From Candidatus Pacearchaeota archaeon (GTDB taxonomy: Archaea > Nanobdellota > Nanobdellia > Pacearchaeales > GW2011-AR1), in assembly GCA_049511795.1 (NCBI GenBank), contig JBEKXS010000001.1, positions 58,514-122,513 on the forward strand: DNA of 64,000 bases, read 5' to 3'. The number at the start of each line of letters is the position of its first letter. Within the stretch, counting starts at the first letter, position 1. The translations under genes were made by a program, and so were the position numbers. This document shows, piece after piece, positions 1-64,000 of this stretch. A model generated the notes under the pieces. The model did not search any database and had not been told where the DNA came from. It saw only the letters and a program-made list of their open reading frames with translations.

Positions 1-4
1 TAGC

Positions 5-298
5 TTGGGCCAGGTTCTCAAATATGCACCTAACAAGGAAACAGCGATTGAAATGATAAAAGAATATGAAAAATTAATTATCAGGGTTTTGAACAATATG
101 AAGGAAAATATTACAGGAAGATTTGTTTTTACAGGCCCATTTATACAGACGACATCAAAATCAGCTGTAAAGAGAATAGGATGCGATGTAAACAAGATTC
201 TCAGCAACACAAGGCTCAGGCTTGTTTCTGGATTTCCCATTGCAGAATTCAGAGAAAACCAAGCTGTCGGCAGGGAAATTTTTGTTTTAGTTCATTAA
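5..298 (+). CDS. Hypothetical protein, probably the C-terminal fragment of a gene extending upstream of the window (frame opens with TTG at position 5)
   Basis: ORF is open from the window edge. No recognisable motif. Confidence 0.25.
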   Translation: MGQVLKYAPNKETAIEMIKEYEKLIIRVLNNMKENITGRFVFTGPFIQTTSKSAVKRIGCDVNKILSNTRLRLVSGFPIAEFRENQAVGREIFVLVH

Positions 299-344
299 TT
301 TTGCATTAAAAACCTTTAAAAACTATTTTTCTTGATGTTATATA

Positions 345-605
345 ATGACAAACGGAAGAGTTATACAATTCAGAAGAGGAGTAAATACTATTCGGGAAAG
401 GCATTTTATCATAGAACCTGAAGGAGTAAAAGACAGGAAAGAAGCTTCACAGCTTATAGGAAAAATTGTTGAATGGAAATCTCCTGCAGGCAAAATAATC
501 AAGGGAAAAATCACTGCTGCACACGGAACCAAAGGCCTTGTTCGCGTTGTCTTTGAGCGTGGATTGCCGGGCCAGGCATTGATAACAAAGGTGGAGATAA
601 AATAA
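345..605 (+). CDS. rpl35ae: Ribosomal protein L35Ae (eL33)
   Basis: 86-aa basic protein with eL33-like beta-barrel sequence pattern (GKIVEW...GKITAAHG...VRVVF). Followed directly by L10e. Confidence 0.55.
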   Translation: MTNGRVIQFRRGVNTIRERHFIIEPEGVKDRKEASQLIGKIVEWKSPAGKIIKGKITAAHGTKGLVRVVFERGLPGQALITKVEIK

Positions 606-606
606 A

Positions 607-1158
607 ATGGCACTAAGAAAAGCATCTGCATACACACACAAGCACGTTGTTCCTTTCACAAGGACAAGCAGCAAAAAAGGGAAAGCTTACATAAAGACAG
701 TTCCGCCTCAGGCAATTGTCAAATTCTCAATGGGCTCTCAAGGTGATTTCGAATCTGGAAAACTTCCCTTTGTTCTTACAATGATAGCTGAAGAGCATGC
801 GCAGATAAGAAACAATGCTTTGGAAGCTGCAAGGCAGTACATAAACAAGCAGCTTGATACAGACCTTCCAGGACAATATTATTTCAAGGTCGTTCCTTAC
901 CCACATCACATTCAGAGGGAAAACAAAATGCTTACAGGAGCTGGTGCAGATAGAATGCAGACAGGAATGCAGCTTTCATTCGGGAAATCTGTAGGAAAAG
1001 CAGCAATTGTAAGGCCAAATGATCCAATTTTTATGATTGCAATTCCAAATGAAAAAGCAACTGTAACTGTAAGAGAAATATTTAGGATAGTCAAGCCAAA
1101 GCTTCCCTGCAAGACAAAGATACTTTCTGAAATAAAACAAGCGCCTCCTCAAATCTAA
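607..1158 (+). CDS. rpl10e: Ribosomal protein L10e (uL16)
   Basis: 183 aa. N-terminal basic region and a GMQLSFGK...AAIVRPNDPIFMI segment resembling the uL16 MRGAFGK core. Start overlaps the upstream stop (translational coupling). Confidence 0.55.
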   Translation: MALRKASAYTHKHVVPFTRTSSKKGKAYIKTVPPQAIVKFSMGSQGDFESGKLPFVLTMIAEEHAQIRNNALEAARQYINKQLDTDLPGQYYFKVVPYPHHIQRENKMLTGAGADRMQTGMQLSFGKSVGKAAIVRPNDPIFMIAIPNEKATVTVREIFRIVKPKLPCKTKILSEIKQAPPQI

Positions 1159-1212
1159 CTTATTATTAACTATGTAGTAGTTACATCCACAATATTTATA
1201 AATATCAAAATC

Positions 1213-1812
1213 ATGAAAAAATATAATAAAATGGCTAAACAAACAAAACCAGACTTTCAGAAGTACCAGTATGGTGCATTAGCTGGAAGATTCCTGGCAT
1301 CCAAAGAAAGTGGTAGATATGCTCCCGGAGCTTTAGAAGTTCTTGCAGGCGCAAAAGGTCTTGATCTTGGCGAAGAAGCTCTTGGTTTCATAAGAGGAAC
1401 ACAGGCTTCTGAAAAAGGAATTCAAACAGCAGCAGGAATTTATACTGGTAAATTTGAAGAGAAAAGAGGAGAATATACTCCTGCAGAATTAGCTAATTGG
1501 TACGGACCTGTATTAGCTTATGCAAATTTAGAAAAAAAAGATCAGGATAAAATTCTTGCAACATTAAATGAGCATGATGAAACTTTAAATGCAATTAGAG
1601 AAGCTTCTGAAAAAGCAAATTACATTGTAGATGCTCCTGATGGACTTTTCACTGATGAGCAAAAAGATAGGGCAAAGAAACTTGTGGAAAAATATCAAAA
1701 AGTCTTGCTTGTAATAAATGTTCTTGACAACTATAAGTTTGAATCATTAAGAAGCGATGCAGTCACTGTAACAAGCGCAACAGATTTAAAGGGTCTAGCT
1801 TCTAAACTTTAA
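1213..1812 (+). CDS. Hypothetical protein
   Basis: 199-aa ORF with good codon structure and no recognised motif. Confidence 0.4.
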   Translation: MKKYNKMAKQTKPDFQKYQYGALAGRFLASKESGRYAPGALEVLAGAKGLDLGEEALGFIRGTQASEKGIQTAAGIYTGKFEEKRGEYTPAELANWYGPVLAYANLEKKDQDKILATLNEHDETLNAIREASEKANYIVDAPDGLFTDEQKDRAKKLVEKYQKVLLVINVLDNYKFESLRSDAVTVTSATDLKGLASKL

Positions 1813-1855
1813 TTTTATTTTAATTTATATTAATTTGTAAAAAATTATACATTTT

Positions 1856-1895
1856 GGGGCTTATTAAGCATTGATTTTTGTTAATGCTTGCCCAC
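1856..1895. terminator. GC-rich hairpin (GGGC...AAGCATT-loop-AATGCTT...GCCC) flanked by T/A runs, between convergent genes. Putative bidirectional terminator (element E1).
   Basis: Stem halves are reverse complements. T-runs lie on both sides. It sits between the stop of 1213..1812 (+) and the stop of 1913..2764 (-). A near-copy occurs at 16825..16868. Confidence 0.35.
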
Positions 1896-1912
1896 GAAAT
1901 TTTTATATTCAA

Positions 1913-2764
1913 TTATTCAATCAAATCCTTGACAAGTTGTGCCATTACATCCAAGAATTCTTCTGTCCTGTCCTGCCAAGCATCAATTTCAATACCACGA
2001 AGCTCATTAATTTCTCCGTGAGCTATTTTTTTATGAAGAACGAGCAAATCCCTGTACCATATTACATATTTCATGTTAAGCTTTTTTTCATCGACAAATG
2101 TTGTTTTCAAGTCAATTCCAACATGCTCTGGCGAAGCAGGAGGAACATTTGCGGCTATGAGTGCAGCATGAGCTGAATCAACCATCGCCCAATACAATCC
2201 TTCTATTGAGTTTAATACAGAAACTTTGCTTCTCATTATATGCATCGGAGCTCTCTGTAGTGCACTATATATTGCTTCTGGAGTTGATTTTATTTTTCCT
2301 TTTAATAAAAGACTTTTTAATGGGTCAAAAAATCCAGCCATATCAATCATTGCCTCTCCATAACGGAGAACATTAAGTACAACAGGATCTCCGCGCATCA
2401 AATCTTCCCACCATGTGCTTAGCTTGACAGTATTTATGTGCAAAGCCATTTGGTAAGGATTTGCCTTTATTATTTTTTCAAGCTCTTCCCTGTACCATGC
2501 AATTAATTCTTCATCCCAGTTTATTGCAACATCATCAAGAAGAATTATTATGTCAATATCAGACCCTGTCACAGCTGTCTGTTTTGCAGTTGAGCCAAAA
2601 AGAACAACTGACTTTATCAGCTTGTCAAATCTCTGGTAAGCTTTTGTTGCAAAATCCATTGCAATGTCACTTTCTTTTTTAAGCTGTAATGTAGGAATAT
2701 TTTTTGGAATCTTCGGAATTTTTAATTTAGAATTTGCTTTCTTCACAACTCTTTTTTTTGCCAT
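1913..2764 (-). CDS. Nucleotidyltransferase (minimal Pol-beta/MNT fold) with C-terminal helical domain
   Basis: VLFGSTAKQTAVTGSDIDIIILLDD matches the GS-x9-13-DxD nucleotidyltransferase signature. Confidence 0.5.
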   Translation of the reverse strand: MAKKRVVKKANSKLKIPKIPKNIPTLQLKKESDIAMDFATKAYQRFDKLIKSVVLFGSTAKQTAVTGSDIDIIILLDDVAINWDEELIAWYREELEKIIKANPYQMALHINTVKLSTWWEDLMRGDPVVLNVLRYGEAMIDMAGFFDPLKSLLLKGKIKSTPEAIYSALQRAPMHIMRSKVSVLNSIEGLYWAMVDSAHAALIAANVPPASPEHVGIDLKTTFVDEKKLNMKYVIWYRDLLVLHKKIAHGEINELRGIEIDAWQDRTEEFLDVMAQLVKDLIE

Positions 2765-2814
2765 TTTATATGCTACAATATATATTATCCAATATAGTTT
2801 TTAAATTTACTCAA

Positions 2815-4620
2815 TTACTCCATCGGTCTTCCAGACATTCTGCTTCCTTGAGCTCCAGGAGATTGTCCGCCAAGTTCTGAAGGAAGTCTTGAAAATCCTG
2901 AACCAAAAGTTTCATAATTTATCTGAGGAAGCCAATTTCCTGCAAGCCCTCCCTGATATCCTTGGTATAATCCAGATGCCTGAGACCAATAAGGCGCCAT
3001 TTTCATACTGTAAATAGGAGAACCTAAAGATTCAAGATTTTCTTGGAAAGGAGGTGTTCCGAAATGCTTCCACCAATGCCCCGCTTCAATGATTTTTCTT
3101 GCATCATATCCTTTTTCTCCAAGCTTTTCCATAATTTGTTTGAAGGGAACATTTCCCATTCCCATTGGGAGCTCTGTGTGCTCCATTCCAAAATTATCAG
3201 AAAGATGAATTTGTTTTAATACGGGAGCGACTTTTTGAGATTCTTTAACTATATCTTCTTCTGTATAACCATATCTTCTGAGAATATTTATATGTCCCAC
3301 ATCCCATGTCGCACCAATTAGTTTGTTTGCCTGTTTTCTTGCTTCATCTTCTGTCATACCAGATTTTTTGGCATTGTCTATGAAAACATCTCTTGTTTTC
3401 TCAACAACAGCTCTTACATCTTCTCCTTTGCTTAATGCATGTGTTGCAGGAGGATTTTCTATTACAAGAACAGGAGATGTATCTTTGTATTTGGAGTATG
3501 CTTGCCAAGCAGCGTTTCCAAAAGTTTCTGCAGTTTTTTTAATCTGAAATTCTTCTAAAGGAACCCATAATTTAGGAGATTTTTCTTCCAAAACTTCTGT
3601 CATTTGTCTTAATGCTTCTGAATATACTTTTGGATTAAGGTATCTATTCGGATTTATTTTGCCATCTTCCATTATCCCAACAGTTTTTCCATAATCCTCT
3701 GAAGCTTTTTTTAATTCGTCCATCCTTTTTTGGTCACCATCCATTTTTGCAAGCTCATATGCTTTGCTAAAAAGAGAATCAGCTGATATTCTTGCCTGGT
3801 CTATAAATTCAAATGCCGAATGTATTTTGCCAATTTCTGCCCTTTCTTCTTTTGAGAATTCGTTTGGATTAACTGCTCCTGCCTTAAGCTGTGTGAATTG
3901 TTGTATAAACATTGGGTGCACATCATGCATAATTCTTTCTGCGTTTTCCCTGTTAACTTCAACCTGAAAGAGCGAATTCTTCCATTCTGTATTGTTTGCG
4001 CTATCAAGGCGCATTTCAGGAGTTTTGGTAAATTCCTTTATTTCTGATCTACCTGGATGAAACTCCTTTTCTGCTTCCAAAGCTGTAATTCTTCCTGACT
4101 CTCTATTTATTGCCATAAGCTTCTGATATTCTTCATTTTCTTTTCTTTTAGCAGGTGGAAGAAGTTCTGAACCCTGTATCCCCTCTGATGTATGAAAATT
4201 TACAAAAATATTTCCTTGTGGATTCAAATCATGAGACCTTAACAAAGCTTCTGCAACTTTTCTTTCTGCAACCTCCCTCTCTGATTCACTAAATCCTGAG
4301 CGAGGGTCAATGCCTGCAACATCTATTACAGGTCCATGCATGGAAACATTAACTCCGGTCAGTTTTGCCATTCTATTAACTTCTCTTAAATGAGGCTGGG
4401 GCATAGAATCAAAAACTTCCGGAATAACAGCGGTTACGTCGACATTTCTTGCACCAGAGGAAATAGTTGTATTAATACTTTGCAAGATATTTGCAGTATC
4501 TGGTTTTGTCGTCATGCCAAGGCTTCCTGCCCTAGAATAAACATTGTCAGGAGGAACCATTGTAGAATAACCTCCCTGATAAATATCTGATATTGTATAA
4601 CCTCTTTTTTCCTCTGCCAT
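2815..4620 (-). CDS. Xylose-isomerase-like TIM-barrel protein (AP endonuclease family 2 / sugar-phosphate isomerase superfamily) with a large internal coiled-coil insertion and a G/Q-rich C-terminal tail
   Basis: Motifs VNVSMHGP, LVIENPPA (like EndoIV ENTAG), WDVGHINIL (like CxDTCH) and IHLSDNFG..HTELPMGMG (like HLNDS...H) occur in the canonical order. Confidence 0.35.
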   Translation of the reverse strand: MAEEKRGYTISDIYQGGYSTMVPPDNVYSRAGSLGMTTKPDTANILQSINTTISSGARNVDVTAVIPEVFDSMPQPHLREVNRMAKLTGVNVSMHGPVIDVAGIDPRSGFSESEREVAERKVAEALLRSHDLNPQGNIFVNFHTSEGIQGSELLPPAKRKENEEYQKLMAINRESGRITALEAEKEFHPGRSEIKEFTKTPEMRLDSANNTEWKNSLFQVEVNRENAERIMHDVHPMFIQQFTQLKAGAVNPNEFSKEERAEIGKIHSAFEFIDQARISADSLFSKAYELAKMDGDQKRMDELKKASEDYGKTVGIMEDGKINPNRYLNPKVYSEALRQMTEVLEEKSPKLWVPLEEFQIKKTAETFGNAAWQAYSKYKDTSPVLVIENPPATHALSKGEDVRAVVEKTRDVFIDNAKKSGMTEDEARKQANKLIGATWDVGHINILRRYGYTEEDIVKESQKVAPVLKQIHLSDNFGMEHTELPMGMGNVPFKQIMEKLGEKGYDARKIIEAGHWWKHFGTPPFQENLESLGSPIYSMKMAPYWSQASGLYQGYQGGLAGNWLPQINYETFGSGFSRLPSELGGQSPGAQGSRMSGRPME

Positions 4621-4678
4621 TTTCTAAATATTATGGTTAATATGTTTTAAATAGTTTTTTAGACGGGGAATTGAAATA

Positions 4679-5320
4679 CTACCTCCCTGATTGAAGTTTT
4701 TTTGGATTATACTTTTGGTATTTTATCTCTTCCTTGTCTTTGTTAGTTCCTGCTATGGAAGTATCAAAGCGCCTCATTCTTTCTGTTCTTTCCAATGAGC
4801 CCGAATTAAAACCAAAATCCTCTCTTGCAGAGAATCTTTCAGCAGCATCCCATGTCGTACCTATCTCCCTTCTTTCTCTACCTAATCTTGAGGTGTCAAC
4901 ATTTTCTATATCTGTTTCTACATGTGTTGACCCTGTATATGTTGCTTCTCCCGACTGATTTGTTGATGGCATATATTTTCCTTCTTCCGTATTTTCTTCT
5001 CCAGAAATTGCATTCGTTGTCTGCGGAATCCCTCCAACAAAAATAGGTCTTGGGGCAGACAAAGCCATTCTTTCAAGAGCAACAGAGCCTTTTTCATCTT
5101 GTTCACTAGGAAGTTTCATAAACTGATTAAATTCAAGATTTTTCAGGTCAAGATTTGTCATGTCAGACTCTTCTGTTTCTAGACCTTCTTCTAATTTCAA
5201 GCCTTCCAAATTTAGGTCAAAATCTTCTATTTTATCGCCTAACTTAATCTTATCGCGCTTACTATTATTAGCATTTTTCTTGTCAACTTTCTTGTTTTTT
5301 GGCATGAATATTCTAGACAT
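4679..5320 (-). CDS. Acidic low-complexity hypothetical protein
   Basis: 213 aa, rich in E/D/N/T. Co-oriented between 2815..4620 and 5344..6810. Confidence 0.3.
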   Translation of the reverse strand: MSRIFMPKNKKVDKKNANNSKRDKIKLGDKIEDFDLNLEGLKLEEGLETEESDMTNLDLKNLEFNQFMKLPSEQDEKGSVALERMALSAPRPIFVGGIPQTTNAISGEENTEEGKYMPSTNQSGEATYTGSTHVETDIENVDTSRLGRERREIGTTWDAAERFSAREDFGFNSGSLERTERMRRFDTSIAGTNKDKEEIKYQKYNPKKLQSGR

Positions 5321-5343
5321 AAGAAATATATAAAATTAGCTGA

Positions 5344-6810
5344 TTAAGTATAGCTTGGCATGCCGTGGGCTTTTTTGTAGACATCAAAAATTCTGAAATC
5401 TAGCTCTTTTGCTTTTTCCTCTGCAAGTGGCCTTAAAACATTTGCTTCTGCATATGATTCTTTTTCAGGCCACCAGGTTTCTTTTTTTTCTGGTCCTTCT
5501 TTTTTGCTTTCCTCTTTTCCTGATTTTTTGTTATATCCCCCAACAAGAGCCACGAAAGGATTTGATGTGTCTTTATTTTGTTCTTCTTGTAGCTCATCTT
5601 TGTCTTCCATGAAGAATTTTATTTCATCCTGAATTGCATCTAAACTTTGTCCTGTGGAGCCCTCGATAAGCTTCATGACATCATCAACATCTGAATTTTC
5701 AACTTCTTCCTTAAACTTTGCAAGTTCGTCGCTGTTTAATACGTAAGATTTGAATGTAACATCTGCGCGACCACCAAAAGCGTAATGAGACTGCTGAGCA
5801 ATCCTTTGTGGAATTCCTCTGAACTTGAATTCAACAAGAGTGCAGGCATAAAACTCTCTTTTCAATTTCTTTTTTTCAAATTCTTTAGGAAGATTTCCAG
5901 CAACAGCTTCTTCATCTGCCTTAATTTGTTGCTTTCCGAAAAGAGTGAGCTGAAGCATTATTGTATTAAATGTCTTGACAAGGGCAGGTTCTTTGTCCAT
6001 GTCTTTCATTTCAAGCTGGGCAGCTGCTTTCAAATATGGCTTTGCCCAACGAGCATAAAGTTTCAGTGAATTAACCTGACTTTGTAAGTATGATTTTTCA
6101 AGTTCATATCTTTTTCTTAATTCTTTTTCAGAATTATTCAGCCAATCATTAAATTCTAAGATTCTTGGTCTTAAAATTCTCTTAACTCTGTCATTCAAAT
6201 CAATTTTATCTATATCTTTTACATCTTTTGCAAAAAGGAATGCATCAATAAGTGTCTGAAATCCTGCTTGACCCAAAGCCATTGCCTTTATACTTGAATT
6301 TCCTTTTGTAATATCTACTTTGTCCATCCAAACTTGCTTTAAAGCGAGAATTGCAGCCTCGCGATTTTTTGTTTTTAAATCATCATATTGACTGAGCCTT
6401 ATTCTGAATTCTTTCAAGTCATAGACAAGGTTAAGCATGCTTCGCATAACAGTGTTGACATCTCCAAGAATTTTTGTTCCTTGCTGCTGCATTATTGTTG
6501 CCCTTTGCCCCATTTCTGAAAAATGGCCTGAACCAGGAGAAGATGCAAAATTATCCTCAAGCTTTTCTGTCTGAAGCCTGAAATCATTCATCATGTCAAG
6601 AATGAAGAAATAAATTGGTTCCAAAGTTTCTGATGAAGAATCATAAACAAGCCCATGCTGCGAAAGCGGCTGTTCTTCAACCTTGTCTGCAGGGATATCT
6701 GCAGGAGAACCATATTCTTTCAGAAGCTCTTTTGCGTTTTTAGCATATTTGCCAGGATTTATCTTTCCTATAATCTGCCCGATTGTAGCGACCATATACA
6801 GAATAAACAA
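5344..6810 (-). CDS. Hypothetical protein (488 aa) with extended coiled-coil-like central region
   Basis: Long ORF with good coding structure. First gene of a three-gene minus-strand unit. Confidence 0.4.
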   Translation of the reverse strand: MFILYMVATIGQIIGKINPGKYAKNAKELLKEYGSPADIPADKVEEQPLSQHGLVYDSSSETLEPIYFFILDMMNDFRLQTEKLEDNFASSPGSGHFSEMGQRATIMQQQGTKILGDVNTVMRSMLNLVYDLKEFRIRLSQYDDLKTKNREAAILALKQVWMDKVDITKGNSSIKAMALGQAGFQTLIDAFLFAKDVKDIDKIDLNDRVKRILRPRILEFNDWLNNSEKELRKRYELEKSYLQSQVNSLKLYARWAKPYLKAAAQLEMKDMDKEPALVKTFNTIMLQLTLFGKQQIKADEEAVAGNLPKEFEKKKLKREFYACTLVEFKFRGIPQRIAQQSHYAFGGRADVTFKSYVLNSDELAKFKEEVENSDVDDVMKLIEGSTGQSLDAIQDEIKFFMEDKDELQEEQNKDTSNPFVALVGGYNKKSGKEESKKEGPEKKETWWPEKESYAEANVLRPLAEEKAKELDFRIFDVYKKAHGMPSYT

Positions 6811-6872
6811 CTCTCATTTAAAAAATGTTCTTTGCCTCTAATAACTAAATTTAAAAATAAGTCCAGCCTATA

Positions 6873-7244
6873 GTGATTATGTCGTTTTTAGGTTTTGGAA
6901 AAAAGAAAAAGATTCTTGATTTGACAGAGGGTTACAGTCAAGCAGAGAAAGTAATGCAAGCAAACCAGGCAAAAAGAGATGCTATGACTTCAAGTTCTAC
7001 AGAAAACAGTTTTTCAGGAACAACCCCTTTCTCTGTTTTTGATTCTCCAGGTGCAATGAACTCTAGTTCAGGCTCAGACGATTTTGAAACAGCAGCAACG
7101 CCCGAAGAAAGGAAAAAAAGGCTTGCAAAAAGAATTTTGAACATGACAGAAAGAATCGAGGATTTGTCAAACCAGGTTTATCACTTGCAGCAAAGAGTTG
7201 AAGTTTTGGAAAAGAAGGCAAACATAACAAGCTCTGAGTATTAA
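6873..7244 (+). CDS. Hypothetical protein with Ser-rich centre and C-terminal coiled coil
   Basis: 123 aa. C-terminal heptad-like LSNQVYHLQQRVEVLEKK. Confidence 0.3.
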   Translation: MIMSFLGFGKKKKILDLTEGYSQAEKVMQANQAKRDAMTSSSTENSFSGTTPFSVFDSPGAMNSSSGSDDFETAATPEERKKRLAKRILNMTERIEDLSNQVYHLQQRVEVLEKKANITSSEY

Positions 7245-7275
7245 GATTTATTAATTAAGATTCTTTATCTCAATT

Positions 7276-7896
7276 ATGATATTAAAAACCCAAAGATTAA
7301 TCTTAAGAAAGCCGAAAATTTCTGACTGGAAGGACATTGTTGAAGGGTTAAAGGATGTTAGCGTTGCAGAGGGTTTGGAAGAAATCCCCCATCCATATAA
7401 GAAAAAAGATGCATTAATTTGGATAAAAAAAACGATTGAAAGATGGAAAAAAAAGAAAAAAGAAGTTTATACTTTTATGATAGAACTAAAATCGGAAAAA
7501 AAGATTATTGGTGGTATAGGACTACATAAAGTTGATAAATTTGTAGGAACTGCGGGAACAGGCTCATGGATAAACAAAAAATACTGGAGAAAAGGTTATG
7601 TTACAGAAGCTAAAATTGCTGTGAATGAATTTGCTTTTAACAAGTTAAAATTAAGAAAGCTTTATTCCTATGTTTATACAGATAACAAGGCCTCAAATAG
7701 AACACAGAAGAGTATGGAGTATAAATTTGAAGGCTGCTCAAAAAAAGGGTCAAGAACCAGAGCAACTGGAAAGATAAAAGATGTCAATATATATGGTCTT
7801 TTCAAAGAAGATTGGAAAAGAAATCTTCCAAAACTTAAGAAGAAATTAAATGAAAAAATAAGAAAACTGGAAAAAAATGACAATGAAAGATTTTGA
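7276..7896 (+). CDS. GNAT-family N-acetyltransferase (RimJ/RimL-like)
   Basis: N-terminal RLILRKPKISD, then a GGIGLHKVD and GYVTEA...AFNKLKLRKL acetyl-CoA binding pattern. Confidence 0.5.
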   Translation: MILKTQRLILRKPKISDWKDIVEGLKDVSVAEGLEEIPHPYKKKDALIWIKKTIERWKKKKKEVYTFMIELKSEKKIIGGIGLHKVDKFVGTAGTGSWINKKYWRKGYVTEAKIAVNEFAFNKLKLRKLYSYVYTDNKASNRTQKSMEYKFEGCSKKGSRTRATGKIKDVNIYGLFKEDWKRNLPKLKKKLNEKIRKLEKNDNERF

Positions 7897-9094
7897 CAAA
7901 AAAATAAAGGCATATGCACTGAAAAATGCAATTGCACATGATGGGAAAGCACAGACAGGCAGTGTTATTTCTTCGCTTTTCAACGACGGCTTGAAACCAG
8001 AAGATGTAAAAAAATATGCAAAAGAAATCAATAAGACTATTGAAGAAGTAAATAAATTACCTTTGGATAAGCAAAAAGAGGAATTTGAACAGTTTCAAAA
8101 AGTTGTCAGCCACAGAGAAGGGCGTGAGGGTCTTCCTGAACTTCCTGGAGCTAAAAAAGGAAAAGTAATAATGCGATTTGCTCCATCGCCATCTGGTCCA
8201 TTCCATGTTGGTCATGCTCTTACAGGCAGCTTGTCATATCTTTTTGTGAAGAAATACGGCGGAATATTTTATGTAAGAATTGAAGACACAAATCCTGAGA
8301 ATATTTATCCTCAGGCATATGACATGATAAAAAAGGAATCAAAGTGGCTTTTCCCTGGGAAATTCCTGAAAATAATAATTCAGTCAGACAGAATGAAAAT
8401 TTATTACAATCTGGCGGAAAAATTGATAAAAAAAGATGTTGCATATGTCTGCACATGCTCACAAGAAGAATTCAAGAAATTTGTAGATAATAAAAAAGAA
8501 TGCCCTTGCAGAGGAATCAGCCCCAAAGAAAACATGGAGCGATGGAAGAAAATGCTTGACAAAAAAGGCTACAAAGAAGGTGAAGCTGTTTTAAGATTCA
8601 AATCAGACATGCATGACAAGAACCCTGCAATGCGTGATTTTCCGCTTGCAAGAATAAATTTAGCAGCACATGCAAGGCAGGGAATCAAATATAGGGTTTG
8701 GCCATTGATGAATTTGGCTGTAACTGCAGATGATATTGATTTGAAGATGACTCATATAATAAGGGCAAAAGATCATAGGGACAATGCAGAAAGGCAGAAA
8801 AGAATTTACATTGCGCTTGGATTGAAGGCAAAGGTTCCCTGGACAGGATTTTTGGGAAGAATAAAATTCACAGATTTGGAGCTTTCTGCGACAAAAATGC
8901 GACAGGCAATTGACGCAGGAGAATACAAAGGATGGGATGACCCAAGGCTTCCAACAATTGCATCAATCATGAAGAAAGGGTACAAGCCTTCTGCTTTCTG
9001 GAAGTTTGCAGAGAGAATCGGGCTGTCTGAAAATGACAAAGTGATGGACAAGCATGAATTTTTCAGGCTTTTGGATGATTTTAATCGAGGATAA
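7877..9094 (+). CDS. gltX: Glutamyl-tRNA synthetase-like class I aaRS catalytic core with a ~95-aa N-terminal extension. No C-terminal anticodon-binding domain.
   Basis: RFAPSPSGPFHVGHA HIGH motif and a Glx-RS catalytic-domain pattern. Only 405 aa. The ORF ends where the anticodon-binding domains normally begin. Confidence 0.55.
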   Translation: MTMKDFDKKIKAYALKNAIAHDGKAQTGSVISSLFNDGLKPEDVKKYAKEINKTIEEVNKLPLDKQKEEFEQFQKVVSHREGREGLPELPGAKKGKVIMRFAPSPSGPFHVGHALTGSLSYLFVKKYGGIFYVRIEDTNPENIYPQAYDMIKKESKWLFPGKFLKIIIQSDRMKIYYNLAEKLIKKDVAYVCTCSQEEFKKFVDNKKECPCRGISPKENMERWKKMLDKKGYKEGEAVLRFKSDMHDKNPAMRDFPLARINLAAHARQGIKYRVWPLMNLAVTADDIDLKMTHIIRAKDHRDNAERQKRIYIALGLKAKVPWTGFLGRIKFTDLELSATKMRQAIDAGEYKGWDDPRLPTIASIMKKGYKPSAFWKFAERIGLSENDKVMDKHEFFRLLDDFNRG

Positions 9095-9170
9095 TAACAT
9101 TTTTAAACTAATATTGTTTTACTAAGACAAGTTATTGATATAACTTTAACTTAATCAAAAAGGAGGACAA

Positions 9171-9632
9171 ATGCAAAACACAAAAGGTTTATCGGAAATT
9201 GTGGCTACCTTGATAATAATTCTATTGACACTTGTTGCTGTAGGAATTATTTGGGTTGTCATAAGAGGCGTAGTTACCAACGGAGCTGGTCAGATAAGTG
9301 TCAGTGCTGAATGTACTGCTATTAATTTGAATGCTGTTTCTGTTCAGGAAACACCTGCAGGATCAGGAATTTATTCAGTTATATTGCATAGAGCAGCTGG
9401 TGGCGGAAATCTTAGTGGTATAAAGGTTAGCGTTCTTAATGCTAACGGTTCAAGTAGTGGGCCAATGGATTTTGGGTCACTTCCAGAGTTAGGTCAAAAT
9501 ACTATGTCACTTAATACTGCAAGCTTAGGATCTAATGTAACGCATGGAAACTCAATAGAGTTTACACCATTCTTTACTGATCCATCAGGAAATCAACAGC
9601 TCTGCTCACAAACACAGACATTCCAATTTTAA
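9171..9632 (+). CDS. Archaeal type IV pilin-like protein (class III signal peptide)
   Basis: N-terminus MQNTKG|LSEIVATLIIILLTLVAVG has a prepilin-peptidase-type KG/L cleavage site plus a hydrophobic helix. Strong AAAGGAGG RBS upstream. Confidence 0.5.
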   Translation: MQNTKGLSEIVATLIIILLTLVAVGIIWVVIRGVVTNGAGQISVSAECTAINLNAVSVQETPAGSGIYSVILHRAAGGGNLSGIKVSVLNANGSSSGPMDFGSLPELGQNTMSLNTASLGSNVTHGNSIEFTPFFTDPSGNQQLCSQTQTFQF

Positions 9633-9860
9633 TTTTTTTATTTTTTAATATCTGTGTTGCGTTTTTTTGTTAGTTAGAAAAATAATAAAGATGAGTCCCT
9701 AAAGGGGAGGATTTATTCGAATATTATAAAGTTTTTACTAATTCTAGAATCTTAAAGAAAGGTTTTAAAAGCCAGTTATTTATAATAAAATCATGACAGC
9801 AATGTCCGATTACCGGCATAATTAGAAAAGATTTCTTTAGCTGTCGCTATTTTTCTGACA

Positions 9861-9874
9861 AGGTTTTTATACCA
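9861..9874 (+). promoter_or_regulatory. BRE/TATA-like box (AAGGTTTTTATACC) about 28 bp upstream of tRNA-His
   Basis: TTTTTATA centred about 26-28 nt before the tRNA 5' end, the typical archaeal spacing. Confidence 0.35.
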
Positions 9875-9895
9875 TTTTCACCTGAATTAAATAAT

Positions 9896-9967
9896 GGCGG
9901 TTGTAGTATAATGGCAGTACGTGCGGTTGTGGTCCGCAAGAAGAGAGTTCGATTCTCTCCTTCCGCC
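9896..9967 (+). tRNA. tRNA-His (GUG) with encoded G-1:C73. Acceptor stem carries two U-U mismatches.
   Basis: Cloverleaf folded by hand. D-stem GTAT/GTAC with GG in the loop. Anticodon arm TGCGG-TTGTGGT-CCGCA. T-arm GAGAG-TTCGATT-CTCTC. Extra 5' G pairs with discriminator C. Lies immediately upstream of hisS. Confidence 0.55.
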
Positions 9968-9987
9968 CTTGATATAAAGAGAATAAA

Positions 9988-11121
9988 ATGAACACAGAAC
10001 CAGTAAAGGGCTTCAGGGATTTTTCAGGCGAAGAAGCCGAGAAAAGAAGGGCAATAAAAGAAATTATAGTTGACACTTTTGAAAAATATGGTTTCGAGCC
10101 TGCTGAAACTCCAATAATAGAACAGGAAGAATTTGTTCGTGGAGAAAACAAAAGCGACGAAGCTGTTTCAGACATATTCAAACTGCAGGACAAAGGGAAG
10201 AGAAATCTTGCATTGAGATATGAACTTACATTCCAGCTGAAAAGATTGATGCAAAACAAAAAACTTCCTTACAAAAGATACCAGATAGGTGAAGTTTTCA
10301 GGGACGAGCCAATATCAAGCAATAGATTCAGGCAGTTTACCCAATGTGATATTGATGTTGTTGGTTCAACTGTTAAGAACGAAGCAGAAATTCTTGCACT
10401 ATGCAACGAGATAATGAAAAAAGTTGGAATTGATCCTGTAATTTTAATAAATAATCGCGAATTGTTAAATGAAATACTCGGCGATTTGGGAATTTCAAAA
10501 AATAAAGAGCAGGTTTTGAGAGAAATTGACAAATTTGAAAAAATAGGAGAAAAAGAAGTTATTACTAATTTAAAAAAATTAAATGCAGATAAAGTAATCA
10601 AGGCATTAAAGCAAGGAGAATCCTATTTTAAAAAATTCTCATCCTACAAAGAAATAATTTCTCTTATGGAATACTGCAAACTTTATGGTGTGAAAGTTCT
10701 GTTTTCTCCAACGCTTGTCCGTGGATTAAGCTATTACAACAAAAATGTTTTTGAAATTAAGGCAAAAAATGTCAAGGAAACACTTATCGCAGGAGGAAGC
10801 TATATGTTTAATGCTGTTCAATCAACAGGAGTTGCCTTCGGTTTGGACAGAATTGCAATTCTTGCCAAAATAAATGTTGAAAAAAATAAAATGCTGGTCA
10901 TTTCTTTGGAACAGGACAGAAAAGCGATAGAACTTGCGCAGAAATTAAGAGAAAAAGGCAAGATGGTCTCTGTTTATTATGGAAAGCCATCAAAAGCGCT
11001 TGATTATGCAAATTCATATGGAATAAATGAAGTTATATTTGTTGGTGAAAGAGAAATAAAGGAAAAAAAGTTCAAAATCAAGAATATGAAGACAGGCAAG
11101 GAAAGCGTTCTTAAAATTTAA
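9988..11121 (+). CDS. hisS: Histidyl-tRNA synthetase (class II)
   Basis: N-terminal VKGFRDFSGEEA and RYELTFQ class II HisRS motifs. Compact C-terminal anticodon-binding domain. Confidence 0.75.
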   Translation: MNTEPVKGFRDFSGEEAEKRRAIKEIIVDTFEKYGFEPAETPIIEQEEFVRGENKSDEAVSDIFKLQDKGKRNLALRYELTFQLKRLMQNKKLPYKRYQIGEVFRDEPISSNRFRQFTQCDIDVVGSTVKNEAEILALCNEIMKKVGIDPVILINNRELLNEILGDLGISKNKEQVLREIDKFEKIGEKEVITNLKKLNADKVIKALKQGESYFKKFSSYKEIISLMEYCKLYGVKVLFSPTLVRGLSYYNKNVFEIKAKNVKETLIAGGSYMFNAVQSTGVAFGLDRIAILAKINVEKNKMLVISLEQDRKAIELAQKLREKGKMVSVYYGKPSKALDYANSYGINEVIFVGEREIKEKKFKIKNMKTGKESVLKI

Positions 11122-11135
11122 AAACCTGTTTTTGT

Positions 11136-11960
11136 TTGTTATATTCTATGGCTGAAAAATCTGGTGATAATATTATTGAAGTAAAAAATCTGGTGAAGAA
11201 ATTCGGCGATTTTATTGCGGTTGCAAATATATCTTTTGAAGTTAAGCATGGCGAGATTTTTGCTTTTCTAGGACCCAATGGAGCAGGAAAGACAACAACA
11301 ATAAAGATGCTTACAACACTTCTTGACCCAAATTCAGGAACAATAAGTGTTAATGGATTTAACCCTGAAAAACAAAAAGATGAAACAAGAAAATCTTTCG
11401 GAATAGTTTTCCAGGATCCTAGTTTAGATGATGACTTGACTGCCATGGAAAATATGGAATTTCACGGAATATTTTACGGAGTTCCTGACAAAATAAGAAA
11501 AGAAAGAATAGAATATCTTCTGAAATTCGTTGGTTTGTGGGAAAGGAAAGATGATTTAGTCAAAAGATTTTCAGGAGGAATGAAAAGAAGGCTGGAAATC
11601 GCACGTGGATTGATACACCACCCTAAAATTTTGTTTCTGGATGAGCCAACTTTAGGACTTGATCCGCAAACCAGAAACCATCTGTGGGAATATATAAAAA
11701 AAATGAATAAAGATGAAGGAATGACTGTTTTTCTTACAACACATTATATGGATGAAGCAGACAGGGTTGCTGACAGAATAGCTGTGATAGACCATGGAAA
11801 AATAATCAGCAGAGGAACTTCTTCACAATTAAAAAAGGAAACAAAAACAAAGAATTTGGAAGATGCATTCTTGAAGCTTACAGGTCATGGAATTAGGGAT
11901 GAGGATGCCTCTGCTAAAGAACAATTTAAAAGTCATGCAAGGAGATGGAGGGGAAGATGA
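11136..11960 (+). CDS. ABC transporter ATP-binding protein (ABC-2 exporter type)
   Basis: Walker A GPNGAGKTTT, signature FSGGMKRRL, Walker B ILFLDEPTLGLDP. Confidence 0.75.
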   Translation: MLYSMAEKSGDNIIEVKNLVKKFGDFIAVANISFEVKHGEIFAFLGPNGAGKTTTIKMLTTLLDPNSGTISVNGFNPEKQKDETRKSFGIVFQDPSLDDDLTAMENMEFHGIFYGVPDKIRKERIEYLLKFVGLWERKDDLVKRFSGGMKRRLEIARGLIHHPKILFLDEPTLGLDPQTRNHLWEYIKKMNKDEGMTVFLTTHYMDEADRVADRIAVIDHGKIISRGTSSQLKKETKTKNLEDAFLKLTGHGIRDEDASAKEQFKSHARRWRGR

Positions 11961-12703
11961 ACTCACCGGTTTACATAATGTGGCTGAGGCAGGTAAAGAA
12001 ATACCTTCGCTCGAAATCAAGAATAATCGGCTCACTTGGACAGCCACTTTTATTTTTATTTGCATTAGGATTTGGCCTTGGGGGTCTTTACAAGCAAGCT
12101 GGAGGCGGAAGTTTCATAGATTTTTTAGTTCCTGGAATTATAGCAATGAGCATTTTATTCACAGCTATGTTTGCAGGGATAGAAGTTATCTGGGACAGGC
12201 AGTTTGGTTTTTTGAAAGAGACTCTGATTGCGCCTGTTTCAAGATTCAAGATAATGCTTGGAAGAACTTTTGGAGGAGCAACAACTGCAATTTTCCAGGG
12301 AATAATTGTTTTGGTTATTTCAATAATAATAGGATTCAGGCCTGATTTACTGCTTCTTCCTGTTGCATTACTGTTTATGGTTTTAATTGGATTGTTTTTC
12401 ACTTCTCTAGGAACAGCCCTTGCTTCAAAGCTTGAAGACATGCAGGGATTCCAGTTAATAATGAACTTTCTGATAATGCCAATATTCTTTCTTTCAGGAG
12501 CTCTTTTCCCATTAGCAACTGCACCTGAAGCATTGAAAATAGTTTCTTACTTCAATCCACTAACATATGGAGTTGACGGATTGCGCGGAGCCTTGACAGG
12601 TGTTTCACAATTTGGAATTCCTCTTGATTTAGGAGTAGGAATAGTTTTGACTGCAATTGTTCTTTGGATTGGAAGCGAACTGTTTTCAAAAATTCAGATA
12701 TAA
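11945..12703 (+). CDS. ABC-2 family transporter permease
   Basis: Six predicted TM segments. Overlaps the ATPase gene by 16 nt. Confidence 0.6.
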   Translation: MEGKMNSPVYIMWLRQVKKYLRSKSRIIGSLGQPLLFLFALGFGLGGLYKQAGGGSFIDFLVPGIIAMSILFTAMFAGIEVIWDRQFGFLKETLIAPVSRFKIMLGRTFGGATTAIFQGIIVLVISIIIGFRPDLLLLPVALLFMVLIGLFFTSLGTALASKLEDMQGFQLIMNFLIMPIFFLSGALFPLATAPEALKIVSYFNPLTYGVDGLRGALTGVSQFGIPLDLGVGIVLTAIVLWIGSELFSKIQI

Positions 12704-12706
12704 AAA

Positions 12707-13327
12707 ATGAAAACGCTTACATTAAAAGAGTGGAAAAAAGATATATCAGACAATAAAGGAAAAATACTTTTGTCTATATTATTTCTTATTATAGCTTATC
12801 TATTAACAGTTCTTTCTGGAAATTATGTGGACCAAACAAAGGCTGTTTCTGTTCCAGACCTTATTTTGGATCATATTCCGGTTATTAATTTAAGTCCTAT
12901 ATTTCTATATGGAATCTGGATTGTGATAATAGTATTTCTCCTTTACCCCATACTTTACAAACCAAAGAAAATTTATTATGCTGTAGGAATGCTGAGTTTA
13001 TTTTTATGTATAAGAGCTGGTTTTCTTGTTCTAACGCATTTGAAAGCTCCAGTAGGAGCAATTAGTATTCCTGCTACAGGAATTCTTGCATTTTTGTCAT
13101 ACAGCAATGATTTGTTTTTCTCTGGTCATACAGGACTTCCATTTTTAGGTTTTCTTATTTTTGACAACAAGAAAATAAAATATTTTATGCTTTTTTCATC
13201 AATAATTCTTGCCATAACAAGCTTGCTAATGCATGTTCACTATTCAATAGACATCGCAAGTGCTTATTTCATAACTTATGGTATATATAAGATTGGAAAC
13301 AAAATATTTCTTGACTGGAAGATATAA
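12707..13327 (+). CDS. Integral membrane protein, tentatively PAP2-like lipid phosphatase
   Basis: Multiple TM helices. FFSGHTG and HVHYSIDIA loosely match PAP2 motifs 2 and 3. Confidence 0.3.
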   Translation: MKTLTLKEWKKDISDNKGKILLSILFLIIAYLLTVLSGNYVDQTKAVSVPDLILDHIPVINLSPIFLYGIWIVIIVFLLYPILYKPKKIYYAVGMLSLFLCIRAGFLVLTHLKAPVGAISIPATGILAFLSYSNDLFFSGHTGLPFLGFLIFDNKKIKYFMLFSSIILAITSLLMHVHYSIDIASAYFITYGIYKIGNKIFLDWKI

Positions 13328-13336
13328 AAACAAAAT

Positions 13337-13585
13337 TCAAACTTTTTTTCGCCAATCTACGTAACGATATCTGCCTGCAACTCTGCCGTGCCAGAGTTCT
13401 ATTATTTTTACAAGAACCAAAGTAAGAAATATCATGACAGAAGCAGGAAACATCCATGCAAATAAGTTGTCAATCATGATTGTTGGACCTTTTATTAAAA
13501 ATAAATAAAGACCTGATGCAACTGCAAAAATAAGCGCTGCAATAATTTCTGCATTTATATCCTGATTTAATAATTTATCAAGCAT
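13337..13585 (-). CDS. Small membrane protein (2 TM)
   Basis: 82 aa with two hydrophobic helices. Confidence 0.3.
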   Translation of the reverse strand: MLDKLLNQDINAEIIAALIFAVASGLYLFLIKGPTIMIDNLFAWMFPASVMIFLTLVLVKIIELWHGRVAGRYRYVDWRKKV

Positions 13586-13631
13586 AAATGGAAAAAAACA
13601 ACTCTAGTTTAAAAAATTATCTCAAAATTTC

Positions 13632-14300
13632 TCATGCAACTTCAATTTCCATTCTCCAAGTGTTATTCTCTCCTGTGAAATCAGCGCCAAGAACCTTCAG
13701 TGGGCGCTTAAAAAGAGGGCATTCAAGAACAAAGCTTTCAAATTCCCCGCCTTCACCTGCAACATGAATTTTATACTTCTCATGTATTTTTGTCACATCT
13801 TCTATAAATTTTTCATCAACAACTCTTCCCAACCAGGATGCATTCAATGGATAAGCTGCCACTCCAATTATTATAACTTTGAATTTGCTGTTTATTATAT
13901 CTCTTAAATATTGGAATTCATCCTTATGCCACAATGGATTGACACATGCAATACCAAGATTGTCGCATATTTTCTGGATTCTTGAAGCCTGATATTGTGA
14001 ATGTAATGCACCGGTAATTATTCCTTCTATTTTGTATTTCTTTACAGCATTTTTTATTGCATCTTGCAAATCTTTGAGCTCATCTTCCTTAACTCCCTTT
14101 GTTGTTGCAACCATCAAAGGCAATCCCATGACTTCTGCCTGCTTTTCTGTTTTTCCTATTGATGCAGTATGAAACATGTAGCTTTCAGGATTTTCTGAAT
14201 GGATTGTTATAAGGCAAGCTATGTCATGGCCTGCTTTCTTAGCGAGATAAGTTGCCATTGTTGAATCTTTTCCGCCTGAGAACAAAACTCCAAGTTTCAT
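13632..14300 (-). CDS. PP-loop ATPase of the MJ0570 / diphthine-ammonia ligase (Dph6-like) family
   Basis: N-terminal VLFSGGKDS PP-loop. Length and pattern fit the archaeal MJ0570 family. Confidence 0.55.
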   Translation of the reverse strand: MKLGVLFSGGKDSTMATYLAKKAGHDIACLITIHSENPESYMFHTASIGKTEKQAEVMGLPLMVATTKGVKEDELKDLQDAIKNAVKKYKIEGIITGALHSQYQASRIQKICDNLGIACVNPLWHKDEFQYLRDIINSKFKVIIIGVAAYPLNASWLGRVVDEKFIEDVTKIHEKYKIHVAGEGGEFESFVLECPLFKRPLKVLGADFTGENNTWRMEIEVA

Positions 14301-14421
14301 GAAAATTACAAGATAGTCTGGTTTTTAAGATATTTTGTGTTGGTATATAAGTGTTGTGATAACATTTATATGAAATCTATATAAGATTAGAGTATAATTG
14401 GATATTCATGTATTTTGCTAG

Positions 14422-15459
14422 CTAATCCTTTTTTCCGTGTGCAATGCTTTCATTAAAGCCGGCAGAACTTATCTCAATAAAATCAGCTTTTCCTATAAGA
14501 TTGTTCATCTCTTTTGCTCCAATATAAGTCATTCCAGAAGCAAAACTTCCGAGAAAATCTCTGACTATTGGTTCTATTGGTCCTTTGCAAGGAACAAGAG
14601 TTTTTTCCCCTTCAACACTTATTACTTCTGGCTTTTCTCCATCTAATTCTTTCTTTTTTATAGTCATATCATAACTGGCAGAACCCCTATAAATCTTGAG
14701 CTTTTGTCCATCTTTTTCAATAATTTCTCCAGGAGTTTCATCTGTTCCTGCAAAAATGCTTCCGCACATTACAGTATCTGCACCAGCACCAATTGCTTTT
14801 ACAACATCTGCAGGTCTTCTTATCCCACTATCTGCACAAATAGGTATTTCCCCCTTGATTGCCTCATAAACATCCATTATAGCTGTAATTTGGGGTATTC
14901 CCGCTCCTGCTTTTAATCTTGTTGTACATAAACTGCCTGCCCCTATTCCAACTTTCACAGCATCTGCGCCTTTACTTAAAAAATATTCTGCAGCGTCCTT
15001 TGTTGCGATATTTCCTGCCATAATATCAACATTTGGATATTTTTCTTTAAGATGTTCAAGCGTTTTTCCTGCATATTTTGAATGCCCGTGTGCAATATCT
15101 ATGACAAGAATGTTTACTCCTGCAGAAACTAGCGCCTCTGCACGTTCTTCAACATCTTTCACTCCGATTGCAGCTGCACAGATTAAATTCTCTGCCTTGA
15201 CTTTTCTGACTTCATTTGCTTGCTGCTCTATTGTCATGAACCTATGCAAAACTCCCAAACCCCCTAACTTTCCCAAGGCAATTGCCATTCTTGACTCGCA
15301 AACAGTATCCATATTTGCAGCAACAAGAGGAATATCTATAGAGTAATTTCTTGTAACTCTTGTCTTGAAAGAAACATCTTTTCGCGAAAGAATTTTGTTG
15401 TATTTTGGAACAATAAGAACATCATCATAAGAATATCCTTTTCCTATTATTCGTGCCAT
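14422..15459 (-). CDS. IMP dehydrogenase / GMP reductase family protein (no CBS subdomain)
   Basis: [11 protein letters not shown] catalytic loop. Phosphate-binding GS/GG motifs. 345 aa without the CBS pair. Confidence 0.65.
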
Positions 15460-15515
15460 ACCATAGGATTACAATTTTTTCCAGTATTTATAGGTTGTTA
15501 TAAAAAATATTATAT

Positions 15516-16430
15516 TTAGTCAGCCATGTCGCCAAGAGGCTTGTCAAACTTTTCATTAATCTCATAAAGCCTTTCTTCTTGCTCTTCATCAAGGTTTTCA
15601 ATTTGCTCTTCAAGCTCTTTTTTTAGCTCTGCATAAGGGTCAGGGTTGTTTTTAAAATAAGTTTCATTCATCCAGATGTCAAAATCATTGAACTGGCTCT
15701 GTTGTTCCAACCAAACCTTGTTTTGATGGTCAAGATGAAGCAAAGGAGAAAATGAAACAATCCTGTCATCTTTTTTTGTCCCGACAAAATCAGTGAATGA
15801 AATCTTTGTCTTGCTGTTGTCTTTGCTGAAGTAATCAACAAGCTTTTCATAAAGCTCTCGGATTTTGTCTGTTATATTGAATTTTCTGTGGGGCATGGAA
15901 ACATCGACTTCCCTGAGCGCGTTCTTGTTCACAATTTCTTTTTTTATTCTTCTGTTTTCTGTTATAATTGCCTTGTTAAGGGAATCCATAAGCTCCTGCA
16001 AAGTAACTCTTTTGAATCTTGGCATAGGGCTTTTTGGAACAAGCTCTGGAATGAATTCATCAAGCTCAATCCTCTCCATTTCATATTTTTTCTCCTCTTT
16101 TCTCCCAAACAAGATGTCGTCAATTGATTTTATGTATTTGTTGAGAAGAATTTCTGATTTAATTCTCAAAAGAAGAGCTGCTGCAAGAAGAACTTTGCTT
16201 GAAACAAAGAAATCAGCCTCTTCAAGGCTCTTTATCTTGTCAAGATATTTGTCTGTGAGGGTAACTATGTTTATGTTCCATGGGTCAAGCTGCTCTGTAT
16301 TGATAAGATCATAAATGATTTCCTGCCAGCCGATTTCCCTGCTGAAAAGCAAGTCGTGAATTTGCTCCTGCTTTACAGAAGGCTGGGCAGTTTTTTCAAC
16401 TTCCCCATCTTTTTGCACTCTTTTTTCCAT
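15516..16430 (-). CDS. scpA: Segregation and condensation protein A (ScpA kleisin)
   Basis: N-terminal pattern ...LDPWNINIVTLTDKYLDKIKSLEEADFFVSSKVLLAAALLLRIKSEILL is typical of ScpA. Confidence 0.6.
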   Translation of the reverse strand: MEKRVQKDGEVEKTAQPSVKQEQIHDLLFSREIGWQEIIYDLINTEQLDPWNINIVTLTDKYLDKIKSLEEADFFVSSKVLLAAALLLRIKSEILLNKYIKSIDDILFGRKEEKKYEMERIELDEFIPELVPKSPMPRFKRVTLQELMDSLNKAIITENRRIKKEIVNKNALREVDVSMPHRKFNITDKIRELYEKLVDYFSKDNSKTKISFTDFVGTKKDDRIVSFSPLLHLDHQNKVWLEQQSQFNDFDIWMNETYFKNNPDPYAELKKELEEQIENLDEEQEERLYEINEKFDKPLGDMAD

Positions 16431-16486
16431 GTAATCAATATAATAAACAGGAACTTATAAATTCTATTAAGCTGAAATATAATTGT

Positions 16487-16614
16487 GTAGTGCCTAACTT
16501 AAATATGTTGTAGTACCTACATATAGCTCTGCACGGAAATAGGCTTAGATTTCGTGCAAAGTCACCTACATATATTCAGTGTAGTGCCTGAAATGTTTAT
16601 TTGTAGTACCTAAA
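16487..16614 (+). repeat. Two ~40-bp direct repeat units, each containing GTAGTGCCTAA and GTAGTACCTA half-sites about 21-23 bp apart. A ~9-bp hairpin (16531..16559) lies between the units.
   Basis: Copies at 16487-16497, 16511-16520, 16582-16590, 16604-16614. Reverse-complement copies at 42462-42472 and 42485-42495. Confidence 0.6.
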
Positions 16615-16824
16615 GAACCCAGATACAGAATTAATTAATTACTACTCTAGGTTAATCAATGGATGTCATTTTTCAAGAGTAACAGAGACGAAACATTTAA
16701 ATATGAGCAGGACGTCAGGTTTTTATCACCTCTTTTTCCCCAGGAGACGCTTCAGACCACACTAATTTAAGAGGCCTGAAGCACTCCCGAGGGTTCATAA
16801 TCGATTTAGAAAAAATTGATATTG

Positions 16825-16868
16825 CGGGCTTATTAAGATTCAGTATTTTTATTGATTGCTTGCCCGCG
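16825..16868 (+). terminator. Element E2, a near-copy of E1 (GCGGGCTTATTAAG...GCTTGCCCGC), followed by GATTTTTTAT. Terminator-like hairpin.
   Basis: Shares GGGCTTATTAAG and TGCTTGCCC blocks with 1856..1895. Followed by a T-run. Sits at the end of a 488-bp ORF-free region. Confidence 0.3.
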
Positions 16869-16918
16869 TGATTTTTTATCACAACAAAATTTTAATACAT
16901 TCAATTTAGAAAATAATA

Positions 16919-17197
16919 ATGACAGAAAGCCATTATTCTGAAGCAGAACGCAGAGATTTTAGCAATATAATAGAAGCAACTGAAAAATGCTATGCTGCAC
17001 AAGTAAAACAAGGTTATTGGTGGTATACTAATTGCACAAAAGATGAGCTCGAAAAAGTTAAACAAAAAGTGGTTGCAGATGGTCTCGAATTTATTGTTGG
17101 GAACACTGCTTTTGAGAATTTAATTAAAGGTAAAACGATGAAAGGAAAATGCGCTGTTTTAGTAAGGAAAAAAAGAAGAGAGAGTAGATATCCGTAA
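16919..17197 (+). CDS. Hypothetical protein
   Basis: 92-aa ORF. Confidence 0.3.
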   Translation: MTESHYSEAERRDFSNIIEATEKCYAAQVKQGYWWYTNCTKDELEKVKQKVVADGLEFIVGNTAFENLIKGKTMKGKCAVLVRKKRRESRYP

Positions 17198-17230
17198 ATA
17201 ACATCTTTCATAACAATTAATCTTTTAAGC

Positions 17231-17572
17231 TTGGATTTTTTCTTTATATCTATGTCAGACTCTTTAGAAGAAGTTGCCCATTGGAAATTGAGAATTAAAG
17301 AGGATGCATTGAAGGGGCTAATGATAGGAGTTAGAAACACTGCAAAAGCTTTTCTAGAAGATAAGACTGTAGTTGAAGTTAAAAGAATAGATATAGAAGC
17401 AGATTCACATAGAATAGACAGTACAATTGATATAGGAATATATGTAAAAAAGAAAGTTGGTGAAGTATATCCTGCTAATCTTGTAGGAATGATAGCACAT
17501 GATATAAATAACCGGTTTGGCGCTCTTGTTTATCAAGAATATAGAAGAGAAGATTTTACTTCTTCCCCGTAA
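17231..17572 (+). CDS. Hypothetical protein
   Basis: 113-aa ORF. The true start is possibly an internal Met. Confidence 0.3.
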   Translation: MDFFFISMSDSLEEVAHWKLRIKEDALKGLMIGVRNTAKAFLEDKTVVEVKRIDIEADSHRIDSTIDIGIYVKKKVGEVYPANLVGMIAHDINNRFGALVYQEYRREDFTSSP

Positions 17573-17759
17573 ATTCAGAGTAATGGCATTTTCCGCAGTA
17601 AGCTCTTCCTTGTGAGATCATAAGGAAAACTCCTGGTCCGCATCTTGGGCAGAAACGCTCACGCTTAACAACATCGCCTTCAATTTTGTACTTAGTATAT
17701 TTCTTGCTTGTTGGCTTGTTCTTGTGCGGTTTTTTTCCTTTCTTTTTTTCTTTTGCCAT
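17556..17759 (-). CDS. rps27ae: Ribosomal protein S27a (eS31), zinc-ribbon
   Basis: Basic N-terminus plus CPRCG...CGKC zinc ribbon. 67 aa. Confidence 0.65.
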   Translation of the reverse strand: MAKEKKKGKKPHKNKPTSKKYTKYKIEGDVVKRERFCPRCGPGVFLMISQGRAYCGKCHYSEFTGKK

Positions 17760-17779
17760 TTTTTATTTTTGTTAATTAT

Positions 17780-18073
17780 TTATTTTGCAGGAGCTGCTTT
17801 TTCCTTAACAGCGCCTTCTTTTTTCTTCTTGACTTCAACTATGTTTTTTTCTTTCTCAGAAGTGTAAACATTTGCCTCTATTGTGAATGTCTTTTTCCCA
17901 AAATTTCCTCTTATATTCTTTATTTTTATATTTTCCACAGGAGAGGAGAACTTTTTTGAAATTACTTCAAGAATCTGGACTCTGCTTGGGTTTATTTCTG
18001 ATTCTACAGTGCCCTTGACTTCTTTTCTTCCGAAAAGAGGGTTATTTTTTTCTTCAAGAATTTTAATTTCCAT
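17780..18073 (-). CDS. rps24e: Ribosomal protein S24e
   Basis: MEIKILEEKNNPLFGRKEV...NIRGNFGK matches the conserved S24e start. Confidence 0.65.
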   Translation of the reverse strand: MEIKILEEKNNPLFGRKEVKGTVESEINPSRVQILEVISKKFSSPVENIKIKNIRGNFGKKTFTIEANVYTSEKEKNIVEVKKKKEGAVKEKAAPAK

Positions 18074-18090
18074 TTTATTTTTATGTTTGC

Positions 18091-18279
18091 TTATCTTGTC
18101 TTAATTGCAAAGTTTCCCTTGTCCTTTATGTTTAGTTTTTTTGCAATCTCTGATTTTTCAGGATTCAATACCTGAATTCTTCCCTTGAAACCTTCTATTG
18201 ATTCTTTTGAGCCGCATTTAGGGCATTTTTCTCCTTCATAAATTGAATTGCAAACTCTACATGCTTTTTGTTTAGGCAT
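18091..18279 (-). CDS. spt4: Transcription elongation factor Spt4 / RNAP subunit E''
   Basis: 62 aa with a CRVC...CPKCG zinc ribbon. Conserved position next to rpoE' and S24e/S27a. Confidence 0.6.
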   Translation of the reverse strand: MPKQKACRVCNSIYEGEKCPKCGSKESIEGFKGRIQVLNPEKSEIAKKLNIKDKGNFAIKTR

Positions 18280-18478
18280 CTTGAACTGCTCCTTCTATAC
18301 CAGATGTTGGATTATTTAATTTTAACGCTGTTTTTTCACTTGGAAATCTCTTTGTGTATGCTTCAAATATATAAGGAAAACATTCTTCTTCTGTTGGATA
18401 TAACTTTTTTAATCTTGCAACTTCTTCTTCAGGCAATTGGCTTGCATAGAATCTGACTCCCTGTTCAAGTCCTGTCAT
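18272..18478 (-). CDS. Hypothetical small protein
   Basis: 68-aa ORF in an operon with rpoE' and spt4. Confidence 0.3.
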   Translation of the reverse strand: MTGLEQGVRFYASQLPEEEVARLKKLYPTEEECFPYIFEAYTKRFPSEKTALKLNNPTSGIEGAVQDA

Positions 18479-18479
18479 T

Positions 18480-19082
18480 TTACTTCTTTCCCCCTTTCTT
18501 TGCAGCTTTTGCTTCTTCTCTTTCTGTTTTTTTATTTTCCTTTTCTTTCTTCATAGAATCTTCTTTTATCCATTCAAGCTTTCCCAATCCAGGCTGCCTC
18601 ATTGTCAATCCTATTTTTGGCTCATCGCCTTTGTGACTTATAGCAACAATTCTTGCTAGGCACAAATCCCCTGATTTGAGAACTTTTTTGCTTGATTTTC
18701 CAGTAAGAGTATTTGTCTTTGAAAAACTGACGTAATCTTCCATTGTTTGGCTTATATGTATCATGCCCCTCATGCTTCCCATATCAATGAAAGCGCCGAA
18801 GTTTGTTATCTCAGATATTGTTCCAAAAATAAGTTCATGCAGTTCAGGCTTCCATGTCAAAAGAGTGAATGTTGAATTGTAATAGGCTGCGCCGTCGCCA
18901 GGAATAAGAATTCCCTCGCCAACACGCAAAACATCTATGACAGAAATTACTTTTCCCAATTCCTTGTCATAATAATTAGCATAGCTTTCTCTCAACTGCT
19001 TTTCAACAGCCTCTATAGTAGGAATTCCGAATAGCTTTGGTTCAACACGTATATAGTCTTCAACTTCTGTAAGATAGAACAT
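18480..19082 (-). CDS. rpoE: RNA polymerase subunit E' (Rpb7 homolog, S1 domain)
   Basis: N-terminal Rpb7-like fold pattern. S1-domain segment GDLCLARIVAISHKGDEPKIGLTMRQPGLG. Lys-rich tail. Confidence 0.65.
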   Translation of the reverse strand: MFYLTEVEDYIRVEPKLFGIPTIEAVEKQLRESYANYYDKELGKVISVIDVLRVGEGILIPGDGAAYYNSTFTLLTWKPELHELIFGTISEITNFGAFIDMGSMRGMIHISQTMEDYVSFSKTNTLTGKSSKKVLKSGDLCLARIVAISHKGDEPKIGLTMRQPGLGKLEWIKEDSMKKEKENKKTEREEAKAAKKGGKK

Positions 19083-19143
19083 TTTTAGCTTGTTTTGCTT
19101 TTTTTACCTGTTTGAAATAGTAAAAATCGGTTTAAAAAGCTTA

Positions 19144-19482
19144 TTATATAATTTCAAGTTTTTTTCTTCCTCGAATAATCATCTTTGAATTCCTTATTTT
19201 CTTTTGCAAGCCCTTGTCAAGAGTCGCCACGATTGCTGTCGGGTTTTTTCTGGCGAAAGAGATTATTGCATTGTCTGCATCTTTTCCTGGCATTTCCAGC
19301 AATTCAAATTCATTTTTATTAAGAATTCTGAGCGCAAGCTCTGCTCCAAGGCCTTTCAGCTCTTTTATTGTCTGTTCTGGAACAATAATATGAAGTCCCT
19401 TGTCCTGTATTTCGTCAAAAAAATCTATTTTCTGGGCAACAGCTGTAATAATAAAGCTTGTGTCAAGTATTATATTTTTCAT
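19144..19482 (-). CDS. PIN-domain nuclease
   Basis: MKNIILDTSFII... N-terminal Asp motif plus later acidic residues. 112 aa. Confidence 0.5.
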   Translation of the reverse strand: MKNIILDTSFIITAVAQKIDFFDEIQDKGLHIIVPEQTIKELKGLGAELALRILNKNEFELLEMPGKDADNAIISFARKNPTAIVATLDKGLQKKIRNSKMIIRGRKKLEII

Positions 19483-19555
19483 AAATATTTCAGCAGATTA
19501 TTGTATAAAAACTTAACATCTTAACATTTATTAATATAATTCTGCAACATATATA

Positions 19556-20119
19556 ATGCAAGAGAGGGATAACATTCTAAGAATTTTTCAGGAGACCAAG
19601 GTCGCTGTTGAAAGAGATGATTCTGCAGCAATTCACAGCCTGAGCAATCAGACAAACAATACAGCTGCGCTTACAAACGACCCTGACAACATCGCTGCTG
19701 CAGTTGTTGTATATGCTTTGAGTAATATTGTTGAAAGAAAAGATTATTACTCAAGGGCGCAGGGATGGAAAAAGTTCTATGATTCATATCTTCTCACAAT
19801 TGACAAAATAATTGATGCAATAGAGAACAGGGATGATGGTGCTTACAGGGAAAACATAAAAGTCATAAGAGGCGCAATAGAAAAACTTTCTGGAAAATTA
19901 AGGGATTACATCCAGGATGTATTCAGAAGAACAAGTATCAACAGGGCCTCAAAACTTTATGAGCACGGGCTTTCAATGGAAAAAACATCAAAGCTTTTGG
20001 GAGTTTCAATGTTTGAGCTCGCAGAATATGCAGGGGCAAAGCAGCTTGGAGATGTTCCCCAAGCAAGAACAATGGATGTCAGGGAAAGAATTAAACTTGC
20101 AGTGGATTTTTTCAAATGA
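19556..20119 (+). CDS. Hypothetical protein with C-terminal HTH-like segment
   Basis: SMEKTSKLLGVSMFELAEYAG resembles a helix-turn-helix. Translationally coupled (ATGA overlap) to the downstream gene. Confidence 0.35.
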   Translation: MQERDNILRIFQETKVAVERDDSAAIHSLSNQTNNTAALTNDPDNIAAAVVVYALSNIVERKDYYSRAQGWKKFYDSYLLTIDKIIDAIENRDDGAYRENIKVIRGAIEKLSGKLRDYIQDVFRRTSINRASKLYEHGLSMEKTSKLLGVSMFELAEYAGAKQLGDVPQARTMDVRERIKLAVDFFK

Positions 20120-20847
20120 GCCGCGAACCAGTCAACATCGAAAAGCCGAAATATCTGCCAATAACAAAGAAGGCAATTCTTTTTGACTCTGGACCAATAA
20201 TAAGCTTCGCGATGAATGGAATGACAGGAGTTTTTCGCGAATTAAAAAAGATTTTCAGGGGAAAATTCATAATAACAAATGAAGTCAAGAGTGAGGTAAT
20301 TGATGTTCCCTTAAGGATAAAAAGATTTGAGCTTGAAGCATTGATGATAAAAAGACTTCTTGATGAAGGGGTTTTTGAGCTGCCAACTTCGCTTGATGTC
20401 AAGGATTCTGAAATTGAAAAAATAGATCAGGAATTTCTCAATACCGCAAACTCAACTTTCAATGGTGATGGAAAGGACATACATATTCTGGACCATGGAG
20501 AATCCTCATGCCTTGCATTGAGCAAAATCCTGAATGAAAAAGGAGTGAAAAACATAATAGCAATTGATGAGAGAACAACAAGACTTCTAGTTGAAAAGCC
20601 CGACAATCTTAAGGAACTTTTTGAGGAAAGATTTCACACAAAAATAAAAATGGATTCAGAAAAAACAAAAATGTTTACCAATTTCAAGATCATCCGCTCC
20701 CCTGAGCTTGCATATGTTGCATACAAAAATAACCTTCTTGGAATAAAAGACGGAAAAACAATCCTTGATGCTGTTCTTTATTCAATGAAATTCAAGGGAG
20801 CTTCGATTTCCGGCGAGGAAATCGAGCAGATAAAAAGCATTGGATAA
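20116..20847 (+). CDS. Hypothetical protein, PIN-like N-terminal half
   Basis: AILFDSGPIIS plus a later ILDHGESSCLALS...IIAIDE acidic pattern reminiscent of the PIN fold. Confidence 0.3.
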   Translation: MSREPVNIEKPKYLPITKKAILFDSGPIISFAMNGMTGVFRELKKIFRGKFIITNEVKSEVIDVPLRIKRFELEALMIKRLLDEGVFELPTSLDVKDSEIEKIDQEFLNTANSTFNGDGKDIHILDHGESSCLALSKILNEKGVKNIIAIDERTTRLLVEKPDNLKELFEERFHTKIKMDSEKTKMFTNFKIIRSPELAYVAYKNNLLGIKDGKTILDAVLYSMKFKGASISGEEIEQIKSIG

Positions 20848-20883
20848 AAGCTTTTAAAAATCAATTACTTCTTCTAAAAATAA

Positions 20884-20954
20884 GGGTGCGTAGGCTAGTG
20901 GTAGACTACCTGGCTCCAGCCCAGGAGATGGGGGTTCGATTCCCTCCGTGCCCA
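20884..20954 (+). tRNA. tRNA-Trp (CCA)
   Basis: Acceptor GGGTGCG/CGTGCCC with two G-U pairs. Anticodon arm CCTGG-CTCCAGC-CCAGG. T-arm GGGGG-TTCGATT-CCCTC. Discriminator A. D-stem is weak. Promoter box AAAAGCTTTTAAAAA lies 25-35 bp upstream. Confidence 0.6.
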
Positions 20955-21007
20955 TTTTCTAACACAAGTATAACAATTCTTATAAGTAACAATTTTATTT
21001 TTGAGAA

Positions 21008-21421
21008 ATGAAAACACTTGAAGTTGTTGCAGCTGTTATTGAAAAAGATGGAAAATTTTTAGTAGCGCAAAAACCATCAAATCATGCGGTTATCCCAAAT
21101 AAATGGGAATTTCCCGGCGGAAGAACAGATGGTCAAGCTCATAATGTAGCATTGAAACGTGAGTTAAGAGAAGAAATGGATGGTTTTGAAGTTGATATTG
21201 AAAGGTTTTTAGGAAAATATACTCACTCTTATGATGGAAAGACAATGATTGAATTATATGCCTATCTATGCTATCCAAAAAATGAGCCAAGATGCCTGGA
21301 GCATCAGAAAATTGCATGGGTTGATCCAAGAAATTTATTATTCTATGATATGGCTCACATTGATATGGAAATTGTCAGAACAGCATTAGTAAGAAAAACT
21401 CAGTATCCAAAAAGTTCTTAA
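21008..21421 (+). CDS. NUDIX hydrolase
   Basis: Nudix box GGRTDGQAHNVALKRELREEMDG. Confidence 0.65.
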   Translation: MKTLEVVAAVIEKDGKFLVAQKPSNHAVIPNKWEFPGGRTDGQAHNVALKRELREEMDGFEVDIERFLGKYTHSYDGKTMIELYAYLCYPKNEPRCLEHQKIAWVDPRNLLFYDMAHIDMEIVRTALVRKTQYPKSS

Positions 21422-21443
21422 ATCAATTTTATTTGAATCAGCT

Positions 21444-21605
21444 ATGGCATCATATCCACCAGGACCCCAGAAAGTCAAGATAGACTACAACATAGACAGA
21501 AAAGCCTATGATGACTTTGTAAGGACATGCAGCAGAAAGGGAATGGCACCTCAGGTAATCTTGGAACAGGCAATGAGAAAATACGCACAGACAGGACAAA
21601 TTTAA
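21444..21605 (+). CDS. Small (53 aa) hypothetical, possibly ribbon-helix-helix-like
   Basis: ORF found by hand (shorter than the track cutoff). No strong motif. Confidence 0.2.
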   Translation: MASYPPGPQKVKIDYNIDRKAYDDFVRTCSRKGMAPQVILEQAMRKYAQTGQI

Positions 21606-21823
21606 GCAGTTGACAAATTCAACATTCATAAACTTCTTAAAGCCATTTTTCGATAGATAAAAATAAAAGAGGATTAACATAAATAATAATGAGCTATGAT
21701 GGTTCGCATCTTGTATGCGAAAAACACGAAATCGCAACAATATACTGCACAATAAATAAAGAATGGGTTTGTGTTGAATGTGAAATTGAGAAAAAAAGTA
21801 AATCATGGTAAATAAAAAATAAA

Positions 21824-22681
21824 ATGTGGAATCAAATCAAAACAGTCTTGCTGCTAGGAATACTTACTGCAATACTATTACTAATAGGGGGATTTTTCGG
21901 GACAACAGGACTTACTATAGCTATTATTATAGTTGTTCTTATGAATTCCATAACATATTTCTTTTCTGACAAGATTGCCCTTATGATGTACAGGGCAAAG
22001 CTATTGAAGAAAACAGAATATCCGTGGCTTCATGCGATGGTGAAAGATTTGGCAAAGAAATCAGGAATACCCGAGCCAAAGGGAATTTACATAATACCTA
22101 CTGAACAAGCAAATGCTTTCTGTGCTGGTCGCGGGCCAAAGCACTATGTTGTAGCATGTACAGAAGGAATTCTTAAAATTCTTGACAAAGACGAACTAAA
22201 AGGAGTTTTAAGCCATGAATTAAGCCATGCAAAGAACAGAGATGTTCTTATTGCAACAGTTGCAGCAACAATTGCTGGTGTTATTTCTTATCTTGCTCAG
22301 ATGGCGCAGTTCGCCGCGATTTTTGGAGGAATGGGAAGAAACAGCAATAATAACAATAATTCAGGAGGAATGATTGAGCTTCTTGTTCTGGCAATTCTTA
22401 CACCAATTATTGCTTTAATTATTCAGCTTTCAATCTCAAGAAGCAGAGAATACATGGCAGACGAAAGCGGGGCAAAACTTCTCAATGACGGAAAGCCTTT
22501 GGCAATTGCTCTGGAAAAAATAGATAGTTCTGTAAAACAAAAGCCAATGAAATTTGGAAACAAGGCTGCAAGCACTCTGTTTATTGAAAATCCTTTTCAA
22601 GGCAGCGCACTTTTGAACCTTTTTTCAACCCATCCACCTACTGCTGAAAGAATAAGAAGACTGAAGGAAATGAAGTTCTGA
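21824..22681 (+). CDS. htpX: HtpX-like M48 zinc metalloprotease with Asn/Gly-rich insert
   Basis: N-terminal TM helices, HELSHAKNRD HExxH motif, and a MGRNSNNNNNSGG low-complexity insert. Confidence 0.7.
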   Translation: MWNQIKTVLLLGILTAILLLIGGFFGTTGLTIAIIIVVLMNSITYFFSDKIALMMYRAKLLKKTEYPWLHAMVKDLAKKSGIPEPKGIYIIPTEQANAFCAGRGPKHYVVACTEGILKILDKDELKGVLSHELSHAKNRDVLIATVAATIAGVISYLAQMAQFAAIFGGMGRNSNNNNNSGGMIELLVLAILTPIIALIIQLSISRSREYMADESGAKLLNDGKPLAIALEKIDSSVKQKPMKFGNKAASTLFIENPFQGSALLNLFSTHPPTAERIRRLKEMKF

Positions 22682-22727
22682 GAAATAAAAGCTTTTAAAT
22701 CTCTAAACACCTCTGAAAAGCATTAAA

Positions 22728-24230
22728 ATGTGCAGATTAAAATTGTTTTTCATTGGGTTAATCTTCTCTTTATTCGGCATTTTGTTTATTGTTCAATTAG
22801 TCAGTGCAACAGGCCCAAATATATTCCCAGGGATATTTTATGATAATGTAACAAATATAACAATAACAATCGGGCAGAACAACTCAATAACTAATTTTTA
22901 TATGAATACTTCAAATTCTTATTTCGATAATCAAAGTATTGTTTTTTCAACTAATTCTGGAAGTGCAACACAAAAATTTACAGTTTCTAGTATGCTTGGT
23001 TCTGTTGACGGGCAAGTAAGCATACAAAAAGGTATGCAAATACCTAAATTCCTAAGTATGAATCTTCATCCTCTTTCTCCATGGGATGCTTATCTTCCAG
23101 AAGCTCTTTCAGGGTATAACTTAACAATAAGTCAAATAAACAATGATTGCATAACAAACAACTGTTCAATATTCAACCAATATCTAATTAATGATAACAT
23201 AATCATTCCATCAAAAACAAATCTTATATTCACAAAAAATAGCACAAATTACAGTTTCGCAAATGATTATGGTTATGATAATATAAGCAGTTATCAAAGT
23301 AGTATAAGCCAAATAATAACTGATAGCATAATGCAAATGAACATATCAAATATAATATCAGACATGCTGCCAATGATAACAAATAACTTGACATATTACA
23401 ATGTAGATGTTTCACAACTTCTTCTAAGTGCAATTAATTCTAATTATAGAGTGAGTTATATAAATCTCTCAAAAATCAACTTTAAAAATGGTAGTTATAC
23501 TATTCCTATTACAATAGCTAATGGAACTAATTCAATCATAAAAAATATTTTAGTAAAACTTCAGGACATTTCAAACACAACTCAAATAGCAGATACAACT
23601 CCACCAGTCATAACAGTAATTTCTCCAAATAATAATGAATTATTTAATGTTTCAAATGTTACTCTTGACATAAATACAAGTGAAGATGCAAGTGGGTGGT
23701 ACAATTTGAATGGAACAAATGTTTCTATGACAAGAACTTCCCCTACTTCGTTTGAAAATGATTTATCTCTTTCAGATGGAAATTATGTTGTGATTTTCTA
23801 TGCAGAAGATTTATCAGGGAATATTGGACAAACAACAACAAACTTTAACATAAACACAACAATAATTTCCAGTAATAATATAGGAACTAATAATAATAGT
23901 AATAGTAGTAATAATGGAAATAATGGTGGATCTTCTGGAGGAGATAGTAATGGAGGAAGTTCTGGTGGTGGAGGCGGTGGTGGAGGAAGTAGTGGAGGTC
24001 ACAGTTCTTATGTAAATACACCTCTTAGCAATTCTTTGCCTAATCAAAATGCAAACCCCCAAACAGGAACAATAACTGCACAAGCAACAGCTCCATTAAA
24101 CAGCAAGAACAGCTCATTTGATATAACTGGAGTTTTAGTTATTCTGGGGATATTCGCCGGACTTGGCATTTTTTTAGCTATAATAACTTTTTCATTAAAT
24201 CATAAAAAAATTAGAAATGAAAAATTATAG
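22728..24230 (+). CDS. Secreted Asn/Ser/Thr-rich surface protein with Gly/Ser linker and C-terminal TM anchor plus basic tail
   Basis: Signal-like N-terminus, poly-G/S tract, C-terminal hydrophobic helix followed by KKIRNEKL. Paralog of 26255..27865. Confidence 0.45.
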   Translation: MCRLKLFFIGLIFSLFGILFIVQLVSATGPNIFPGIFYDNVTNITITIGQNNSITNFYMNTSNSYFDNQSIVFSTNSGSATQKFTVSSMLGSVDGQVSIQKGMQIPKFLSMNLHPLSPWDAYLPEALSGYNLTISQINNDCITNNCSIFNQYLINDNIIIPSKTNLIFTKNSTNYSFANDYGYDNISSYQSSISQIITDSIMQMNISNIISDMLPMITNNLTYYNVDVSQLLLSAINSNYRVSYINLSKINFKNGSYTIPITIANGTNSIIKNILVKLQDISNTTQIADTTPPVITVISPNNNELFNVSNVTLDINTSEDASGWYNLNGTNVSMTRTSPTSFENDLSLSDGNYVVIFYAEDLSGNIGQTTTNFNINTTIISSNNIGTNNNSNSSNNGNNGGSSGGDSNGGSSGGGGGGGGSSGGHSSYVNTPLSNSLPNQNANPQTGTITAQATAPLNSKNSSFDITGVLVILGIFAGLGIFLAIITFSLNHKKIRNEKL

Positions 24231-24855
24231 GAATATAAGGTCAAAAGTAATTGGTCTGGGTATTGCTGCTATGGCTACTGCTTTCGCATCTTGCAAAGAT
24301 GTACCATTTATGCCAAGATGGGATACTGATTTTTACATGCCTTTGAGCACAAGAGCAATTTATCTCAAGGATTATTTTCAATTTGGATTTATACCTTCAG
24401 GAATTTCAGCAAATGTAAGCTTTTCTCCTGAAAAGCAGGAACTTCCAGGAGTAGTCAGAGATGCTTTAAAAAATATAGAAACAAATTCTACAAGAGCAAG
24501 AACAGTTCTGACCCTAAACTTATCAAAAAGTACTCCAATAACAACAAGTGATACAATATTAATAACAAAAGATTCTGCAAGTCTTACAAATCCTGGCTTG
24601 GAAGATATTGTCTTTCCAGTAAATCTAGGCAGTAATGATACTTTAGTAACAGATTCTATACAATTAACTATGCCTTCAATTAGGATGCTGCAAGATGCAG
24701 CATATAATGGGTCTCCATTATGGGTTCAAATGAGAGGTTATGTAAGCAATGATAGTAGTTATTCTATCCCAATAAATGCCTCAGACTCTATTACTGCAAA
24801 ATTATCAATAACAGCTAGAATTTTTATATCAGAGAGAGGTGGTGGAAAACCATGA
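24217..24855 (+). CDS. Putative lipoprotein (bacterial-style lipobox AFASC)
   Basis: Signal peptide ending in ...ATAFASCKD. Overlaps the upstream and downstream genes. Confidence 0.35.
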   Translation: MKNYRNIRSKVIGLGIAAMATAFASCKDVPFMPRWDTDFYMPLSTRAIYLKDYFQFGFIPSGISANVSFSPEKQELPGVVRDALKNIETNSTRARTVLTLNLSKSTPITTSDTILITKDSASLTNPGLEDIVFPVNLGSNDTLVTDSIQLTMPSIRMLQDAAYNGSPLWVQMRGYVSNDSSYSIPINASDSITAKLSITARIFISERGGGKP

Positions 24856-26195
24856 AGAAGATTTTACTGGGGTTAGTTAGTCTTCTACTCCCAACAGTAC
24901 TTAATGCACAACTCCCAAATCCATCGACTCGTGCTCTTGGAATGGATGGAGCATATACTTCAATAGCTCAAGGTTATGAATCCACATTTTGGAACCCAGC
25001 AATGTTGGCAACAGAAGGTAGACCTAAATTTAGTATTAGTCTGCCTCATGGAGATTTAGAAATAGGTAGTAATATCTATAATTTTTCTGATTTTGGAAAA
25101 TATGCAAATCATTACCTAAGTGACTCAGATAAGCAAACTTTGTTGAGTAAACTAGAACCAGGTCTACCACTTAGAATCCATACAGAATTTGGTGTTGTAC
25201 CTTTTGGATTATCAATCGGTCAATTTGCTATGGCAATTGGCACATATGGCGAAGGTAATGCGTCAATTAGTAATGATGCTATGCAATTGTTATTGTATGG
25301 TAACTCTACTCTCAGTAATCCAAATCAATTATTTACTGCTAACGGATCAAGAGGAAATGGGTTAGTTGCAACAACCGCTGCAGTAAGTTTTGCATTACCA
25401 TTCTCTTTACGAAACAATCGCTTATCTTTTGGTATTACAGGCAAGTATACAATTGGTCACTTCCTGGCTTCTGTAGAGGATTTTGGTTCGAATATAAACA
25501 CAAATCCTTCATTTCATATAACAGAAGCAGCACAAGCTATTTATACAAATTATAGTAGTGATTGCAAAAGTATCAATCCATTTAGTAATAGTGATTGTGG
25601 GGGTATGGCAGGAAGAGGCATAAGTGCAGATTTTGGAGTTACTTTGCAGATTCCAAATAGGGATATAACAATTTCAGCTGTTTTAGTCAATGGTCTTGGT
25701 AGTATGACTTGGAACCAAAATCGTTTTGTTTATAAGCGCACAAAATGCCAGATAGATTATATGTCATCAGATAATTTTATTAAGACATGCACTGATTCAA
25801 CAAAACTAACAACAGAAGAATCAATCAATGCCGATTCACAGGCACGTGTTTTTCGTGATTCTTTGTTGCATAACTCAAATTTCTCTAGATTAATCCGGAC
25901 CGGATTTGCACTTAAAAAGAAGAATCTTACTATAGGTAGTACAATGCAGTTTAGATTGGGTAAAGGATTTGATGAACAACCGGAACAACTTATTTCTGCT
26001 GGTTTGGAATACAATATTTTAGGTTTTCTACCAGTTAGAATTGGGTCTTCATGGGATTTTAATAAAACCAAAACTTTTTCAGCAGGTACAGGACTTAAGA
26101 TTTCAAGAGTAAATGTTGATGTTTCTATAACAAGTATCTCTGGACCATCTTATTCAGGACTACGATTAGGAGCTGGTACCAGTCTTATATGGTAA
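24852..26195 (+). CDS. Beta-barrel outer-membrane-protein-like protein (signal peptide, alternating amphipathic strands, C-terminal ...SLIW)
   Basis: MKKILLGLVSLLLPTVLNAQ signal. Many short alternating hydrophobic/polar stretches. Terminal aromatic residue typical of bacterial OMP beta-barrels. Confidence 0.4.
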   Translation: MKKILLGLVSLLLPTVLNAQLPNPSTRALGMDGAYTSIAQGYESTFWNPAMLATEGRPKFSISLPHGDLEIGSNIYNFSDFGKYANHYLSDSDKQTLLSKLEPGLPLRIHTEFGVVPFGLSIGQFAMAIGTYGEGNASISNDAMQLLLYGNSTLSNPNQLFTANGSRGNGLVATTAAVSFALPFSLRNNRLSFGITGKYTIGHFLASVEDFGSNINTNPSFHITEAAQAIYTNYSSDCKSINPFSNSDCGGMAGRGISADFGVTLQIPNRDITISAVLVNGLGSMTWNQNRFVYKRTKCQIDYMSSDNFIKTCTDSTKLTTEESINADSQARVFRDSLLHNSNFSRLIRTGFALKKKNLTIGSTMQFRLGKGFDEQPEQLISAGLEYNILGFLPVRIGSSWDFNKTKTFSAGTGLKISRVNVDVSITSISGPSYSGLRLGAGTSLIW

Positions 26196-26254
26196 AGAAT
26201 TGCTGCGTCTCTAAGTAAAAAAGAAGTATTATTATGTACAACAAAAATTTATAA

Positions 26255-27865
26255 ATGTTTAAGAACTCTTTAAAAAGAATTAAAATGAACAACTCCAAAT
26301 TATTTCTTGTTGGAGTGATGATATCTTTATTTGTTATTGTCGCTCTTGTCCCTTCTCTAAATGCTATTTCTTCTAGCGATATTAATCAGTTTCTTCAGGA
26401 AAGTGTCACAAATCTTACAGTAACAATACACCAAAATGATGCACAAGCAAATTTATACTTAAATACAAAAGGAACATCTTTTGACCGGCAGATAATAACT
26501 TCAAATAATATCAATATTACAGATTTGCTGAATAAATTAGGAGAAACTTCTCTATGCAATAAACTACCTTTTAATTGTACTAATTTTAGTCTAACTTTTA
26601 ATATTTCCGATGTCCTTAATGGAGTTAATTGGTCCATAGGAATAACAAAAGGATCAAACATAACTCAATTAAGTAATTTATCAACTTCAGAAAATGTTCC
26701 TCTTGAAATGATTAGTTCTGGTTGGCCGGATATAAGGTCAATTAACTTCTCAAACATAACGACCATCACAGAGATTAACAATTATCTAGCGGCACATTCT
26801 CTTAATTATACTTTTGACAGAAATATAACTTTCACAAAACAGGGGACAGATTACATTTTATGGAATAGCGACGGGTATGGGGATCTTGGTTCTGCAACAA
26901 AAGATAATATAAGAAAGATAATAAGTGATGATGTTGAAAGCATGACAATCCAGCAAATTGTTGATAAAGCAATTCCTGTGTTAAACAATTTGTCAAATGG
27001 AAGCGGAGATACTCTTAACAGTTTATTGAATGGAACTAACTTGAATTTCATAGTAACTGCAGTTGATCTTTCAAAGGTTAATTTAGAGGATGGAAATTAT
27101 GTTGTTCCTATTACAATTAGTGATGGGACAAATGCTTACACAAAGAAAATCTACTTAGTTTTGCAGGGAATTAAAAACATAGGAACTGATAATTCAACTG
27201 GAGGTGTTTATGAATCAAGCAACCCAGAAATTCAGAATTATCTTAATAATATAATAGGATTCAATGATGGAGCAGTAACTGTTTCATTATTTGATGATGG
27301 TTCAAATTATCCATCAATTTCAGGAACTGTTATTAAATATCTAGATTTTACATTCACTCAGGGGATAACTGGAAGTGCAATAATTAACTTTAAAATTCCT
27401 AATTACAAAAACATTGATCCAACAAGAATAGTTTTATACCATTTTGATGGAACAAATTGGAATCAATTATCAACACATTATAACGGTTTAGATAGCAGCA
27501 AAAATTATTTATTTGATGCAACAACAACAAGCTTCTCACCATTTGCAATAGTTGAAACAGTTGCACCCATTGCAATAGCGCCAGCAATAGGTAATAATGG
27601 CGGAGTTTATGGAGGAACATTTGTAACAGCACCTATAGCAACAACTCCGGCTGTAACTACACCTACAGCTAATACTCCAACAACACCAACAGCAACAGGA
27701 TTCAACTTCTTCAGGGCACTTGGTGCAGTCGTGGGAGCTCCTAACAGCACAGGAACAGGCATTGTAGTCTTTATTGTGGTTATCTTTATTGTTGGCGGAG
27801 TAATTACAGTATTTGTAATGAATAGGAAGCCATCAAAGAAGAAAGCAGAAAAAGACGAAGAATAA
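26255..27865 (+). CDS. Secreted Asn/Ser/Thr-rich surface protein with Thr/Pro linker and C-terminal TM anchor. Paralog of 22728..24230.
   Basis: Shared blocks with the paralog (NLTVTIHQNDAQANLYLNT vs NITITIGQNNSITNFYMNT; DLSKVNLEDGNYVVPITISDGTN vs NLSKINFKNGSYTIPITIANGTN). C-terminal TM plus a KKKAEKDEE tail. Confidence 0.45.
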   Translation: MFKNSLKRIKMNNSKLFLVGVMISLFVIVALVPSLNAISSSDINQFLQESVTNLTVTIHQNDAQANLYLNTKGTSFDRQIITSNNINITDLLNKLGETSLCNKLPFNCTNFSLTFNISDVLNGVNWSIGITKGSNITQLSNLSTSENVPLEMISSGWPDIRSINFSNITTITEINNYLAAHSLNYTFDRNITFTKQGTDYILWNSDGYGDLGSATKDNIRKIISDDVESMTIQQIVDKAIPVLNNLSNGSGDTLNSLLNGTNLNFIVTAVDLSKVNLEDGNYVVPITISDGTNAYTKKIYLVLQGIKNIGTDNSTGGVYESSNPEIQNYLNNIIGFNDGAVTVSLFDDGSNYPSISGTVIKYLDFTFTQGITGSAIINFKIPNYKNIDPTRIVLYHFDGTNWNQLSTHYNGLDSSKNYLFDATTTSFSPFAIVETVAPIAIAPAIGNNGGVYGGTFVTAPIATTPAVTTPTANTPTTPTATGFNFFRALGAVVGAPNSTGTGIVVFIVVIFIVGGVITVFVMNRKPSKKKAEKDEE

Positions 27866-27867
27866 TT

Positions 27868-28602
27868 CTACAATTTCCCAACTCTTCCAAACTCATAAAC
27901 CTTGTCGTCGCCGATGACATAAACCTTGAACTTCAAGATATCTTTTCTGGGAATTATTGAGAAAGAGTCAAGATGAGATTCTTTGTACTCATTTACAGGG
28001 GTTCCTTCATAGAAGCCAACAAAACTTGGAACAACAATGAATGTTTTTCCTTTAATTTTTCCGACAAGGAAGCACTTGTAATCCTCTTTTTTAACCCCTG
28101 GCTTTTCTGCAAGCGTGACAGATGGATGCCTATGGCCTGAAACAACAATATTTATTTTTTTGTCGAAAACTTCTGGATAAGAAATATGACCGTGAAGAAA
28201 TGCCAAATCCCCCTCAATGTAATAATTTTTCAAGGGCAAACCAAGCTGCGAAGTGTCATGGTTTCCCTTTATTATTATAATGTCTTTTTCATTGACATAT
28301 TCATGAAGAAACTCAAGAATTTTGTTGAAGTTCTTTTTTTCAGCGTATTCCCAGCTGAACATATGTTTGACATCTCCGATAAAAATCACTTTCTTGATTT
28401 TCCATGAACTTTCCTCAATTTTTTTTATGATTTTCTTTAAGTCCTCTATAACCTCCTTGACCTGCTGTTCTGGAACAAGAATTCCTGATTCAATCAGAGC
28501 TTCCTCATATCCAATATGCAAATCTCCTATTACAAGAATGCCTTCTTTTGGGAAGAAAAGGCATTTGTCAATTAACTCGTAGCGTGATTGTAGTTGTGCC
28601 AT
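27868..28602 (-). CDS. Calcineurin-like metallophosphoesterase (MPE)
   Basis: GDLHIG, GDVKHMF and GNHD motifs. Directly downstream of the Lhr helicase. Confidence 0.6.
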   Translation of the reverse strand: MAQLQSRYELIDKCLFFPKEGILVIGDLHIGYEEALIESGILVPEQQVKEVIEDLKKIIKKIEESSWKIKKVIFIGDVKHMFSWEYAEKKNFNKILEFLHEYVNEKDIIIIKGNHDTSQLGLPLKNYYIEGDLAFLHGHISYPEVFDKKINIVVSGHRHPSVTLAEKPGVKKEDYKCFLVGKIKGKTFIVVPSFVGFYEGTPVNEYKESHLDSFSIIPRKDILKFKVYVIGDDKVYEFGRVGKL

Positions 28603-28858
28603 TTTATTATCTTATTTTTAAAATATAAATCCTTAAAAACTCATCGGAATTATTATCATTAATGGATATGTATTTGGACGGAGAATTTTACACTCCAGTT
28701 GCCTTTGATTCTTACAACGGGGTTTTATATTTCGCGCTTTTACCTATTGATTTAATGATGATAGAAGATTGTGTTAATGAAAAGGAAGGTGAGTTAGAGA
28801 GTTTGATAATTAGTAGTCAAGATATAGGAGATGCAGGAGAAAGAGTTTCTATAAAAGT

Positions 28859-31459
28859 TTAATCATTAATTTCTCCCTTCTTTATCACATTCTGCATGTG
28901 AAGCTGATGCATTCTTCGCAAAAATGCCTGTTTGTCTTCAATCCTTATTAAATCAGAATGGCCCTGAAGGATAAGATTAAGAGCAAACGGAGAAGGAATA
29001 GGAGTTTCAATCATCTTTATTTTTACTTTTCCTTGCTCTATCCAATGAAGAATTAGTTTTGCGCTTTCAACATCCATCAAATCCTCGAAAATCTCACGCC
29101 TTGCTTCTCGCAAAATGGGAAATTCATTGCTGATTTTCTTCACAGCTGCAAGAAGGAAATGGGATTTCATCTGCTGCTTTCCAACTGTTCTTCTTACTCC
29201 TTTGTAATTTCGCAGGATCATTAAAGCACGGGTTGCACAGTGACGAAAACGCCTTGCCAAAACATCTGTCCTGTCGATTGCTTCTTTAAGATATTTTTCA
29301 AGATTTTTTTCCTTTAATTCAGCTAAAGCACGAGTTATGATCATGTTTTCCCCTGAAAGGAAGAATCCATTATCAGAGATGCCAACTTGGATGTCCCTGC
29401 CTCCTAAAGCCCCTATCATGTATCCTATAGCCCTTGAGAGAGCATCATTTACTCTTCTGCCATAAAGAGTGTGGAATAAAAGATATTTTTTGTCATTATC
29501 TACAAATTTTTCAACAATTATTGTGCTTTCATCTGGAATTTCAAGGAAACTATACTGTTCTAGAAAATAATTGTAAATTGATTCTGCTGTTTCTTCAGGA
29601 ACATAAAGATATCCTCTGATAAATTCAAGAATTTGTTTTTTTGGCTGCTTTGATTTCAGCTTTTTGTTCATGAGCGTACGAAATTGGTTTATTTCAAGGG
29701 CAGAATCAAAGCTTAAAGGAAGCATCTCTGAAAACCAAGATGGAATTGTTGGACTCTTTCTTACTTCTGAAGCAACATAAAGATTCATTCCTCTTGTATA
29801 TCTGTTAAGATATTTTTTTCCTCCAAGGACAAAAACATCTCCTGCCCTCATCCTGGAAAGAAATGTTTCATCAATCATCCCAACAACTTCATCTGTTCCA
29901 GCTACTTTTACTTTGATAAAAGACTCTTCAGGAATTGTTCCAATGTTTGTTAAGTAAAGCACACGAGCCATCATTCCTCTTTTTCCTATTTCCTTTGTCT
30001 CCTTGTCATACCAGATTTTTGCATAAACATGATTTTTTTCAAGCGCATATTCTCCTGACAAATAACTTATGACATCCATAAAATCAGAACGTGTCAAGTC
30101 TGAGTAACAATAGCTTTTTCTTAGCAAATTGAAAAGCTCCTGCTCTTTCCAAACTTTATAGATTGCCATTCCAAATATTTGCTGGGAGAGAACATCAAGG
30201 CAGTTTCTTGGAAAACGGATTTTGTTTATTTTTCTTTCAACCATTTCTTTCTGAATAACGGCGCATTCAACAAGATCATCTCGGTCAAGAATAATGAATC
30301 TTCCTTTCGCCATGCTGTGAAGCTGATGACCTGCACGTCCGAGACGCTGCAATGCACGCGAACTGCTTTTTGGAGAACCTAACATTATAACCAAATCAAT
30401 AAAACCAATATCAATTCCCAGTTCAAGAGATGTTGAGCATACGACAACTTTCAGTTTTCCTTGTCTAAGGCGTTCTTCAATATCATATCTGTGCGCCTTG
30501 CTGAGCGAAGAGTGATGCGCAGCTATGTTTTCATCTCCATAAACTGTTGGATATCTTTCTTTCAGAAAATTAACAACACGCTCTGTTGCAGAACGCGTGT
30601 TTGTGAAAATCAATGTTGTTTTATGTTCCTGAACAAGCTTTGATACAAGATCATACATCTTAAGACTAAGTCCTTCATCTTCAACAACGTTTTTTACAGG
30701 AGAAAGGACCTGGATATCAATCTTTTTTTCAAGATTTATTTTTGCAATTGAAACTTCACGATCATCTGAAATACCGACGAGAAATCGTGCAACTTCTGGC
30801 ATTGGTTCTATTGTTGCGCTGAGACCAATTTTAACAGGCCAGCTTGTGCTTACTTCATTCAGCCTTTCAAGCGTAATGCTAAGATATGCTCCACGCTTGT
30901 TGTCAAGAGAATGAATTTCATCTACAATGCAGAACTCAACTTCGCGAAGATTTTCTATGAAATTCTTGCTGGTAAGAATTATTGCAAGAGATTCAGGAGT
31001 TGTTACAAGAATATGAGGCGGATTTTTCAGCATTTTTGACTTTTCTGCAGCTGTTGTATCTCCTGTTCTGAGTGCAATCCTGATTTTCTGGAATTTTATT
31101 CCCTTTTTTTCAGCGAGTGCTTCGATATCATGCAAAGGTTCAATAAGATTTTTGTGAATATCATTGCTCAATGCTTTCAATGGGCTTGTATAAACAGCGT
31201 AGATCTTGTTCTTCAGCTCGTTTTTTTCTGCAAGAATTATCAAATGATTAAGAATAGAAAGAAAAGCTGTAAGTGTTTTTGTTCCGCCCGTTTCTGCAGA
31301 AATAAGAATGTTTTTTCTTTTCCAAATGTTGAGAACGCCATATTTTTGTGTTAATGAAAACTCCCAGAATTTTGAAAAAAACCATTCAGTAACAAGGGGA
31401 TGAAGAATTTCCTTTATTTCAGCAACAGTGTTCTGCTTAGCTTCGATTATTTTTGTCAT
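28859..31459 (-). CDS. lhr: Lhr-family superfamily-2 ATP-dependent helicase
   Basis: Walker A AETGGTKT, DEIHSL (DExH), SATIEP, helicase C motifs (LGRAGH). Lhr-like N-terminal pattern and a long C-terminal domain. Confidence 0.7.
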   Translation of the reverse strand: MTKIIEAKQNTVAEIKEILHPLVTEWFFSKFWEFSLTQKYGVLNIWKRKNILISAETGGTKTLTAFLSILNHLIILAEKNELKNKIYAVYTSPLKALSNDIHKNLIEPLHDIEALAEKKGIKFQKIRIALRTGDTTAAEKSKMLKNPPHILVTTPESLAIILTSKNFIENLREVEFCIVDEIHSLDNKRGAYLSITLERLNEVSTSWPVKIGLSATIEPMPEVARFLVGISDDREVSIAKINLEKKIDIQVLSPVKNVVEDEGLSLKMYDLVSKLVQEHKTTLIFTNTRSATERVVNFLKERYPTVYGDENIAAHHSSLSKAHRYDIEERLRQGKLKVVVCSTSLELGIDIGFIDLVIMLGSPKSSSRALQRLGRAGHQLHSMAKGRFIILDRDDLVECAVIQKEMVERKINKIRFPRNCLDVLSQQIFGMAIYKVWKEQELFNLLRKSYCYSDLTRSDFMDVISYLSGEYALEKNHVYAKIWYDKETKEIGKRGMMARVLYLTNIGTIPEESFIKVKVAGTDEVVGMIDETFLSRMRAGDVFVLGGKKYLNRYTRGMNLYVASEVRKSPTIPSWFSEMLPLSFDSALEINQFRTLMNKKLKSKQPKKQILEFIRGYLYVPEETAESIYNYFLEQYSFLEIPDESTIIVEKFVDNDKKYLLFHTLYGRRVNDALSRAIGYMIGALGGRDIQVGISDNGFFLSGENMIITRALAELKEKNLEKYLKEAIDRTDVLARRFRHCATRALMILRNYKGVRRTVGKQQMKSHFLLAAVKKISNEFPILREARREIFEDLMDVESAKLILHWIEQGKVKIKMIETPIPSPFALNLILQGHSDLIRIEDKQAFLRRMHQLHMQNVIKKGEIND

Positions 31460-31541
31460 GTTTTATTTTTTCAAACAAGCTAGGAATGATATTAATAATA
31501 TGATATTAAATAACTTATGCACGACAGATTTTGGGATAAAA

Positions 31542-31784
31542 TTACCTTCTTTTTCTCTTGTAATATGCCTTTTCAGTCACGATAAGGTAAATTATTTCTG
31601 GAATTCCAAGAAGATTCACTATTAAAAATACAATAAACCACACAATATGATTCATTCTGGCAGATCTCCATAATGCAAGAGCTTTCCAGACAACTGTCCA
31701 TATTACAACAAGCACGAAAAGAAGCACAAGCATTCCAACAGACATCCCAATATTGGATGCAATCATGTCTAATGTTGTAGCCAT
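31542..31784 (-). CDS. Small membrane protein (2 TM)
   Basis: 80 aa with two hydrophobic helices and a C-terminal KRKRR. Confidence 0.3.
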   Translation of the reverse strand: MATTLDMIASNIGMSVGMLVLLFVLVVIWTVVWKALALWRSARMNHIVWFIVFLIVNLLGIPEIIYLIVTEKAYYKRKRR

Positions 31785-31945
31785 AGACAGAATAAGCTGC
31801 CCGAGTTTATAAACTTTGCAAAAAATATATTGAGAAAATGTCTTTACAATTGTATATTCATGTTATTATATATCAGTAAGTATAAATCTTTAAATACTTC
31901 CCGAAGTTCTGGTCTTCAATTATACAAGCTCTTGGGATAAAAGAG

Positions 31946-31971
31946 TGTTGCATATACAATAGGTTGTATAC
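31946..31971 (+). promoter_or_regulatory. Tandem palindromes TTGCATATACAA and TTGTATACAA abutting the nrdR start. Candidate operator.
   Basis: Two near-perfect palindromes about 15 bp apart, immediately upstream of and overlapping the ATG of nrdR. Confidence 0.25.
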
Positions 31972-32407
31972 AATGAACTGCCCATATTGCGGTGGAGATT
32001 CCAAGGTTACGGACAAGAGAGGCTCTCCTGAGGGAACGAGAAGGCGTCGTGAGTGCTTGAGATGTAAAAAGAGGTTTACCACTTACGAAAGATTGAGCCA
32101 CGGCGATTTTTTTATAATTAAGAAAGATGGGCGCAGGGAGAAATATTCAAGGGAAAAGCTTGAAACCGGAGTTGAAAGGGCGTTTGAAAAGCGGCCTGTT
32201 GCAAAGGAAAAGATAACAAAAATGATAAACGAGATTGAAGAGCAGCTTGGAAAACTTGGAAAAAAAGAGGTTAAGAGTGCGTTCATTGGCGAGTTAGTCA
32301 TGAAAAAAATAAAAAAGCTTGACAATGTTGCCTACATCAGATTTGCTTCTGTTTACCGTGATTTTCAGGACATAAAAGATTTCAAAAAGGAGCTGAAGGA
32401 ACTGTAA
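31971..32407 (+). CDS. nrdR: Transcriptional repressor NrdR (zinc ribbon plus ATP-cone). Start adjusted to the ATG giving MNCPYCGG.
   Basis: CPYC...CLRC zinc ribbon followed by an ATP-cone pattern. Ends 1 nt before the RNR gene. Confidence 0.7.
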
Positions 32408-32408
32408 A

Positions 32409-35400
32409 ATGGGAACTATTAACTATTCTCGCCAAGAAATAAGAGTATATGACAAAGAAAGGCATGTTTCTGTTGAAGAAGCAAATGAATTATTAGGAAA
32501 AAATGATTTGTCTCCAGAATTATTAAAAACAGCAATGGAAACTGGGTTGATAAGAATATATAAATTCAATGGTGGCAAATACCTTGACAGACTTGATATA
32601 GGTAGGGTTTATGAGAAACCTGTCACAGAAAAAAAAGGTCTTTCTATAGAAAGATTTTTTACAAGACAAGGAGAAAGTCCTTTAGAAACAGAAAAATATT
32701 CACAAAAACATTTAGAAATAAAGACCAAGGATGGAAAAGTTATTTTTGAAATTGATGCAGAGTTCCCTGAATCATGGGATGAAAATTCTGCAAGAATAGT
32801 TGCTCAGAAATATTTCTTCAGACCCGTAGAATCAGAATGGCAGGAAAGAATAAAAAATAAAACTGGCTTTCCTGGGGAAAACTCATTGAAGCACTTAATT
32901 TCCAGAGTTACAAATTTTTTTGCGGATGAAGGAGAAAAAAGAGGCTATTTTGCAACTCCTGAAGACAAAAGTGCATTTAGGGATGAGCTATTGTGGTTAC
33001 AGCTTCATAGAAGGGGCGCATTCAATTCTCCAGTACAGTTCAATGCAGGAATTTTTAATGAATACGGAATAAGGGGGAGCCATAGCATAAATTTTTACAG
33101 AAACCCAGAAACAGGAGAAGTTATTAAAATGGAAAATCAAGAGTTCATGCATCCTCAGGCTCATGCCTGTTTTATTACAGGACCAAGAGATGATTTGGAA
33201 AGCATTCTTCAACATACTGTTAATGAAGGAGCAATTTTTAGCGCAGGTTCTGGTGTTGGGCAAGATATTGGAGCATTAAGAGAAGAAGGGGCTCCTTTAT
33301 CTGGCGGTGGAAAATCTTCAGGACCATTGAGTTTCTTAAAAACAATGGATGATAATGCAGGAACAATAAAATCAGGAGGCAAAAGCAGAAGAGCTGCAAG
33401 AATGACAACAATGAGATATTACCATCCAGACATTATGAAATTCATCGAAGCGAAATTGAAAGAGGACAAAAAGGCTCTTACTTTAATAAGAAATGGCTAT
33501 GAAGGGGGAATGGATGGTGAAGCTTACAGAACAGTTACACTCCAAAATACAAATGTTTCTGTAAGACTTGATGATTATTTCTTCGAACAACTAGAAAAAG
33601 GAGGGGATGTTGAATTAAAAAGAATAAAAACAGGAGAAGTTGTTGAAAGGGTTTCTGCTGACAGGATGCTCAAGGAAATTGCTTTTGGAAGCTGGAGAAT
33701 AGGAGATCCGGGAGTTCAATATGAATCTAAAATTCAAGAGATGCATACTGTTCCTAATTCAGGAAGACAAAACTCAACAAATCCGTGCGGAGAATACATG
33801 TTTTTGAATGATACTTCTTGTAATTTGGCCTCGCTGAACCTTCTTTCTTTCAGTGATGACAAAGGAAATTTTGATTATAAATCAATGATAAGGGCTGCAA
33901 GAATCTTTGCAATTGCGCAAGACATAGCAAATGATGCAGCATCTTACCCTGTAGAGCAAATTGCAGAAATAAGTCCTGAATTTAGGACAATCGGACTTGG
34001 ATTTGCTAATCTTGGGAGTTTGTTAATGAGAAGAGGACTTGCTTATAACTCTGACGAAGGAAGAGCGCTTGCAGGGGGGATAATGTCCCTAATTACAGGG
34101 GTTGCTTATGAAACTTCAGCAGAAATGGCAGGAGGACTTGGAACATTTACGCATTTCAATTTTAACAGAACAGAGATGCTTGGCGTTATGGACACTCACA
34201 AAAGAAGTCTTGATGATATTTTATGGGATAAAATTCCTGAACAAGGATTTAAAGAAACAGCTTATCAGACTTGGAGGAATGTCATTCTGAATGGAATCAA
34301 AAACGGATTCAGAAATGCGCAGACAACAGTCATTGCTCCTACCGGAACTATTTCTTATTTAATGGGTGCGCAGGATTCAACAGGGATAGAACCTCCTATT
34401 TCTTTAATAATAAACAAAGATTTGGCAGGGGGAGGTTCAATAAGAATAGCAAATGCAGAAGTTCCAAATGCTCTTAAAAATCTTGGATATGATGAAAAAC
34501 AGATAAAAGATATTATAGCATATGTAGAAAAACAGGTTTCTCCTGAATTAAGCAGAGGAACAGTTATAGGAGCTCCACACTTGAGTCCAGATCATTATTC
34601 TATATTTGATACAGCTCTTGGAAATTATGAAGGAAAGGGGAGCATTTCTTTCGAGGGACATGTAAGAATGATGGGGGCTGTGCAGCCTTTTGTTTCTGGA
34701 GGAATTTCTAAGACAAACAATCTTCCTGAAAGAGCAACTGTAAAAGACCATTATGAAGGATTTATTCTTGGACATAAATTAGGATTGAAAGGTTTGACAA
34801 CATTCAGAACAAACAGTAAGCCTATAAGTGCTATGAATTTCGGGAGAAAAAATTCTGTAGAATTTAAAAGAGGAGAAAAAGAAGATTTGGTATATAAAAG
34901 AAATGCATTTGAGCAAGAAGTTGAAATTGGAGGTTCTCCATTTCATATAATAGTAAGTGAATACCCTGATGGTAGACCTGGTCAAATTTTGTTTGCGGCC
35001 TACAAAGAAGGAGGAGCTCTTAAATCATTATTCACAATAGAAGGAATTACAGCTTCAAAGGCATTAAAGAGAGGGGTATCTCTTGAAGATGTAGTAAAAG
35101 GTTGGCTGGGGCAAGGATTTGAACCCCATGGATTTGTAAAAATTTCTAATTCAGAGGGTAAAATTGAACCACACCCATATATTAAGGAGGCATCTTCTGC
35201 CCTTGATTTTGCATCCAAACTGCTTTTATTAGAATATATGGGAAGGACTGAATTTGCAGGAGAACCAGATAAAGTTAACAGAAAACAATTAAGAGGATTC
35301 CAAAATGGAGCATTTAGAACATTTTCAAGAATGAATCTGGATTCTTGGGATGTTAATGCTGTTCTTAATGATGCTGAACTTGGAGGATTTGTAGCTCCAA

Positions 35401-35555
35401 CAGAAGAAGAATTGATTAATGGAAATAATCATACAATACTAATCAATGAAAGAGGAGTTACATGTGATCATTGTGGAAATATCATGAGAAAAACTTCTTC
35501 AAATTGTTATGAGTGTCCTGTTTGTGCAGAAAAAAGAGGTGGTTGTGGACTTTAA
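32409..35555 (+). CDS. nrdJ: Class II (adenosylcobalamin-dependent) ribonucleotide reductase with C-terminal Cys-rich zinc finger
   Basis: Catalytic NPCGEYMFLNDTSCNLASLNL motif. Length 1048 aa. C-terminal CDHCG...CYECPVC. Confidence 0.75.
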   Translation: MGTINYSRQEIRVYDKERHVSVEEANELLGKNDLSPELLKTAMETGLIRIYKFNGGKYLDRLDIGRVYEKPVTEKKGLSIERFFTRQGESPLETEKYSQKHLEIKTKDGKVIFEIDAEFPESWDENSARIVAQKYFFRPVESEWQERIKNKTGFPGENSLKHLISRVTNFFADEGEKRGYFATPEDKSAFRDELLWLQLHRRGAFNSPVQFNAGIFNEYGIRGSHSINFYRNPETGEVIKMENQEFMHPQAHACFITGPRDDLESILQHTVNEGAIFSAGSGVGQDIGALREEGAPLSGGGKSSGPLSFLKTMDDNAGTIKSGGKSRRAARMTTMRYYHPDIMKFIEAKLKEDKKALTLIRNGYEGGMDGEAYRTVTLQNTNVSVRLDDYFFEQLEKGGDVELKRIKTGEVVERVSADRMLKEIAFGSWRIGDPGVQYESKIQEMHTVPNSGRQNSTNPCGEYMFLNDTSCNLASLNLLSFSDDKGNFDYKSMIRAARIFAIAQDIANDAASYPVEQIAEISPEFRTIGLGFANLGSLLMRRGLAYNSDEGRALAGGIMSLITGVAYETSAEMAGGLGTFTHFNFNRTEMLGVMDTHKRSLDDILWDKIPEQGFKETAYQTWRNVILNGIKNGFRNAQTTVIAPTGTISYLMGAQDSTGIEPPISLIINKDLAGGGSIRIANAEVPNALKNLGYDEKQIKDIIAYVEKQVSPELSRGTVIGAPHLSPDHYSIFDTALGNYEGKGSISFEGHVRMMGAVQPFVSGGISKTNNLPERATVKDHYEGFILGHKLGLKGLTTFRTNSKPISAMNFGRKNSVEFKRGEKEDLVYKRNAFEQEVEIGGSPFHIIVSEYPDGRPGQILFAAYKEGGALKSLFTIEGITASKALKRGVSLEDVVKGWLGQGFEPHGFVKISNSEGKIEPHPYIKEASSALDFASKLLLLEYMGRTEFAGEPDKVNRKQLRGFQNGAFRTFSRMNLDSWDVNAVLNDAELGGFVAPTEEELINGNNHTILINERGVTCDHCGNIMRKTSSNCYECPVCAEKRGGCGL

Positions 35556-35613
35556 TTTCAGAGTTTTACTTTATCACAATGATTTTTATAAACCTTAACA
35601 AGTATAGAAAATT

Positions 35614-36123
35614 ATGAGTTCCTCAATAGAAATACCTTCTTGGGATGATTATTTTATGACCTTAGTCTATATGGTGGCTTCCAGAAGCAAAGATTGGAGA
35701 ACACATATGGGCGCTGTTATTGTCGATCAAAATCATTTTATTGTGTCTACAGGGTATAATAGTTTCCCAAGGCATATTGATGATAAAAAAGCTGAAAGAC
35801 AGGAAAAGAATGAGAAAAAATATTGGATATTACATGCTGAAGAAAATGCAATACTCAATTCCGGGAGACTAACCTTAGAAGGATGCACATTGTATACTAA
35901 TGCTATTCCTTGCAGTGATAAATGTGCAATACAAATTGTCCAAAAAAGACCAAAAGAAGTTGTTGTTGATAAAAAATGGCCTACAAATACCGCCGAATGG
36001 ACTGAAAGGAACAAAAGAACATTGGAAATGTTTGCAGAAGCAGAAATAGGTTTTAGGCAGCTTGACACAAATTATATTCAAGTCGTCAGATTCAACGACG
36101 GTATTGTTTTACCCTTAAAATAA
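35614..36123 (+). CDS. dCMP deaminase (cytidine/deoxycytidylate deaminase family)
   Basis: HAEENAI and PCSDKCA zinc-binding motifs. Confidence 0.65.
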   Translation: MSSSIEIPSWDDYFMTLVYMVASRSKDWRTHMGAVIVDQNHFIVSTGYNSFPRHIDDKKAERQEKNEKKYWILHAEENAILNSGRLTLEGCTLYTNAIPCSDKCAIQIVQKRPKEVVVDKKWPTNTAEWTERNKRTLEMFAEAEIGFRQLDTNYIQVVRFNDGIVLPLK

Positions 36124-36177
36124 TCTTTTTATCACAATCATATTTATAAAACGAGGCGCCATAAAATTAAATAAAAA

Positions 36178-37266
36178 ATGGTGAAGCAGTATCTTGAGCA
36201 TTCTAGAGAAATATTAACTTCCCCTAAAAGTTTGTTCAAGGGCGGAAGCAAGGAGGTCCCTATTATTTCTTTATTCGGCTACCAGAATGAATATGACCTT
36301 CGCGATGGTTTTCCTCTTCTTACGACAAAAAAAATGGCAATAATTTCATTGATTCATGAGCTTCTATGGTTTATGAGCGGAGACACAAATATCAAATATC
36401 TTGTCGACAATAAAGTTCCAATATGGACAAGGGATGCATTTAATTTCAACTTGGAAGCAATGGCAAGAGAAGGAGTTTTTCCAGGACAACTGGCAAAATA
36501 TTCCCCCGATTGGCAAAAAGCATTGTCTGAATATGAACAAAGAGTAAGAGAAGATTCAGATTTTGCAAAGAGGTGGGGAAATTTAGGACCTGTATATGGT
36601 CAGCAATGGAGAAATTGGAAATCTGTTGGCGAAGATGGGAAAGTAGTTGTTGTAGATCAGCTTGGAAAACTTATTGAAAGTTTAGAAAAAAAGCCAACAA
36701 GCAAAAAAATAATTATGACTGCCTGGAATCCAGGGGAATTGTCAAGAATGGCTCTTGAACCTTGCCATATGTTTGTTCAGGTTGATTCTGACTCAAATGT
36801 AATGGACTTATTTATGCATCAGAGAAGCTGTGACCAATTTTTGGGAGTTCCATTTAATATTGCAAGCTATGCAATGTTTACTAAAGTTATTGCGCAACAA
36901 GCAGGATTTGAGACAAGAAGATTTATTCATAGTTTTGGAAGTGCGCATTTTTACTGTGGAACAGGCGAAAGAGGAAGATGGTATGGAGAACATCTTGATG
37001 AATTCAGGCAAAAAGTTGGACAGTGTATGTTTCCAGATGATTATAATGAAGCGCGTTTCTGGTTGGAAAGAAATCTCCCTCCTGAAGCAGAAGGGCAAGA
37101 AGGTTATGATCATGTTACTGCAATTATAGAACAACTTGCTAGACCAACAAGACCATTACCAAAAATGACAATTGCAGACAAGCCTTTTTATGAATTAAAA
37201 AGAGAAGATTTCAAATTAGAAAGTTATGACCCCTGGCCAAAAATAGAAAGAAAAATGGCTGTATAA
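36178..37266 (+). CDS. thyA: Thymidylate synthase ThyA (long form with insertions)
   Basis: LLWFMSGDTN, GPVYGQQWRNW, LEPCHMFVQ (catalytic Cys), MHQRSCDQFLGVPFNIASYA. Confidence 0.8.
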   Translation: MVKQYLEHSREILTSPKSLFKGGSKEVPIISLFGYQNEYDLRDGFPLLTTKKMAIISLIHELLWFMSGDTNIKYLVDNKVPIWTRDAFNFNLEAMAREGVFPGQLAKYSPDWQKALSEYEQRVREDSDFAKRWGNLGPVYGQQWRNWKSVGEDGKVVVVDQLGKLIESLEKKPTSKKIIMTAWNPGELSRMALEPCHMFVQVDSDSNVMDLFMHQRSCDQFLGVPFNIASYAMFTKVIAQQAGFETRRFIHSFGSAHFYCGTGERGRWYGEHLDEFRQKVGQCMFPDDYNEARFWLERNLPPEAEGQEGYDHVTAIIEQLARPTRPLPKMTIADKPFYELKREDFKLESYDPWPKIERKMAV

Positions 37267-37267
37267 A

Positions 37268-37762
37268 ATGAAAGACCCTGAATTGATAATAATCGTTGCT
37301 GCATCTTTGAATGATGTAATTGGAAAGGATGGCAATACTCCTTGGGATATTCCTGAAGACAGGCAACATTTCAAAAATCTTACTTTAAATCATCCTGTGA
37401 TAATGGGAAGAAAAACTTATGAGTCAATTCCTCCAAGATTCAGGCCTCTTCCGCAAAGAAAGAACATCGTGCTTTCATCTTCTCTTGAGGAAATTCCAGA
37501 AATTTATATTGCAAGAAGCATGAAAGAAGCAATAGAACTTGTAGATGGGCAGGATGCATATGTAATGGGCGGTGCACAAGTTTATAGAGAATTTTTTAAT
37601 ATTACATCAAGGATAGAATTAACAAGAGTGGAAAGGAAATACGAAGGGGACGCCTTTTTTCCAAGAATTGATCTTACAGTGTGGAAAAAAGTTGGAAAAG
37701 ATGAAGATGGAGTAAGCAGGACAGGCATACCTTATTCTTTTCAGAGATATGAAAGAGCATAG
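37268..37762 (+). CDS. folA: Dihydrofolate reductase
   Basis: IIVAASLNDVIGKDGNTPWDIPEDRQHFKNLTLNHPVIMGRKTYESIP is a canonical DHFR N-terminus. Overlaps the thyA stop. Confidence 0.75.
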   Translation: MKDPELIIIVAASLNDVIGKDGNTPWDIPEDRQHFKNLTLNHPVIMGRKTYESIPPRFRPLPQRKNIVLSSSLEEIPEIYIARSMKEAIELVDGQDAYVMGGAQVYREFFNITSRIELTRVERKYEGDAFFPRIDLTVWKKVGKDEDGVSRTGIPYSFQRYERA

Positions 37763-37808
37763 AAGATAGTAAGACAAATTTTATAAATCCAGATAATTCT
37801 TAGAGTTT

Positions 37809-38147
37809 ATGAAAACAGCAAAAGTCAAAACAAAGGGTGTTACAGAGCTGTCAGGAAATGAATTTCCTGATTTCACAAAAAAAGGCACTGTTCTTGTTGA
37901 TTTTTTTGCAGACTGGTGCATGCCATGCCTCATGATGGCTCCTGTAATGGAAGAACTTTCTGAAAAATTCACAGGAAAGATAAAATTCGCAAAAATAAAT
38001 GTTGATGAGAACCAGCAGATTTCACACAAATTCAAGGTCATGTCAATACCAAATTTCATTCTTTTCAAGGACGGCAAGCCAATTGACCAGTTTATAGGCT
38101 CAATGCCGATGGAAGATTTCGAGGAAAAGCTGAAAAGGCATCTGTAA
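37809..38147 (+). CDS. trx: Thioredoxin
   Basis: WCMPC active site in FFADWCMPCLMMAP. 112 aa. Confidence 0.7.
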   Translation: MKTAKVKTKGVTELSGNEFPDFTKKGTVLVDFFADWCMPCLMMAPVMEELSEKFTGKIKFAKINVDENQQISHKFKVMSIPNFILFKDGKPIDQFIGSMPMEDFEEKLKRHL

Positions 38148-38160
38148 TTATTCTTAGTAG

Positions 38161-38175
38161 AAAGCTTTTTTAAAC
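38161..38175 (+). promoter_or_regulatory. AAAGCTTTTTTAAAC BRE/TATA-like box upstream of tRNA-Lys
   Basis: Same palindromic motif as upstream of tRNA-Trp (20847..20860) and of 22728 (22687..22700). About 25-35 nt before the mature 5' end. Confidence 0.35.
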
Positions 38176-38198
38176 ATCATTTTATTTATTGAGCTAAC

Positions 38199-38273
38199 GG
38201 CTCCGTAGCTCAGCATGGATAGAGCACCGGACTTTTAATCCGGGTGTCGTGGGTTCAAATCCCATCGGGGCCA
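38199..38273 (+). tRNA. tRNA-Lys (UUU)
   Basis: Perfect cloverleaf: acceptor GGCTCCG/CGGGGCC, D-stem GCTC/GAGC, anticodon arm CCGGA-CTTTTAA-TCCGG, T-arm GTGGG-TTCAAAT-CCCAT, discriminator A. Confidence 0.8.
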
Positions 38274-38339
38274 TTCTGTTTTTCTTTGTTTTCTCTTAGG
38301 TATACAAATACTTTTAAATAAAAAAAAGTAAATAAAATA

Positions 38340-38621
38340 ATGTCTTTTGAAATAAAACCATTTGGTAATGGTAAAGGTTTTGGTTACAGAGTGGTGAGAG
38401 CAGATAATGGTGCATGGACAGAGTCTTATGTTTTTGCAGAAATTATAGACAATCGTTATGTTTTAAGCTGGAATAATGGTCTGTCTCATGGAAATTTTAG
38501 AGATTTGGGGTTAAATGAAAGAAACGTTGCTGATACAAGTCTCTGGCGCAAAGCGGAAGAATTGTTGGAAGAAAAAATAAAAGAAGAAGCTGTTTTATCT
38601 GGAAGCCATAGCAAAACTTAA
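38340..38621 (+). CDS. Hypothetical protein
   Basis: 93-aa ORF just downstream of tRNA-Lys. Confidence 0.3.
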   Translation: MSFEIKPFGNGKGFGYRVVRADNGAWTESYVFAEIIDNRYVLSWNNGLSHGNFRDLGLNERNVADTSLWRKAEELLEEKIKEEAVLSGSHSKT

Positions 38622-38645
38622 AAGTAACTTATTCGATACTAATTT

Positions 38646-39056
38646 ATGCATAAGAAAAAAAAGGTGTGGATTTCTGTCATTGTGATTGTTGCAGCGATTG
38701 TCATATTATACTTTGTATTAAAAAGTCCACAAACAGGAACAAATGTAAATAATAACAATGAGAATGCTTCTGCTCCAAATCAAAATGCTCCATCTTCTGC
38801 AAGCACACCAAAAACAAATTTAGCATTATATTATAATCTTGACTGGCAAAAAGATTATATTGACAAGCCGAATAATATTGTTTCAATTTCTATTTCAGGA
38901 AATTACAACGCGATAAATATAAGCAGCCAGACAGAAATTTCACAAGTAACACTGAGCGGAACAAACAACAAAATAACATTCTGCAACAGCACATATCCTG
39001 CGCCTGTAATAAACAAAATCGGAATCAACAACGTAATAAATTATGTTGTCTGCTGA
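38646..39056 (+). CDS. Membrane-anchored or secreted Asn-rich hypothetical protein
   Basis: N-terminal TM/signal helix, Asn-rich linker. Confidence 0.3.
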   Translation: MHKKKKVWISVIVIVAAIVILYFVLKSPQTGTNVNNNNENASAPNQNAPSSASTPKTNLALYYNLDWQKDYIDKPNNIVSISISGNYNAINISSQTEISQVTLSGTNNKITFCNSTYPAPVINKIGINNVINYVVC

Positions 39057-39152
39057 TTTTTTTCTTAATAGTATAATTTAGTCGCATAATGCTTTTAAAT
39101 AAAATTCCCTTATGTTCTCTATCGGATTTTTTGGTAAATCCATTATAAAAAA

Positions 39153-39410
39153 ATGAGGGTTTTGCTTGAAAGTATTGTTGTTAATGGTATGAAGTTGTAT
39201 GCCCCTATTTCTCAAAATGGCGGGAACTACTCAGCATTAATTGGCAGAAAATTTTATGTATGTGAAAAAAGCAAGAAAGGCTACACAATAAAGGGTGATA
39301 ATTTAAGGGCCGCGATGGTTGGAGATGACCCTTTCTTTCCGGGAAAAGAAGATGATGACAAAGACAAAAGAGTAATTTATGATGCAGTTCCTGAACTGGT
39401 ATCCCCTTAA
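39153..39410 (+). CDS. Hypothetical protein
   Basis: 85-aa ORF. Confidence 0.25.
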   Translation: MRVLLESIVVNGMKLYAPISQNGGNYSALIGRKFYVCEKSKKGYTIKGDNLRAAMVGDDPFFPGKEDDDKDKRVIYDAVPELVSP

Positions 39411-39520
39411 GGGAGTTTTTTCATGATTTTTGGCAAATTCCTCTAAATCGCGACGGGACAGGGTTCTGTAAAGTTATCGGTTGGTAGAAAAGGTTAAAAG
39501 TTGGGATTCTTTAGAATTTT

Positions 39521-39703
39521 ATGGTTACGCCGAGCAGGGTTAGGATGAACAAATTAAGGCATAAGCACGGAATGATAGCCAAAGAAAAACAGGCAGAAAA
39601 CGAAGAAAATAAGTCTTGGAGAGAAAGAAGTTCTAAATCAATATCTCAAGAAGAACATCAAGAAAGACTAAATAAACTGAAAGAAATTGGATTATTAAAA
39701 TGA
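39521..39703 (+). CDS. Small highly charged protein, translationally coupled (ATGA) to the downstream gene
   Basis: 60 aa, K/E/R-rich. Its stop overlaps the start of 39700..40338. Confidence 0.3.
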   Translation: MVTPSRVRMNKLRHKHGMIAKEKQAENEENKSWRERSSKSISQEEHQERLNKLKEIGLLK

Positions 39704-40338
39704 GTGAAAGTAAAGCAAAGGCAAAACTGAACGGAGATGTAATAAAACTACCCCTTAGTTTTTCTCAAGGCAGTATTAGGGTAGCAGACAATAAAGGAAA
39801 TCACTTTCAAAAACCAACACAGCAAATTATGGATAAGGAATTGTATATTGAATGGATGATAACTAATGATGAAATTAAATTGTTGTCAAAACTTATCCCC
39901 AAGAAAAATATAGGAGATTTGATAAAAGTGTTACAAAGAATAAATAAGTTTGCAGAAGCAACGAAATATTCTAAAAGAGAATCAGATAGAGGAGAAAAAG
40001 TTATTGCTGAATTTGAGGGCTTTAAGATATATCATTATACAGATGATTTTAATTCTTTTGAGAAAGTTCTTGGTTCTACATTAAAAGTAAGATTAACATT
40101 TAAGTTAGGAGATTATGGTGTTACATCCCATCCTCATATGTATGTTCTTGTCCCATTCAATTTTAAGACATTAAAAATAAAAAATATCTCTGGGAATGTT
40201 AAGATAGGAGAACCTCTTGGAAAAAAGTGTTTTGCAGAACTAAATTTGACAGAAGAAGAACTTAAAGAGATAATATTAACACTTGCTCACGCTTCAAGTA
40301 ATCATAGAAATGATTTGATTAAAGTTCTTGAATCCTGA
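39700..40338 (+). CDS. Hypothetical protein, candidate restriction endonuclease partner of the adjacent methyltransferase
   Basis: Convergent with, and overlapping by 20 nt, the 3' end of the MTase gene. No clear catalytic motif. Confidence 0.25.
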   Translation: MSESKAKAKLNGDVIKLPLSFSQGSIRVADNKGNHFQKPTQQIMDKELYIEWMITNDEIKLLSKLIPKKNIGDLIKVLQRINKFAEATKYSKRESDRGEKVIAEFEGFKIYHYTDDFNSFEKVLGSTLKVRLTFKLGDYGVTSHPHMYVLVPFNFKTLKIKNISGNVKIGEPLGKKCFAELNLTEEELKEIILTLAHASSNHRNDLIKVLES

Positions 40339-41455
40339 AATCCAAAACATCATTTTTCTTTATTGACTTACTGCCTACTCTATGGGTTATGTTTCTAAAA
40401 TGTTCTAAATTCTTATTAAGGGCTTTACAAACAGATTCTTTTATCTTTTTATTGCTATTGAACTCATCTTTAAATTTAAAGACAAAAAACATATCATTCA
40501 AAACATCTTCTTTGACATTAATTAACCCTGATTTTCCCACGCTTACATTACCCACTCTTGTAACTGCAAGAGCATAATCCTTAACATCTTTTTCTTTTGG
40601 TATTTCTTGGTGTTGTAAAATGTTAGCCCCTGAAATATTGTTTTTTGTATAATCTCTTTGATAATGGGCTTTTTCATTAGATAAGAAATCAAATAAAGGT
40701 TTTCCTTCTTGATGGTTTTTTATTTTGTATAAAAATGTTTTTGGGATTAATTCTTCTGTTAGTAATAGATTTTTGTCTAAAACTTCTTTAACATTCTGTC
40801 CATCTTCATAAAGGATTATTATTTTATCTCTGAATTTATCTATATTTGTAAAGATAGCAAAACAGCAAGGTATAGGTTCTTCAACCATATTCTTACTATT
40901 CTGATAAATTATTATTGTGCTAAATCTGTTTATGATTTCTTTCTTAACTTCTTTATTTTTCTTTGCTATGAAAAAGGAGATAGGCAAAACAAAAGCTATA
41001 CTTGAATTTTCATCTTTAAGATGTTTTATAGATTTCAAAATAAAAGCATTTTCTATTTGAACTTTCTCTTTTTTCTTGAAGGATTCTGTTAAATAATCTT
41101 CATTATTCTTATACTTCTTTGGGAAAAAATAGCTGTCTTTGACATTATATTTTGTAAATGGTGGATTTCCTATAATCAAATCAAACTTTTTATCTAAATC
41201 AAACAAAAAGAAATCACAGGGCTTACTTGTCAGATTCTCATCTATTTCACACTCTTGAATATTGTTAAAACCCTGCTCTTGCATTCCCTTTACAAAGTTT
41301 CTTGTCCCTGCTGATGGTTCTAAAACATTTATATCTCTATTGTAATCTTTATATTCTAAAAGAAGTCTAATTACTCTATCAACAACATTTCTTTTAGTGA
41401 AATATTGTCCCCAAACAAATTTCTTATCGCCCATATCTATTTTATGCTTTGACAT
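40319..41455 (-). CDS. N6-adenine DNA methyltransferase (gamma-class, TaqI-like order: motif I then IGNPPF) with C-terminal target-recognition domain
   Basis: Motif I VLEPSAGTRNF. Motif IV IGNPPF. About 180-aa C-terminal variable domain. The annotated start lies 3 nt from the transposase stop, so the real start may be the internal Met at about 41434. Confidence 0.6.
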   Translation of the reverse strand: MSKHKIDMGDKKFVWGQYFTKRNVVDRVIRLLLEYKDYNRDINVLEPSAGTRNFVKGMQEQGFNNIQECEIDENLTSKPCDFFLFDLDKKFDLIIGNPPFTKYNVKDSYFFPKKYKNNEDYLTESFKKKEKVQIENAFILKSIKHLKDENSSIAFVLPISFFIAKKNKEVKKEIINRFSTIIIYQNSKNMVEEPIPCCFAIFTNIDKFRDKIIILYEDGQNVKEVLDKNLLLTEELIPKTFLYKIKNHQEGKPLFDFLSNEKAHYQRDYTKNNISGANILQHQEIPKEKDVKDYALAVTRVGNVSVGKSGLINVKEDVLNDMFFVFKFKDEFNSNKKIKESVCKALNKNLEHFRNITHRVGSKSIKKNDVLDFRIQEL

Positions 41456-42505
41456 TTTTTAACTCTTTTGACTTGCTAAGTATATCAAGTCAAGCCATTT
41501 ATTTTTCCCAAGATTAAGATTAACCCCTGCTTGTTCAATAGGAGTTTTATTTATGCCTTGATGGATTCTTATAAAATTGTAATAAACAACAAACAAAGAC
41601 AAAATAGCTTCTGCACTTTCAGGGCTTTTGAAATTTCTCATAACCTTGATTCTTGCCCTGATAGTACCTTGTATTCTTTCTATTATGTTATTTCTTCTGT
41701 CTTCACTTGCTTTTAATCTTGTATAAACTTCTCTATCTAATTTTCTGTTTCTTGAACCCCAAACTTTTCTATATGCTTTCTTATAAGCAAAAGCTGAATC
41801 TGTGAATAATGATAATGGTTTATTCTGTGCTTTGAAGAAAAGCATTTTAGCACTCTTTGTATCTCTTTTTGTTGAGTAATGAGAAGAAACCAAAACTCTT
41901 GTTTCCTTATCTATCATATCCCAAAAATAATGCTGTTCATTCTTACATTTAACAAAAATCTCATCTGCGTGATAAATTCTTGAAAGATTTAAGTCAAATT
42001 TTCTCTGAAAATCTTTTAACAATATAGCATATCTTCTTATCCAGTTTAGAACAGCTTGATGGCTTACTTGATAATCTGAAAACTGGTTAAAATGCTCTTT
42101 GACTTTTCTTAAACTCAACCCATTCATATAAAGAGAAACGCACTGGGTTATTACTTCTCTTTTGTGCTTTGTTTTGAAGAAACCATCATCAACCACAAAA
42201 CATTCAGAACAGGAATTACATTTCCATCTTTGCTTTTTTGTGGTATGGTTGAATCTGAAACCCCACTTAATAACTTCTTCAGATTTACAATAAGGACAAA
42301 CCTTCGGCTTGATAACCGAAACTAATTTATAGTTCTGTGTCTTCTGATTTTCGTTATTCATTTTGCGATGGGTAACCTGCCCTTCGGGGCAGTCATATTT
42401 ATTTGTATAAATATTAGATTAGTAAATAACTAATCTATTTAAATGTTTCTATGAGAAGTAATTAGGCACTACAATTCACTATTATTAGGCACTACAACAA
42501 GGGGA
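41400..42505 (-). mobile_element. IS6-family insertion sequence. Exact ends not resolved. Region bounded by the MTase start and GGCACTACAA repeats.
   Basis: Transposase ORF. Upstream GC-rich UUCG hairpin (42377..42392). IS26-IR-like GGCACTACAA copies at 42465..42474 and 42488..42497. Confidence 0.35.
41459..42361 (-). CDS. tnp: IS6-family DDE transposase with N-terminal zinc-ribbon
   Basis: CPYC...CNSCSEC zinc finger. YHADEIFVK, DKETRVLVSSHYSTKRDTKSAKMLF, FTDSAFAYKKAYRKV and RNFKSPESAEAILSLFVVYYNFIR blocks parallel the IS26 Tnp26 blocks WHMDETYVK, DSRGRTVDFYLSSRRNSKAAYRFL, NTDKAPAY, GFKSMKTAYATIKGIEVMRAL. Confidence 0.7.
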   Translation of the reverse strand: MNNENQKTQNYKLVSVIKPKVCPYCKSEEVIKWGFRFNHTTKKQRWKCNSCSECFVVDDGFFKTKHKREVITQCVSLYMNGLSLRKVKEHFNQFSDYQVSHQAVLNWIRRYAILLKDFQRKFDLNLSRIYHADEIFVKCKNEQHYFWDMIDKETRVLVSSHYSTKRDTKSAKMLFFKAQNKPLSLFTDSAFAYKKAYRKVWGSRNRKLDREVYTRLKASEDRRNNIIERIQGTIRARIKVMRNFKSPESAEAILSLFVVYYNFIRIHQGINKTPIEQAGVNLNLGKNKWLDLIYLASQKS

Positions 42506-42696
42506 GAAAGTGTCATAAATATCTGTTCGGCAAAAATCTCGTCAGATTCTTTCCTTAATTTTTTATTAAGAAATTTATCAAGTTTTTTCTGATAGTTTGG
42601 AATATCTATGCCGTACTTTTTATCAAATTCATTAGTAAGTTCAATAATTTTTTCCCTCATTTCTACAACCTTCAAGTCATTTTCTTTCCAGTTCAT
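42469..42696 (-). pseudogene. Truncated hypothetical gene (75 aa) whose C-terminus is encoded by the GGCACTACAA repeats. Probable remnant of the partner of the upstream AbrB-like gene.
   Basis: Start overlaps the stop of the AbrB-like ORF (ATGA). The last 12 codons read through both repeat copies. Confidence 0.3.
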
Positions 42697-42851
42697 TTTT
42701 TCTTTTTCTCCTTTTCTGTTTTCCTGATTTTTACTTCAAGAATATCTCCAAGTTCCAAGCCCAATTTTTCTATTGTTTCTATTGGAATCGTAATTACTTT
42801 GGAACTACCCCCATCCCTGATTTTTGCGTCAAATTGGCTTTCAGTTTCCAT
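42696..42851 (-). CDS. AbrB/SpoVT-MazE-like small DNA-binding protein (antitoxin-like), 51 aa
   Basis: Hand-translated: METESQFDAKIRDGGSSKVITIPIETIEKLGLELGDILEVKIRKTEKEKKK. Swapped-hairpin AbrB-type pattern (GSSKVITIP...LGL..GD.L). Confidence 0.4.
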
Positions 42852-42955
42852 AATATATCTTAAACCTTTTTTAACAAGATTAAATATACATTTGACTATA
42901 AAAAACTTGTGTTTTTACAAAAGATTTAAAAGTAGTCATTTACTAACCTTTCTAT

Positions 42956-43216
42956 ATGGCAAAGGCAATACCAAAGTGGGTACAAGAAAGATTGTCAAGA
43001 CTTTGGAAAAAATATGAGGGGAAAGACATAACATATGAAAATATAGAAAAAACTTTGACTATGGATGATAAAAATACAATAAATGCTTTTTTGAATGAAC
43101 TCAAAACAGCAGGATGGATAGAAGTTAAATCAAATGAATCAGACGCAAGAAAGAAAATATATATTTTAAAATCTCCAAGCGTGGTTATGTTGGAAATAAA
43201 AAAGGAAGAAAAATGA
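42956..43216 (+). CDS. Winged-helix DNA-binding protein
   Basis: 86 aa. ...INAFLNELKTAGWIEVK... recognition helix plus wing. Translationally coupled (ATGA) to the downstream gene. Confidence 0.4.
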   Translation: MAKAIPKWVQERLSRLWKKYEGKDITYENIEKTLTMDDKNTINAFLNELKTAGWIEVKSNESDARKKIYILKSPSVVMLEIKKEEK

Positions 43217-44331
43217 TAATACACGATGTTATTACTGAGGCAGTTGATAAAGATTCAAGACTGGTTTTGAAAAGAATAAAAACTTCTGAAGGAGATTTTT
43301 CAAACAGAAAACTTGCTATTACAAACTTTATGTATAATTGTGAAAGGGACAGGATGAAATATGGACAACCATTATTTAATGGAATTTTCCAAACGTGTCA
43401 TATCAGATTTGATAGGATTCTTAATGACTGGGATTATCTTGGGCTTGAAAACTCCAAAAAACACGCACAGAAAAACAATCGTATATTTTTGCCTTACAAA
43501 CAAAGAAATGAAGAACAGCTATCCCAAATGAAATGGGAAAATTCTGTTAGCGATTTCAATACTATGGTTGGAAAGGTTGATAATGTTCCATTTGTCCTGC
43601 CTCTTTATGCAACCCTTAATGATTGGAAAAAATACAGGGCAAACGCTATTTCAATATTAAACCAAAATCAAACATTAATTCCTATAATCTCATCAAAGCA
43701 TAATGTTTCACATTTTCCAACAATAATAAAATATGAAAAAGGAAAAGATAATCTTATAGGGATAAATTCTTATGAATTGAGTGACATAACAGAAAGAACA
43801 AACCTTTCATATTTGAGAGCAATAAACAGCGATACAAAAACAGGTGATAAAACTTCTTTATTTGTAAATTTCAATTATCCAAGAATCCTTACAAGATTAT
43901 CAAATATCGCTGGTTCTTTTGCATTTACTTGCTTTGCAGGAGATATTTTTTCTGAAAGAGCAAGTTTCCCACAAGGAATGAAAAGAGAATCTGTTAATCT
44001 TATGTTTGACAGAAAGCCAGAAGAATATTCTTTTTATGATTCTAAAGAAAAGAAATTCAATAAATCCTTGCCTCAGAAAGAATGGTATGGTGTTGATTTA
44101 ACCAAAAGTTCTATGGCTAACGTTTCAGTTCTTCACGGATTAAGTGGTTATCAAGTAATAAAATGTTTAAGTCACATTAAACAACAAGATGATTTAGATT
44201 TAATTAATGCTTTAATATTGAATCAGCAAGATGTTTTGAAATTTATGAAAAATTATACTGGTTGGAGTGTATTCTTAGACAGAATGGTTATCCCATCTTC
44301 ACAAACGCAACAAACCCTCTTAAAATTCTAA
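43213..44331 (+). CDS. Hypothetical protein (372 aa), no recognisable domain
   Basis: Good coding structure. No motif matched from memory. Confidence 0.35.
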   Translation: MIIHDVITEAVDKDSRLVLKRIKTSEGDFSNRKLAITNFMYNCERDRMKYGQPLFNGIFQTCHIRFDRILNDWDYLGLENSKKHAQKNNRIFLPYKQRNEEQLSQMKWENSVSDFNTMVGKVDNVPFVLPLYATLNDWKKYRANAISILNQNQTLIPIISSKHNVSHFPTIIKYEKGKDNLIGINSYELSDITERTNLSYLRAINSDTKTGDKTSLFVNFNYPRILTRLSNIAGSFAFTCFAGDIFSERASFPQGMKRESVNLMFDRKPEEYSFYDSKEKKFNKSLPQKEWYGVDLTKSSMANVSVLHGLSGYQVIKCLSHIKQQDDLDLINALILNQQDVLKFMKNYTGWSVFLDRMVIPSSQTQQTLLKF

Positions 44332-44617
44332 TAGTCACGTGACACAAGGAAAAAACATTAAGGGGTTGCTTGTTCTTTCCAAGCAAGTAAATCCCTTAAT
44401 GCCTTCTTAAAAATATTAATTTTCCATTCCTTTTAAACTTTTATTCAATTTTCACCAACCGAAGATTTGACAGAACCACGGGACAGAAACATTTTTAAAC
44501 CAAATTTTGATATCTTTTATTATTGATGAGTTGTCAAAACTCTTCTGGAAAGTGCCTAAAACCCCCTGCCAGAAAAATTAAATTCACCGTCGGTAACTGT
44601 CTAAAACTGCCAAAAAT

Positions 44618-44830
44618 ATGCATATTCTACAACCAAAACATACCAAACTAAAAGAGAAAGAGTCCCAGGAATTACTTGCAAAACTCAATATTTCTAAAGC
44701 TCAGCTGCCAAAAATACTTTCAACAGACCCTGCATTGCCTGAAGAATGTGCTGTTGGCGATGTCATAAAGATAGAAAGGAAAGAGCATGACAGCGATAAA
44801 ACAACCCCATATTACAGAGTTGTTGTTTAA
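44618..44830 (+). CDS. rpoH: RNA polymerase subunit H (Rpb5 homolog)
   Basis: 70 aa. ...HELVPKH-like HILQPKHTKL and C-terminal DPVARYYG-like TTPYYRVVV pattern. Immediately upstream of rpoB. Confidence 0.7.
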   Translation: MHILQPKHTKLKEKESQELLAKLNISKAQLPKILSTDPALPEECAVGDVIKIERKEHDSDKTTPYYRVVV

Positions 44831-44875
44831 AGAAAGTCCAAGCGAAATTAAGTAAAATTTGCATAAAAAGCCAAA

Positions 44876-47800
44876 ATGAAACCAGGAAAACACCTAATTG
44901 TGAAAAAGTATCTTGAAGAACACTCTCTGGTAGAAAGTAATATTATTTCTTTCAATAATTTCGTTGAAAAAAGAATGCAGGAAATCGTCGATGAAATTGC
45001 AGGAACAATAAACAACGAAGATTTTGAAATAACACTTGGAAAAATAGAAATTGGGAAACCAAAAGTCATAGAAGCTGACGGAAGTTCCTCGCTTATAACG
45101 CCTCAGGAAGCAAAATTAAGGGATTTAACATATGCTGCTCCTGTAAGCCTTGAATTGACAGTAAAAAAAGACGACCAAGTTGACTCAGAAACAGTTGAAA
45201 TCGGAAAAATTCCTATAATGGTAAGGAGTAAATTCTGCAACACATATGGAATGACAAAAGATCAGCTTATAGAAACATATCACGACCCATTGGACCCTGG
45301 TGGATATTTTGTCATAAAGGGAAATGAGCGTGTCATGGTAATGGCAGAAGACCTTGCAGAAAACCAGCCATTTATAGAAGATAATTCAAAAGGAGATTTA
45401 ACACTAAAATTGTTCTCATCAAAGGGAACTTACAGAATTCCTGTCCTTATTTCTGAAAACAAGGAAGGAATAATTGATGTTTCATTCAGCAAATTCAAAG
45501 ATGTTCCTGCTGTCGTAATCCTTAAAGCTCTTGGACTGATAAAAGAGTCAGACATTGCAAAATACATCGGAAAGGAAACAGACGCCGTAATTGTCAATTT
45601 GTATGAATTTGCGCACATTGCAACAAAAGAAGATGCAATGCTTTACATTTCAGAGAAAACAAGCCTTCAAGGAACAAAGAAAGAAATTCTTGACAGAGTT
45701 AAGCAGAGAATTGATTCATATCTTTTCCCACACATAGGGCAAAAGAAAGAAGACAGGATAAAAAAAGCTATAACTTTATGCAAGCTCATAAAGCAATTCC
45801 TTATTTCAAAGGAAAATCCAAAATTAAGAACAGATAAGGACCATTATGCAAATAAAAGGGTCAGGCTTTCTGGAGACCTTCTTGCAACTTTGTTCAGGGT
45901 TAATCTAGGAATTTTGATAAGAGATATCCAATACTCATTGCAAAAATCAGCGAAGAGAAAAAAATTCTTTTCAATAAAAATAATTGCAAAATCAACTCTC
46001 TTTTCGCATAGAGTAGAATCAGCAATTGCAACAGGAAGCTGGACAGGAGAAAGAAGCGGAATAACACAGAACATGGATAAGACAAATTATCTTGCAACTA
46101 TTTCACAGCTTCAGCGTGTTTCATCTATGCTTGCAAGTGACCAGGAAAATTTCGCTGCAAGAACATTGCATCCAACTCATTACGGAAGATTCTGCCCTAT
46201 TGAAACTCCTGAAGGAACAGAAATCGGACTCAGAAAAAATCTTGCAATTCTCAGTAGAGTTTCAACAAGAACAGACCTTAGCGAGGAAAAATTCCTGAAA
46301 GACCTTTCTATTCATGGTCTTGAGGTTGAAGGAACAGACGGAACAGAAGTTTTCCTTAACGGTATTTTCATTGGGATGGTAAAAAATCCAAAAGAGTTCA
46401 CAATGGCAATAAGGGAAAAAAGAAGGAAAGGGGAATTGCCTATTGAAATGAACATAAGGCATGATGAAAATTTCCAGACAGTAAATGTTTACACAGAACC
46501 TGGAAGAGTTTTAAGACCCTTGATAATTGTCGACAATGGTGTTTCAAGATTGAAGAATGAGCACATGGTAAGAGTCGAAAGCAATGAAATAGGATGGAAA
46601 GACCTTTTAAGAGAAGGAGTTATTGAATATATAGATGCTGCAGAGGAAGAAGAAGCGCTTGTTGCATTGCATGAAGAAGAATTAACTCACGAGCACACTC
46701 ACCTTGAAATTGACCCAACAGACTTGTTCGGTGTCATAACAAGCCTTGTTCCATATTCAAATCACGATCAAAGTTCCAGACTTAACAGAGGAAGTAAGAC
46801 ACAAAAACAGGCTCTTGGTCTTTATGCTGCAAATTATTTGACAAGGCTTGACACAGATGTTTCCATTCTTCAATATCCCCAAAAACCAATTGTAAGAAGT
46901 TTTGTTTATGATACATTGCAGGCATATCCTGCAGGACAAAATCTTGTCGTTGCTGTGATGACTCATGAAGGTTACAACATGGAAGATGCACTTGTTTTCA
47001 ACAAAGGTAGTCTTGATCGTGGAGTGGGAAGAAGTTTTTATTTTAGGCCTTACAGCGCTGTTGAAATGAATTATGCAGGTGGATTAAAAGATGAAATAGT
47101 CATTCCTGAAAAAGATTCTTCAGGTTACAGGACAGAGGAAAGCTACAAGCATCTTGAATCAGATGGAATTGTTTCTCCTGAAGCAGAAATTGACGAGGGA
47201 GAAGTCATGATTGGAAAAGTTTCTCCACCAAAATTCCTTTCAGAGGCAAGAGAAATTTCTGTAAGGACAAAGAAAGAGTCCAGTGTTGCAATGAAGCAGG
47301 AAGAAAAAGGAATTGTTGAAGGTGTTTTCATAACAGAAGACGACGATGGAAACAAAATTGTCCAGGTTAAAACAAGAGACCAAAGAATTCCAGAGCTTGG
47401 AGACAAATTCGCAACATCTCACGGACAAAAAGGAGTTATTGGATTAATTGTTGATGAAGAAGATGTTCCATTCACTTCAAAAGGAATAAGGCCAGATGTA
47501 ATGTTTAATCCACATGGTCTTCCAAGCAGAATGACAGTTGGTTATCTTCTTGAATTGCTTGCAGGAAAAGTAGGATGTTTGAAGGGAGAAGTCATGGACG
47601 GAACAGCCTTCTCTGGAACAAGCAAAAAAGAACTTGAAGAAGCTTTGAAAGAGCTTGGATTCAGGTATGATGGAAAAGAAACAATGTATTCTGGAATAAC
47701 TGGAAAGAAAATGCAGACAAAAATCTTCGTCGGTAATTTATATTACTTGAAGCTTAAATATATGGTTGGAAATAAGCTTCATGGAAGAGCTTCTGGTAAA

Positions 47801-48130
47801 ATTGCTTTACTTACAAGACAGCCTGTTGAAGGTCGTTCTCGTGGTGGAGCATTGAGGCTTGGAGAGATGGAGCAACAGGCAATGGTTGCACATGGAGCCT
47901 CTCTTCTTTTGAAAGAAAGATATGATTCTGACAAAGTTGTTCTTCATATCTGCACAAAATGTGGAGCTTTGGCAATAGAAGACAATATCAGGGACAAAAC
48001 AGTCTGCCCTATTTGCAATTCAGAGGAAGTCGAGCCTGTTGAAGTATCATATGCATTCAAGCTTTTAATTGAAGAACTCCAAGGACTTCACATTCACACA
48101 AACTTTGACCTGAAAAATAAGTATGAATAA
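44876..48130 (+). CDS. rpoB: RNA polymerase subunit B (unsplit)
   Basis: 1084 aa. Conserved Rpb2 blocks (GRFCPIETPEGTEIGL, NYAGGLKD-region, GQKGVIG, C-terminal Cys4 zinc motif CTKCG...CPIC). Confidence 0.9.
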   Translation: MKPGKHLIVKKYLEEHSLVESNIISFNNFVEKRMQEIVDEIAGTINNEDFEITLGKIEIGKPKVIEADGSSSLITPQEAKLRDLTYAAPVSLELTVKKDDQVDSETVEIGKIPIMVRSKFCNTYGMTKDQLIETYHDPLDPGGYFVIKGNERVMVMAEDLAENQPFIEDNSKGDLTLKLFSSKGTYRIPVLISENKEGIIDVSFSKFKDVPAVVILKALGLIKESDIAKYIGKETDAVIVNLYEFAHIATKEDAMLYISEKTSLQGTKKEILDRVKQRIDSYLFPHIGQKKEDRIKKAITLCKLIKQFLISKENPKLRTDKDHYANKRVRLSGDLLATLFRVNLGILIRDIQYSLQKSAKRKKFFSIKIIAKSTLFSHRVESAIATGSWTGERSGITQNMDKTNYLATISQLQRVSSMLASDQENFAARTLHPTHYGRFCPIETPEGTEIGLRKNLAILSRVSTRTDLSEEKFLKDLSIHGLEVEGTDGTEVFLNGIFIGMVKNPKEFTMAIREKRRKGELPIEMNIRHDENFQTVNVYTEPGRVLRPLIIVDNGVSRLKNEHMVRVESNEIGWKDLLREGVIEYIDAAEEEEALVALHEEELTHEHTHLEIDPTDLFGVITSLVPYSNHDQSSRLNRGSKTQKQALGLYAANYLTRLDTDVSILQYPQKPIVRSFVYDTLQAYPAGQNLVVAVMTHEGYNMEDALVFNKGSLDRGVGRSFYFRPYSAVEMNYAGGLKDEIVIPEKDSSGYRTEESYKHLESDGIVSPEAEIDEGEVMIGKVSPPKFLSEAREISVRTKKESSVAMKQEEKGIVEGVFITEDDDGNKIVQVKTRDQRIPELGDKFATSHGQKGVIGLIVDEEDVPFTSKGIRPDVMFNPHGLPSRMTVGYLLELLAGKVGCLKGEVMDGTAFSGTSKKELEEALKELGFRYDGKETMYSGITGKKMQTKIFVGNLYYLKLKYMVGNKLHGRASGKIALLTRQPVEGRSRGGALRLGEMEQQAMVAHGASLLLKERYDSDKVVLHICTKCGALAIEDNIRDKTVCPICNSEEVEPVEVSYAFKLLIEELQGLHIHTNFDLKNKYE

Positions 48131-48137
48131 ATAAAAA

Positions 48138-48443
48138 ATGAACAAAACAGAAAGAATTAAGGATATGAGAATGGTTTCGACATTAGTTTACGATAGAAAA
48201 TACACTGCTGCTAATGGCAAAGTTATGGATGAAGTAACAGCATGGGTTGGTTTACAATCTCCTTTTGTTGGATTTTCTGGAGATTTTGATTATTATGCAC
48301 TTAATAGAGAACAAACACAAGTTGTAAGGGTTAATCCATCTGAAAGAACAATAGAATTATCAAAAGATGTTGATACAGACCAAAAAGGAACTATTGAATA
48401 TATACTAAAAACGGAAATAAGGGGACCTGACCTAGCTGCTTAA
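48138..48443 (+). CDS. Hypothetical protein (101 aa) inserted between rpoB and rpoA
   Basis: Tightly packed (8 nt after rpoB, 8 nt before rpoA). No similarity recognised. Confidence 0.4.
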   Translation: MNKTERIKDMRMVSTLVYDRKYTAANGKVMDEVTAWVGLQSPFVGFSGDFDYYALNREQTQVVRVNPSERTIELSKDVDTDQKGTIEYILKTEIRGPDLAA

Positions 48444-48451
48444 AAACAAAA

Positions 48452-51400
48452 ATGGCAAAAACAATCAGAAAAAAAATAAAATCAATAAGCTTTTCATTGC
48501 TTAGCCCTGAGAAAATAAAAAAGCTCTCTGTTGCGAAAATAGTTACGCCAGAACTTTATGATATAGATGGTTATCCTGTCGACGGTGGTTTGATGGATTT
48601 AAGATTGGGAGCAATTGATCCGGGTGTAAGATGTAGAACATGTGGTGGAAGACTGAAAGAATGCCTTGGACACCCCGGAAGTATTGACCTCGCAAGATCT
48701 TTAATACATTTAAAATATGTTCCAATGATTGAGCTCGGATTACGTTGTTTCTGCAAACAATGCGGAAAATTAATGCTTTCTGAAAAAGACCTTGCAAAAT
48801 ACACGCCAAGCCAGAGAATAAAGAAAGCAAAGGATGTAAAGAAATGCCCACACTGCAATACTGTTCAGGAAAAAATAAAGCTTGACAAGCCAACAACATT
48901 CTACAGAGGAAAAACAAGAATATTCCCAACAGAGATAAGAGATACCCTTGTTAATATTCCAGATGAAGAACTTAAAAAAATAGGAATGAATCCTCACAAT
49001 TTCAGGCCAGAATGGGGTGTACTCACAATTCTTCTTGTTCCTCCTGTAACAGTAAGGCCTTCAATTATTCTTGAATCAGGAGAAAGAAGTGAGGATGATT
49101 TAACTCACAAGCTTTCAGATATAATAAGAGCAAATCAGAGACTTTGGGAAAATCTTAATGCTGGAGCGCCAGAGGTTATTATCGAGGATTTGTGGGATTT
49201 GCTTCAATTCCATGTAACAACATTCTTTGATAACACTGTTACAAGAATTCCTCCTGCAAGGCACAGGTCAGGACAGCCATTGAAAACAATCACAGAAAGA
49301 ATAAAGGGTAAGGAAGGAAGAATCAGGAAAAATCTTGCAGGTAAAAGAGTTAATTATTCTGGAAGAACTGTTATCTCTCCTGATCCATCAATGCAGATAA
49401 ATGAAGTTGGAATTCCTTTTGAAATTGCAAAAATTGTAACAGTCGCTGAAACAGTAACTGACCTAAACATTGACAGGCTGAAAAAAAAGGTAGAAAGTGC
49501 AGAAGTTTATCCTGGAGCAAATTATGTAATAAGACCTGATGGAAAACGTAAAAAAATAACGCCAGAATTGAAAGAAGAAATAATCAACGAGCTTGTTCCT
49601 GGATATCAGGTTGAAAGGCATCTTGAAAACGGAGACATTGTTCTTTTCAACCGTCATCCTAGCCTTCACAAAGGAAGCTTGATGGCGCATTATGTAAAAG
49701 TCCTTCCTGGAAGAACATTCAGGCTTCACCCTGCTGCAAAAACACCTTACAATGCTGATTTCGACGGTGATGAAATGAACATTCACAGCCCACAGACAGA
49801 GGAAGCAAGAGCAGAGGCAAAGATTTTGCTTGAAGTAAAGAAAAATCTCATTTCTCCGAAGAATAATACAAACTGGATTGGTTGTCTTGGGGATGCAATA
49901 ACAGGAGATTATCTCATGGGTTTAGAAGAATTTTCAAGAGAAGATGCAAACCAGCTTCTTTACAGCTCTGGAATCGATGGAGAAGTTTCAAAGAAAACAA
50001 TCAGTGGAATAGAATTATTTTCAAAAATACTTCCTAAAATTGATTTCTCAGGCGAAACAGTAAAAATAAAGGACGGACAGATAACAAAGGGTATTCCTGA
50101 CAAGACTCTTTTCGGCGATGAAGATGGTGTCTTGATAAAGGATATAGACAAGAAATTCGGAAGAAATGTTGCATTTGAATCAATAAGAAAAGCGTTCAAT
50201 ATTGGCAAGAATTATCTTACAGGAAGGGGAATAAGCTTCTCTGTAGATGATTTCGATGTTGACCAAAAAATATTTGATATGTCTGAAGAAATTGTCAAAA
50301 AAGCAGAGGAAAAAACAACAGAGATAATCGACGAATACAACAAAGGGACTCTTGAAATCATACAAGGAAAAAGTCTTGAAGAATCAAGGGAAATAAAAAT
50401 TCTTAAGGTTCTTAATGAAGTAAGAACAAAAATAGGAGAAATTGTTAAGGAAGAATTCCCAAAGGACAGTCCTGTCACTTACATGATAAAATCCGGAGGC
50501 GGAGGAAACATGCTTAACATAACACAAATGGCTTGCTGTGTAGGGCAACAGGACTTGGAAGGAAGAAGAATTGATTTGGGATACAATGATAGAACACTTT
50601 CATTTTTCAAGAAAGGGGATTTGAATCCAAAAGCAAAGGGTTTCATAAGAAGCGCATTCATGAAAGGTTTGAAGCCAGAAGAATTTTTCTTCCAGGCAAT
50701 AACAGGAAGATCTTCACTTATGGATACTGCTCTTAGAACGCCAAGGTCTGGTTATTTGTACAGAAGGCTTGCAAATGCACTTCAGGACTTAAGGATGGAA
50801 TATGACAGCACTGTTAGAGACAGCAACAACAACATAATTCAGTTTATTTACGGCGACGATGGAATAGATGTTTCAAAGCTTCATCTTGGAGGAAAACTCG
50901 ACCCTGGTGAAGCAATAGGAATAATTACTGCTCAGAGCTTTGGGGAACCATCAACGCAAATGGTATTGAGAACATTCCACTTTGCAGGTGTCTCTGAAAT
51001 GCAGGTTACGCAAGGACTTCCAAGGCTTATTGAAATATTTGATGCAAGAAAAAAGCCATCAAGCCCTAAAATGGAAATCTATCTGAAAAAAGAATTCAAC
51101 AATGAAAAAGACGCAAGAGTATTCGCAGAAAAAATAAAGGAAGTCACTGTCAGCGATTTTGCATCTGAAATAAACATTGATTTCACTGACAAAAAAATCG
51201 AAGTCAAGATTGACAAGGAAGGATTGCATCAAAGTCATACTTCTGTAAAGAAAATTGTTGAAAGGCTTAAGGAACTTGGATTCTCATGCAATGAAAAAAC
51301 AGATTCAATATCTATCAAAGCGCCGGGAGAGATCAGTTTCAAGGAACTTTACAAGCTAAAAGAAAAATTGAAAAAAACAATTATTTCAGATATAAAGGGA

Positions 51401-51943
51401 GTAAAGCAGATTCTCATCGTAAAAAGAGCAGAAGATTACATTGTCATGACATTGGGAACAAACTTAAAGAGAATATTGGAACTGAAAGAAGTAAACACTC
51501 AAAGAACAATTTCAAATGACCTTCATGAAGTTGCAGATGTTCTTGGCATCGAGGCTGCAAGGCAATTGATAATAAATGAAATACAGGAAGTTTTGAACAC
51601 ACAGGGCCTTGATATAGACAAGAGGCACTTGAAACTTGTCTCTGATGCTATGACAAACACCGGAGAAGTAAAAGGTGTGACAAGAATAGGAATAATCGCG
51701 CAAAAATCCTCGATACTTGCAAGAGCAACATTCGAAACACCTGTAAAGCAATTTGTAAATGCGACGATAAAGGGAAACAAGGACCAGCTTACAAGCGTAA
51801 TTGAAAATGTCATTCTCAACCAGCCAATTCCTGTTGGAACAGGACTACCAGGACTTTTAGTAAAGGTTGTCGGACCTCTCGTAAAGGAAGAATCCAAGAA
51901 GAAGTTTGCAAAAAAAGAAGTTGTAGACGAGGTTGCCAAGTAA
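48452..51943 (+). CDS. rpoA: RNA polymerase subunit A with A' and A'' fused in one ORF
   Basis: N-terminal zinc motifs and the NADFDGDEMN active site (A' part). Bridge-helix block FFFQAITGRSSLMDTALRTPRSGYLYRRL continues without a stop into the trigger-loop block GEAIGIITAQSFGEPSTQMVLRTFHFAGV and the A''-type C-terminus. Confidence 0.85.
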   Translation: MAKTIRKKIKSISFSLLSPEKIKKLSVAKIVTPELYDIDGYPVDGGLMDLRLGAIDPGVRCRTCGGRLKECLGHPGSIDLARSLIHLKYVPMIELGLRCFCKQCGKLMLSEKDLAKYTPSQRIKKAKDVKKCPHCNTVQEKIKLDKPTTFYRGKTRIFPTEIRDTLVNIPDEELKKIGMNPHNFRPEWGVLTILLVPPVTVRPSIILESGERSEDDLTHKLSDIIRANQRLWENLNAGAPEVIIEDLWDLLQFHVTTFFDNTVTRIPPARHRSGQPLKTITERIKGKEGRIRKNLAGKRVNYSGRTVISPDPSMQINEVGIPFEIAKIVTVAETVTDLNIDRLKKKVESAEVYPGANYVIRPDGKRKKITPELKEEIINELVPGYQVERHLENGDIVLFNRHPSLHKGSLMAHYVKVLPGRTFRLHPAAKTPYNADFDGDEMNIHSPQTEEARAEAKILLEVKKNLISPKNNTNWIGCLGDAITGDYLMGLEEFSREDANQLLYSSGIDGEVSKKTISGIELFSKILPKIDFSGETVKIKDGQITKGIPDKTLFGDEDGVLIKDIDKKFGRNVAFESIRKAFNIGKNYLTGRGISFSVDDFDVDQKIFDMSEEIVKKAEEKTTEIIDEYNKGTLEIIQGKSLEESREIKILKVLNEVRTKIGEIVKEEFPKDSPVTYMIKSGGGGNMLNITQMACCVGQQDLEGRRIDLGYNDRTLSFFKKGDLNPKAKGFIRSAFMKGLKPEEFFFQAITGRSSLMDTALRTPRSGYLYRRLANALQDLRMEYDSTVRDSNNNIIQFIYGDDGIDVSKLHLGGKLDPGEAIGIITAQSFGEPSTQMVLRTFHFAGVSEMQVTQGLPRLIEIFDARKKPSSPKMEIYLKKEFNNEKDARVFAEKIKEVTVSDFASEINIDFTDKKIEVKIDKEGLHQSHTSVKKIVERLKELGFSCNEKTDSISIKAPGEISFKELYKLKEKLKKTIISDIKGVKQILIVKRAEDYIVMTLGTNLKRILELKEVNTQRTISNDLHEVADVLGIEAARQLIINEIQEVLNTQGLDIDKRHLKLVSDAMTNTGEVKGVTRIGIIAQKSSILARATFETPVKQFVNATIKGNKDQLTSVIENVILNQPIPVGTGLPGLLVKVVGPLVKEESKKKFAKKEVVDEVAK

Positions 51944-51999
51944 ACCTAGTATACTGAGTATAACATTAATTTTAAAAAGGAGAGGGATTAAATTATTTT

Positions 52000-52170
52000 A
52001 TGGACACTATTTTAGGTATTGTAATTTTAGATGCGGTTCTATTACTTATTGGTGTGTTCATGTCATGGAAAGAGTTGAATAAAAAACATACAGATGTAGT
52101 CTGGAAGCTAGTTGAATATGTAACAATGGCACTTGTGGGTTATCTCCTCGCAACAGGGAGGATAGTATAA
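52000..52170 (+). CDS. Small membrane protein (56 aa) with GGAGAGGG RBS
   Basis: Hand-found ORF MDTILGIVILDAVLLLIGVFMSW... SD-like sequence 14 nt upstream. Confidence 0.3.
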   Translation: MDTILGIVILDAVLLLIGVFMSWKELNKKHTDVVWKLVEYVTMALVGYLLATGRIV

Positions 52171-52171
52171 A

Positions 52172-52288
52172 ATGACAAATATAATTACTATTATCGGAAT
52201 ATGTGTTTTTGTCTTTGGTGGAATAGTCAAAAACAAAGAATTATTGGGTTTAGGAACTGTCTTGATTATACTAGGAGCTTTTATTTAA
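52172..52288 (+). CDS. Small membrane protein (38 aa) with GGGAGG RBS
   Basis: MTNIITIIGICVFVFGGIVKNKELLGLGTVLIILGAFI. Starts 2 nt after the previous stop. Confidence 0.25.
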   Translation: MTNIITIIGICVFVFGGIVKNKELLGLGTVLIILGAFI

Positions 52289-52374
52289 TTTTTGTGTAAA
52301 AATAAATTAACAAAGATTTATAAGACAAATAATTTTAAAATTCATATCAAGAGGTTAAAAATTCAATAAACAAA

Positions 52375-52785
52375 ATGCAAACTATAGACATGCAGGAGAT
52401 TCGCTATCTGAATCTTTTCGAGCAATTGACAGGTGTGAGAACGCGTTTCTGCTTTCGATACAATGAAAATATAATTTTTTGTGTGCCAAAGCCGCTTGTT
52501 GCAAAAGCAGTCGGGCTGGGCGGAAGAAACATAAGAAGAATGAGCGAAATTCTTGGAAAAAGAATAAGAGTAATTGCAGCTCCGCGCGGGCTTTCTGATT
52601 CCGGAGATTTCATAAAGACCATAATCTCGCCATTAACACTCAAAGATTTTGAAATAACTGACACGGAAATAATTGCCGGCGGAGGAAAAAACAAGGCGGC
52701 GCTCATAGGCAGAAATAAAAGAAGATTGCTTGAAATGCAGAAAATAGTTCGTGATTTTTTCGAGAGAGATTTCAGGATTGCCTGA
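52375..52785 (+). CDS. nusA: Archaeal NusA-like transcription factor (KH domains)
   Basis: 136 aa with two KH-like GxxG segments (VGLGGRNIRRM, IIAGGGKNKAALIGRNKRRL). Conserved position between rpoA and S12. Confidence 0.65.
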   Translation: MQTIDMQEIRYLNLFEQLTGVRTRFCFRYNENIIFCVPKPLVAKAVGLGGRNIRRMSEILGKRIRVIAAPRGLSDSGDFIKTIISPLTLKDFEITDTEIIAGGGKNKAALIGRNKRRLLEMQKIVRDFFERDFRIA

Positions 52786-52843
52786 TTTTTTGGTAATTTT
52801 CCCTCTAAAAACCTTTATAAACTATTTTTTTATCATAATTTAA

Positions 52844-53266
52844 ATGGGATTAAAAAACGCAGCTAAATTAAAGAAAAACAGGAAGAAATTCAGATGGAAA
52901 GACAGAAATTTCAAAGTGAGAACTCTCGGTCTTTATGAAAAGGCAGATCCATTGGAAGGCGCAAGCCAGGCCAAGGGAATTGTGCTTCAAAAAGTTCAAA
53001 AAGAAGCAAAGCAGCCAAACTCAGCGATGAGAAAATGCTGCAAGGTACAACTTAAGAAAAATTCCAAGATTGTAACAGCATTTATTCCAGGAAATTTGGC
53101 CCAAAGGTTCATTGATGAGCACGATGAAGTTCTTATAGAAAGAATTGGTGGAAAGCAGGGAAGAACAAAAGGAGATATTCCAGGCGTTCGTTTCCAGGTT
53201 ATACAAGTAAATGACCAACCATTGCATTTGCTTTGGCTTGGAAAGATAGAGAAGGGTAGAAGGTAA
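52844..53266 (+). CDS. rps12: Ribosomal protein S12 (uS12)
   Basis: [28 protein letters not shown] matches the uS12 core (PNSA-RK). Confidence 0.8.
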
Positions 53267-53267
53267 A

Positions 53268-53876
53268 ATGGCAGAACAGGCACAAATTTTCAAGATTTTT
53301 GACTTGTATGAAACAGACAATCTTGTTGTGGAAGACCCTGGATTGAAAAATGTCATAAATCTGAAGCCAAAATTAATTTTAAAAACCAGTGGAAGAAATT
53401 TCCAGAAATTCGGGCAGACAAAAGTAAACCTTGTTGAAAGACTGATAAATCATTTGGGAGTTGCAGGCCACAGGGGAAAAAAACACAAAATAATTCTTGG
53501 CACATCAACAGGAAAATATTCAAGAAATGCAAGAATAGTTTTAAATGCATTTGAACAAGTTGCTAAGAAAACAGGAAAAAATCCTGTTGCAGTTTTCCTT
53601 AAAGCTGTTGAGAAATCAGCACCAAGGGACGAAGTAACTGTTATTGAATATGGCGGGGCAAGATATCCTCAGGCAGTTGATGTCTCTCCTTTAAGGCGTG
53701 TCAATCTTGCAATAAAGCACATTGTTCAGGGTGCTTCAGACAAAGCTTTCGGAAAGAAAAAAGACATTGCACAGGCATTGGCAGAAGAAATAATCCTTGC
53801 TTCAGAAGAAAACGGCGATAGTTTTGCATTCAAGAAGAAAAATGAATCAGAGAAGCAAGCTGATTCTGCAAGGTAA
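53268..53876 (+). CDS. rps7: Ribosomal protein S7 (uS7)
   Basis: uS7 length and pattern (…LVERLINHLGVAGHRGKK…AVDVSPLRRVNLAI…). Confidence 0.8.
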   Translation: MAEQAQIFKIFDLYETDNLVVEDPGLKNVINLKPKLILKTSGRNFQKFGQTKVNLVERLINHLGVAGHRGKKHKIILGTSTGKYSRNARIVLNAFEQVAKKTGKNPVAVFLKAVEKSAPRDEVTVIEYGGARYPQAVDVSPLRRVNLAIKHIVQGASDKAFGKKKDIAQALAEEIILASEENGDSFAFKKKNESEKQADSAR

Positions 53877-53897
53877 ATAAATTAATTTCATTTTCAC

Positions 53898-56087
53898 ATG
53901 GCAGACAAAGAAACACAGTTTGAAAAAATAAAAAGAATTAGCAGTCAGCAAAAACATATTCGTAACATTGCAACTTCTGCGCACATTCACCACGGGAAAA
54001 CTGCATTGACAGATAATCTTTTGGCAGCTTCAGGGCATATGGCTGCAAAATCTGCAGGAGACCTTGAGGCAGGAATGGCAACATGGCAGCACTTAGATGA
54101 ACAGGAAAGGCTTATGACAGTTGATTCTGCAAACGTTTCAATGGTTCACAATTTCCATGGAGATGAATATTTAATCAATCTTATCGACACTCCAGGGCAT
54201 GTTGATTTCTCAGGAAATGTTACAAGAGCTATGAGGGCTATTGACGGAACAATTGTTCTTGTATGCGCTGTCGAGGGAATAATGCCGCAAACAGAGACAG
54301 TAATCAAGCAAGCATTGAGAGAAAGAGTAAGGCCTGTTCTTTTCATAAACAAAGTTGACCGTTTAATCAAAGAATTGAAATTAAATCCAGAACAAATGCA
54401 GAAAAGATTTGTTGATATTTTCCATGAGTTCAATGATCTTATAAGAAAAATAGCTGACGAAGATTTTAAGGAAAAATGGCAGGTTGATATCAAAGATGGG
54501 AGCGTTGCATTTGGATCAGCTAGGGAAAACTGGGCTCTCTCAGTACCATTCATGGAGAAAAAAGGAATCACATTCAAGGATATTTTCAAACTTTATGAAA
54601 TGGATGAAGAGCATAAAAAAGAATGGGTTTGGAAAAATGCGCCTCTTTATGAAGTTCTTCTTGATATGGTAGTAAAGCATCTTCCAGATCCATTGGAAGC
54701 GCAAAAATATAGGATACCAAAAATCTGGCACGGAGAAATTGATTCTGATTTTGGAAAAGGATTAATTCACTGCGACCCAAAAGGAAAAGTCGCTTTTGTC
54801 ATAACAAGAATTGTCATCGATCCAAGAAGCGGAAAAGAAATTTCAGCAGGAAGACTTTTTTCAGGAACATTGCAGACAGGTCAGGAAGTTTATCTTAACC
54901 TTGCAAAGAAAAAACAAAAAATACAGCAGCTTTTCATTTATGATGGAGTAAAACCAGAGCAAATAGAGCATATAGGACCTGGAAATGTTCTTGCAATCTC
55001 TGGGGTTACAGGAGAAGCTGGAGAAACAGTAACTCTTGAGCCAGAAACTCCATTTGAAGAATTAAAGCACATATTTGAGCCTGTTATTACAAAAGCTATT
55101 GAAGTTACAAAAACTGCAGATCTTCCTAAACTCGTTGATATTTTGAAAAAAGTTGCTAAAGAGGATCCTTCTATAAAAATTGAAATTAACGAGCAGACAG
55201 GAGAATCATTGATGAGCGGAATGGGAGAATTGCATCTTGAAATCATAGAAAACAGAATAAGAACAGAGAAAGGACTTGAAGTAAAAACTTCACAGCCAAT
55301 TGTTGTTTACAGGGAAACAACAGGAAAAGAATCTCCTTCTGTTGAAGGAAGAAGTCCTAACAAGCATAACAGCTTTTTCATAAGTGTTGAGCCTCTTGAA
55401 GACAAAATTTACGAGGCAATAAAATCAGGCGAGTTGCGTGAAGGAAGAGTCAAGAAAAAGAGCGATGAGCTTGCAAAGGTTCTTTCAAAACTTGGATGGG
55501 ACGGAGACCAGATAAGAGCGATAAGGGATGTTTACAAGGGAAATATTTTCACAGATGAAACAAGAGGAGAAGTTCATATTGGAGAAGTAATTGATATGGT
55601 TCTTGATGCTTTTGAAATGGTTATGGACCAAGGTCCTATAGCAAGAGAACCATGCATGAAGATGAAAGTATCATTAACAGACATAAAGCTTCATGAAGAC
55701 GCAATCCACAGAGGTCCTGCACAGGTTTATCCTGCTGTAAGAGAAGCAATAACAGAGGCAATGAAGAAAGGTGGAGCTTTCCTTCTTGAGCCAATGCAAA
55801 TTCATGTTATTGATATCCCTGAAAAATTCCTCGGAGAAGTCACAAAACTCGTCGGAGGAAAAAGAGGGCAAATGCTTGAAATCAGACACACAGACAGCGG
55901 AACAGAAGTTGAGGCAAAGCTTCCTGTTGCCGAAATGATTGGTTGGAGCTCGGACTTAAGGTCTGCAACAGAAGGAAGAGGAACAAGCTCACTACTGGAT
56001 CAAAGTTTTGAAAAAATGCCTCAGAACCTTCAGCCAGATGTAGTAAGAAAAATCAGACAAAGAAAGGGTTTAGCTGAGAACCAGTAG
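53898..56087 (+). CDS. fusA: Translation elongation factor 2 (aEF-2)
   Basis: G-domain (AHIHHGKT, DTPGHVDF, NKVDR). Diphthamide-site AIHRGPAQ. 729 aa. Confidence 0.9.
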   Translation: MADKETQFEKIKRISSQQKHIRNIATSAHIHHGKTALTDNLLAASGHMAAKSAGDLEAGMATWQHLDEQERLMTVDSANVSMVHNFHGDEYLINLIDTPGHVDFSGNVTRAMRAIDGTIVLVCAVEGIMPQTETVIKQALRERVRPVLFINKVDRLIKELKLNPEQMQKRFVDIFHEFNDLIRKIADEDFKEKWQVDIKDGSVAFGSARENWALSVPFMEKKGITFKDIFKLYEMDEEHKKEWVWKNAPLYEVLLDMVVKHLPDPLEAQKYRIPKIWHGEIDSDFGKGLIHCDPKGKVAFVITRIVIDPRSGKEISAGRLFSGTLQTGQEVYLNLAKKKQKIQQLFIYDGVKPEQIEHIGPGNVLAISGVTGEAGETVTLEPETPFEELKHIFEPVITKAIEVTKTADLPKLVDILKKVAKEDPSIKIEINEQTGESLMSGMGELHLEIIENRIRTEKGLEVKTSQPIVVYRETTGKESPSVEGRSPNKHNSFFISVEPLEDKIYEAIKSGELREGRVKKKSDELAKVLSKLGWDGDQIRAIRDVYKGNIFTDETRGEVHIGEVIDMVLDAFEMVMDQGPIAREPCMKMKVSLTDIKLHEDAIHRGPAQVYPAVREAITEAMKKGGAFLLEPMQIHVIDIPEKFLGEVTKLVGGKRGQMLEIRHTDSGTEVEAKLPVAEMIGWSSDLRSATEGRGTSSLLDQSFEKMPQNLQPDVVRKIRQRKGLAENQ

Positions 56088-56141
56088 TCACAAGATATTA
56101 ATAAGTACTAAAAGAAAAGAAAAAAGTTTAAACTTATATTC

Positions 56142-57848
56142 TTACTTAGGTCTAATTTTAGGCCTCATTACTGCTATTACACCTGCAATAAGACCAATTG
56201 CAACTAGAATTATTATTATAATTCCTACAGGACTTCCCAATGCTCCGATTACTCCACCTGTTATTGGTGCTGGAGTATTAGTTGCAGCTCCTGTTATTGG
56301 AGCTCCACCGCCGGCTGCTGTTGTTGCAGGATTAGTTGTTGGTGTTGTTGCTACAGGTGCTGTTACATATGTTCCTCCATAAGCATTTCCACCGCCACCA
56401 CCATTTGAAGGAGGAGGGGATGTTATTTGAGCATTACATAAATCTGAAGTTAAATAATCATTAGAACCTTGAGAAGTTAATTGTAAAAGAGTACAACTAT
56501 TAGCAGCACTATTATACTCATAATAAGGTTTTGTCACATTCAAAATTACAGTTACTGTTTGTCCGCTGACTGTTCCTGTGTATGTGTATGTTCCTGCTGG
56601 ATAGTTGTCATCAATAACTAAAGATTTACTCCCTAATCCAAGAGCATACTGAAATCCATCAATTAAAGCATAATTTCCTGCACCATCAGAAGTCAAGTAG
56701 AAGAAGGGTGAAGTTCCTATAATCTCATTGCCAATTTGAGTTTGCATAGCTGGAATCCAACCTGATTTAGCTGCAAAGTAATTTGTTAAGGTTGTTTGCT
56801 GTGTGCTGTTAGCTGCTAGAGAAAATGCGTATTTATTATTTGGTAATGGACCATTGGTAACTATTACATTACTAACATTTAATGTGTAGCAAGCATTAGT
56901 ACCATTATTCGTTCCACTGCAAGAACCAGAATCAGTTGTTGCAAGAGTGGCTCCAGAAAGAGTACCAATTGATACGGCGTTGCTGGTAATAGTTGCGGAT
57001 GTTAATATTGGTGTTGGTACTGTTGGTGAGTTTACAATTCCACCAGTTCCAGTGAATGTAACAGCAGTCTGAGACAGAGCCATTCCATTTAGTGTTGCAC
57101 CATTCAAATTAATATAGGTTGATGGTCCTGCTAATATTACTCCCTCAAAAACTGAAGTACTCTGAAGTTCAGCATATGCACCTGCAACAGTCCAGAATAT
57201 GTTTTGAGACTGACAAGCTCCAGTTAATGTAATCTGAGTATTGCTTCCTACAGTGAGGTCACCTGCTATTTGGAAGATAAATGTATCAGAAGAATCTGGA
57301 CAATAAAGTGTAACACCCTTCACATCCCCATTAGCAATATTGTGAGGATTACCAGCATTTATTAATAGTCCATTTGACCATTTGTAAAGACCAGGTGTTA
57401 ATGTCATCCCACTAATATCTCCAGCTCCTAATTCAGTAGCGGTAGGAGTTCCCTCACCTGTACCTGATGCTGTATTATAAGCAGTTTGCATATCACCTGC
57501 TGCATTAGTTACTAGAGCAGGAGTTGCACCTCCACCTGCTATTCCTGTATAATCATATGCATACATCTTTTCAGACACTAAAGATGATGTCGCAAAGTTA
57601 AGTGAAGAATCCATTGTTTGGCTAAACCCTGTAAAAGCAGTACTAGTGACTCCTTGACCTAATCCAATATTTCCAACAATTGAAGTGATTCCAGCAGCTG
57701 AAATACCTGTATCTGCAAAAACAGCAAAATTACCTGATGCTCCAAGACTAGGTAGTGCTGGACCAGCTGCTGTAACAGAAAATGCAGATAAAAGAATTGC
57801 TACAGAGAGCAATGCGAAAATTAAAAACTTTGATTTATTATTTGTCAT
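56142..57848 (-). CDS. Secreted DUF3494 (ice-binding-protein-like) family surface protein with C-terminal TM anchor
   Basis: Signal peptide. GNIGLGQGVTSTAFTGF...TATELGAGDISGMTLTPGLYKWS blocks typical of DUF3494. C-terminal hydrophobic helix plus RPKIRPK. Confidence 0.55.
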   Translation of the reverse strand: MTNNKSKFLIFALLSVAILLSAFSVTAAGPALPSLGASGNFAVFADTGISAAGITSIVGNIGLGQGVTSTAFTGFSQTMDSSLNFATSSLVSEKMYAYDYTGIAGGGATPALVTNAAGDMQTAYNTASGTGEGTPTATELGAGDISGMTLTPGLYKWSNGLLINAGNPHNIANGDVKGVTLYCPDSSDTFIFQIAGDLTVGSNTQITLTGACQSQNIFWTVAGAYAELQSTSVFEGVILAGPSTYINLNGATLNGMALSQTAVTFTGTGGIVNSPTVPTPILTSATITSNAVSIGTLSGATLATTDSGSCSGTNNGTNACYTLNVSNVIVTNGPLPNNKYAFSLAANSTQQTTLTNYFAAKSGWIPAMQTQIGNEIIGTSPFFYLTSDGAGNYALIDGFQYALGLGSKSLVIDDNYPAGTYTYTGTVSGQTVTVILNVTKPYYEYNSAANSCTLLQLTSQGSNDYLTSDLCNAQITSPPPSNGGGGGNAYGGTYVTAPVATTPTTNPATTAAGGGAPITGAATNTPAPITGGVIGALGSPVGIIIIILVAIGLIAGVIAVMRPKIRPK

Positions 57849-57881
57849 TTTGTTTTTTTGATTAAATTAAAGAGAATAAGG

Positions 57882-57923
57882 GAGTATATATGCTGGCGCG
57901 GTAGCCATACATAATTGTTGTAT
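57882..57923 (-). promoter_or_regulatory. Conserved 42-bp upstream element with a GC-rich box and ATATATAC TATA-like core. Near-identical copy at 62639..62680.
   Basis: GAGTATATATGCTGGCGCGGTAGCCATACATAATTGTTGTAT on the plus strand (about 38 of 42 positions identical to the second copy). Lies 34-75 nt upstream of the minus-strand ATG at 57848. Confidence 0.4.
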
Positions 57924-57967
57924 ATGCTAGTACTTCTCTTTGTATAAAAAATAAAGAATAAGAAATC

Positions 57968-58927
57968 TTAGTTTGATATTGTTACAGCGTTGTATTGCAA
58001 TGTAACAGCTGTTTGTGCCAATGCTCTACCATTCAGTATTGCGCCAGTGTTTAGTGCAATATTTGTTTGATCTAAAATATTCCCTTGGAAGTTAGATGTT
58101 GTTCCAAGTGTTGTTGTTCCAGCAACCTGCCAGAAAATGTTCTTTGGTCGGCAACTACCACTTAAAGCAATCATTGCGCCATTACCTACAGTAAGAGTTT
58201 GTGCTATTTGGAAAATAAAGACAGCATTCGTATTGCCTCCACAGTTAAGAGTAACACCAGTTGGTATTGTCAATCCAGTACTCCATTTGTATAGTCCAGG
58301 TGTTAGTGTCATCCCATCAATATTTCCAGCTCCAAGTTCAGTAGCAGTAGGGTTTGTCCTTCCAGCTGCGTCAGTATATGCTGTTTGCATATCGCTTATA
58401 GCTGTACCTATATTAATAGGAGTAGGGGGTGAATAATCTGATGCATATACTTTTCCAGTAACTAAAGATGATGTTGAAAATGTATTAGAAGAATCCATTG
58501 TTAATCCAAATCCAGTAATAGCAGTTGAGGTGATTGGACTAACTCCAATGTTTCCAGTGATTGAAGTTGTTCCAGTTGTTGATATTCCTGTTTTTGCTAA
58601 TATAACAAAATTACCTGCTGTTCCAAGATTTACTGCTGCAGGACCTGATGCACCAGTTGTTGCGTTACCTGAAGTTCCTCCAGACGAACCAGAACTTCCT
58701 CCGCTACTTCCACCACTACTTGTTCCTCCAGAAGTCCCACCTGATGTTCCGCCAGAACTTGTTCCTCCTGAATTTCCAGTAGTTCCAGTTCCTCCTGTTG
58801 AAGGAGTTCCTGTTGTAGGAGTACCTGTTGAAACAGAAGGTGTACTATAATTTGAATATATTAAATAACCTAAAACTATAACTACTACAATCAAAATAAC
58901 CCAGCCCCATAAACCTCTTTTATTCAT
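57968..58927 (-). CDS. DUF3494 (ice-binding-like) family protein with N-terminal TM anchor and Gly/Ser/Thr-rich linker. Paralog of 56142..57848.
   Basis: NLGTAGNFVILAKTGISTTGTTSITGNIGVSPITSTAITGF and TATELGAGNIDGMTLTPGLYKWS blocks shared with the paralog. Confidence 0.55.
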   Translation of the reverse strand: MNKRGLWGWVILIVVVIVLGYLIYSNYSTPSVSTGTPTTGTPSTGGTGTTGNSGGTSSGGTSGGTSGGTSSGGSSGGSSGSSGGTSGNATTGASGPAAVNLGTAGNFVILAKTGISTTGTTSITGNIGVSPITSTAITGFGLTMDSSNTFSTSSLVTGKVYASDYSPPTPINIGTAISDMQTAYTDAAGRTNPTATELGAGNIDGMTLTPGLYKWSTGLTIPTGVTLNCGGNTNAVFIFQIAQTLTVGNGAMIALSGSCRPKNIFWQVAGTTTLGTTSNFQGNILDQTNIALNTGAILNGRALAQTAVTLQYNAVTISN

Positions 58928-58978
58928 ATTATTTATTAATAAATTTTTATATTTAAATACTTTTTGTTGTATATCTTA

Positions 58979-60151
58979 TTACTTCTCTTTTATCATTCTT
59001 TGCTTTAAAGAAGTGAATACTTTGCTGATTATGGGTACTGTTATTTTTGGTTTTTCAGGTTTATGAAATTTCTCTATTTTATCGTGCCTTTGTTTAAAGG
59101 TTTCAAAATAGGTTAAGAGTAATGGTAATAATATAGGTCCGATGAATATTCCAGGAACCCCAAACATGGTGGCTCCGCCTATGACACCTATGATTACAAC
59201 TATTTGACTTACCTTGGTTTTTGTTTTTGAATGCACTATCTTCGCAAGTAGAATACTATCAATGGTACCTATTATAACAAGGCAGTAGAAGAATAGTCCT
59301 ATTCCTCTATACATGAGCCCATAATCATGAGAAAGATAACCACTTATAACCATAAATAGCGAGATAGGTACCCATAAAATTGCTGTTCCAATAGTTGGAA
59401 TCAAAGCAGCGAAAGCCATCACAAGTCCTAAGATTATCGGAAGAGGAACACCAAATATGTAAAATCCTATAGTTCCTAAGACTCCCTGGACGAATGCAAC
59501 AAATAATTGTGCATAAACTACTGTATGGGTTATATCTCCGAATTCCGTGATAAGTCTTTTTGTTGTCTTTTTTCTCATTGGGAGTATATTCTCTATTTTT
59601 TTTAATATATTCTCCCAGTCTTTTAGGATAAAGAATGACATAACTAATGCAAGAATAATTTCTGCGATTATGATAGGTATAGTAAGAATAAAGGTTGCTA
59701 TTTTTTCCTCCAAAATAGGAAGTAGTTTCTGCAGTTGCGTGTTAAATCCAAATGCTGACAATCGGTCTAAGCTAAATTTTTCTATGTGGTTAATAACAGA
59801 ACATAATGTTGAGTTTGCACTAGTGCATCCGATACCAAAGAGTTGTCCCTTCGCAATATTATTTGATAATGAACTGTAAAGAGCAGATCCTTGCTGTGTA
59901 ACTTCGAATGCTAAGAAAGCGAATGGAATTAATACAATAATTACAATAATGAACAGAGATAAAATAATTGAAAGAGATTTATAGGGTATCTTTTTATTTA
60001 TTTTAGTATACAGAGGAAAAGCAATATAAGAGAGAATTGTGCTGCTTAAAAGAATAGTTATCATAGGCCTGACAAGGAAGAATAACAGAATTAATGCCAG
60101 CACAAACATTATGAACGGGACTACTTTTTGATACTGGTTTTGGATTGCCAT
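58979..60151 (-). CDS. AI-2E family (PerM/UPF0118) membrane transporter
   Basis: 390 aa, about 8 TM helices, characteristic AI-2E pattern and length. Confidence 0.55.
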   Translation of the reverse strand: MAIQNQYQKVVPFIMFVLALILLFFLVRPMITILLSSTILSYIAFPLYTKINKKIPYKSLSIILSLFIIVIIVLIPFAFLAFEVTQQGSALYSSLSNNIAKGQLFGIGCTSANSTLCSVINHIEKFSLDRLSAFGFNTQLQKLLPILEEKIATFILTIPIIIAEIILALVMSFFILKDWENILKKIENILPMRKKTTKRLITEFGDITHTVVYAQLFVAFVQGVLGTIGFYIFGVPLPIILGLVMAFAALIPTIGTAILWVPISLFMVISGYLSHDYGLMYRGIGLFFYCLVIIGTIDSILLAKIVHSKTKTKVSQIVVIIGVIGGATMFGVPGIFIGPILLPLLLTYFETFKQRHDKIEKFHKPEKPKITVPIISKVFTSLKQRMIKEK

Positions 60152-60172
60152 TGTGTAAATGGTAACGAGAAT

Positions 60173-60658
60173 TTACCTTGCCTGGGTTTCACCAGGAGAT
60201 GCTAAAATTGAGTCTCCTTTATTTTCTGAGTCCCCTTCTGAAAATCTATAGTGCCTTGTTATTTTTATTTTGGCAGTATCTTCAATAACGTCCCCTGATT
60301 TGTCAGGCAGTAAGCTCATATTGTTAATATCTATTCCCTGAATTTCTATCTCAACTTTTCTGACGCTTGAGTGGTTTGGTGTTAAAACAATTGTTTTGTG
60401 GTCGGGTCCCCATTTTTTCTCGAATGTTCCTGAAGTGTAATTAAATTTAGACAAAGGTATGTTTGGAATATCTGAGATATTGGCTTTGAGATATATTATG
60501 TAGTCTCCGTAGGTCATTATAGGTATTGTACCTTTCCCTTCTGCCTCACTGGCTTTTTCAAAGGCTTCTGCATTCTTCCTATGTATATAGTACAAGCTGT
60601 CTTTTTCATTTATGCAGTTTGTTATTTCATCTATTTTGTCTTCTTTTGTCTGTTCCAT
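60173..60658 (-). CDS. Hypothetical protein
   Basis: 161-aa ORF. Confidence 0.3.
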   Translation of the reverse strand: MEQTKEDKIDEITNCINEKDSLYYIHRKNAEAFEKASEAEGKGTIPIMTYGDYIIYLKANISDIPNIPLSKFNYTSGTFEKKWGPDHKTIVLTPNHSSVRKVEIEIQGIDINNMSLLPDKSGDVIEDTAKIKITRHYRFSEGDSENKGDSILASPGETQAR

Positions 60659-60751
60659 TATATTACTCCGAAATATTTAAGCAAAACAAATCCACCGATT
60701 AATGCAAGTATGAAAAATATTACGCCTCCAACAGATCCTTGTTTGTTCATT

Positions 60752-61045
60752 TTATTTTTTAAATAAGTCATTTTTTTTATTTCTACCAACCAAATAATAA
60801 ATTATTGCTGTTATTATGCTAAAAAATATGGCTAATACAACCCAAAGAACTTTCATTCCGTCAGATAGTCTCTTGTTATTTACAAGTACATCATAAATAA
60901 CCCATATTGCTGCTATAACTGCTATAATCATAAATAACAGACCAAATCCATATCCACCCATCATTCCAAATCCGAAGCCTCCAAATAATAGTAAAACTAA
61001 AACAACTATTAATATAATCATTAAAGTTTTATTTTCGTTTTTCAT
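60752..61045 (-). CDS. PLDc_N-domain small membrane protein
   Basis: WVIYDVLVNNKRLSDGMKVLWVVLAIFFSIITAIIYYLVGR resembles the PLD nuclease N-terminal (PLDc_N) motif. Two TM helices. Confidence 0.4.
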   Translation of the reverse strand: MKNENKTLMIILIVVLVLLLFGGFGFGMMGGYGFGLLFMIIAVIAAIWVIYDVLVNNKRLSDGMKVLWVVLAIFFSIITAIIYYLVGRNKKNDLFKK

Positions 61046-61055
61046 TTTTTATTGT

Positions 61056-61175
61056 TTAAGTCCTCATTATATTTCTTCCAGCGGGCCTGTTTTTTACATG
61101 ACCTTTTCCGCCCTTTCCCTTTCTAGCTCTTGCCTTTGCTGCCTTCATTCTTCCGCCTCTGCTTTTTTTTGCCAT
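61056..61175 (-). CDS. Very basic 39-aa micro-protein (MAKKSRGGRMKAAKARARKGKGGKGHV...)
   Basis: Hand-found ORF. K/R/G-rich like small ribosomal or nucleic-acid-binding peptides. Confidence 0.2.
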   Translation of the reverse strand: MAKKSRGGRMKAAKARARKGKGGKGHVKNRPAGRNIMRT

Positions 61176-61228
61176 TTTTTGTTTTTTACTCCTGTTTAAT
61201 TTTTAGATTATGATTATTTAATTTATAA

Positions 61229-61564
61229 TTACCTTGTTCTTGTTGTTGTAGTTGTTACTGAAGTTCCACTCGGCAATGCTGCTCTTCTTGATCTTCTCCG
61301 TGTTGAACGCCTATGATATGCAGTTCTTCCTCTTGGTCCTCTAGGTCCTTGGACTACTCTTGTTGGACCGGAACTTGCTAAACCAATAACTAATAATAGG
61401 AAACCAATAATTGCAGATGCATATGCCCATCCTACAGGAATAGTTACATTAGCAGATGAACTATTTGAATTTACACCGGCTTGAATATTCTGGAAAGGTA
61501 CAAAATAGAACAATCCTCCAAGAACTAGAAAAATTACTCCAAATATAATCAGGCTTGCTTTCAT
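61229..61564 (-). CDS. Membrane protein with Arg/Thr-rich C-terminal tail
   Basis: Two TM helices, then GPRGPRGRTAYHRRSTRRRSRR...TTTTTRTR. Confidence 0.3.
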   Translation of the reverse strand: MKASLIIFGVIFLVLGGLFYFVPFQNIQAGVNSNSSSANVTIPVGWAYASAIIGFLLLVIGLASSGPTRVVQGPRGPRGRTAYHRRSTRRRSRRAALPSGTSVTTTTTRTR

Positions 61565-61619
61565 TTTGTTCTCCTTTCTTGTTTTTTCATTTTATTTAAA
61601 ATTATGAAGTGTGATATTT

Positions 61620-61817
61620 CTAAGCTGCTTTTATTGTATGAGCTATTACCGAAATTATGAACAGTATTACAAAAATTATTGCTAGCCACTTTGCTATTGT
61701 TAATGAAACTCCTGAAATAAGCCCGAATCCAAATATTGCAGAGACTATTGCTATAATTAAGAATATAACTGCCCAAGCCAACCAACCAACTGTTCCTTGT
61801 TTGTTCATTTTATTCAT
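61620..61817 (-). CDS. DUF1328 (UPF0391) small membrane protein
   Basis: WLAWAVIFLIIAIVSAIFGFGLISG...AKWLAIIFVILFIISVI matches the DUF1328 two-helix pattern. Confidence 0.45.
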   Translation of the reverse strand: MNKMNKQGTVGWLAWAVIFLIIAIVSAIFGFGLISGVSLTIAKWLAIIFVILFIISVIAHTIKAA

Positions 61818-61928
61818 TTTTTATACTTTATGTTAAATCTGTTATGATATATATAGTCGCGCTGTATGAACCCATACTCTTAATCTGAATGTTAAGTTCT
61901 AAAAAATAATTATAATTAAAAAAATTAA

Positions 61929-62303
61929 TTAAAACTTTTCATCACCGCAAAAATATAATCTTTCATTTATTATTTTATTATCTTTCCAGTGCTGAACATT
62001 TACCCTGTGAATTATTTTCTCTTTTTTATTTTTATCTTCAATGTTTATAGCCCATTCTGTCATTGAAATATTATCATCAACTCCCCCAAAAGTAACAGAT
62101 TTTATTTCAGCGCTGTTTAATTTTTCTATTTCCTTAAGAAATATGGTTTCTCTCTTTCTGTTATTTTCTTTTCCGTTTATGGGAAGATTTCCATTTACCT
62201 GTGTAATTACTTCATCTCCGTAATATTTTTCAAATGCTTCCAAAAGCTTGCCGTCCCTAATTAAAGCATTCAATTTTTCTACGTTATTTTTTAGTTTTAT
62301 CAT
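61929..62303 (-). CDS. NTF2/SnoaL-like fold protein (tentative)
   Basis: 124 aa. An N-terminal helix then a beta-rich pattern suggests an NTF2-like domain. Confidence 0.3.
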   Translation of the reverse strand: MIKLKNNVEKLNALIRDGKLLEAFEKYYGDEVITQVNGNLPINGKENNRKRETIFLKEIEKLNSAEIKSVTFGGVDDNISMTEWAINIEDKNKKEKIIHRVNVQHWKDNKIINERLYFCGDEKF

Positions 62304-62324
62304 TTTCTTGGATAAAAATATTTT

Positions 62325-62600
62325 TTAGGTGAAAATAAAAAGGGCTTCAACTGCCAAAACAATCAGCAGTCCTAAAACTACGACTAAGACCATATTCGTA
62401 TTTCTGTCTTTCACTTCTCTTCTATTGTCGGTTATATCATCATTTCTTAATCTGTTCTCTCCCATAGTTCTATCTGCTTTGGATCTTCTTTCTGCAGTTA
62501 ATTCGTCATTTCTAAATCGACTATCTTTCATTGTCTTGTCTGCCGTTTCTCTTTTGTCCGTAGTTACCACATCATTCTTCATTCTTTGCGTATTTGTCAT
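62325..62600 (-). CDS. Small membrane-anchored protein with tandem charged peptide repeats
   Basis: Repeats DKTMKDSRFRNDELTAERRSKA / DRTMGENRLRNDDITDNRREVK, then a C-terminal TM helix. Confidence 0.35.
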   Translation of the reverse strand: MTNTQRMKNDVVTTDKRETADKTMKDSRFRNDELTAERRSKADRTMGENRLRNDDITDNRREVKDRNTNMVLVVVLGLLIVLAVEALFIFT

Positions 62601-62638
62601 TTTTTTCTTTCCTCCATTGCATTATATCATAATCAAAA

Positions 62639-62680
62639 GAGTATATATGCTGGCGCTGTAGCAAGACATAATTGTTGTAT
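62639..62680 (-). promoter_or_regulatory. Second copy of the conserved 42-bp upstream element (see 57882..57923), 39-80 nt upstream of the ATG at 62600
   Basis: GAGTATATATGCTGGCGCTGTAGCAAGACATAATTGTTGTAT. A GGAGG RBS follows before the ATG. Confidence 0.4.
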
Positions 62681-62706
62681 GAGAAAATACTTTATCGTGT
62701 AAAAAT

Positions 62707-63483
62707 TTATACTACTTTTTTAGAATAATCCCAAAGAATGCCATAAAAATCAAGATATTCTTTTGCAATAACATCATTTTCTATTACAATTGTATAAATA
62801 GGATCAATCCAAAGAGTGATATAAACAGAGCCATTGCAGACTACATGGGTTATTTGGGAAGTTTTAGCCTGCTGAGTTTTAGGTAAAAGCCTTGCTTCTG
62901 TAAATTTTAAGTTGCTGAGCGTTTTAACTTCTTCATGAGGAAGCTTATAAAAAAGAAGTTTAAGCTCAATATGATTTTTTATTCTTTCAAGATGGAAAGA
63001 ATTCATTAATCTATCATTAAGAACATTGATTATGCTCTCATTTTCTGCAAGACCATAAATCCAGATATCTGATTTTTTTTCCAAGAGACCGAATAAAATG
63101 CTTTTTACGGCATTTAATCCTTCTAAAGTATAAACTTTGGGCGTATGACCAGACACAAAAGTTGTTTTTATGAATTCCATTGCTGTTTTTAGATTTTCCA
63201 ATTTATCTTTTTCTTCATTAATAATCAAGTCTGTTGCTAAAGCGGCAAATACCTGCTTTCCTTCTTTGTTGGACAAATAAACCAGATTTCTTTCCTTAAG
63301 CTTTGTTAAGGTGTCATATACATTAGCCCTATGCATGCCTGTTCTTTTTGAAATCTGTGTTGCAGTAGATTCCTTGTTTTTTAGCAAATCAAGGTAAACA
63401 GTAGTCTGCATTTTAGGGATGCCTACTGATTCAAAAGCTTTCAAGATATGTTCGTCTACCATTTTATTTTTAAGTGTTTTCAC
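62707..63483 (-). CDS. TrmB-family transcriptional regulator
   Basis: N-terminal wHTH (KMQTTVYLDLLKNKESTATQISKRTGMHRANVYDTLTKLKERNLV) and a TrmB-like C-terminal domain. Confidence 0.5.
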   Translation of the reverse strand: MKTLKNKMVDEHILKAFESVGIPKMQTTVYLDLLKNKESTATQISKRTGMHRANVYDTLTKLKERNLVYLSNKEGKQVFAALATDLIINEEKDKLENLKTAMEFIKTTFVSGHTPKVYTLEGLNAVKSILFGLLEKKSDIWIYGLAENESIINVLNDRLMNSFHLERIKNHIELKLLFYKLPHEEVKTLSNLKFTEARLLPKTQQAKTSQITHVVCNGSVYITLWIDPIYTIVIENDVIAKEYLDFYGILWDYSKKVV

Positions 63484-63531
63484 TATATATTTTTTTTGGT
63501 TTGAGTAAATAATAAAATCAATAAAAAATTT

Positions 63532-63867
63532 TTAATTCAGTTTTACAGCAGTGCCGTAGGCAAGAATTTCTGATGAGCCGCGCATTATTGAGGAAGCATC
63601 AAATCTCATTGCAATTATTCCATCTGCTCCCATCTTGATTGCATTGTTTATCATTCTGTTATATGCCTCATCACGTGACTGGTTTATCAATTCTGTAAAT
63701 GTCTCTATTTCTCCGCCGACAAGACTCTTAAGCCATGCCATGATATCTCTTCCAAGATTTCTGCTTCTTACAGTATTTCCCCTAACAACTCCAAGAATTT
63801 TTTTAACTTTTCTGCCTGGAATATCATTCATTGTCACAGCAGTGATACCTTTGCTATCTTGTGCCAT
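63532..63867 (-). CDS. YbjQ/UPF0145 (DUF74) family protein
   Basis: ITAVTMNDIPGRK...GADGIIAMRFD pattern typical of UPF0145. Confidence 0.55.
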   Translation of the reverse strand: MAQDSKGITAVTMNDIPGRKVKKILGVVRGNTVRSRNLGRDIMAWLKSLVGGEIETFTELINQSRDEAYNRMINNAIKMGADGIIAMRFDASSIMRGSSEILAYGTAVKLN

Positions 63868-64000
63868 TTTTATCTCTTTCTGACTTCTTCAATTTTATTT
63901 TCTTTTTTATTGAGTAATATTACAATCCCTATAATAGCGACAATAATCCCAAAGATTAATACAATAAGTTGTGAAAAATAAACAAAACAGATGTACAATC

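Follow-up and report, generated by a model that had tools for sequence, protein, structure and literature searches.

A transposon-borne restriction–modification pair with a divergent R.PabI homolog, probably a base-excision system, in a Pacearchaeota archaeon

The window, a stretch of 64,000 nucleotides from a Candidatus Pacearchaeota archaeon (contig JBEKXS010000001.1), contains three overlapping genes that encode proteins of 60, 212 and 378 aa, with coordinates that match those in the preliminary description of this DNA (Table 1). The stop codon of the 60-aa gene and the start codon of the 212-aa gene overlap by 4 nt (ATGA), and the convergent 212-aa (R) and 378-aa (M) genes share 20 nt at their 3′ ends (40319–40338). 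The reading frames and their motifs are real and chance is excluded, because all three proteins have homologs: 94 clusters at 90% identity, each of ~210 aa, for the 212-aa protein, more than 500 homologs for the 378-aa protein and, for the 60-aa protein (family G10), eight loci plus four more homologues from the protein database that are 70–94% identical. In the leader that precedes the first gene, an A-rich/TTAAAA stretch ~25 nt before the ATG could be an archaeal BRE/TATA element.

Table 1. Features of the element and its borders, in window coordinates
Feature	Position	Strand	Remarks
Left 9-bp target-site duplication ACGGGACAG	39453..39461	.	Identical 9-mer abuts both inverted repeats
Left terminal inverted repeat GGTTCTGTAAAGTTATCGGTTGG	39462..39484	+	Left limit of homology in L002, L036, L037 and L029
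Leader, from inverted repeat to first gene	39485..39520	+	83–90% identical across loci, versus ~72% for coding sequence
60-aa basic/acidic helical protein (family G10)	39521..39703	+	Translationally coupled to the 212-aa gene
212-aa HALFPIPE-fold protein (R gene), divergent homolog of the R.PabI family of restriction DNA glycosylases	39700..40338	+	
378-aa predicted gamma-class N6-adenine DNA methyltransferase with C-terminal TRD (M gene)	40319..41455	-	
300-aa DDE transposase with N-terminal zinc ribbon, IS6-family-like	41459..42361	-	3 nt upstream of the methyltransferase reading frame
Toxin–antitoxin-like cargo, overlapping pair	42469..42851	-	Conserved in L002, L025, L036 and L037
52-aa AbrB/MazE-like protein	42693-42851	-	Pfam MazE_antitoxin, 26.7 bits
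75-aa protein, after the 52-aa gene	42469-42696	-	phrog_21593
Optional cargo, overlapping pair	42956..44331	+	
86-aa winged-helix protein	42956-43216	+	Weak wHTH matches
372-aa protein, no known family	43213-44331	+	
Stem-loop downstream of the element's last gene	44356..44401	+	MFE -23.5 kcal/mol, z -4.4; conserved in L002, L036 and L037
Right terminal inverted repeat, reverse complement GGTTCTGTCAAATCTTCGGTTGG	44455..44477	-	19/23 identical to the left repeat
Right 9-bp target-site duplication ACGGGACAG	44478..44486	.	

The genes lie within a transposon of ~5 kb (39462–44477) that carries the restriction–modification (R-M) pair as cargo. The terminal inverted repeats of this element are 23 bp long and begin with GG; a repeat search pairs 39462–39490 with 44449–44477, and both repeat ends co-vary in the L037 copy. 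The same element is present in three other loci (L036, L037 and L038), each with a different 9-bp duplication, such that the target duplication is 9 bp long in four of four cases (ACGGGACAG, CTATGGGTT, CTAGAATAG and GTTCTTTAG). The element has inserted independently four times on record. Its G+C content (0.297 versus 0.353) is the lowest of any 5-kb stretch in the window. The insertion site lies between an 85-aa gene and rpoH. When the exact RpoH protein was used to seek contigs without the insertion, all 23 contigs examined were from the same population; the element is present in every contig that spans the site, and several of the 23 break inside it. The preliminary description had missed that a 5-kb transposon carries the R-M pair.

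The transposase matches the Pfam family DDE_Tnp_IS240 (71 bits against a cutoff of 27) and, at the borderline, the NCBIfam IS6 model NF033587 (125.9 bits against a cutoff of 125), and its N-terminal zinc domain is of the IS1/IS1595 type (33 bits). The norm of the IS6 family is an 8-bp target duplication. Duplications of 9 bp are typical of IS1 and not of IS6, and the family label therefore stays ‘IS6-like’. Among the remaining cargo, the 372-aa protein has nothing significant in Pfam, NCBIfam, PADLOC, PHROGs or the PDB, and the shorter L037 element lacks an intact reading frame for it; a search of Rfam found nothing inside the element. Transposon-like R-M units have been described that have imperfect inverted repeats and 8-bp duplications, lack a transposase and are possibly non-autonomous (Furuta et al., 2010; PMC2853133). 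The element in the window resembles these units in carrying R-M genes between imperfect inverted repeats that are flanked by a short target duplication. It differs from them in encoding its own DDE transposase (IS6-like) along with other cargo, and in the 9-bp length of its duplications.

The 378-aa protein is predicted from its motifs to be a gamma-class N6-adenine DNA methyltransferase (MTase). Motif I (VLEPSAGTRNF, residues 44–54) precedes motif IV (IGNPPF, residues 95–100), after which come ~200 C-terminal residues, so that the gamma-class motif order and the TRD-sized C-terminal domain of the preliminary description are both present. EPSxGTxNF and GNPPF are invariant across 65 MTase homologs, and the Arg at position 52 of motif I is also Arg or Lys in nine others of the 65. 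The protein matches Pfam Eco57I (PF07669; 41.3 bits against a cutoff of 25.3) and the PADLOC model MTase_II (E 1.1e-19), and its best PDB match is M.TaqI (E 6.7e-5). An alternative start at M8 (41434) would shorten it to 371 aa. As in M.TaqI and the Eco57I-type enzymes, motif I is followed by motif IV (NPPF) and then by a C-terminal TRD, although only the catalytic half of the protein aligns with M.TaqI. For the TRD, the alignment is with the Methylase_S-type TRD of another MTase, the neighbour of a canonical R.PabI homolog (P0254); over 362 aa, the 378-aa protein is 23% identical to that MTase (E 2e-8).

The 212-aa protein has the HALFPIPE fold and is homologous to R.PabI, a restriction DNA glycosylase. 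Searches of Pfam, NCBIfam and PHROGs gave no meaningful match to this protein or to the 60-aa protein, and the Pfam family RE_R_Pab1 (PF09522) matched neither the window protein at E ≤ 0.1 nor four other clade members at E ≤ 1; the PADLOC model REase_II (226 positions) matches weakly (E 0.001). The kinship emerges from profiles and fold. A profile of the clade matches R.PabI over its full length (E 3.7e-7) and, searched against 1.84 billion sequences, finds Pfam RE_R_Pab1 proteins (E 1e-6 to 8e-4), and hhalign of the clade against six PF09522-positive proteins gives a probability of 99.6% (E 8.8e-24, 195 columns), at an identity of ~20% to the PabI family. In the preliminary description the layout was likened to one with a nuclease, a check for a PD-(D/E)xK or HNH core was proposed, and no PD-(D/E)xK motif could be verified. 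The last point holds because the fold differs: the fold search returned HALFPIPE, and a nuclease of either type is not to be expected. Members of the clade come from groundwater, sediment and lake metagenomes, where their hosts are DPANN archaea and Patescibacteria, and NCBI annotates them as “hypothetical”. No match to the clade was found in phage records, plasmid records, IMG/VR contigs or BFVD structures. In the literature, restriction glycosylases are reported only from Campylobacterales, namely Helicobacter and Campylobacter, and a few hyperthermophiles (archaea in the 2023 review), and all recognise GTAC (PMC10273834); none of the top-ranked literature results tied PabI or HALFPIPE to DPANN lineages.

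Linkage to the MTase and co-evolution of R and M support the view, proposed in the preliminary description, that the 212-aa and 378-aa genes are a Type II R-M pair in convergent orientation in which the 212-aa protein is the restriction component. About 100 loci of the 212-aa clade were fetched. Homologs of the 212-aa protein clearly do lie next to MTases: R and the gamma-class MTase are convergent neighbours in ~80 unrelated loci, with 3′ ends that overlap by 4–65 nt in ~60 loci, and the genes flanking the pair are otherwise unrelated between loci. Among the 39 loci with enough flank, an MTase is present in 38 and a gamma-class MTase in 36, and one locus has none at all; L075 and L085 instead carry a beta-class MTase and a different, same-strand gamma-like MTase (family G19), whose motifs read by eye as GSYYTP and GGGCGAF. 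The identities of R and M correlate (Mantel r 0.64, reached by 0 of 2000 permutations), and R evolves faster, with a mean identity of 0.49 versus 0.63 for M.

The pair shares much with the known PabI systems (R.PabI/M.PabI of Pyrococcus abyssi, R.HpyAXII and R.CcoLI). Beyond the HALFPIPE fold and detectable sequence homology, the common features are a restriction protein of ~210–230 aa, the partnership with a gamma-class N6-adenine MTase and the behaviour of a low-G+C mobile unit. Archaeal PabI systems have a gamma-type MTase with a C-terminal TRD in tail-to-tail order (PMC4615327), and a canonical archaeal PabI locus that was fetched has the same MTase type as the window. In contrast, the clade is found in DPANN and Patescibacteria, is invisible to PF09522 and usually has a second, beta-class MTase, which the window lacks, and the system is carried here by a transposon.

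The element thus described is quite probably a transposon-borne, PabI-like base-excision R-M system. In such a system, the gamma-class MTase would methylate adenine at N6 within a short target sequence, and the 212-aa protein, probably as a homodimer with a half-pipe beta-sheet, would bind unmethylated copies of that target. By analogy with R.PabI it would act as a glycosylase on the adenine, and the resulting abasic sites on both strands would lead to breaks, either through a weak intrinsic AP-lyase activity or through host AP endonucleases. The overlapping convergent 3′ ends and the coupled 60-aa reading frame probably tune the ratio of R to M, and the system probably serves both the defence of its host and, through post-segregational killing, the maintenance of the transposon, the latter being an addiction function that we infer. 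By family precedent, the target may be GTAC. Word avoidance is only suggestive in this respect: GTAC is depleted (observed/expected 0.71 in the window and 0.59 in the pooled loci), but GATC is avoided more strongly (0.37 and 0.53), and the two do not discriminate between targets.

The gene for the 60-aa protein is genuine and conserved, and its position invites comparison with the C proteins of other R-M systems. The protein could be a controller, a C-protein analogue that delays or limits expression of R after the element enters a new cell, a reading that is possible but doubtful. The likeness to C proteins, which are of the XRE family with an HTH (C.PvuII, C.Esp1396I), lies in a small gene that heads the restriction operon and is co-translated with R. 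No other gene ever lies between G10 and the terminal repeat, and in all eight of its loci G10 overlaps the gene that follows, R in six and a beta-class MTase in two, by 4–14 nt. A classic C-type XRE-HTH gene takes the position of G10 in 28 related loci, including other members of the 212-aa clade, and a charged protein of similar size (family G6, 56 aa) accompanies other variants, with a weak hhalign match between G10 and G6 (P 0.004, probability 9%). Conversely, neither family scans nor AF2 found an HTH in the 60-aa protein, and no ribbon–helix–helix was found either; AF2 predicts a long helix (residues 4–37) and a short one (43–56) with a pLDDT of 87, and Pfam, NCBIfam and PADLOC hold no match. 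The protein is also dispensable in sister elements: L036, L037 and L029 precisely lack G10 yet keep the same upstream leader, and the L036 and L037 elements are otherwise identical. An alignment of five leaders shows no evident conserved palindrome that could serve as an operator, and the window has only a 5-bp AT-rich inverted repeat. Of the small controller protein in the preliminary description, the controller position and the coupling to R therefore stand, whereas the protein does not qualify as a member of the C-protein family and any regulatory role is conjectural, because it has no HTH and is absent from L036 and L037.

The chemistry of the 212-aa protein is the second point on which readings diverge. 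The protein could be the toxic partner of the MTase without being R.PabI-like in its action: it might excise another base, act mainly as a lyase or nuclease, or only bind and distort unmethylated sites. The catalytic Tyr of R.PabI (Y68) aligns with N56, which is Asn in 90 of 90 clade members, whereas canonical PabI members retain the Tyr in the alignment. The Y68F mutant of R.PabI cannot excise the base (PMC10273834). In the clade, Y134 is replaced by Phe and K154 by Gly, and there is no conserved counterpart of the AP-lyase Lys (K73 of R.PabI, K71 of R.CcoLI). Besides escaping detection by PF09522, the clade has invariant residues that are missing from R.PabI (D30, G33, N34, H35, E58 and K135), and it has the distinctive invariant motifs D-x-x-G-N-H and EWMITNxE. 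Given these invariant residues of its own, the chemistry or the excised base may differ from that of R.PabI. Against this stands the conservation of the other functional residues: R32, E63, H211 and D214 of R.PabI, whose roles have been described (PMC10273834), align with R27, E51, H202 and D205 of the window protein, which keeps the H-x-x-D spacing. Among 90 clade members, the Arg and Glu are invariant, the His is found in 87 and the Asp equivalent to D214 varies, being present in 65. Asn can position a catalytic water in other monofunctional glycosylases, and the strict linkage to an MTase implies methylation-sensitive DNA damage. Action unlike that of R.PabI is thus unlikely, and PabI-like base excision is the preferred reading.

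It is very unlikely that R-M no longer works here and that the transposon carries an inactive R remnant beside a functional orphan MTase. Such decay has precedent in Helicobacter, where it frequently befalls R genes of the PabI family (PMC10273834). In addition, a beta-class MTase is present in 31 of 39 related loci but missing from the window; tblastn of the window found no copy of the beta-class MTase of the sister loci, of their ~200-aa REase (a family with no solved relative by sequence) or of their XRE gene. However, at least seven other loci have R with a gamma-class MTase alone. The R protein of the window is not truncated and has lost none of the residues that are invariant across 90 homologs, and the MTase departs from its ≥90% consensus at only five positions, three of them conservative (V/I, M/L or L/I) and one being M190 for Trp. 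Identical genes are moreover present in 7–10 assemblies. Finally, it is extremely improbable that the 212-aa protein cuts phosphodiester bonds as an ordinary restriction endonuclease of the PD-(D/E)xK or HNH type, since the HALFPIPE fold contradicts it; the D-x-x-G-N-H...N pattern, superficially like HNH motifs, suggested this in a reading of the sequence, and was dropped as an HNH motif after the fold search.

A bolder form of the base-excision reading would make the HALFPIPE clade of DPANN and Patescibacteria a functionally distinct second branch of base-excision restriction enzymes, with an Asn-based active site, a target or base other than the GTAC or adenine of all characterised PabI enzymes, carriage by an autonomous IS6/IS1-like transposon and regulation by a new helical mini-protein that lacks an HTH. 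In this full form it is speculative and rather unlikely.

To our knowledge, all restriction enzymes other than the restriction glycosylases cut the phosphodiester backbone. The known range of base-excision immunity would be widened by the sister clade described here, which is large and unannotated and whose hosts are mesophilic, ultrasmall archaea and bacteria. Its members are natural variants at the catalytic Tyr that can be used for mechanistic study, and are candidates for new specificities with metal-independent chemistry. The mobile elements of DPANN archaea are, as far as we know, otherwise poorly known, and the element described here, with a transposase of its own and four insertions marked by clean duplications, is an unusually direct case of an R-M system as transposon cargo.

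The 212-aa protein (R) has no match in the curated libraries Pfam, NCBIfam and PHROGs. It has 94 homolog clusters of ~210 aa with 38–78% identity, 62 of which were used to build an AlphaFold2 model (pLDDT 91.2, pTM 0.86). A Foldseek search with this model supports the HALFPIPE fold (E 1.6e-12), and only two enzymes are reached at E ≤ 1e-5. Independently of the model, the profile of the clade formed by these divergent homologs matches R.PabI, a base-removing HALFPIPE restriction DNA glycosylase, over its full length (E 3.7e-7). An HMM scan run exhaustively over 1.84 billion representatives reaches proteins of the Pfam family RE_R_Pab1 (PF09522) at E 1e-6 to 8e-4, and their profile–profile alignment with the clade spans 195 columns (probability 99.6%, E 8.8e-24). 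Based on the fold search, the match to R.PabI and the profile–profile alignment, R is identified from sequence and model as a homolog of HALFPIPE restriction DNA glycosylases. The preliminary description, which could verify no PD-(D/E)xK motif, had suggested looking for a PD-(D/E)xK or HNH core; the fold prediction gave the HALFPIPE fold instead, which together with the homology to R.PabI rules out a nuclease of either kind.

For comparison of the active sites, R.PabI numbering was anchored with two crystal mutants, Y68F and K154A, that appear in PDB alignments, residue roles were taken from the literature (PMC10273834), and conservation was counted over 90 clade members. In R.PabI, the Y68F mutation abolishes base excision (PMC10273834). 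Residues D30, G33, N34, H35, P39, E58 and K135 are invariant in the clade and have no R.PabI counterpart. We read this as a scaffold and base pocket that appear conserved and a catalytic or recognition constellation that appears remodelled in the clade. R most likely acts as a glycosylase, and membership in the family suggests that it dimerises. One protein from the HMM scan (P0244, 228 aa) is an intermediate HALFPIPE relative that matches the clade profile (E 1.8e-18) without a PF09522 match. It has a Tyr equivalent to Y68 (WVERMISY) and no His/Asp motif at the C-terminus, and may link the clade to the canonical PabI members.

Active-site residues of R.PabI and their equivalents in the 212-aa protein
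R.PabI	Window protein	Conservation in clade
R32	R27	invariant
E63	E51	invariant
H211	H202	87/90
D214	D205	Asp 65/90; Ala or Ser 18/90
Y68	N56	Asn 90/90
Y134	F117	Phe 89/90
K154	G137	Gly invariant
K73 (AP-lyase Lys)	K60	variable

The 378-aa protein (M) matches Pfam Eco57I (PF07669; 41.3 bits, cutoff 25.3) and PADLOC Type II methyltransferase (MTase) models (E 1e-19), and its closest solved relative is M.TaqI. Motifs I (EPSxGTxNF) and IV (GNPPF) are invariant in 65/65 full-length homologs. As proposed from its gamma-class motif order and a C-terminal domain the size of a target recognition domain (TRD), M is by these sequence criteria a DNA MTase of the gamma class that acts on N6-adenine, and it is intact and includes a TRD. 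Residue 52, within motif I, is Arg in M and Gly in most homologs; since nine other homologs of the 65 carry Arg or Lys there, Arg52 is regarded as a tolerated variant. Many columns of the C-terminal 200 residues are at least 90% conserved among the 65, which suggests that these MTases share one specificity.

The three ORFs of 60, 212 and 378 aa were recovered at coordinates identical to those first described, as were the translational coupling of the first two, in which an ATGA overlap joins stop to start, and the 20-nt tail-to-tail overlap of R and M. Homolog loci were fetched from genomes (25) and metagenomes (80) and their ORFs clustered, and linkage was counted over the 39 loci whose flanks were long enough on either side. 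Of these, 36 encode an MTase of the same gamma family as M; two loci carry a beta-class MTase and a different, same-strand gamma-like MTase, and one has no MTase. The 3′ ends of R and M overlap by 4–65 nt in ~60 loci, and the remaining neighbours are unrelated from locus to locus. Pairwise identities of R and M are correlated (Mantel r 0.64; 0/2000 permutations as high), with R diverging faster (mean identity 0.49 vs 0.63 for M). Linkage, overlaps, unrelated neighbours and correlated identities together mark these genes as a mobile R-M unit, and the convergent R-M pair of the preliminary description is supported.

In archaeal PabI systems the MTase is of gamma type, carries its TRD at the C-terminus and is arranged tail-to-tail with the restriction gene (PMC4615327), and the window system agrees with them in MTase type and layout. 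A fetched canonical archaeal R.PabI homolog locus encodes a convergent MTase (Eco57I/N6_Mtase/Methylase_S) that aligns with M over 362 residues, TRD included (23% identity, E 2e-8). At a canonical archaeal R.PabI homolog locus (L114:473-3277), two RE_R_Pab1 paralogs of 227 and 241 aa stand in tandem before a convergent 459-aa MTase, which hints at a heterodimeric HALFPIPE enzyme. By analogy with general R-M biology, convergent transcription could regulate R and M, and, the family also considered, the system may function in addiction.

Additional components are frequent. Of the 39 loci, 31 also encode a beta-class (DPPY) MTase of ~212 aa (Pfam N6_N4_Mtase, E 2e-33), which was not found in the window. 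In 21 loci, a ~200-aa protein recognised by a PADLOC Type II REase model (E 1.8e-10) is encoded directly upstream of the HALFPIPE gene, always together with the beta MTase where flanks extend far enough; these loci are probably two fused R-M systems. The ~200-aa protein was noted in L003, L009, L015-L017, L019, L023, L024, L087 (there directly downstream of the HALFPIPE gene), L091-L096, L098, L100 and L101. An XRE-type HTH gene (Pfam HTH_3, E 5e-16) heads the operon, the classic controller position, in 28 loci, and a single such gene often heads the two-system clusters. A RecG helicase gene lies beside the system at L074:75-2261 (NCBIfam, 830 bits), with homologs in L005, L022 and L077. The host of the window is an archaeon; rpoH and rpoB lie directly downstream (ORF list). 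Given the Patescibacteria records and the neighbouring RecG gene, some clade hosts are bacteria, and the range of the clade takes in both DPANN archaea and Patescibacteria.

Judged by its conservation, the 60-aa ORF belongs to a real gene family: members of conserved length and sequence are present in eight loci, and four further homologs in the protein database are 70–94% identical. It overlaps the next gene by 4–14 nt in 8/8 loci; the HALFPIPE gene follows it six times and the beta MTase gene twice. It matches no family model in Pfam, NCBIfam or PADLOC. Three loci (L036, L037 and L029) keep the same highly conserved 60-bp leader and precisely lack the ORF, so the gene is dispensable. Of the small controller first proposed, the position at the operon head holds; membership in the C-protein family is rejected, since AlphaFold predicts a long helix (4–37), a short helix (43–56) and no HTH. 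A regulatory function at this controller-like position is our conjecture.

The whole R-M locus is cargo of a transposon of 5,016 bp, which is bounded by terminal inverted repeats of 23 bp. DNA homology with related elements in L002, L036 and L037 runs from 39462 to near 44477.

Features of the transposon and its cargo
Feature	Position	Strand	Remark
9-bp direct repeat ACGGGACAG	39453-39461 and 44478-44486		perfect, abutting both ends
Left terminal inverted repeat GGTTCTGTAAAGTTATCGGTTGG	39462-39484
60-aa ORF	39521-39703	+	ORF list
212-aa ORF (R)	39700-40338	+	ORF list
378-aa ORF (M, MTase)	40319-41455	-	ORF list
52-aa AbrB/MazE-like and overlapping 75-aa protein (phrog_21593)	42469-42851	-	toxin-antitoxin-like pair
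86-aa winged-helix and overlapping 372-aa protein	42956-44331	+
Stem-loop just inside right end	44356-44401	+	-23.5 kcal/mol, z -4.4
Right terminal inverted repeat	44455-44477		imperfect complement of left

Sister elements have different 9-bp duplications (CTATGGGTT in L036, CTAGAATAG in L037, GTTCTTTAG in L038), and the L037 element has the same variant sequence at both ends. The encoded 300-aa DDE transposase, whose ORF ends 3 nt before the MTase start, matches Pfam DDE_Tnp_IS240 and NCBIfam IS6 (125.9 bits, cutoff 125) and bears an IS1-type zinc ribbon. The usual IS6 target duplication is 8 bp, and the element with its 9 bp is therefore termed IS6-like. No other 5-kb stretch of the window is as low in G+C as the element (0.297 vs 0.353). 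The toxin-antitoxin-like pair is conserved in L002, L025, L036 and L037, and the winged-helix pair in L002, L025 and L036; the shorter L037 element has no intact 372-aa ORF. The 372-aa protein has no significant match in Pfam, NCBIfam, PADLOC, PHROGs or PDB. The terminal stem-loop has no Rfam match, and it varies less from element to element than the coding regions do. R-M units with inverted repeats and short target duplications have been described without a transposase (PMC2853133); in contrast, the window element brings its own and is predicted to be autonomous. Contigs from several independent assemblies of the window's population (L107-L113) end inside the transposon, within the MTase, 75-aa or 372-aa gene, which fits repeated copies of the element or differences in it between strains. 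The insertion is preceded by a group of genes at 35614-38147, namely dCMP deaminase-like and ThyA-like genes (both read from sequence only) and then DHFR and thioredoxin genes (Pfam matches of called genes in L106), and next by a tRNA gene (38199-38273; Rfam, 69 bits).

All characterised PabI enzymes target GTAC (PMC10273834), and by family precedent GTAC is a candidate target here. It is moderately depleted, with an observed/expected ratio of 0.71 in the window and 0.59 in the pooled loci; GATC is lower (0.37 and 0.53) and is the most under-represented tetranucleotide of the window (z -9.5), suggesting past or present pressure from a GATC-specific system. Word avoidance does not tell the two apart as targets.

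The HALFPIPE clade is divergent and unannotated, yet it is no new category of system, and its core biology is predictable from R.PabI. What is new are an altered catalytic residue, the phyla of its hosts, the additional components that many loci have and the carriage by a transposon. For specialists, the noteworthy points are the clean transposon evidence and the wider range of a rare enzyme class, which in this clade crosses the boundary between archaea and bacteria among ultrasmall organisms.

Follow-up and report, generated by a model that had tools for sequence, protein, structure and literature searches.

Genes of the locus

In the window analysed here, a 64,000-nucleotide stretch of DNA from a Candidatus Pacearchaeota archaeon, a transposase gene (41459..42361, minus strand) lies directly upstream of a DNA methyltransferase (MTase) gene (40319..41455, minus strand). 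The 300-aa transposase carries an N-terminal CxxC...CxxC zinc ribbon, and family models and homologs place it among the IS6-type DDE transposases, as had been proposed in a sequence-only reading of this DNA. NCBIfam NF033587 (IS6 family transposase) was matched over model positions 4-202 of 202 at 125.9 bits, a very small margin over its cutoff of 125, Pfam DDE_Tnp_IS240 (PF13610) was matched at 1.5e-19, and the best tblastn plasmid matches were all annotated IS6-family transposases (27-34% identity). Residues D133, D188, E228 and R235, the last being seven residues past the E, are invariant in 45 transposase homologs. The IS1 family, considered because a zinc ribbon and a target duplication of 9 bp are present, was rejected, as NF033558 scored 59.3 bits (cutoff 100) and, of the IS1-related models, only the N-terminal zinc-ribbon domain NF050000 passed (33.1 against a cutoff of 28).

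The MTase is a gamma-class, Eco57I-like N6-adenine DNA MTase with an NPPF motif and a C-terminal target-recognition part (Pfam PF07669 at 2.2e-10; PADLOC MTase_II at 1.1e-19). Its start does adjoin the transposase, as had been noted earlier: the transposase TAA (41461-41459) is followed by AAA and then by the MTase ATG (41455-41453), such that stop and 3-nt spacer occupy 41456..41461 of the minus strand, an arrangement that recurs in relatives of the locus (numbered below with the prefix L). Tail-to-tail with the MTase gene, with a 20-nt 3' overlap, runs an R gene (39700..40338, plus strand) encoding a 212-aa homolog of the R.PabI-family restriction DNA glycosylases. This protein falls within the R.PabI fold and sequence family, with aligned motifs and an identity to R.PabI of only ~20%. 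Its H202 is invariant, its profile ASkkHrND aligns with ASETHKND of R.PabI, and we take H202 and D205, three residues on, to be the equivalents of the catalytic H211 and D214 of R.PabI. The convergent layout of the R and MTase reading frames resembles that of archaeal PabI systems (PMC4615327). From these similarities it is inferred that the 212-aa protein and the gamma MTase form a PabI-type restriction-modification (R-M) pair, with putative GTAC specificity and glycosylase activity, as in the PabI family, where GTm6AC methylation blocks base excision at GTAC; GTAC is only mildly under-represented in the window (observed/expected 0.71), a weak proxy for specificity.

The R gene start is overlapped by 4 nt (ATGA) by a highly charged 60-aa reading frame (39521..39703, plus strand, from the ORF list), which has homologs in L011 and L038 and no family match in defence and phage profile searches. 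Upstream of the transposase lies a conserved neighbour of 75 aa (42469..42696, minus strand), assigned to PHROG 21593 of unknown function and found at the same position in L011, L026, L031, L037, L047 and L072, followed by a 52-aa AbrB/MazE-type (SpoVT fold) DNA-binding protein (42693..42851, minus strand; Pfam PF04014, 5.3e-6) that is conserved in L026, L031 and L037. On the plus strand, an 86-aa winged-helix DNA-binding protein (42956..43216), with sub-threshold matches to NCBIfam regulators (MsvR, Sta1), is encoded by a gene conserved jointly with that of a 372-aa TIM-barrel protein having a tRNA/DNA-guanine transglycosylase-like fold (43213..44331).

Between the transposase and its upstream neighbour is a leader with two conserved features. 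A perfect GC-rich hairpin, also remarked upon in the sequence-only reading, occupies 42377..42392 (minus strand), with the transposase ATG 15 nt downstream; it reads CTGCCC-TTCG-GGGCAG on the forward strand of the window and CTGCCC-CGAA-GGGCAG in the transposase sense, so that the antisense loop is C(UUCG)G. The hairpin is found at the same position in 24 distinct loci, with compensatory changes at 7/7 pairs and a covariation score that none of 500 shuffles attained. Across the alignment 94.8% of cells are paired, as against 21-58% in slid controls, a percentage inflated by an alignment filter that demanded at least four complementary pairs, though the filter does not account for compensatory changes at one fixed place. 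Single-sequence folding yields the hairpin on both strands with modest z-scores (-1.8 sense, -2.3 antisense), and the region has no Rfam match. Further upstream (42416..42443, minus strand) a TATA-like box, TTTAAATA (42443-42436), is followed by a palindrome, AGATTAGTTATTTACTAATCT (42436-42416), and the positions of both are kept in L011, L026, L031, L037, L047 and L072. By position and conservation these are probably the promoter and operator of the transposase and MTase genes, and the earlier suggestion that the MTase is transcribed from a promoter borne by the insertion sequence (IS) is probably correct in that the MTase would be expressed from the transposase promoter.

Ends, target duplication and insertion site

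The genes described above lie within a block of 5,016 bp and eight genes (39462..44477), and GC content over 40-44 kb is 0.28-0.31, compared with 0.33-0.39 in the windows around it. The sequence-only reading had located no clean terminal inverted repeats, which holds for the DNA adjoining the transposase gene but not further out, where imperfect inverted repeats of the form GGTTCTGT-N7-TCGGTTGG begin at 39462 and 44477, 2–3 kb from the transposase/MTase junction. In a pattern search GGTTCTGTN7TYGGTTGG had exactly two matches in the 64-kb window, inverted and at these two positions, where 0.04 were expected; 0/100 shuffles reached two. The repeat distal to the transposase start reads GGTTCTGTAAAGTTATCGGTTGGT (39462..39485, plus strand), and about 40 nt from this end, to 39501, are conserved between elements, with 97-100% identity in L025, L026 and L027 despite their differing cargo and 83-94% in L024, L031, L047 and L072. 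The repeat upstream of the transposase, read inward, is GGTTCTGTCAAATCTTCGGTTGGT (44454..44477, minus strand), and alignments with L026, L028, L034, L037, L047 and L072 all end precisely at 44477. The two repeats agree at 20/24 positions and share a bipartite architecture of ~24 nt, in which the GG tip is followed by a CTGT motif and, further in, by a CGGTTGGT block. Both carry GGTTCTGT(C/A)AA, and thus the GG tips and cTGTt/caaa of the IS6 consensus (PMC7986276).

Immediately outside both repeats stands a perfect 9-bp direct repeat, ACGGGACAG, with a left copy at 39453..39461 and an identical right copy at 44478..44486. The insertion site lies between an 85-aa reading frame (p85) and rpoH, and removal of the element with one copy of the 9-mer reconstructs an empty site of AATCGCG-ACGGGACAG-AAACATTTT. 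Short inverted repeats bounded by 8- or 9-bp duplications are the signature of a DDE transposon. With its ends at 39462 and 44477, the element contains the MTase as cargo, and the right end that had been supposed to lie in or over the 5' end of the MTase gene is situated elsewhere.

Other candidate ends were tried and rejected. Searches for local ends in the few hundred nucleotides around the transposase, in the window and in 12 homologous loci, returned only AT-rich chance matches. A pair of arms, I22, one of them in the MTase gene (41395-41414 with 42462-42481, 75% complementary), was dropped because it is not conserved and because the family-wide ends are elsewhere. A 14-nt direct repeat, ATTAGGCACTACAA (42461-74 and 42484-97), with an IS26-like GGCAC, has the wrong orientation for an end and does not occur in relatives.

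No second transposase copy is present in the 64-kb window, and neither an empty site nor a second copy was found in the source genome, 19-24 population contigs all carrying the element in the same place. Likewise, no alternative context was found for the identical transposase, for RpoH or for the 85-aa neighbour, every contig having the same context, and empty sites reconstructed for 25 elements had no match among all fetched loci. The copy search that had been suggested as a means of defining the ends and an 8-bp duplication thus gave no second copy in the genome; it is the relatives that define the ends, and the duplication is of 9 bp.

Relatives in DPANN archaea and the status of the block

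The same ends bound homologous transposases in ~45 loci from DPANN archaea, and the complete relatives, of 2.1–5.5 kb, all have cargo. The transposase is the sole protein cluster present in 25/25 complete elements, whereas cargo varies between elements with closely related transposases. A DNA MTase is aboard 16 of the 25, and the restriction enzymes beside the relatives' MTases include Bsp6I, ThaI, His-Me finger and HNH types, an Mrr fusion and fused N6_Mtase+S proteins. Target duplications of 8 bp flank 14 independent elements and duplications of 9 bp flank six, all different in sequence; the 9-bp duplicators are the window element, its close relatives L026, L027, L028 and L047, and L038, and the 8-bp duplicators are 14 more distant relatives. 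The family includes decaying members, as indicated by the absence of a target duplication in L011, L015, L018, L020 and L025 and by broken transposases in L020, L022 and L024/L029.

The flanks of some members also differ or appear exchanged: L011 and the window have a 5-kb block in common but not its flanks, and in L048 the left flank is that of L050 and the right one that of L049. Missing duplications and swapped flanks are what cointegrate or recombination pathways would be expected to leave, and they give only indirect hints of replicative, cointegrate-forming transposition.

Together with the ends and duplications, these relatives make it very probable that 39462..44477 is a single cargo-carrying transposon from a branch of IS6 in DPANN archaea that had not been described, with a PabI-type R-M system aboard, and that it has been moved by its own transposase. 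One alternative, which we regard as unlikely, is that the transposase has been domesticated or immobilised within a chromosomal defence operon, with the inverted repeats and the duplication as relics of an old insertion. The element is indeed single-copy and fixed in every population contig, the nearest transposase homologs are at most 85% identical save for one decayed copy at 96%, and the two copies held by Pace33H are only ~63% alike. However, the target duplication is perfect, neither end is damaged and the DDE-R residues do not vary; moreover, 20 related elements lie at different sites within perfect duplications, cargo differs among closely related transposases, L048 has exchanged flanks with L049/L050, and a 290-bp MITE-like derivative exists (L061). 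The sequence-only reading had reserved domestication for the case that neither a second copy nor inverted repeats were found, but inverted repeats and a duplication exist, and ~20 elements have fresh duplications.

The tight junction itself, with only 3 nt between transposase stop and MTase ATG, could also suggest a compact IS of ~1 kb beside a resident MTase, one end of which overlaps the 5' end of that gene, with expression from an IS-borne promoter or translation from an internal Met. A length of 0.7-0.9 kb is canonical for IS6 elements, which often make hybrid promoters (PMC7986276). Nevertheless, this scenario is very improbable, as the few hundred nucleotides around the gene contain no inverted repeats in the window or the 12 homologous loci, the family-wide ends sit at 39462 and 44477, and the junction is a recurrent feature. 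A stop-to-ATG distance of 3-4 nt is found with Eco57I-like MTases in L011, L031, L038 and L047 and with other MTase classes in L025 and L028 (N6_N4) and L027 (C5), and in L020 the MTase start overlaps the transposase stop as ATGA. The same spacing and an M-A/S-K start with three unrelated MTase classes, and ATGA in a fourth, indicate a conserved operon slot into which unrelated MTases fit. In addition, the first codons (M-S/A-K) are kept along with the 3/4-nt junction in five diverged elements, namely those of the window, L047, L038, L011 and L031. The first three occupy different genomic sites, each with its own 9-bp target duplication; L011 has different flanking DNA and no intact duplication, and for L031 not both of the ends were recovered. 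Conservation of junction and first codons across these five argues for an operon junction rather than an insertion scar, and so against a chance insertion next to a resident MTase. Of two conserved in-frame methionines, M1 (41455) and M8 (41434), the constant position of M1 at 3-4 nt past the transposase stop favours M1 as the MTase start, with translational coupling.

It is hardly credible that the block is an integrative element or a plasmid or virus remnant moved by another enzyme, with the IS6-like gene a mere passenger; although it is a low-GC island with regulators, defence genes and mostly genes of unknown function, profile searches found no integrase, Rep or other recombinase within the 5 kb, no tRNA lies at its borders (the nearest, tRNA-Lys, is at 38199-38273), the inverted repeats with 8/9-bp duplications are those of a DDE element, and the transposase is the sole shared gene.

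A model of the element and its significance

The transposon reading allows a model to be proposed, based on the anatomy of the window element and its relatives. The element would have inserted between p85 and rpoH, generating the 9-bp target duplication, and its transposase, through zinc ribbon, HTH and DDE domains, may recognise the bipartite ends and move the whole unit, including a cargo of the PabI-type R-M system, the AbrB/MazE-like protein, the winged-helix regulator, the transglycosylase-like protein and the two small reading frames. Transposase and MTase would form one operon, served by the TATA-like promoter and the palindrome as its operator, with a structured leader at its 5' end in which the hairpin may function, and the MTase would be translated by termination-reinitiation 3 nt past the transposase stop, while the R gene would be transcribed inward from the opposite end of the element. 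Coupled in this manner, methylation would be provided whenever the element is expressed. As the R-M pair is addictive, such coupling may stabilise the element and penalise lost transcription of the transposase operon. It gives no protection to the transposase reading frame, as L020 retains the MTase coupling with a broken transposase.

Several features tie the element to the IS6 family, with members such as IS26, IS257, ISCpe7 and IS240 and archaeal clades A (PMC7986276), including the DDE and HTH transposase, a K/R seven residues past the E, the GG tips and CTGT..AAA of the ends, and the 8-bp target duplications of most relatives, from which the 9 bp of the window subclade differ. IS6 elements, however, are described as single-gene units of 0.7-0.9 kb that do not exceed 1.76 kb, and a single member with a passenger gene, ISDsp3, is named in the IS6 review (PMC7986276); the present element has 5,016 bp, eight genes and its cargo within a single inverted-repeat pair, not between two IS copies. 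Its bipartite inverted repeat of ~24 nt is a further difference, as is its archaeal 300-aa zinc-ribbon transposase, the zinc-finger IS6 clade h of ISfinder being clostridial and of 340-350 aa (PMC7986276). Pseudo-compound transposons of IS26 likewise have passenger genes moved by an IS6-type transposase, but between two directly repeated IS copies, whereas one transposase gene and one inverted pair of ends are found here. The R-M cargo shares with the PabI systems R.PabI, R.HpyAXII and R.CcoLI the fold of the R protein, a gamma MTase with a C-terminal recognition domain and tail-to-tail genes; those systems were shown to be mobile in a paper whose main text does not contain the word "transposase" (PMC4615327), and the window pair differs in sitting within a transposase-bearing transposon, its MTase predicted to be translationally coupled to the transposase. 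Imperfect terminal inverted repeats around R-M genes, with 8-bp duplications, were also described by Furuta et al. (2010; PMC2853133) in units of which none is archaeal. As those units mostly lack a transposase, one having a probably inactive transposase-like gene (PMC2853133), their mobilising enzyme is unknown. The window element resembles them in its repeats, its R-M cargo and its short target duplication, but has a transposase aboard, and it can be compared with an entire family whose R-M cargo varies.

For IS biology, a family whose single elements are described as almost free of cargo gains a cargo-carrying branch, which is found in archaea, has a zinc ribbon and contains a subclade with 9-bp duplications. 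For annotation, the element illustrates that direct contact between a transposase and another gene is not necessarily the sign of an insertion scar. It has long been asked by what means R-M systems pass from one genome to another, and here the vehicle is explicit, with one IS6-type transposase and one defined pair of ends for R-M systems in tiny DPANN genomes, the types carried by the family being PabI-, Bsp6I-, ThaI-, His-Me-, HNH- and Type IIG-like. A further and more tentative possibility, to which we give less than even weight, is that these elements constitute a specialised IS6-derived DPANN lineage of R-M, addiction and defence vehicles, in which a docking slot fuses incoming MTases into the transposase operon and the R-M pair enforces both retention and transcription of that operon, with methylation assured on every expression of the element. 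If the docking-slot reading were true, transposase and R-M system would stand in a mechanistic alliance, which would provide a concrete answer to the question of R-M movement.

Extent of the element and its relatives

What this locus actually contains is an IS6-type transposon of 5 kb with a PabI-like restriction-modification (R-M) system as cargo; a sequence-only reading had instead proposed a transposase inserted flush against the methyltransferase gene, an interpretation only partly supported although its underlying observation is confirmed. As that reading had reported, no terminal repeats were found near the transposase gene. The window holds no second transposase copy, and all public contigs encoding the identical protein (19/19) present the same context. 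For these reasons diverged homologs were gathered from 13 genome and 55 metagenome loci, all of DPANN archaea (Pacearchaeota, Woesearchaeota, Nanoarchaeota and Aenigmatarchaeota; L numbers below). One of these, L011 from the complete genome of Pacearchaeota Pace33H, has a block of ~5 kb in common with the window, beyond which the flanking DNA differs. In nucleotide comparisons with many loci, two short islands (39462-39501 and 44445-44477; 87-100% identity) recur even where the intervening genes differ, and these are mutual inverted repeats, reading inward GGTTCTGTAAAGTTATCGGTTGGT and GGTTCTGTCAAATCTTCGGTTGGT with 20 of 24 positions matching; the window contains just two occurrences of the end motif, versus 0.04 expected by chance. 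Outside this single IS6-like end pair lies a perfect 9-bp direct repeat, ACGGGACAG (39453-39461 and 44478-44486), and the element therefore spans 39462..44477 (5,016 bp). Inverted repeats thus exist, but at 39462 and 44477 and not inside or over the methyltransferase 5' end, where an IS end had been placed; diverged homologs did define the ends, as had been suggested of further copies, whereas the duplication in the window is 9 bp and not the 8 bp anticipated. A dip in GC content over 40-44 kb (0.28-0.31 vs 0.33-0.39 in surrounding windows) coincides with the element.

The motif GGTTCTGT-N7-T(C/T)GGTTG(G/A) bounds a transposase homolog in ~45 loci, the family occupies many different sites, and complete elements range from 2,134 to 5,472 bp. 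Perfect 8-bp target duplications flank 14 independent elements (L012, L013, L014, L017, L019, L021, L022, L049, L050, L060, L061, L068, L069 and L074), and 9-bp duplications flank 6 (window, L026, L027, L028, L047 and L038), all different in sequence; the extra base varies between elements and so does not belong to the end. Copies L011, L015, L018, L020 and L025 have no target duplication. L049 and L050 each possess their own 8-bp duplication, and L048 combines the left flank of L050 with the right flank of L049, the pattern expected of recombination between two copies or of an IS26-like replicative (intramolecular) event. L061 also contains (7728-8017) a 290-bp MITE-like unit with two family-type ends and no ORF, 8 bp from the full element and with the target sequence AAATGAGG in common, the reverse complement of which forms the duplication of L060. 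The closest transposase copy (96% amino acid identity; L024 760-1666 and L029 5365-6088) is decayed, with a stop after codon 11 and the distal end alone retained; its similarity to the window begins exactly at the transposase ATG, upstream of which the DNA is swapped for unrelated sequence, and stops 3 nt past the stop codon. In the present population the element is single-copy and fixed and no empty site was found for it, all of which count against current activity.

The transposase and the IS6 family

The transposase ORF (41459..42361, minus strand) is intact and encodes a 300-aa protein that, as first proposed, is assigned by profile to the IS6 type: it narrowly passes the NCBIfam IS6 equivalog NF033587 over the full model (125.9 bits vs a cutoff of 125), matches Pfam DDE_Tnp_IS240 (1.5e-19), and, among 72,556 plasmids, finds its best matches exclusively in annotated IS6-family transposases (27-34% identity). 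The DDE residues D133, D188 and E228, with R235 (E plus 7), are invariant in 45 homologs, and the N-terminus carries a CxxC...CxxC zinc ribbon of the IS1/IS1595 type (NF050000). Since the transposase is the sole protein cluster common to all 25 complete elements, it is likely the mobilising enzyme, and would mobilise the unit in its entirety, probably via an IS6-like pathway whose stagger is 9 bp in this subclade. The published IS6 consensus, GG tips together with the motifs cTGTt and caaa (PMC7986276), fits the ends of this clade. However, IS6 elements are described as ~800 bp with 8-bp repeats, a passenger gene is recorded in one member only (ISDsp3), and the zinc-finger clade is clostridial (PMC7986276), in all of which the present clade departs. 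As the window element behaves as an IS6 element with cargo but lacks two descriptive traits, compactness and the 8-bp repeat, it is classed as a new variant of the family, one with cargo, and not as a canonical member.

Restriction-modification cargo and its junction with the transposase

The 378-aa ORF at 40319..41455 (minus strand) is predicted to be an Eco57I-like gamma N6-adenine methyltransferase (PF07669; PADLOC MTase_II, 1.1e-19). Convergent with it, with a 20-nt 3' overlap, is the 212-aa R gene (39700..40338), identified as a putative R.PabI-family restriction DNA glycosylase homolog on the basis of its predicted fold (pLDDT 92), the full-length match of a 44-homolog profile to R.PabI chains (E 1.6e-7), the alignment of the YYIEW and C-terminal AS..H.ND motifs with R.PabI, and the same tail-to-tail layout with a gamma-type adenine methyltransferase as in archaeal PabI systems (PMC4615327). 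GATC is strongly under-represented in the whole window (60 observed vs 160 expected; O/E 0.38), a depletion far exceeding that of GTAC (0.71) and suggestive of past exposure of this genome to a restriction system specific for GATC.

R-M dominates the cargo of other elements too, and 16 of the 25 complete elements carry a methyltransferase (by BLAST cluster membership for members without an individual scan). Examples are a C5 methyltransferase with RE_Bsp6I endonuclease (L027), ThaI endonuclease with an N6_N4 methyltransferase (L060), a methyltransferase with a His-Me finger (L068; His_Me_b4a2/Endonuclease_7/SH3_17 domains) or HNH endonuclease (L022), a methyltransferase-Mrr_cat fusion (L061), N6_Mtase + Methylase_S fusion proteins of 790-815 aa (L015 and L020), and an N6_N4 methyltransferase with an ORF bearing, by eye, a PD-ExK-like motif (L012). 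Further cargo includes PIN toxins, a RelA/SpoT-like protein, a resolvase-like nuclease and proteases. In L060 (element coordinates 1944-2561), a 205-aa ORF whose match to 3-dehydroquinate synthase II (PF01959, 6e-63) is confined to the C-terminal half of that protein may be a captured host-gene fragment.

Between the transposase stop codon TAA (41461-41459) and the methyltransferase ATG (41455) lies AAA, exactly the abutment that had been read as an insertion scar. The junction is no such scar, as the 3-4-nt gap is conserved over several elements and unrelated methyltransferase classes: Eco57I-like (window, L011, L031, L038 and L047), N6_N4 (L025 and L028) and C5 (L027). L020 instead has the genes overlapping at ATGA, and L012 a 15-nt spacer that contains GGAGG. 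What is conserved here is an operon junction, for which translational coupling offers the best explanation. The first codons are alike (M-A/S-K) even among unrelated classes, with M-A-K in L011, L027, L028 and L038, M-S-K in the window and L047, and M-R-K in L025, which hints at either cargo exchange just inside the methyltransferase gene or a reinitiation constraint on these codons. Both M1 (41455) and M8 (41434) are conserved, and M1 is favoured as the start.

At the transposase-distal end, the outermost 40 nt (39462-39501) are 97-100% identical in L025, L026 and L027 despite different cargo and 83-94% identical in four further elements, and in the 7 elements inspected (window, L012, L025, L026, L027, L028 and L047) the adjacent cargo gene, usually R, reads inward; together these suggest an inward promoter built into this end, from which the R gene would be driven.

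The hairpin upstream of the transposase and a model for the element

The GC-rich hairpin pointed out upstream of the transposase is indeed present, as a perfect 6-bp stem (42377..42392) 15 nt from the ATG. In 24 distinct loci, a CGAA-loop hairpin precedes the transposase ATG by 9-25 nt, and when 22 sequences are aligned on the loop each of the 7 pairs changes on both sides, with a covariation score reached by 0 of 500 shuffles. Of the cells, 94.8% pair, falling to 21-58% when partner columns are slid; pre-filtering for at least 4 pairs biases this percentage and leaves the compensatory pattern unaffected. Rfam yielded no family match. Read on the sense strand, the hairpin belongs to the predicted 5' leader and follows a conserved TATA-like box (TTTAAATA, 42443-42436) and a conserved, operator-like 21-nt palindrome (AGATTAGTTATTTACTAATCT, 42436-42416; core TTAGTTAnTnAACTAA). 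Box and palindrome are conserved in six related elements, all with AbrB/MazE-like, 75-aa and wHTH genes, and the palindrome probably serves as operator for a regulator that the element encodes. A leader structure modulating transposase-methyltransferase expression is moderately favoured. Somewhat less probably, the hairpin could terminate antisense transcripts from the convergent R gene, as the antisense strand forms a very stable C(UUCG)G loop followed by a T-rich run and folds more stably than the sense strand (-15.7 vs -11.6 kcal/mol). Nearby, two identical 14-nt copies of ATTAGGCACTACAA (42461-42474 and 42484-42497, 23 nt spacing) lie in direct orientation at the 3' end of the 75-aa ORF. 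They contain an IS26-like GGCAC but in the wrong orientation for an element end; as related elements do not conserve this repeat, it probably arose by local duplication.

Taken as a whole, the model proposes that the transposase and methyltransferase would be co-transcribed and coupled, and that the R-M pair, being addictive, may stabilise the element. In concept, the nearest precedents are bacterial R-M units of transposon-like form that have inverted repeats together with 8-bp duplications (PMC2853133); most of these, however, have no transposase, and none is archaeal. The element is one member of a DPANN-wide transposon family carrying R-M systems.

Follow-up and report, generated by a model that had tools for sequence, protein, structure and literature searches.

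The window analysed here, 64,000 nucleotides from a low-GC DPANN archaeon (GC content 34.9%), carries rpoH, rpoB and rpoA in one block on the forward strand, and a 101-aa open reading frame (ORF) sits between the latter two (Table 1). The RpoB encoded here is 89% identical to that of MAG GCA_016177265.1, labelled Candidatus Woesearchaeota. Both large-subunit genes are unsplit, and the same arrangement was found in all related loci. We rejected the possibility that the ORF had split off from rpoB or rpoA or arisen by duplication of either, as both encoded proteins have complete Pfam domain sets and normal termini and the family HMM matched nothing else in the window.

Table 1. Features in and around the rpoB-rpoA slot (rpoB stop codon to rpoA start codon) in the window, with coordinates relative to its first nucleotide
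Feature	Coordinates	Strand	Description
rpoH (Rpo5)	44618-44830	+	First gene in the operon block; Pfam RNA_pol_Rpb5_C, E 9.6e-19
rpoB (Rpo2)	44876-48130	+	1084 aa; Pfam Rpb2 domains 1-7; its stop codon bounds the slot on the left
Upstream spacer	48131-48137	+	7 nt, A-rich (ATAAAAA), from rpoB stop to ORF ATG
101-aa ORF	48138-48443	+	ATG start; predicted TBP-like fold
N-terminal extension (residues 1-17)	48138-48188	+	From alignments; only in the closest subgroup (P0002, P0003, P0004, P0020)
Folded domain (residues 18-95)	48189-48422	+	Secondary structure of the AlphaFold2 model
C-terminal motif K-T-E-I-R-G-x-D (residues 91-98)	48408-48431	+	From conservation; end of helix a2 into the C-terminal tail
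Downstream spacer	48444-48451	+	8 nt, A-rich (AAACAAAA), from ORF stop to rpoA ATG
rpoA (Rpo1)	48452-51943	+	A' and A'' fused, 1163 aa; a single ORF spans Pfam Rpb1 domains 1-5; its start codon bounds the slot on the right
nusA-like KH gene, then S12 and S7			Downstream of rpoA; Pfam
729-aa ORF			After S7; placed at the usual EF-2 position, by position alone

The sequence-only reading of this DNA had taken the ORF for a real gene on the same strand as its neighbours and tightly packed between them, and our data agree, with no terminator-like T-run on either side. The 8-nt gap it gave for both sides holds for the downstream spacer, whereas the upstream one measures 7 nt. Runs of five or more T were absent from position 47040 to position 50602, and co-transcription of the ORF with rpoB and rpoA is therefore plausible. 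The codon composition of the ORF differs from that of its operon neighbours, with a GC3 of 0.157 compared to 0.28-0.30 for rpoH, rpoB and rpoA. Further downstream, the rpoA stop codon and the nusA-like KH gene are separated by a gap of 431 nt (51944-52374), whose sole ORF (56 aa, 52000-52170) had no Pfam match and which contains T5 runs at 52206 and 52289; in archaea, the usual occupant of the rpoA-nusA interval is rpl30e.

A word-indexed protein search with the single ORF returned only the gene itself, on a short JGI contig. HMMER, run against 1.84 billion representatives, retrieved 17 proteins beyond this self-match, 16 of which (87-100 aa) aligned over their full length at 27-55% identity to the window ORF, while the remaining one (P0016) was rejected as an unrelated repeat protein. 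In all, about 30 intact family members of similar length were collected. The JGI contig (Ga0427942_025471, positions 31-249) holds the only database copy of the exact gene, annotated there as 72 aa; this public gene call is truncated, given that the contig ends 30 nt upstream of an internal ATG. The ATG at 48138 is supported as the start codon because the closest homologues align over residues 3-17 of the window protein. No match to the family was found in Pfam, NCBIfam, PHROGs, PADLOC or PDB sequence profiles, nor in a scan of viral contigs. A single match in genome_contigs (L002) was rejected as a homologue: seeded by the string DFDYYALN, it runs antisense to a gene for a bacterial pyridine nucleotide-disulphide oxidoreductase (Pfam Pyr_redox_2) on a high-GC contig, and we regard it as due to chance.

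Family dN/dS values (Nei-Gojobori) ranged from 0.25 to 0.64, as compared to 0.04-0.10 for the first 300 codons of rpoA in the identical pairs, so that the omega of the family is 6-16 times that of rpoA and non-synonymous changes accumulate about ten times faster than in this neighbour. The least saturated pair had the fairly high value of 0.64, and an omega of about 0.3 was obtained for other families of the slot as well. Contigs with an identical protein were also identical in DNA, which made dN/dS uninformative there. We conclude that ORF 48138-48443 is a real gene that evolves fast, yet under constraint, and that its product belongs to an undescribed protein family restricted to a Woesearchaeota-type DPANN clade.

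Modelling the protein from its single sequence with AlphaFold2 (AF2) gave a pLDDT of 44, and modelling with a 17-sequence alignment a pLDDT of 89.7 and a pTM of 0.78; structure prediction, which the sequence-only reading had proposed as a check, thus yielded a confident, TBP-like fold. The modelled elements (b1 18-23, a1 27-40, b2 43-47, b3 50-54, b4 62-66, b5 71-75, a2 80-95) have a beta-alpha-beta4-alpha topology, with a five-stranded antiparallel sheet and two helices on one of its faces, as in the TBP-superfamily fold, and their order is that of a single TBP repeat (PMC3597702). Model confidence drops at the C-terminus, with a block mean pLDDT of 61 for residues 91-100 and 46 for the last block. 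The best structural matches were not TBP but RNase HIII, at 7-8% sequence identity, and other helix-grip proteins. Judging by the other hits, the RNase HIII match probably falls in the N-terminal TBP-like domain of that enzyme, which we consider the nearest structural relative of the modelled protein. Foldseek returned no significant match in the PDB, with many TBP chains among the weak matches, and no significant match in BFVD. At the sequence level, none of 17 family members matched Pfam TBP at E-values up to 10, and aligning the family alignment to an approximate TBP sequence of P. woesei with hhalign gave a probability of 0.07%. For want of a sequence-level link to TBP, we use 'TBP-like' to describe the fold and do not assign the protein to the TBP superfamily.

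Conservation within the family is concentrated in a few alignment blocks (Y18, YDEV, YYxLD, V(I/V)RxN, RxIE(L/I)S and IxHI(L/I)KTEIRGxD), and the conserved single residues are Y18, D31, R64, I72, E73, S75, V78, I86 and I89. On strands b1, b4 and b5, conserved core hydrophobics are interleaved with conserved polar residues (Y18, R64, E73 and S75), and the latter should therefore face the open side of the sheet, as judged from this pattern rather than from coordinates. In TBP and RNase HIII, the open sheet face is the one that binds the duplex. Still, generic DNA binding is not favoured for a family that is near neutral to acidic (pI of 5.1 for the window protein, family median of 6.2). Within the C-terminal motif, the arginine is encoded by AGG in the window and by CGA in locus L010, and selection at this motif thus appears to act on the protein and not on the DNA. 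The T-E-I-R-G stretch looks like a docking motif.

All 12 family members whose genomic position was looked up (P0001, the self-match, P0003, P0006, P0012, P0013, P0014, P0015, P0017, P0018, P0019, P0020 and P0021) adjoin rpoA directly upstream. Where the contig extended far enough, they were also located downstream of rpoB in all cases but one, the exception being L098, in which the ORF upstream of the family copies lacks an RpoB match. The family HMM found no match off the slot, neither in about 750 kb of fetched loci nor elsewhere in the 64-kb window, and the position of the family is hence exclusive to the rpoB-rpoA junction. This synteny and dN/dS values below 1 speak against the spurious or decaying ORF that the sequence-only reading would have recognised by homologues at unrelated loci only and by a loss of coding conservation. 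In L003, three further genes separate rpoB from the family member, which still abuts rpoA; this interval (6720-8086) comprises a half copy of the family (55 aa), another ORF of 75 aa and a gene for a 322-aa protein with an OB-fold and an HD domain (OB-HD protein). The same locus has a 41-aa ORF between rpoH and rpoB (3186-3311). L016 (1128-1805) and L098 (276-881) each have a tandem pair of divergent TBP-like family members, whose products could form heterodimers.

The rpoH-rpoB-rpoA block is among the most conserved gene arrangements of archaea, and the sequence-only reading had assumed it to be normally contiguous. This does not hold in the present clade. Using the first 173 aa of RpoA as an anchor, we retrieved 80 metagenomic loci (75-92% identity), which, combined with the earlier loci and after removal of duplicates, made up 81 junctions. 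The distance between rpoB and rpoA ranged from -8 to 1738 nt; it was at least 150 nt in 57 of these junctions and at most 60 nt, with no insert, in 22. At the control junctions, distances of at least 150 nt were seen in 2/44 (rpoH-rpoB) and 10/44 cases (rpoA-nusA). The rpoB-rpoA slot is therefore hypervariable, and specifically so at that junction, with rpoA-nusA being a second, weaker variable position. In about 70% of the lineages in the clade, the slot contains between one and four small genes on the operon strand, of many kinds unrelated to one another, and in about 27% it is empty. Inserts mostly consist of single ORFs of 60-125 aa, joined stop-to-start. On the operon strand, the longest open frame covered a median of 94% of the gap, as compared to 47% on the other strand, and the operon strand prevailed in 52 of 55 loci. 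Inserts may now and then occur at other conserved junctions as well: in L010, a 103-aa ORF without Pfam match (6471-6782) separates S12 from S7, two genes that lie next to each other in the window.

The 89 distinct gap ORFs fell into 57 BLAST/HMM clusters, a count that would be too high for independent origins should divergence be extreme. With 18 members, the TBP-like family forms the largest cluster; it is accompanied by small multi-member families (F2, F3, F4, F5, F7, F8, F9, F10, F11 and F12) and many singletons. Of these, F2 (L037, L056, L071b and L049) was evaluated as a diverged relative of the TBP-like family, for which hhalign gave no support (probability 3%) at the level of sequence profiles, a result that leaves room for a shared fold. 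Around 18 of the 89 ORFs encode Cys-rich mini-proteins with at least four cysteines in 57-118 aa, many with a C-P-x(4-6)-C (CPxxxxC) motif; they include ORFs from L020, L025, L029, L038, L040, L053, L061, L069, L075, L079, L080, L085, L088, L090, L092 and L094, and by their sequences they may form a second, very divergent and possibly metal-binding class that recurs in the slot. Two slot ORFs contain transmembrane-like sequences. L044 harbours a complete type II restriction-modification pair on the operon strand (1951-3436; an N6_N4 methylase and a BsaWI-like endonuclease), which, together with the OB-HD protein of L003, indicates that the slot also accepts cargo unconnected to the polymerase.

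Where rpoB and rpoA meet directly, the junction reads GAATAA-A-ATG, and in insert-bearing loci TAA-A-ATG, or a close variant of it, is found both where rpoB gives way to the first insert and where the last insert gives way to rpoA. Most relatives are thereby spaced more tightly than the window with its 7-nt spacer. TAA-A-ATG is the geometry expected for termination-reinitiation coupling. Its repetition could also reflect a short target duplication, yet translational coupling explains the repeat equally well. Beyond TAA-A-ATG, we saw no flanking repeat in the loci, nor an integrase, transposase or att site, and the inserts showed no promoter or terminator of their own. The RpoB C-terminus, with NKYE as its last residues, is conserved in 80 relatives. 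Many ORF calls in the slot begin with MNKM or MSKM (e.g. L013 683, L021 3687 and L069 2329); these starts are spurious because the conserved rpoB end (...TATGAATAAAATG) holds an out-of-frame ATG, and the real start in such cases is most likely the second ATG, directly after the rpoB stop codon.

Among close relatives, the content of the slot turns over quickly. In a neighbour-joining tree built from 600 aa of the polymerase flank for 62 loci (61 distinct lineages at 98% identity), the window falls into a tight clade with L017, L020, L022, L004 and L018. The slot of the window holds the TBP-like ORF of 101 aa and that of L004 a 95-aa family member with 36% identity to it, while L017 has nothing, L020 a Cys-rich ORF of 84 aa, and L022 and L018 have F5 members of 124 and 127 aa, respectively. 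The TBP-like family is accordingly absent from L017, L018, L020 and L022 despite polymerase flanks that are 93-97% identical, and L004 and L018 share flanks with 96.8% identity but have unrelated inserts. DNA identity of about 85% gives way to unalignable sequence exactly at the rpoB stop codon and recovers at the rpoA ATG. Compared with L017, the window differs by a clean indel that comprises the ORF and its spacers.

The divergence of the family is decoupled from polymerase phylogeny. Over 28 pairs of carriers, family identity was uncorrelated with flank identity (Spearman rho -0.03). The window ORF is most similar (52-55% identity) to its counterparts in L003 and L097, two loci with a polymerase identity to the window of only about 83%, yet ORF identity is just 34-42% between lineages with RpoB C-terminal regions 89-93% identical to the window's. 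Horizontal exchange can account for this discordance; old tandem paralogues, such as those of L016 and L098, combined with differential loss can do so equally. Comparing the window with L003 and others, we detected no local rise in identity beside the slot that would mark a recombination tract.

Various known systems resemble parts of this picture. The substrate-binding domain at the N-terminus of RNase HIII is bacterial and fused to a catalytic domain, unlike the window protein, which is archaeal and free-standing, has an extra conserved tail and would be a putative nucleic-acid binder. The nearest conceptual relatives are monopartite proteins with a TBP domain in Thermococcales, and TbpA of Halobacteria, all of them stand-alone, about 91-97 aa long and of unknown function (Brindefalk et al. 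2013, PMC3597702). They share with the window protein the archaeal origin, a stand-alone format of about 95 aa and one TBP-type domain, but were retrieved through Pfam TBP (PF00352) and profile searches, whereas the window family has no detectable sequence relation to TBP, and no link to a polymerase operon was reported for them. Med18 and Med20 of the Mediator head are eukaryotic, about twice as large and form a heterodimer within this complex; the resemblance may come down to a common helix-grip architecture. Rpo13 and Rpo8 are described as small polymerase-associated proteins found in some archaeal lineages only (PMC3479171, PMC2675907). We found no literature report of either being encoded between rpoB and rpoA. 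Both have folds different from that of the window protein and are stable within their lineages, whereas the window protein is missing from sister lineages and its RNAP association is putative.

Regarding the slot as a whole, the closest parallels are hot spots of integration and recombination that lie between core genes in bacterial chromosomes, and 'moron' insertions in the genomes of phages, in which variable, often unrelated cargo occupies a fixed site with sharp boundaries. The cargo differs in presence or absence among close relatives, and restriction-modification systems are typical examples of it. The rpoB-rpoA slot shares with them the fixed position, the sharp boundaries, the turnover in presence and absence and the restriction-modification cargo, but is located inside a tightly coupled essential operon with no mobility genes seen. 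Full-text literature searches turned up no account of DPANN archaea with genes between rpoB and rpoA. A 2026 paper lists Rpo5 and Rpo1 of one Woesearchaeota member as PIN77523 and PIN77526, which would leave room for one extra gene after rpoB if the accessions are consecutive along the contig, and is only a hint.

Taken together, we favour, with a probability of about 0.45, the view that the window protein, encoded in a hypervariable slot of the operon, is an accessory factor, dispensable and fast-evolving, which targets the polymerase or the template under conflict or in a particular niche. The gene would most likely be transcribed with rpoB and rpoA and, with stop and start codons 7-8 nt apart, its ORF would most likely be translated by coupling, in which case the protein would be made roughly in step with the large polymerase subunits. 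Going by the conserved residues, the polar patch formed by Y18, R64, E73 and S75 on the open sheet face, together with the C-terminal tail, may bind the polymerase or a nearby nucleic-acid duplex. The protein could then modulate or protect transcription against a virus, host or competitor without being a core subunit. In a bolder version of this view, which we think rather unlikely, the junction would be a dedicated, quickly turning-over expression slot for small RNAP-acting proteins, be they modulators, decoys or immunity factors against viral or host transcription inhibitors. The TBP-like family, the Cys-rich mini-proteins and others would represent alternative solutions, exchanged or replaced in an arms race, and the product of the window ORF, representing a new family, would bind RNAP or the template and might be a TBP domain surviving as a free-standing relic or mimicked by convergence.

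Absence from sister lineages marks the gene as dispensable, and the genomic data would therefore fit a role outside transcription just as well. The main rival view, which we consider less probable, is that the TBP-like protein has no role in transcription at all and that the junction is a hot spot for small accessory genes (defence, toxin-like or niche-related), kept expressed and inherited by their essential and highly conserved neighbours, which may also serve as homology arms in exchange. The 57 BLAST clusters among 89 slot ORFs, the restriction-modification pair of L044 and the OB-HD protein of L003 would suit such pure cargo, as would presence/absence differences between sister lineages with sharp boundaries, a family divergence untied from that of the polymerase, the high dN/dS and the deviant GC3 of the ORF (0.157 versus 0.28-0.30 in its neighbours). 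Yet ordinary mobile cargo is usually encountered at several loci, whereas this family was never seen outside the slot (12/12 look-ups), showed no integrase, transposase, flanking repeat beyond TAA-A-ATG or recombination tract beside the slot, and had no match in PADLOC, PHROGs, viral contigs or viral structures (BFVD). The same observations qualify the selfish insertion into a highly expressed operon that the sequence-only reading had raised, an idea that suits the slot overall, as exemplified by L044, but not a family seen nowhere else and for which neither a mobility gene nor a repeat was found. That reading had alternatively envisaged a lineage-specific accessory factor of RNAP. A true subunit, stoichiometric in the enzyme like Rpo13 or Rpo8, would be well placed between the genes for the two largest subunits, with stops and starts 7-8 nt apart, and could dock on a partner through the conserved tail motif; besides, its position is conserved in all family members. 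We nevertheless deem a subunit of this kind improbable, and a stable, lineage-wide one is contradicted by the 22 of 81 loci in which rpoB and rpoA are adjacent and by nearest relatives that have nothing or unrelated ORFs in the slot (L017, L018, L020 and L022, with flanks 93-97% identical). An identity of 34-42% where RpoB C-terminal regions reach 89-93%, an omega 6-16 times that of rpoA, the rho of -0.03 against RNAP identity and the dozens of unrelated proteins at the identical place point in the same direction.

We give a small chance to the idea that any translated ORF would serve as a spacer in translational coupling and set the RpoB:RpoA ratio, its sequence being largely free to drift. 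TAA-A-ATG at both ends of most inserts, as well as at the direct rpoB-rpoA junction, and the extreme diversity of insert sequences are what a mere spacer would predict, but the defined fold, the conserved surface residues and an omega below 1 across about 30 family members, along with omega values of about 0.3 in other slot families and 22/81 lineages without any ORF, are not. Smaller still is the chance that the window protein is a diverged, monopartite homologue of TBP and binds promoter DNA, perhaps by forming a dimer that rebuilds a TBP-like saddle. The protein lacks sequence or profile similarity to Pfam TBP or P. woesei TBP, finds its best structural matches in RNase HIII and other helix-grip proteins, and is both dispensable and hypervariable; in favour of this idea are the topology of one TBP repeat, the TBP chains recurring among weak Foldseek matches, the tandem copies in L016 and L098 and the existence of monopartite TBP-domain proteins of 91-97 aa in Thermococcales (PMC3597702). 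A spurious or decaying ORF, finally, is effectively refuted: the low GC3 and the omega of 0.64 in the least saturated pair would be in line with it, but about 30 intact homologues of similar length, a high-confidence fold obtained from their alignment and the preference for the operon strand in 52/55 loci are not.

In summary, the present work describes a new protein family with a confident TBP-like model and, beyond it, more than 50 clusters of small ORFs that share a very specific expression context. As the window occupant is a member of the commonest family of the slot, the finding exceeds a single orphan ORF: within one DPANN clade, about 70% of the lineages sampled have variable small genes, probably coupled in translation, exactly between the two catalytic subunits of RNA polymerase, with the rpoH-rpoB junction being closed. 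If many of the slot families were to share the TBP-like fold, they would represent one hyper-diverging family and not many unrelated insertions. Either way, the slot offers a natural system for studying how genes enter, and get replaced within, an essential operon. Should slot proteins indeed bind the polymerase, they would provide new tools for, and regulators of, archaeal and eukaryote-like transcription, and the slot as such points to a so far unrecognised layer of accessory biology around transcription in these symbionts.

Follow-up and report, generated by a model that had tools for sequence, protein, structure and literature searches.

The minus strand of the Pacearchaeota DNA analysed here (the window, 64,000 nucleotides with a G+C content of 35 % and an archaeal EF-2 gene) carries several copies of a sequence module that probably acts as a factor-controlled promoter and defines a local regulon. 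This reading, which is drawn from sequence comparison, is given a probability of roughly 70 %. The module would be a cis-regulatory unit of about 55 bp, made up of an archaeal core promoter and the operator boxes in front of it. In the proposed core, the TATA box ATATATAC has a non-canonical GC-rich sequence in the place of the BRE, and the boxes AAAGT, CATACAAC, TTAT, and CTAC(T) lie upstream. A conserved gene cluster of Pacearchaeota lies directly downstream of a gene for a TrmBL2-like regulator, and one copy would drive the first transcription unit of this cluster. Variants of the module would drive units within the cluster, namely those of DUF1328 and ice-binding-like genes. Because several units would be driven in this way, the cluster genes would make up a small local regulon. 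The trans factor would most likely be the adjacent regulator.

An earlier note on this DNA had pointed to a near-identical 42-bp element at 57882-57923 and 62639-62680. These coordinates are right. On the plus strand the two stretches are identical at 39 of 42 positions and differ at three. They are direct repeats, 4757 bp apart. The 24-mer GAGTATATATGCTGGCGCKGTAGC occurs exactly twice in the 64 kb, even when up to three mismatches are allowed, and is found in none of 100 dinucleotide-preserving shuffles. Without gaps, the similarity of the two copies extends over 61 nt at 80 % identity (57875-57935 and 62632-62692), or over 67 nt at 79 % by another comparison, and it is lost beyond the 61-nt stretch. 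Since nothing similar remains outside these 61 nt, the module is a discrete unit rather than the end of some longer repeat.

The functional orientation of the module is that of the minus strand. Read in this direction, the general layout is AAAGT-N8-CATACAAC-N2-TTAT-N6-CTAC-N-(GC-rich 8-mer)-ATATATAC, with a length of about 55 bp. The two long copies in the window share the form ...AAGTA-N7-ATACAACAATTATGT-NNN-GCTAC-N-GCGCCAGC-ATATATAC-TC. Both precede a minus-strand ATG, as had been noted: the end of the TATA-like ATATATAC lies 35 nt from the ATG at 57848 (a DUF3494 gene) and 40 nt from the ATG at 62600 (the repeat-peptide gene). The two downstream genes are indeed non-homologous, one coding for an Ice_binding/DUF3494 protein and the other for a 91-aa repeat protein without a Pfam match. 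The copy in front of the repeat-peptide gene is called the home copy below (copy 2 of the earlier note) and the copy in front of the DUF3494 gene the secondary copy (copy 1). Their scores with a position weight matrix (PWM) are 53 for the home copy, obtained by leave-one-out, and 46 for the secondary copy. Table 1 is a collection of the features in the window.

Table 1. Module copies and genes of the cluster in the window
Feature	Position	Strand	Remarks
Home copy (earlier copy 2), predicted promoter/operator module	62640..62695	-	Present in 8/8 pattern-independent loci and in 11 metagenome loci
Home copy, boxes	AAAGT 62693-62689; CATACAAC 62681-62674; TTAT 62671-62668; CTAC 62661-62658	-	
Home copy, core	GC-rich 8-mer at BRE position 62656-62649; TATA-like ATATATAC 62648-62641	-	
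Secondary copy (earlier copy 1), upstream of DUF3494_1	57883..57938	-	Orthologous copies in L027 and L031
Secondary copy, boxes	AAGT 57936-57932; (T)ATACAAC 57924-57917; CTAC 57904-57901	-	
Secondary copy, core	GC 8-mer 57899-57892; ATATATAC 57891-57884	-	
Third, shortened copy, upstream of DUF1328 gene	61846..61881	-	AAGAGTATGGGTTCATACA-GCGCGACT-ATATATATC
Partial copy, upstream of DUF3494_2	58964..58988	-	AGAGAAGTAATAAGATATACAACAA; upstream part only
TrmB-family (TrmBL2-like) regulator gene, candidate trans factor	62707..63483	-	Pfam TrmB wHTH
Home target gene, 91-aa protein	62325..62600	-	Three 22-aa charged repeats and a C-terminal TM helix; no Pfam match
124-aa conserved protein gene	61929..62303	-	21 nt after home gene
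DUF1328 small membrane protein gene, putative target of the short-form copy	61620..61817	-	
DUF3494/ice-binding-like surface protein gene (DUF3494_1), putative target of the secondary copy	56142..57848	-	

The genes concerned lie in a minus-strand block that reaches from 56142 to about 63867 and sits between EF-2 and EF-1alpha. Proteins identical to those encoded here occur on metagenome contigs of up to several hundred kb; together with the archaeal EF-2, the 'Nanoarchaeota' MAG and the annotation of regulator homologs given below, they identify the source as a DPANN archaeon of the Pacearchaeota type. For the home gene, a GGAGG Shine-Dalgarno sequence follows 26 nt after the end of the TATA box. 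The gene for the 124-aa protein is probably part of the same transcript, and at locus L032 it is the first gene behind the module. The cluster also contains PLDc_N and the AI-2E permease. Gene content suggests a possible role of the cluster in the envelope or in stress, with a home product that would be hydrophilin-like and tail-anchored.

Further copies are found within the cluster. The third copy in the window lacks about 20 nt between the CATACA and CTACA boxes. A search for GCGC-N4-WTATATA gives three matches in the 64 kb, compared with a mean of 0.02 in shuffled sequence, and all three belong to the regulator's cluster and are minus-strand sites with an ATG 36-41 nt downstream. In relatives, the DUF1328 gene is preceded by the short form at L030 and by the long form at L019. 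The partial copy overlaps the stop codon of the AI-2E permease gene, and the TATA sequence behind it is another one, of the ordinary A/T-rich kind. This copy is evidently what remains from a tandem duplication that took in both the DUF3494 gene and the region upstream of it. The small regulon proposed earlier from two genes is thus supported and extended to at least three promoters in the window; the third and the partial copy had been missed.

Copies in other genomes show a similar range of targets. The module stands upstream of ice-binding-like genes in three genomes, namely in the window, at L027 (13969-14025), and at L031 (12687-12725), where it is more diverged. At L029 it precedes a small Cys-rich gene of 111 aa, and at L010 a second copy precedes a gene for a UDP-glucose/GDP-mannose dehydrogenase. 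In the loci scanned, additional copies are confined to the same cluster and the same strand. A leave-one-genome-out PWM scan of both strands, covering about 224 kb (+/-10 kb around each locus), recovered every home copy. Its only other matches are the copy at DUF3494_1 in the window and those at L027 and L029, all on the same strand and no more than 5 kb downstream of the TrmB gene; within this sequence there were no matches elsewhere or on the opposite strand. A profile search with nhmmer gave the same distribution of copies. The scope of these scans is the +/-10 kb around each locus, from which more distant members of the regulon would escape.

Relatives of the home copy were collected in several ways. 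A scan of the genome collection with a core of 20 specified bases found one relative only, at L010 in a MAG labelled 'Nanoarchaeota', where the module precedes the repeat-peptide ortholog directly after a TrmB-like gene. A metagenome scan with the shared 19-mer gave 16 loci. Eleven of these are real and five are chance matches in unrelated GC-rich DNA. Since at all 11 real loci the module lies 39-48 nt upstream of repeat-peptide orthologs, this gene reads as the ancestral 'home' of the module. The 19-mer is located inside the module, and the conservation of that stretch in 11 of the 20 home sequences is therefore circular. Because the metagenome scan selects for the 19-mer in this way, a second sample was built via the regulator protein. 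It provides eight loci on different contigs (L027-L034), which together with the window form an unbiased set of nine sequences. Claims of conservation are based on this set only.

At all eight loci sampled via the regulator protein, the module directly follows the TrmB-family gene. The same cluster also recurs at all eight: the TrmB-like gene is followed by a small protein, the 124-aa protein, DUF1328, further genes, a 161-aa protein, and the AI-2E permease. Its neighbourhood varies among loci and includes EF-1alpha/EF-2, the RNA polymerase operon, S10, RadA, and an aminoacyl-tRNA synthetase gene (tRNA-synt_2). The consensus of the nine unbiased genomes is AAaGT.T.ttc.CATACAAC.aTTAT.....gCTACTgC.C.A..ATATATACT, without indels. 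Conservation is block-wise, with CATACAAC, TTAT, CTACT, and ATATATACT as near-invariant boxes. The mean pairwise identity of the module is 0.67. For comparison, the 4-fold synonymous sites of the neighbouring gene, which is itself very conserved, give 0.54, and sequence further upstream gives 0.36. The sequence conservation of the module, its position, and its co-occurrence with the regulator gene are direct observations.

Spacing indicates which gene the module serves. The distance from module to ATG is 32-47 nt for home copies and long-form secondary copies, and 23 nt for the diverged DUF1328 copy at L019. The gap between module and TrmB stop codon varies between 58 and 187 nt. The next gene may differ while the module is kept; it codes for the 124-aa protein at L032 and for DUF2188 at L033. 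Because the spacing to the ATG is steady, the spacing to the TrmB stop is variable, and the next gene can be exchanged, the module belongs to the downstream gene. The earlier view that the conservation is regulatory rather than coding agrees with the orthologous position in eight of eight pattern-independent relatives, the tracking of the downstream ATG, and the absence of indels and of RNA structure. Among the loci read, the module goes with the tight orthologous group of the regulator. At the single locus read from a more distant relative, where the regulator homolog is 54 % identical, the module is absent; since the neighbouring gene there is convergent, this locus does not bear on whether module and regulator vary together.

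The module has features of a promoter. The A/T-rich 8-bp ATATATAC lies at a distance from the gene start that is compatible with a transcription start about 23-27 bp downstream. From the end of the TATA box to the GGAGG sequence there are 26 nt in both orthologous promoters measured (the home copy of the window and L010 4551-4613); the sequence in between has diverged and the spacing is the same. This spacing fits a transcription start some 20-25 nt beyond the TATA box. The earlier note had proposed a transcription-factor site plus TATA box, with a GC-rich box as part of the site. This proposal is supported, but the GC box turns out to be the least conserved part across relatives, where it occurs as GCGCCAGC, GCTCTAGC, GCTTTAGC, or ACACCAGA.

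Other promoters of the organism look different. Three tRNA genes are preceded by RAAAG-cTTTTwAAA, which ends 24-27 nt before the mature 5' end. The regulator's own promoter, compared at 10 loci, is the canonical GATAAAAC-TATATAAT and lies 19-22 nt before the ATG of the 251-aa form. This short distance means that the regulator transcript would have no leader. Translation then probably begins at the ATG at 63462, which gives the 251-aa form, and the GTG annotated as the start at 63483 is probably an error. The purine-rich BRE of the organism's other promoters is absent from the module, which has GCGCCAGC, GCTCTAGC, ACACCAGA, and similar sequences there instead. The missing A-rich BRE suggests that the module depends on a factor to recruit TFB/TBP.

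The regulator gene adjoins the module at all loci for which the upstream flank is available. In the window it ends 66 nt upstream of the end of the home copy's TATA box, and so lies immediately upstream of that copy as first described. The NVYDT sequence of the protein aligns with RVYDT of P. furiosus TrmB (3QPH), which holds the DNA-contact pair Tyr50-Asp51, and the Tyr-Asp pair is invariant in 20 orthologs. More than 120 clusters of relatives at 78 % identity or above were found, annotated as Pacearchaeota or Nanoarchaeota; when the library was clustered at 50 % identity, the protein next in similarity had 54 % identity, and no other exceeded 34 %. An AF2 model built on a deep alignment has a pLDDT of 92.7. 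It replaces an earlier model from a shallow alignment, whose C-terminal domain (pLDDT 49) was unusable. The top Foldseek matches of the new model are TrmBL2 structures over the full length (5BPD, 5BOX, 5BPI, 5BQT), followed by TrmB. The order of domains is wHTH, long helix, and a PLD-like C-terminal domain, without the sugar-binding subdomain. Structural matches to the last domain are NucT (6EHI) and, in TrmB, the first part (subdomain) of the effector-binding domain (2F5T); the Pfam effector-binding domain was found in none of 60 relatives scanned. As modelled, the regulator is TrmBL2-like in fold.

TrmBL2 (PF0496/TK0471; PDB 5BPD, 5BOX) is an archaeal chromatin protein and global repressor whose binding to coding as well as intergenic DNA shows little specificity. 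Over the full length, it is the structure that matches the regulator best (E about 2e-12). The two proteins are close in length (251-258 aa here, 264 aa in TrmBL2), and the regulator shares with TrmBL2 the domain order, the absence of an effector sugar site, and a very high conservation within its clade. Unlike TrmBL2, with which its sequence identity is only 11-14 %, the regulator is encoded in strict synteny with one module that is predicted to be sequence-specific. Because of the TrmBL2-like fold, a global or chromatin role is possible. Between the window and L027 the regulator is 88 % identical, EF-2 87 %, and the home gene product 51 %, and conservation at the level of EF-2 could stem from a global role instead of from control of the neighbouring cluster. 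A regulator gene next to its targets in conserved synteny is in itself no proof of a regulator-target relation. The chance that the adjacent protein is the specific factor of the module is put at about even, within the higher probability given above to the module and its regulon, because TrmBL2 is a chromatin protein of low specificity.

Most characterised TrmB-family operators are palindromes. The palindromic form (TACT-Nx-AGTA or a TGM inverted repeat) was searched for and is absent here: no inverted repeat of at least 4 bp is conserved in at least 80 % of the 20 home copies, and only direct TACT/ATAC repeats are. The module instead has three direct TAC(T/A) boxes with spacings of 19 and 17 bp, the last of which is part of the TATA box, together with the CATACAAC and TTAT boxes. 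TrmB-family operators on record are built on TACT half-sites; one of these operators overlaps BRE/TATA (repression), and others lie upstream of it (activation) (PMC4158304). P. furiosus TrmB binds TACT-N3-AGTA overlapping BRE/TATA at malE, the H. salinarum TrmB site is TACT-N7-8-GAGTA, TrmBL1/Tgr uses TGM sites, and the activator MalR of S. acidocaldarius binds two direct ATAATACT repeats (PMC4158304). The direct repeats of MalR are a precedent for non-palindromic boxes such as those of the module. As in TrmB-family promoters, a gene for a wHTH protein with the Tyr-Asp pair adjoins its presumed targets, and TAC(T) boxes lie upstream of BRE/TATA as well as overlapping it, to which the rule that site position decides between activation and repression may be applied. 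By analogy, the CTACT and ATATATACT boxes loosely fit TrmB-family operators. Unlike in these systems, the regulator has no sugar-binding subdomain, and its presumed targets are small membrane, envelope or stress-like proteins rather than enzymes of sugar metabolism.

Two other kinds of archaeal and mobile promoters can be compared with the module. Activator-dependent promoters with weak BRE/TATA are known for Ptr2 of M. jannaschii and TFB-RF1/PF1088 of P. furiosus (PMC4158304). Like these, the module has a non-consensus BRE with conserved sites immediately upstream; unlike these, it would be served by another regulator family, and activation is here a prediction. Putative mobile promoters (PMPs) have been defined (Matus-Garcia, Nijveen & van Passel 2012; PMC3488235) as upstream stretches of 50-100 nt that share at least 80 % identity within one genome, lie before genes that are non-homologous, and are not riboswitches, IS or MITEs. 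The pair in the window shows 61 nt at 80 %, unrelated downstream genes, no Rfam match, and no terminal inverted repeats or dispersed copies. As with PMPs, copying has put the module in front of different genes, independently from lineage to lineage. Unlike PMPs, the copies remain in one cluster beside the regulator gene and are conserved across genomes. This copying pattern looks like regulon growth rather than random promoter mobility.

Several other explanations have to be weighed against a factor-controlled module. The module could be a specialised promoter class read by the basal machinery alone, with an alternative TFB/TBP or as a strong constitutive promoter, without a dedicated regulator and with the TrmBL2-like neighbour as a general chromatin protein. 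The fold match to a chromatin protein, the EF-2-like conservation of the regulator, the lack of a palindromic operator, and the semi-conserved sequence at the BRE position (gC.C.A..) all speak for this case. Yet the conserved boxes reach about 50 bp upstream of the TATA box, far past a BRE, the module is restricted to one cluster beside the regulator gene at eight of eight unbiased loci with differing surroundings, and the housekeeping promoters read here carry a different, A-rich BRE. We consider this explanation unlikely. It is also conceivable that the likeness of the copies reflects only recent DNA copying or gene conversion, as in a putative mobile promoter, with no selected shared regulation. 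The pair fits the definition of a PMP, an independent copy has reached the dehydrogenase gene at L010, and the tandem DUF3494 duplication took upstream sequence along. Moreover, the two long copies in the window agree at 37 of 40 positions, while the secondary copy and its L027 ortholog agree at 33 of 40 (counted by eye); this closer likeness within the genome suggests that some recent copying or gene conversion has occurred besides selection. Copying accounts for the origin of the copies, however, and not for their maintenance: the DUF3494-associated copy is kept in three genomes and retains the invariant boxes despite diverged variable positions (the L027 pair and L031), and the DUF1328 copies are old and diverged and still keep their boxes. 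As a full explanation, copying alone is quite improbable.

A structured RNA, such as a 5' leader or riboswitch, a small RNA, or an antisense RNA, would also give high non-coding conservation, and the nearly palindromic TATA-like sequence could in principle let the other strand fire too. RNAalifold on 20 orthologs predicts no pairs in the sense direction, and in antisense only a hairpin of -2.2 kcal/mol with almost no covariation; the window has no Rfam match at gathering thresholds. The conserved part furthermore lies upstream of the inferred start, and the stretch from TATA box to Shine-Dalgarno sequence is the variable one, which leaves an RNA very improbable. Equally little is to be said for the two direct repeats as att-site ends of a mobile or integrated element, or as MITE copies. 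They lie 4757 bp apart, the neighbourhood of the cluster differs among genomes, and in the window the cluster splits the EF-2/EF-1alpha operon. However, there is no integrase or transposase between or beside the copies and no tRNA gene nearby, a scan of the viral collection gave no matches, the position of the second copy varies among genomes, the third copy lies in between, and the intervening genes are a conserved cluster. There are also no terminal inverted repeats, and the two or three copies per locus are all in promoter position on one strand. A few further candidates were tried and rejected. The sequence ...CCGCGCCA superficially resembles the 3' end of a tRNA, which would suggest a tRNA fragment, a split-tRNA half or an att site; neither ARAGORN nor Rfam has a match there, no flanking 'T-arm' is present, and the copies do not agree at the putative D-arm positions. 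No C or D boxes of a C/D-box sRNA are visible in the sequence. A genome-wide repeat or MITE is contradicted by the profile and PWM scans, which gave no copies outside the cluster in the loci scanned. An ORB box of a replication origin was rejected because there is no orc1/cdc6 gene in the vicinity and the spacing between module and gene start is fixed.

The preferred reading is thus a promoter module under the control of a factor. As the purine-rich BRE of this organism's ordinary promoters is missing from the module, the factor would help to recruit TBP/TFB, which amounts to activation. Repression by occlusion of the BRE/TATA region would fit the sequence equally well; we infer both which factor acts and whether it activates or represses. 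The secondary copies would have arisen by copying of the module, in part through tandem gene duplication, and would then have been kept by selection. A bolder version of this mechanism, which we offer tentatively and hold to be rather doubtful as a whole, is that the TrmBL2-like protein, with an evolutionary rate as low as that of EF-2 across Pacearchaeota, is a sequence-specific master regulator. It would activate a dedicated class of BRE-less promoters, those of an envelope or stress cluster, through the three direct TAC(T/A) boxes, which extend into the TATA box, and its regulon would grow as the ~55-bp module is copied to new genes.

The kind of module is familiar, since a transcription factor beside targets that share an upstream motif is a standard arrangement. 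This particular regulon appears to be previously undescribed, and no earlier description of it was found in the literature. To our knowledge, next to nothing has been learned about how DPANN archaea regulate their genes, since these organisms are uncultured and their small genomes encode few transcription factors. The module, the adjoining regulator gene and the cluster offer a concrete and testable candidate regulon that is conserved across many Pacearchaeota. They also give a picture of promoters in this lineage, in which ordinary promoters with an A-rich BRE and TATA box stand against special, BRE-less ones with upstream boxes, and they document an archaeal case of a promoter module copied onto unrelated genes. 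If the bolder version were true, the module would be among the first defined cis-regulatory codes in DPANN archaea, and its regulator would be a sequence-specific counterpart of the chromatin protein TrmBL2.

In archaea, the genes for S12, S7, EF-2 and EF-1alpha usually follow one another in an operon. In the window this operon is split, because the whole TrmB-like cluster sits between EF-2 and EF-1alpha on the opposite strand (53898-56087, +; 56142-63867, -). The same placement, again on the opposite strand, can be found in L027, one of the relatives' loci sampled via the regulator protein. In other Pacearchaeota the cluster adjoins RNA polymerase genes, S10, RadA or an aminoacyl-tRNA synthetase gene (tRNA-synt_2). 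Across the loci compared (the window, L001, L027, L028, L030, L032 and L034), the cluster appears to move as one unit. The YbjQ/DUF74 gene and the 59-aa ORF, possible members of the cluster, occur in the near-identical strains and are absent from most relatives.

The TrmBL2-like regulator is conserved like EF-2: the window and L027 share 88 % identity in the former and 87 % in the latter. Among the proteins compared (P0001-P0120 and P0121-P0270), it belongs to a tight group with at least 78 % identity, divided from a large family of the same length by a gap in identity (54 %, then 34 % or less). Its C-terminal domain, which lies outside Pfam coverage, is PLD-like and matches NucT 6EHI.

The regulator gene's own promoter is canonical, with an A-rich BRE followed by TATATA(A/G)T. 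In 10 loci the BRE/TATA lies 19-22 nt upstream of the ATG of the 251-aa form, a spacing that implies that the mRNA is leaderless. The GTG at 63483, with which the 258-aa ORF opens, overlaps the TATA box and is unlikely to be used; translation likely starts at the ATG at 63462.

In a single relative, L017, the regulator's own promoter resembles the element, the ~55-bp putative promoter/operator of the home gene. It reads AATACAAC...CTACC...TATATATAT and lies 19 nt upstream of the ATG. Such a promoter could reflect autoregulation of the regulator in that lineage, or the resemblance could be due to chance. Chance is also how matches to the 19-mer CTACNGCGCCAGCATATATA, a stretch inside the element, were treated in L012, L014, L016, L018 and L023. 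These loci were rejected as copies of the element: they are unrelated, GC-richer contigs, and the flanks of the 19-mer show no similarity. L014, L016, L018 and L023 come from different metagenomes and share one identical sequence around the 19-mer; the matches are taken to lie in some common organism.

Features discussed in the text (window coordinates, except for L017)
Feature	Position	Strand	Remarks
YbjQ/DUF74 ("putative heavy-metal-binding") gene and 59-aa ORF	63532-63867	-	just upstream of regulator gene, same orientation
Regulator gene	62707-63483	-	
Regulator promoter	63460-63499	-	
Element-like promoter, L017	~120 nt, end at ~4600	-	directly upstream of L017 TrmB-like gene
Home gene	62325-62600	-	product has three 22-aa charged repeats, then C-terminal transmembrane helix
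DUF3494/ice-binding-like paralogs	56142-57848, 57968-58927	-	tandem
Duplicated stretches upstream of the DUF3494 paralogs	57915-57939, 58964-58988		
Upstream regions of three tRNA genes	9827-9896, 20814-20883, 38129-38198	+	

The two DUF3494 paralogs share nucleotide repeats (73-77 %), and the unit that was duplicated also took in the final codons of the AI-2E gene upstream. The full promoter module and the ancestral signal peptide are still present in DUF3494_1. In DUF3494_2 the TATA box is an ordinary one and the N-terminus is new, consisting of a TM helix and a Gly/Ser/Thr-rich linker.

The repeats of the home protein follow the pattern R-x-[KR]-N-D-x-x-T-x-x-R-R-x-x-A-D-[KR]-T-M. Orthologs are 71-123 aa long with a variable number of repeats, and some are missing the TM helix. 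The product, which recalls hydrophilins or LEA-type proteins, has no match in Pfam or NCBIfam.

Upstream of the three tRNA genes, a clean consensus for promoters of this organism emerges: RAAAG-cTTTTwAAA, with its end 24-27 nt ahead of the mature 5' end. This consensus is a useful yardstick for any promoter call within the window.
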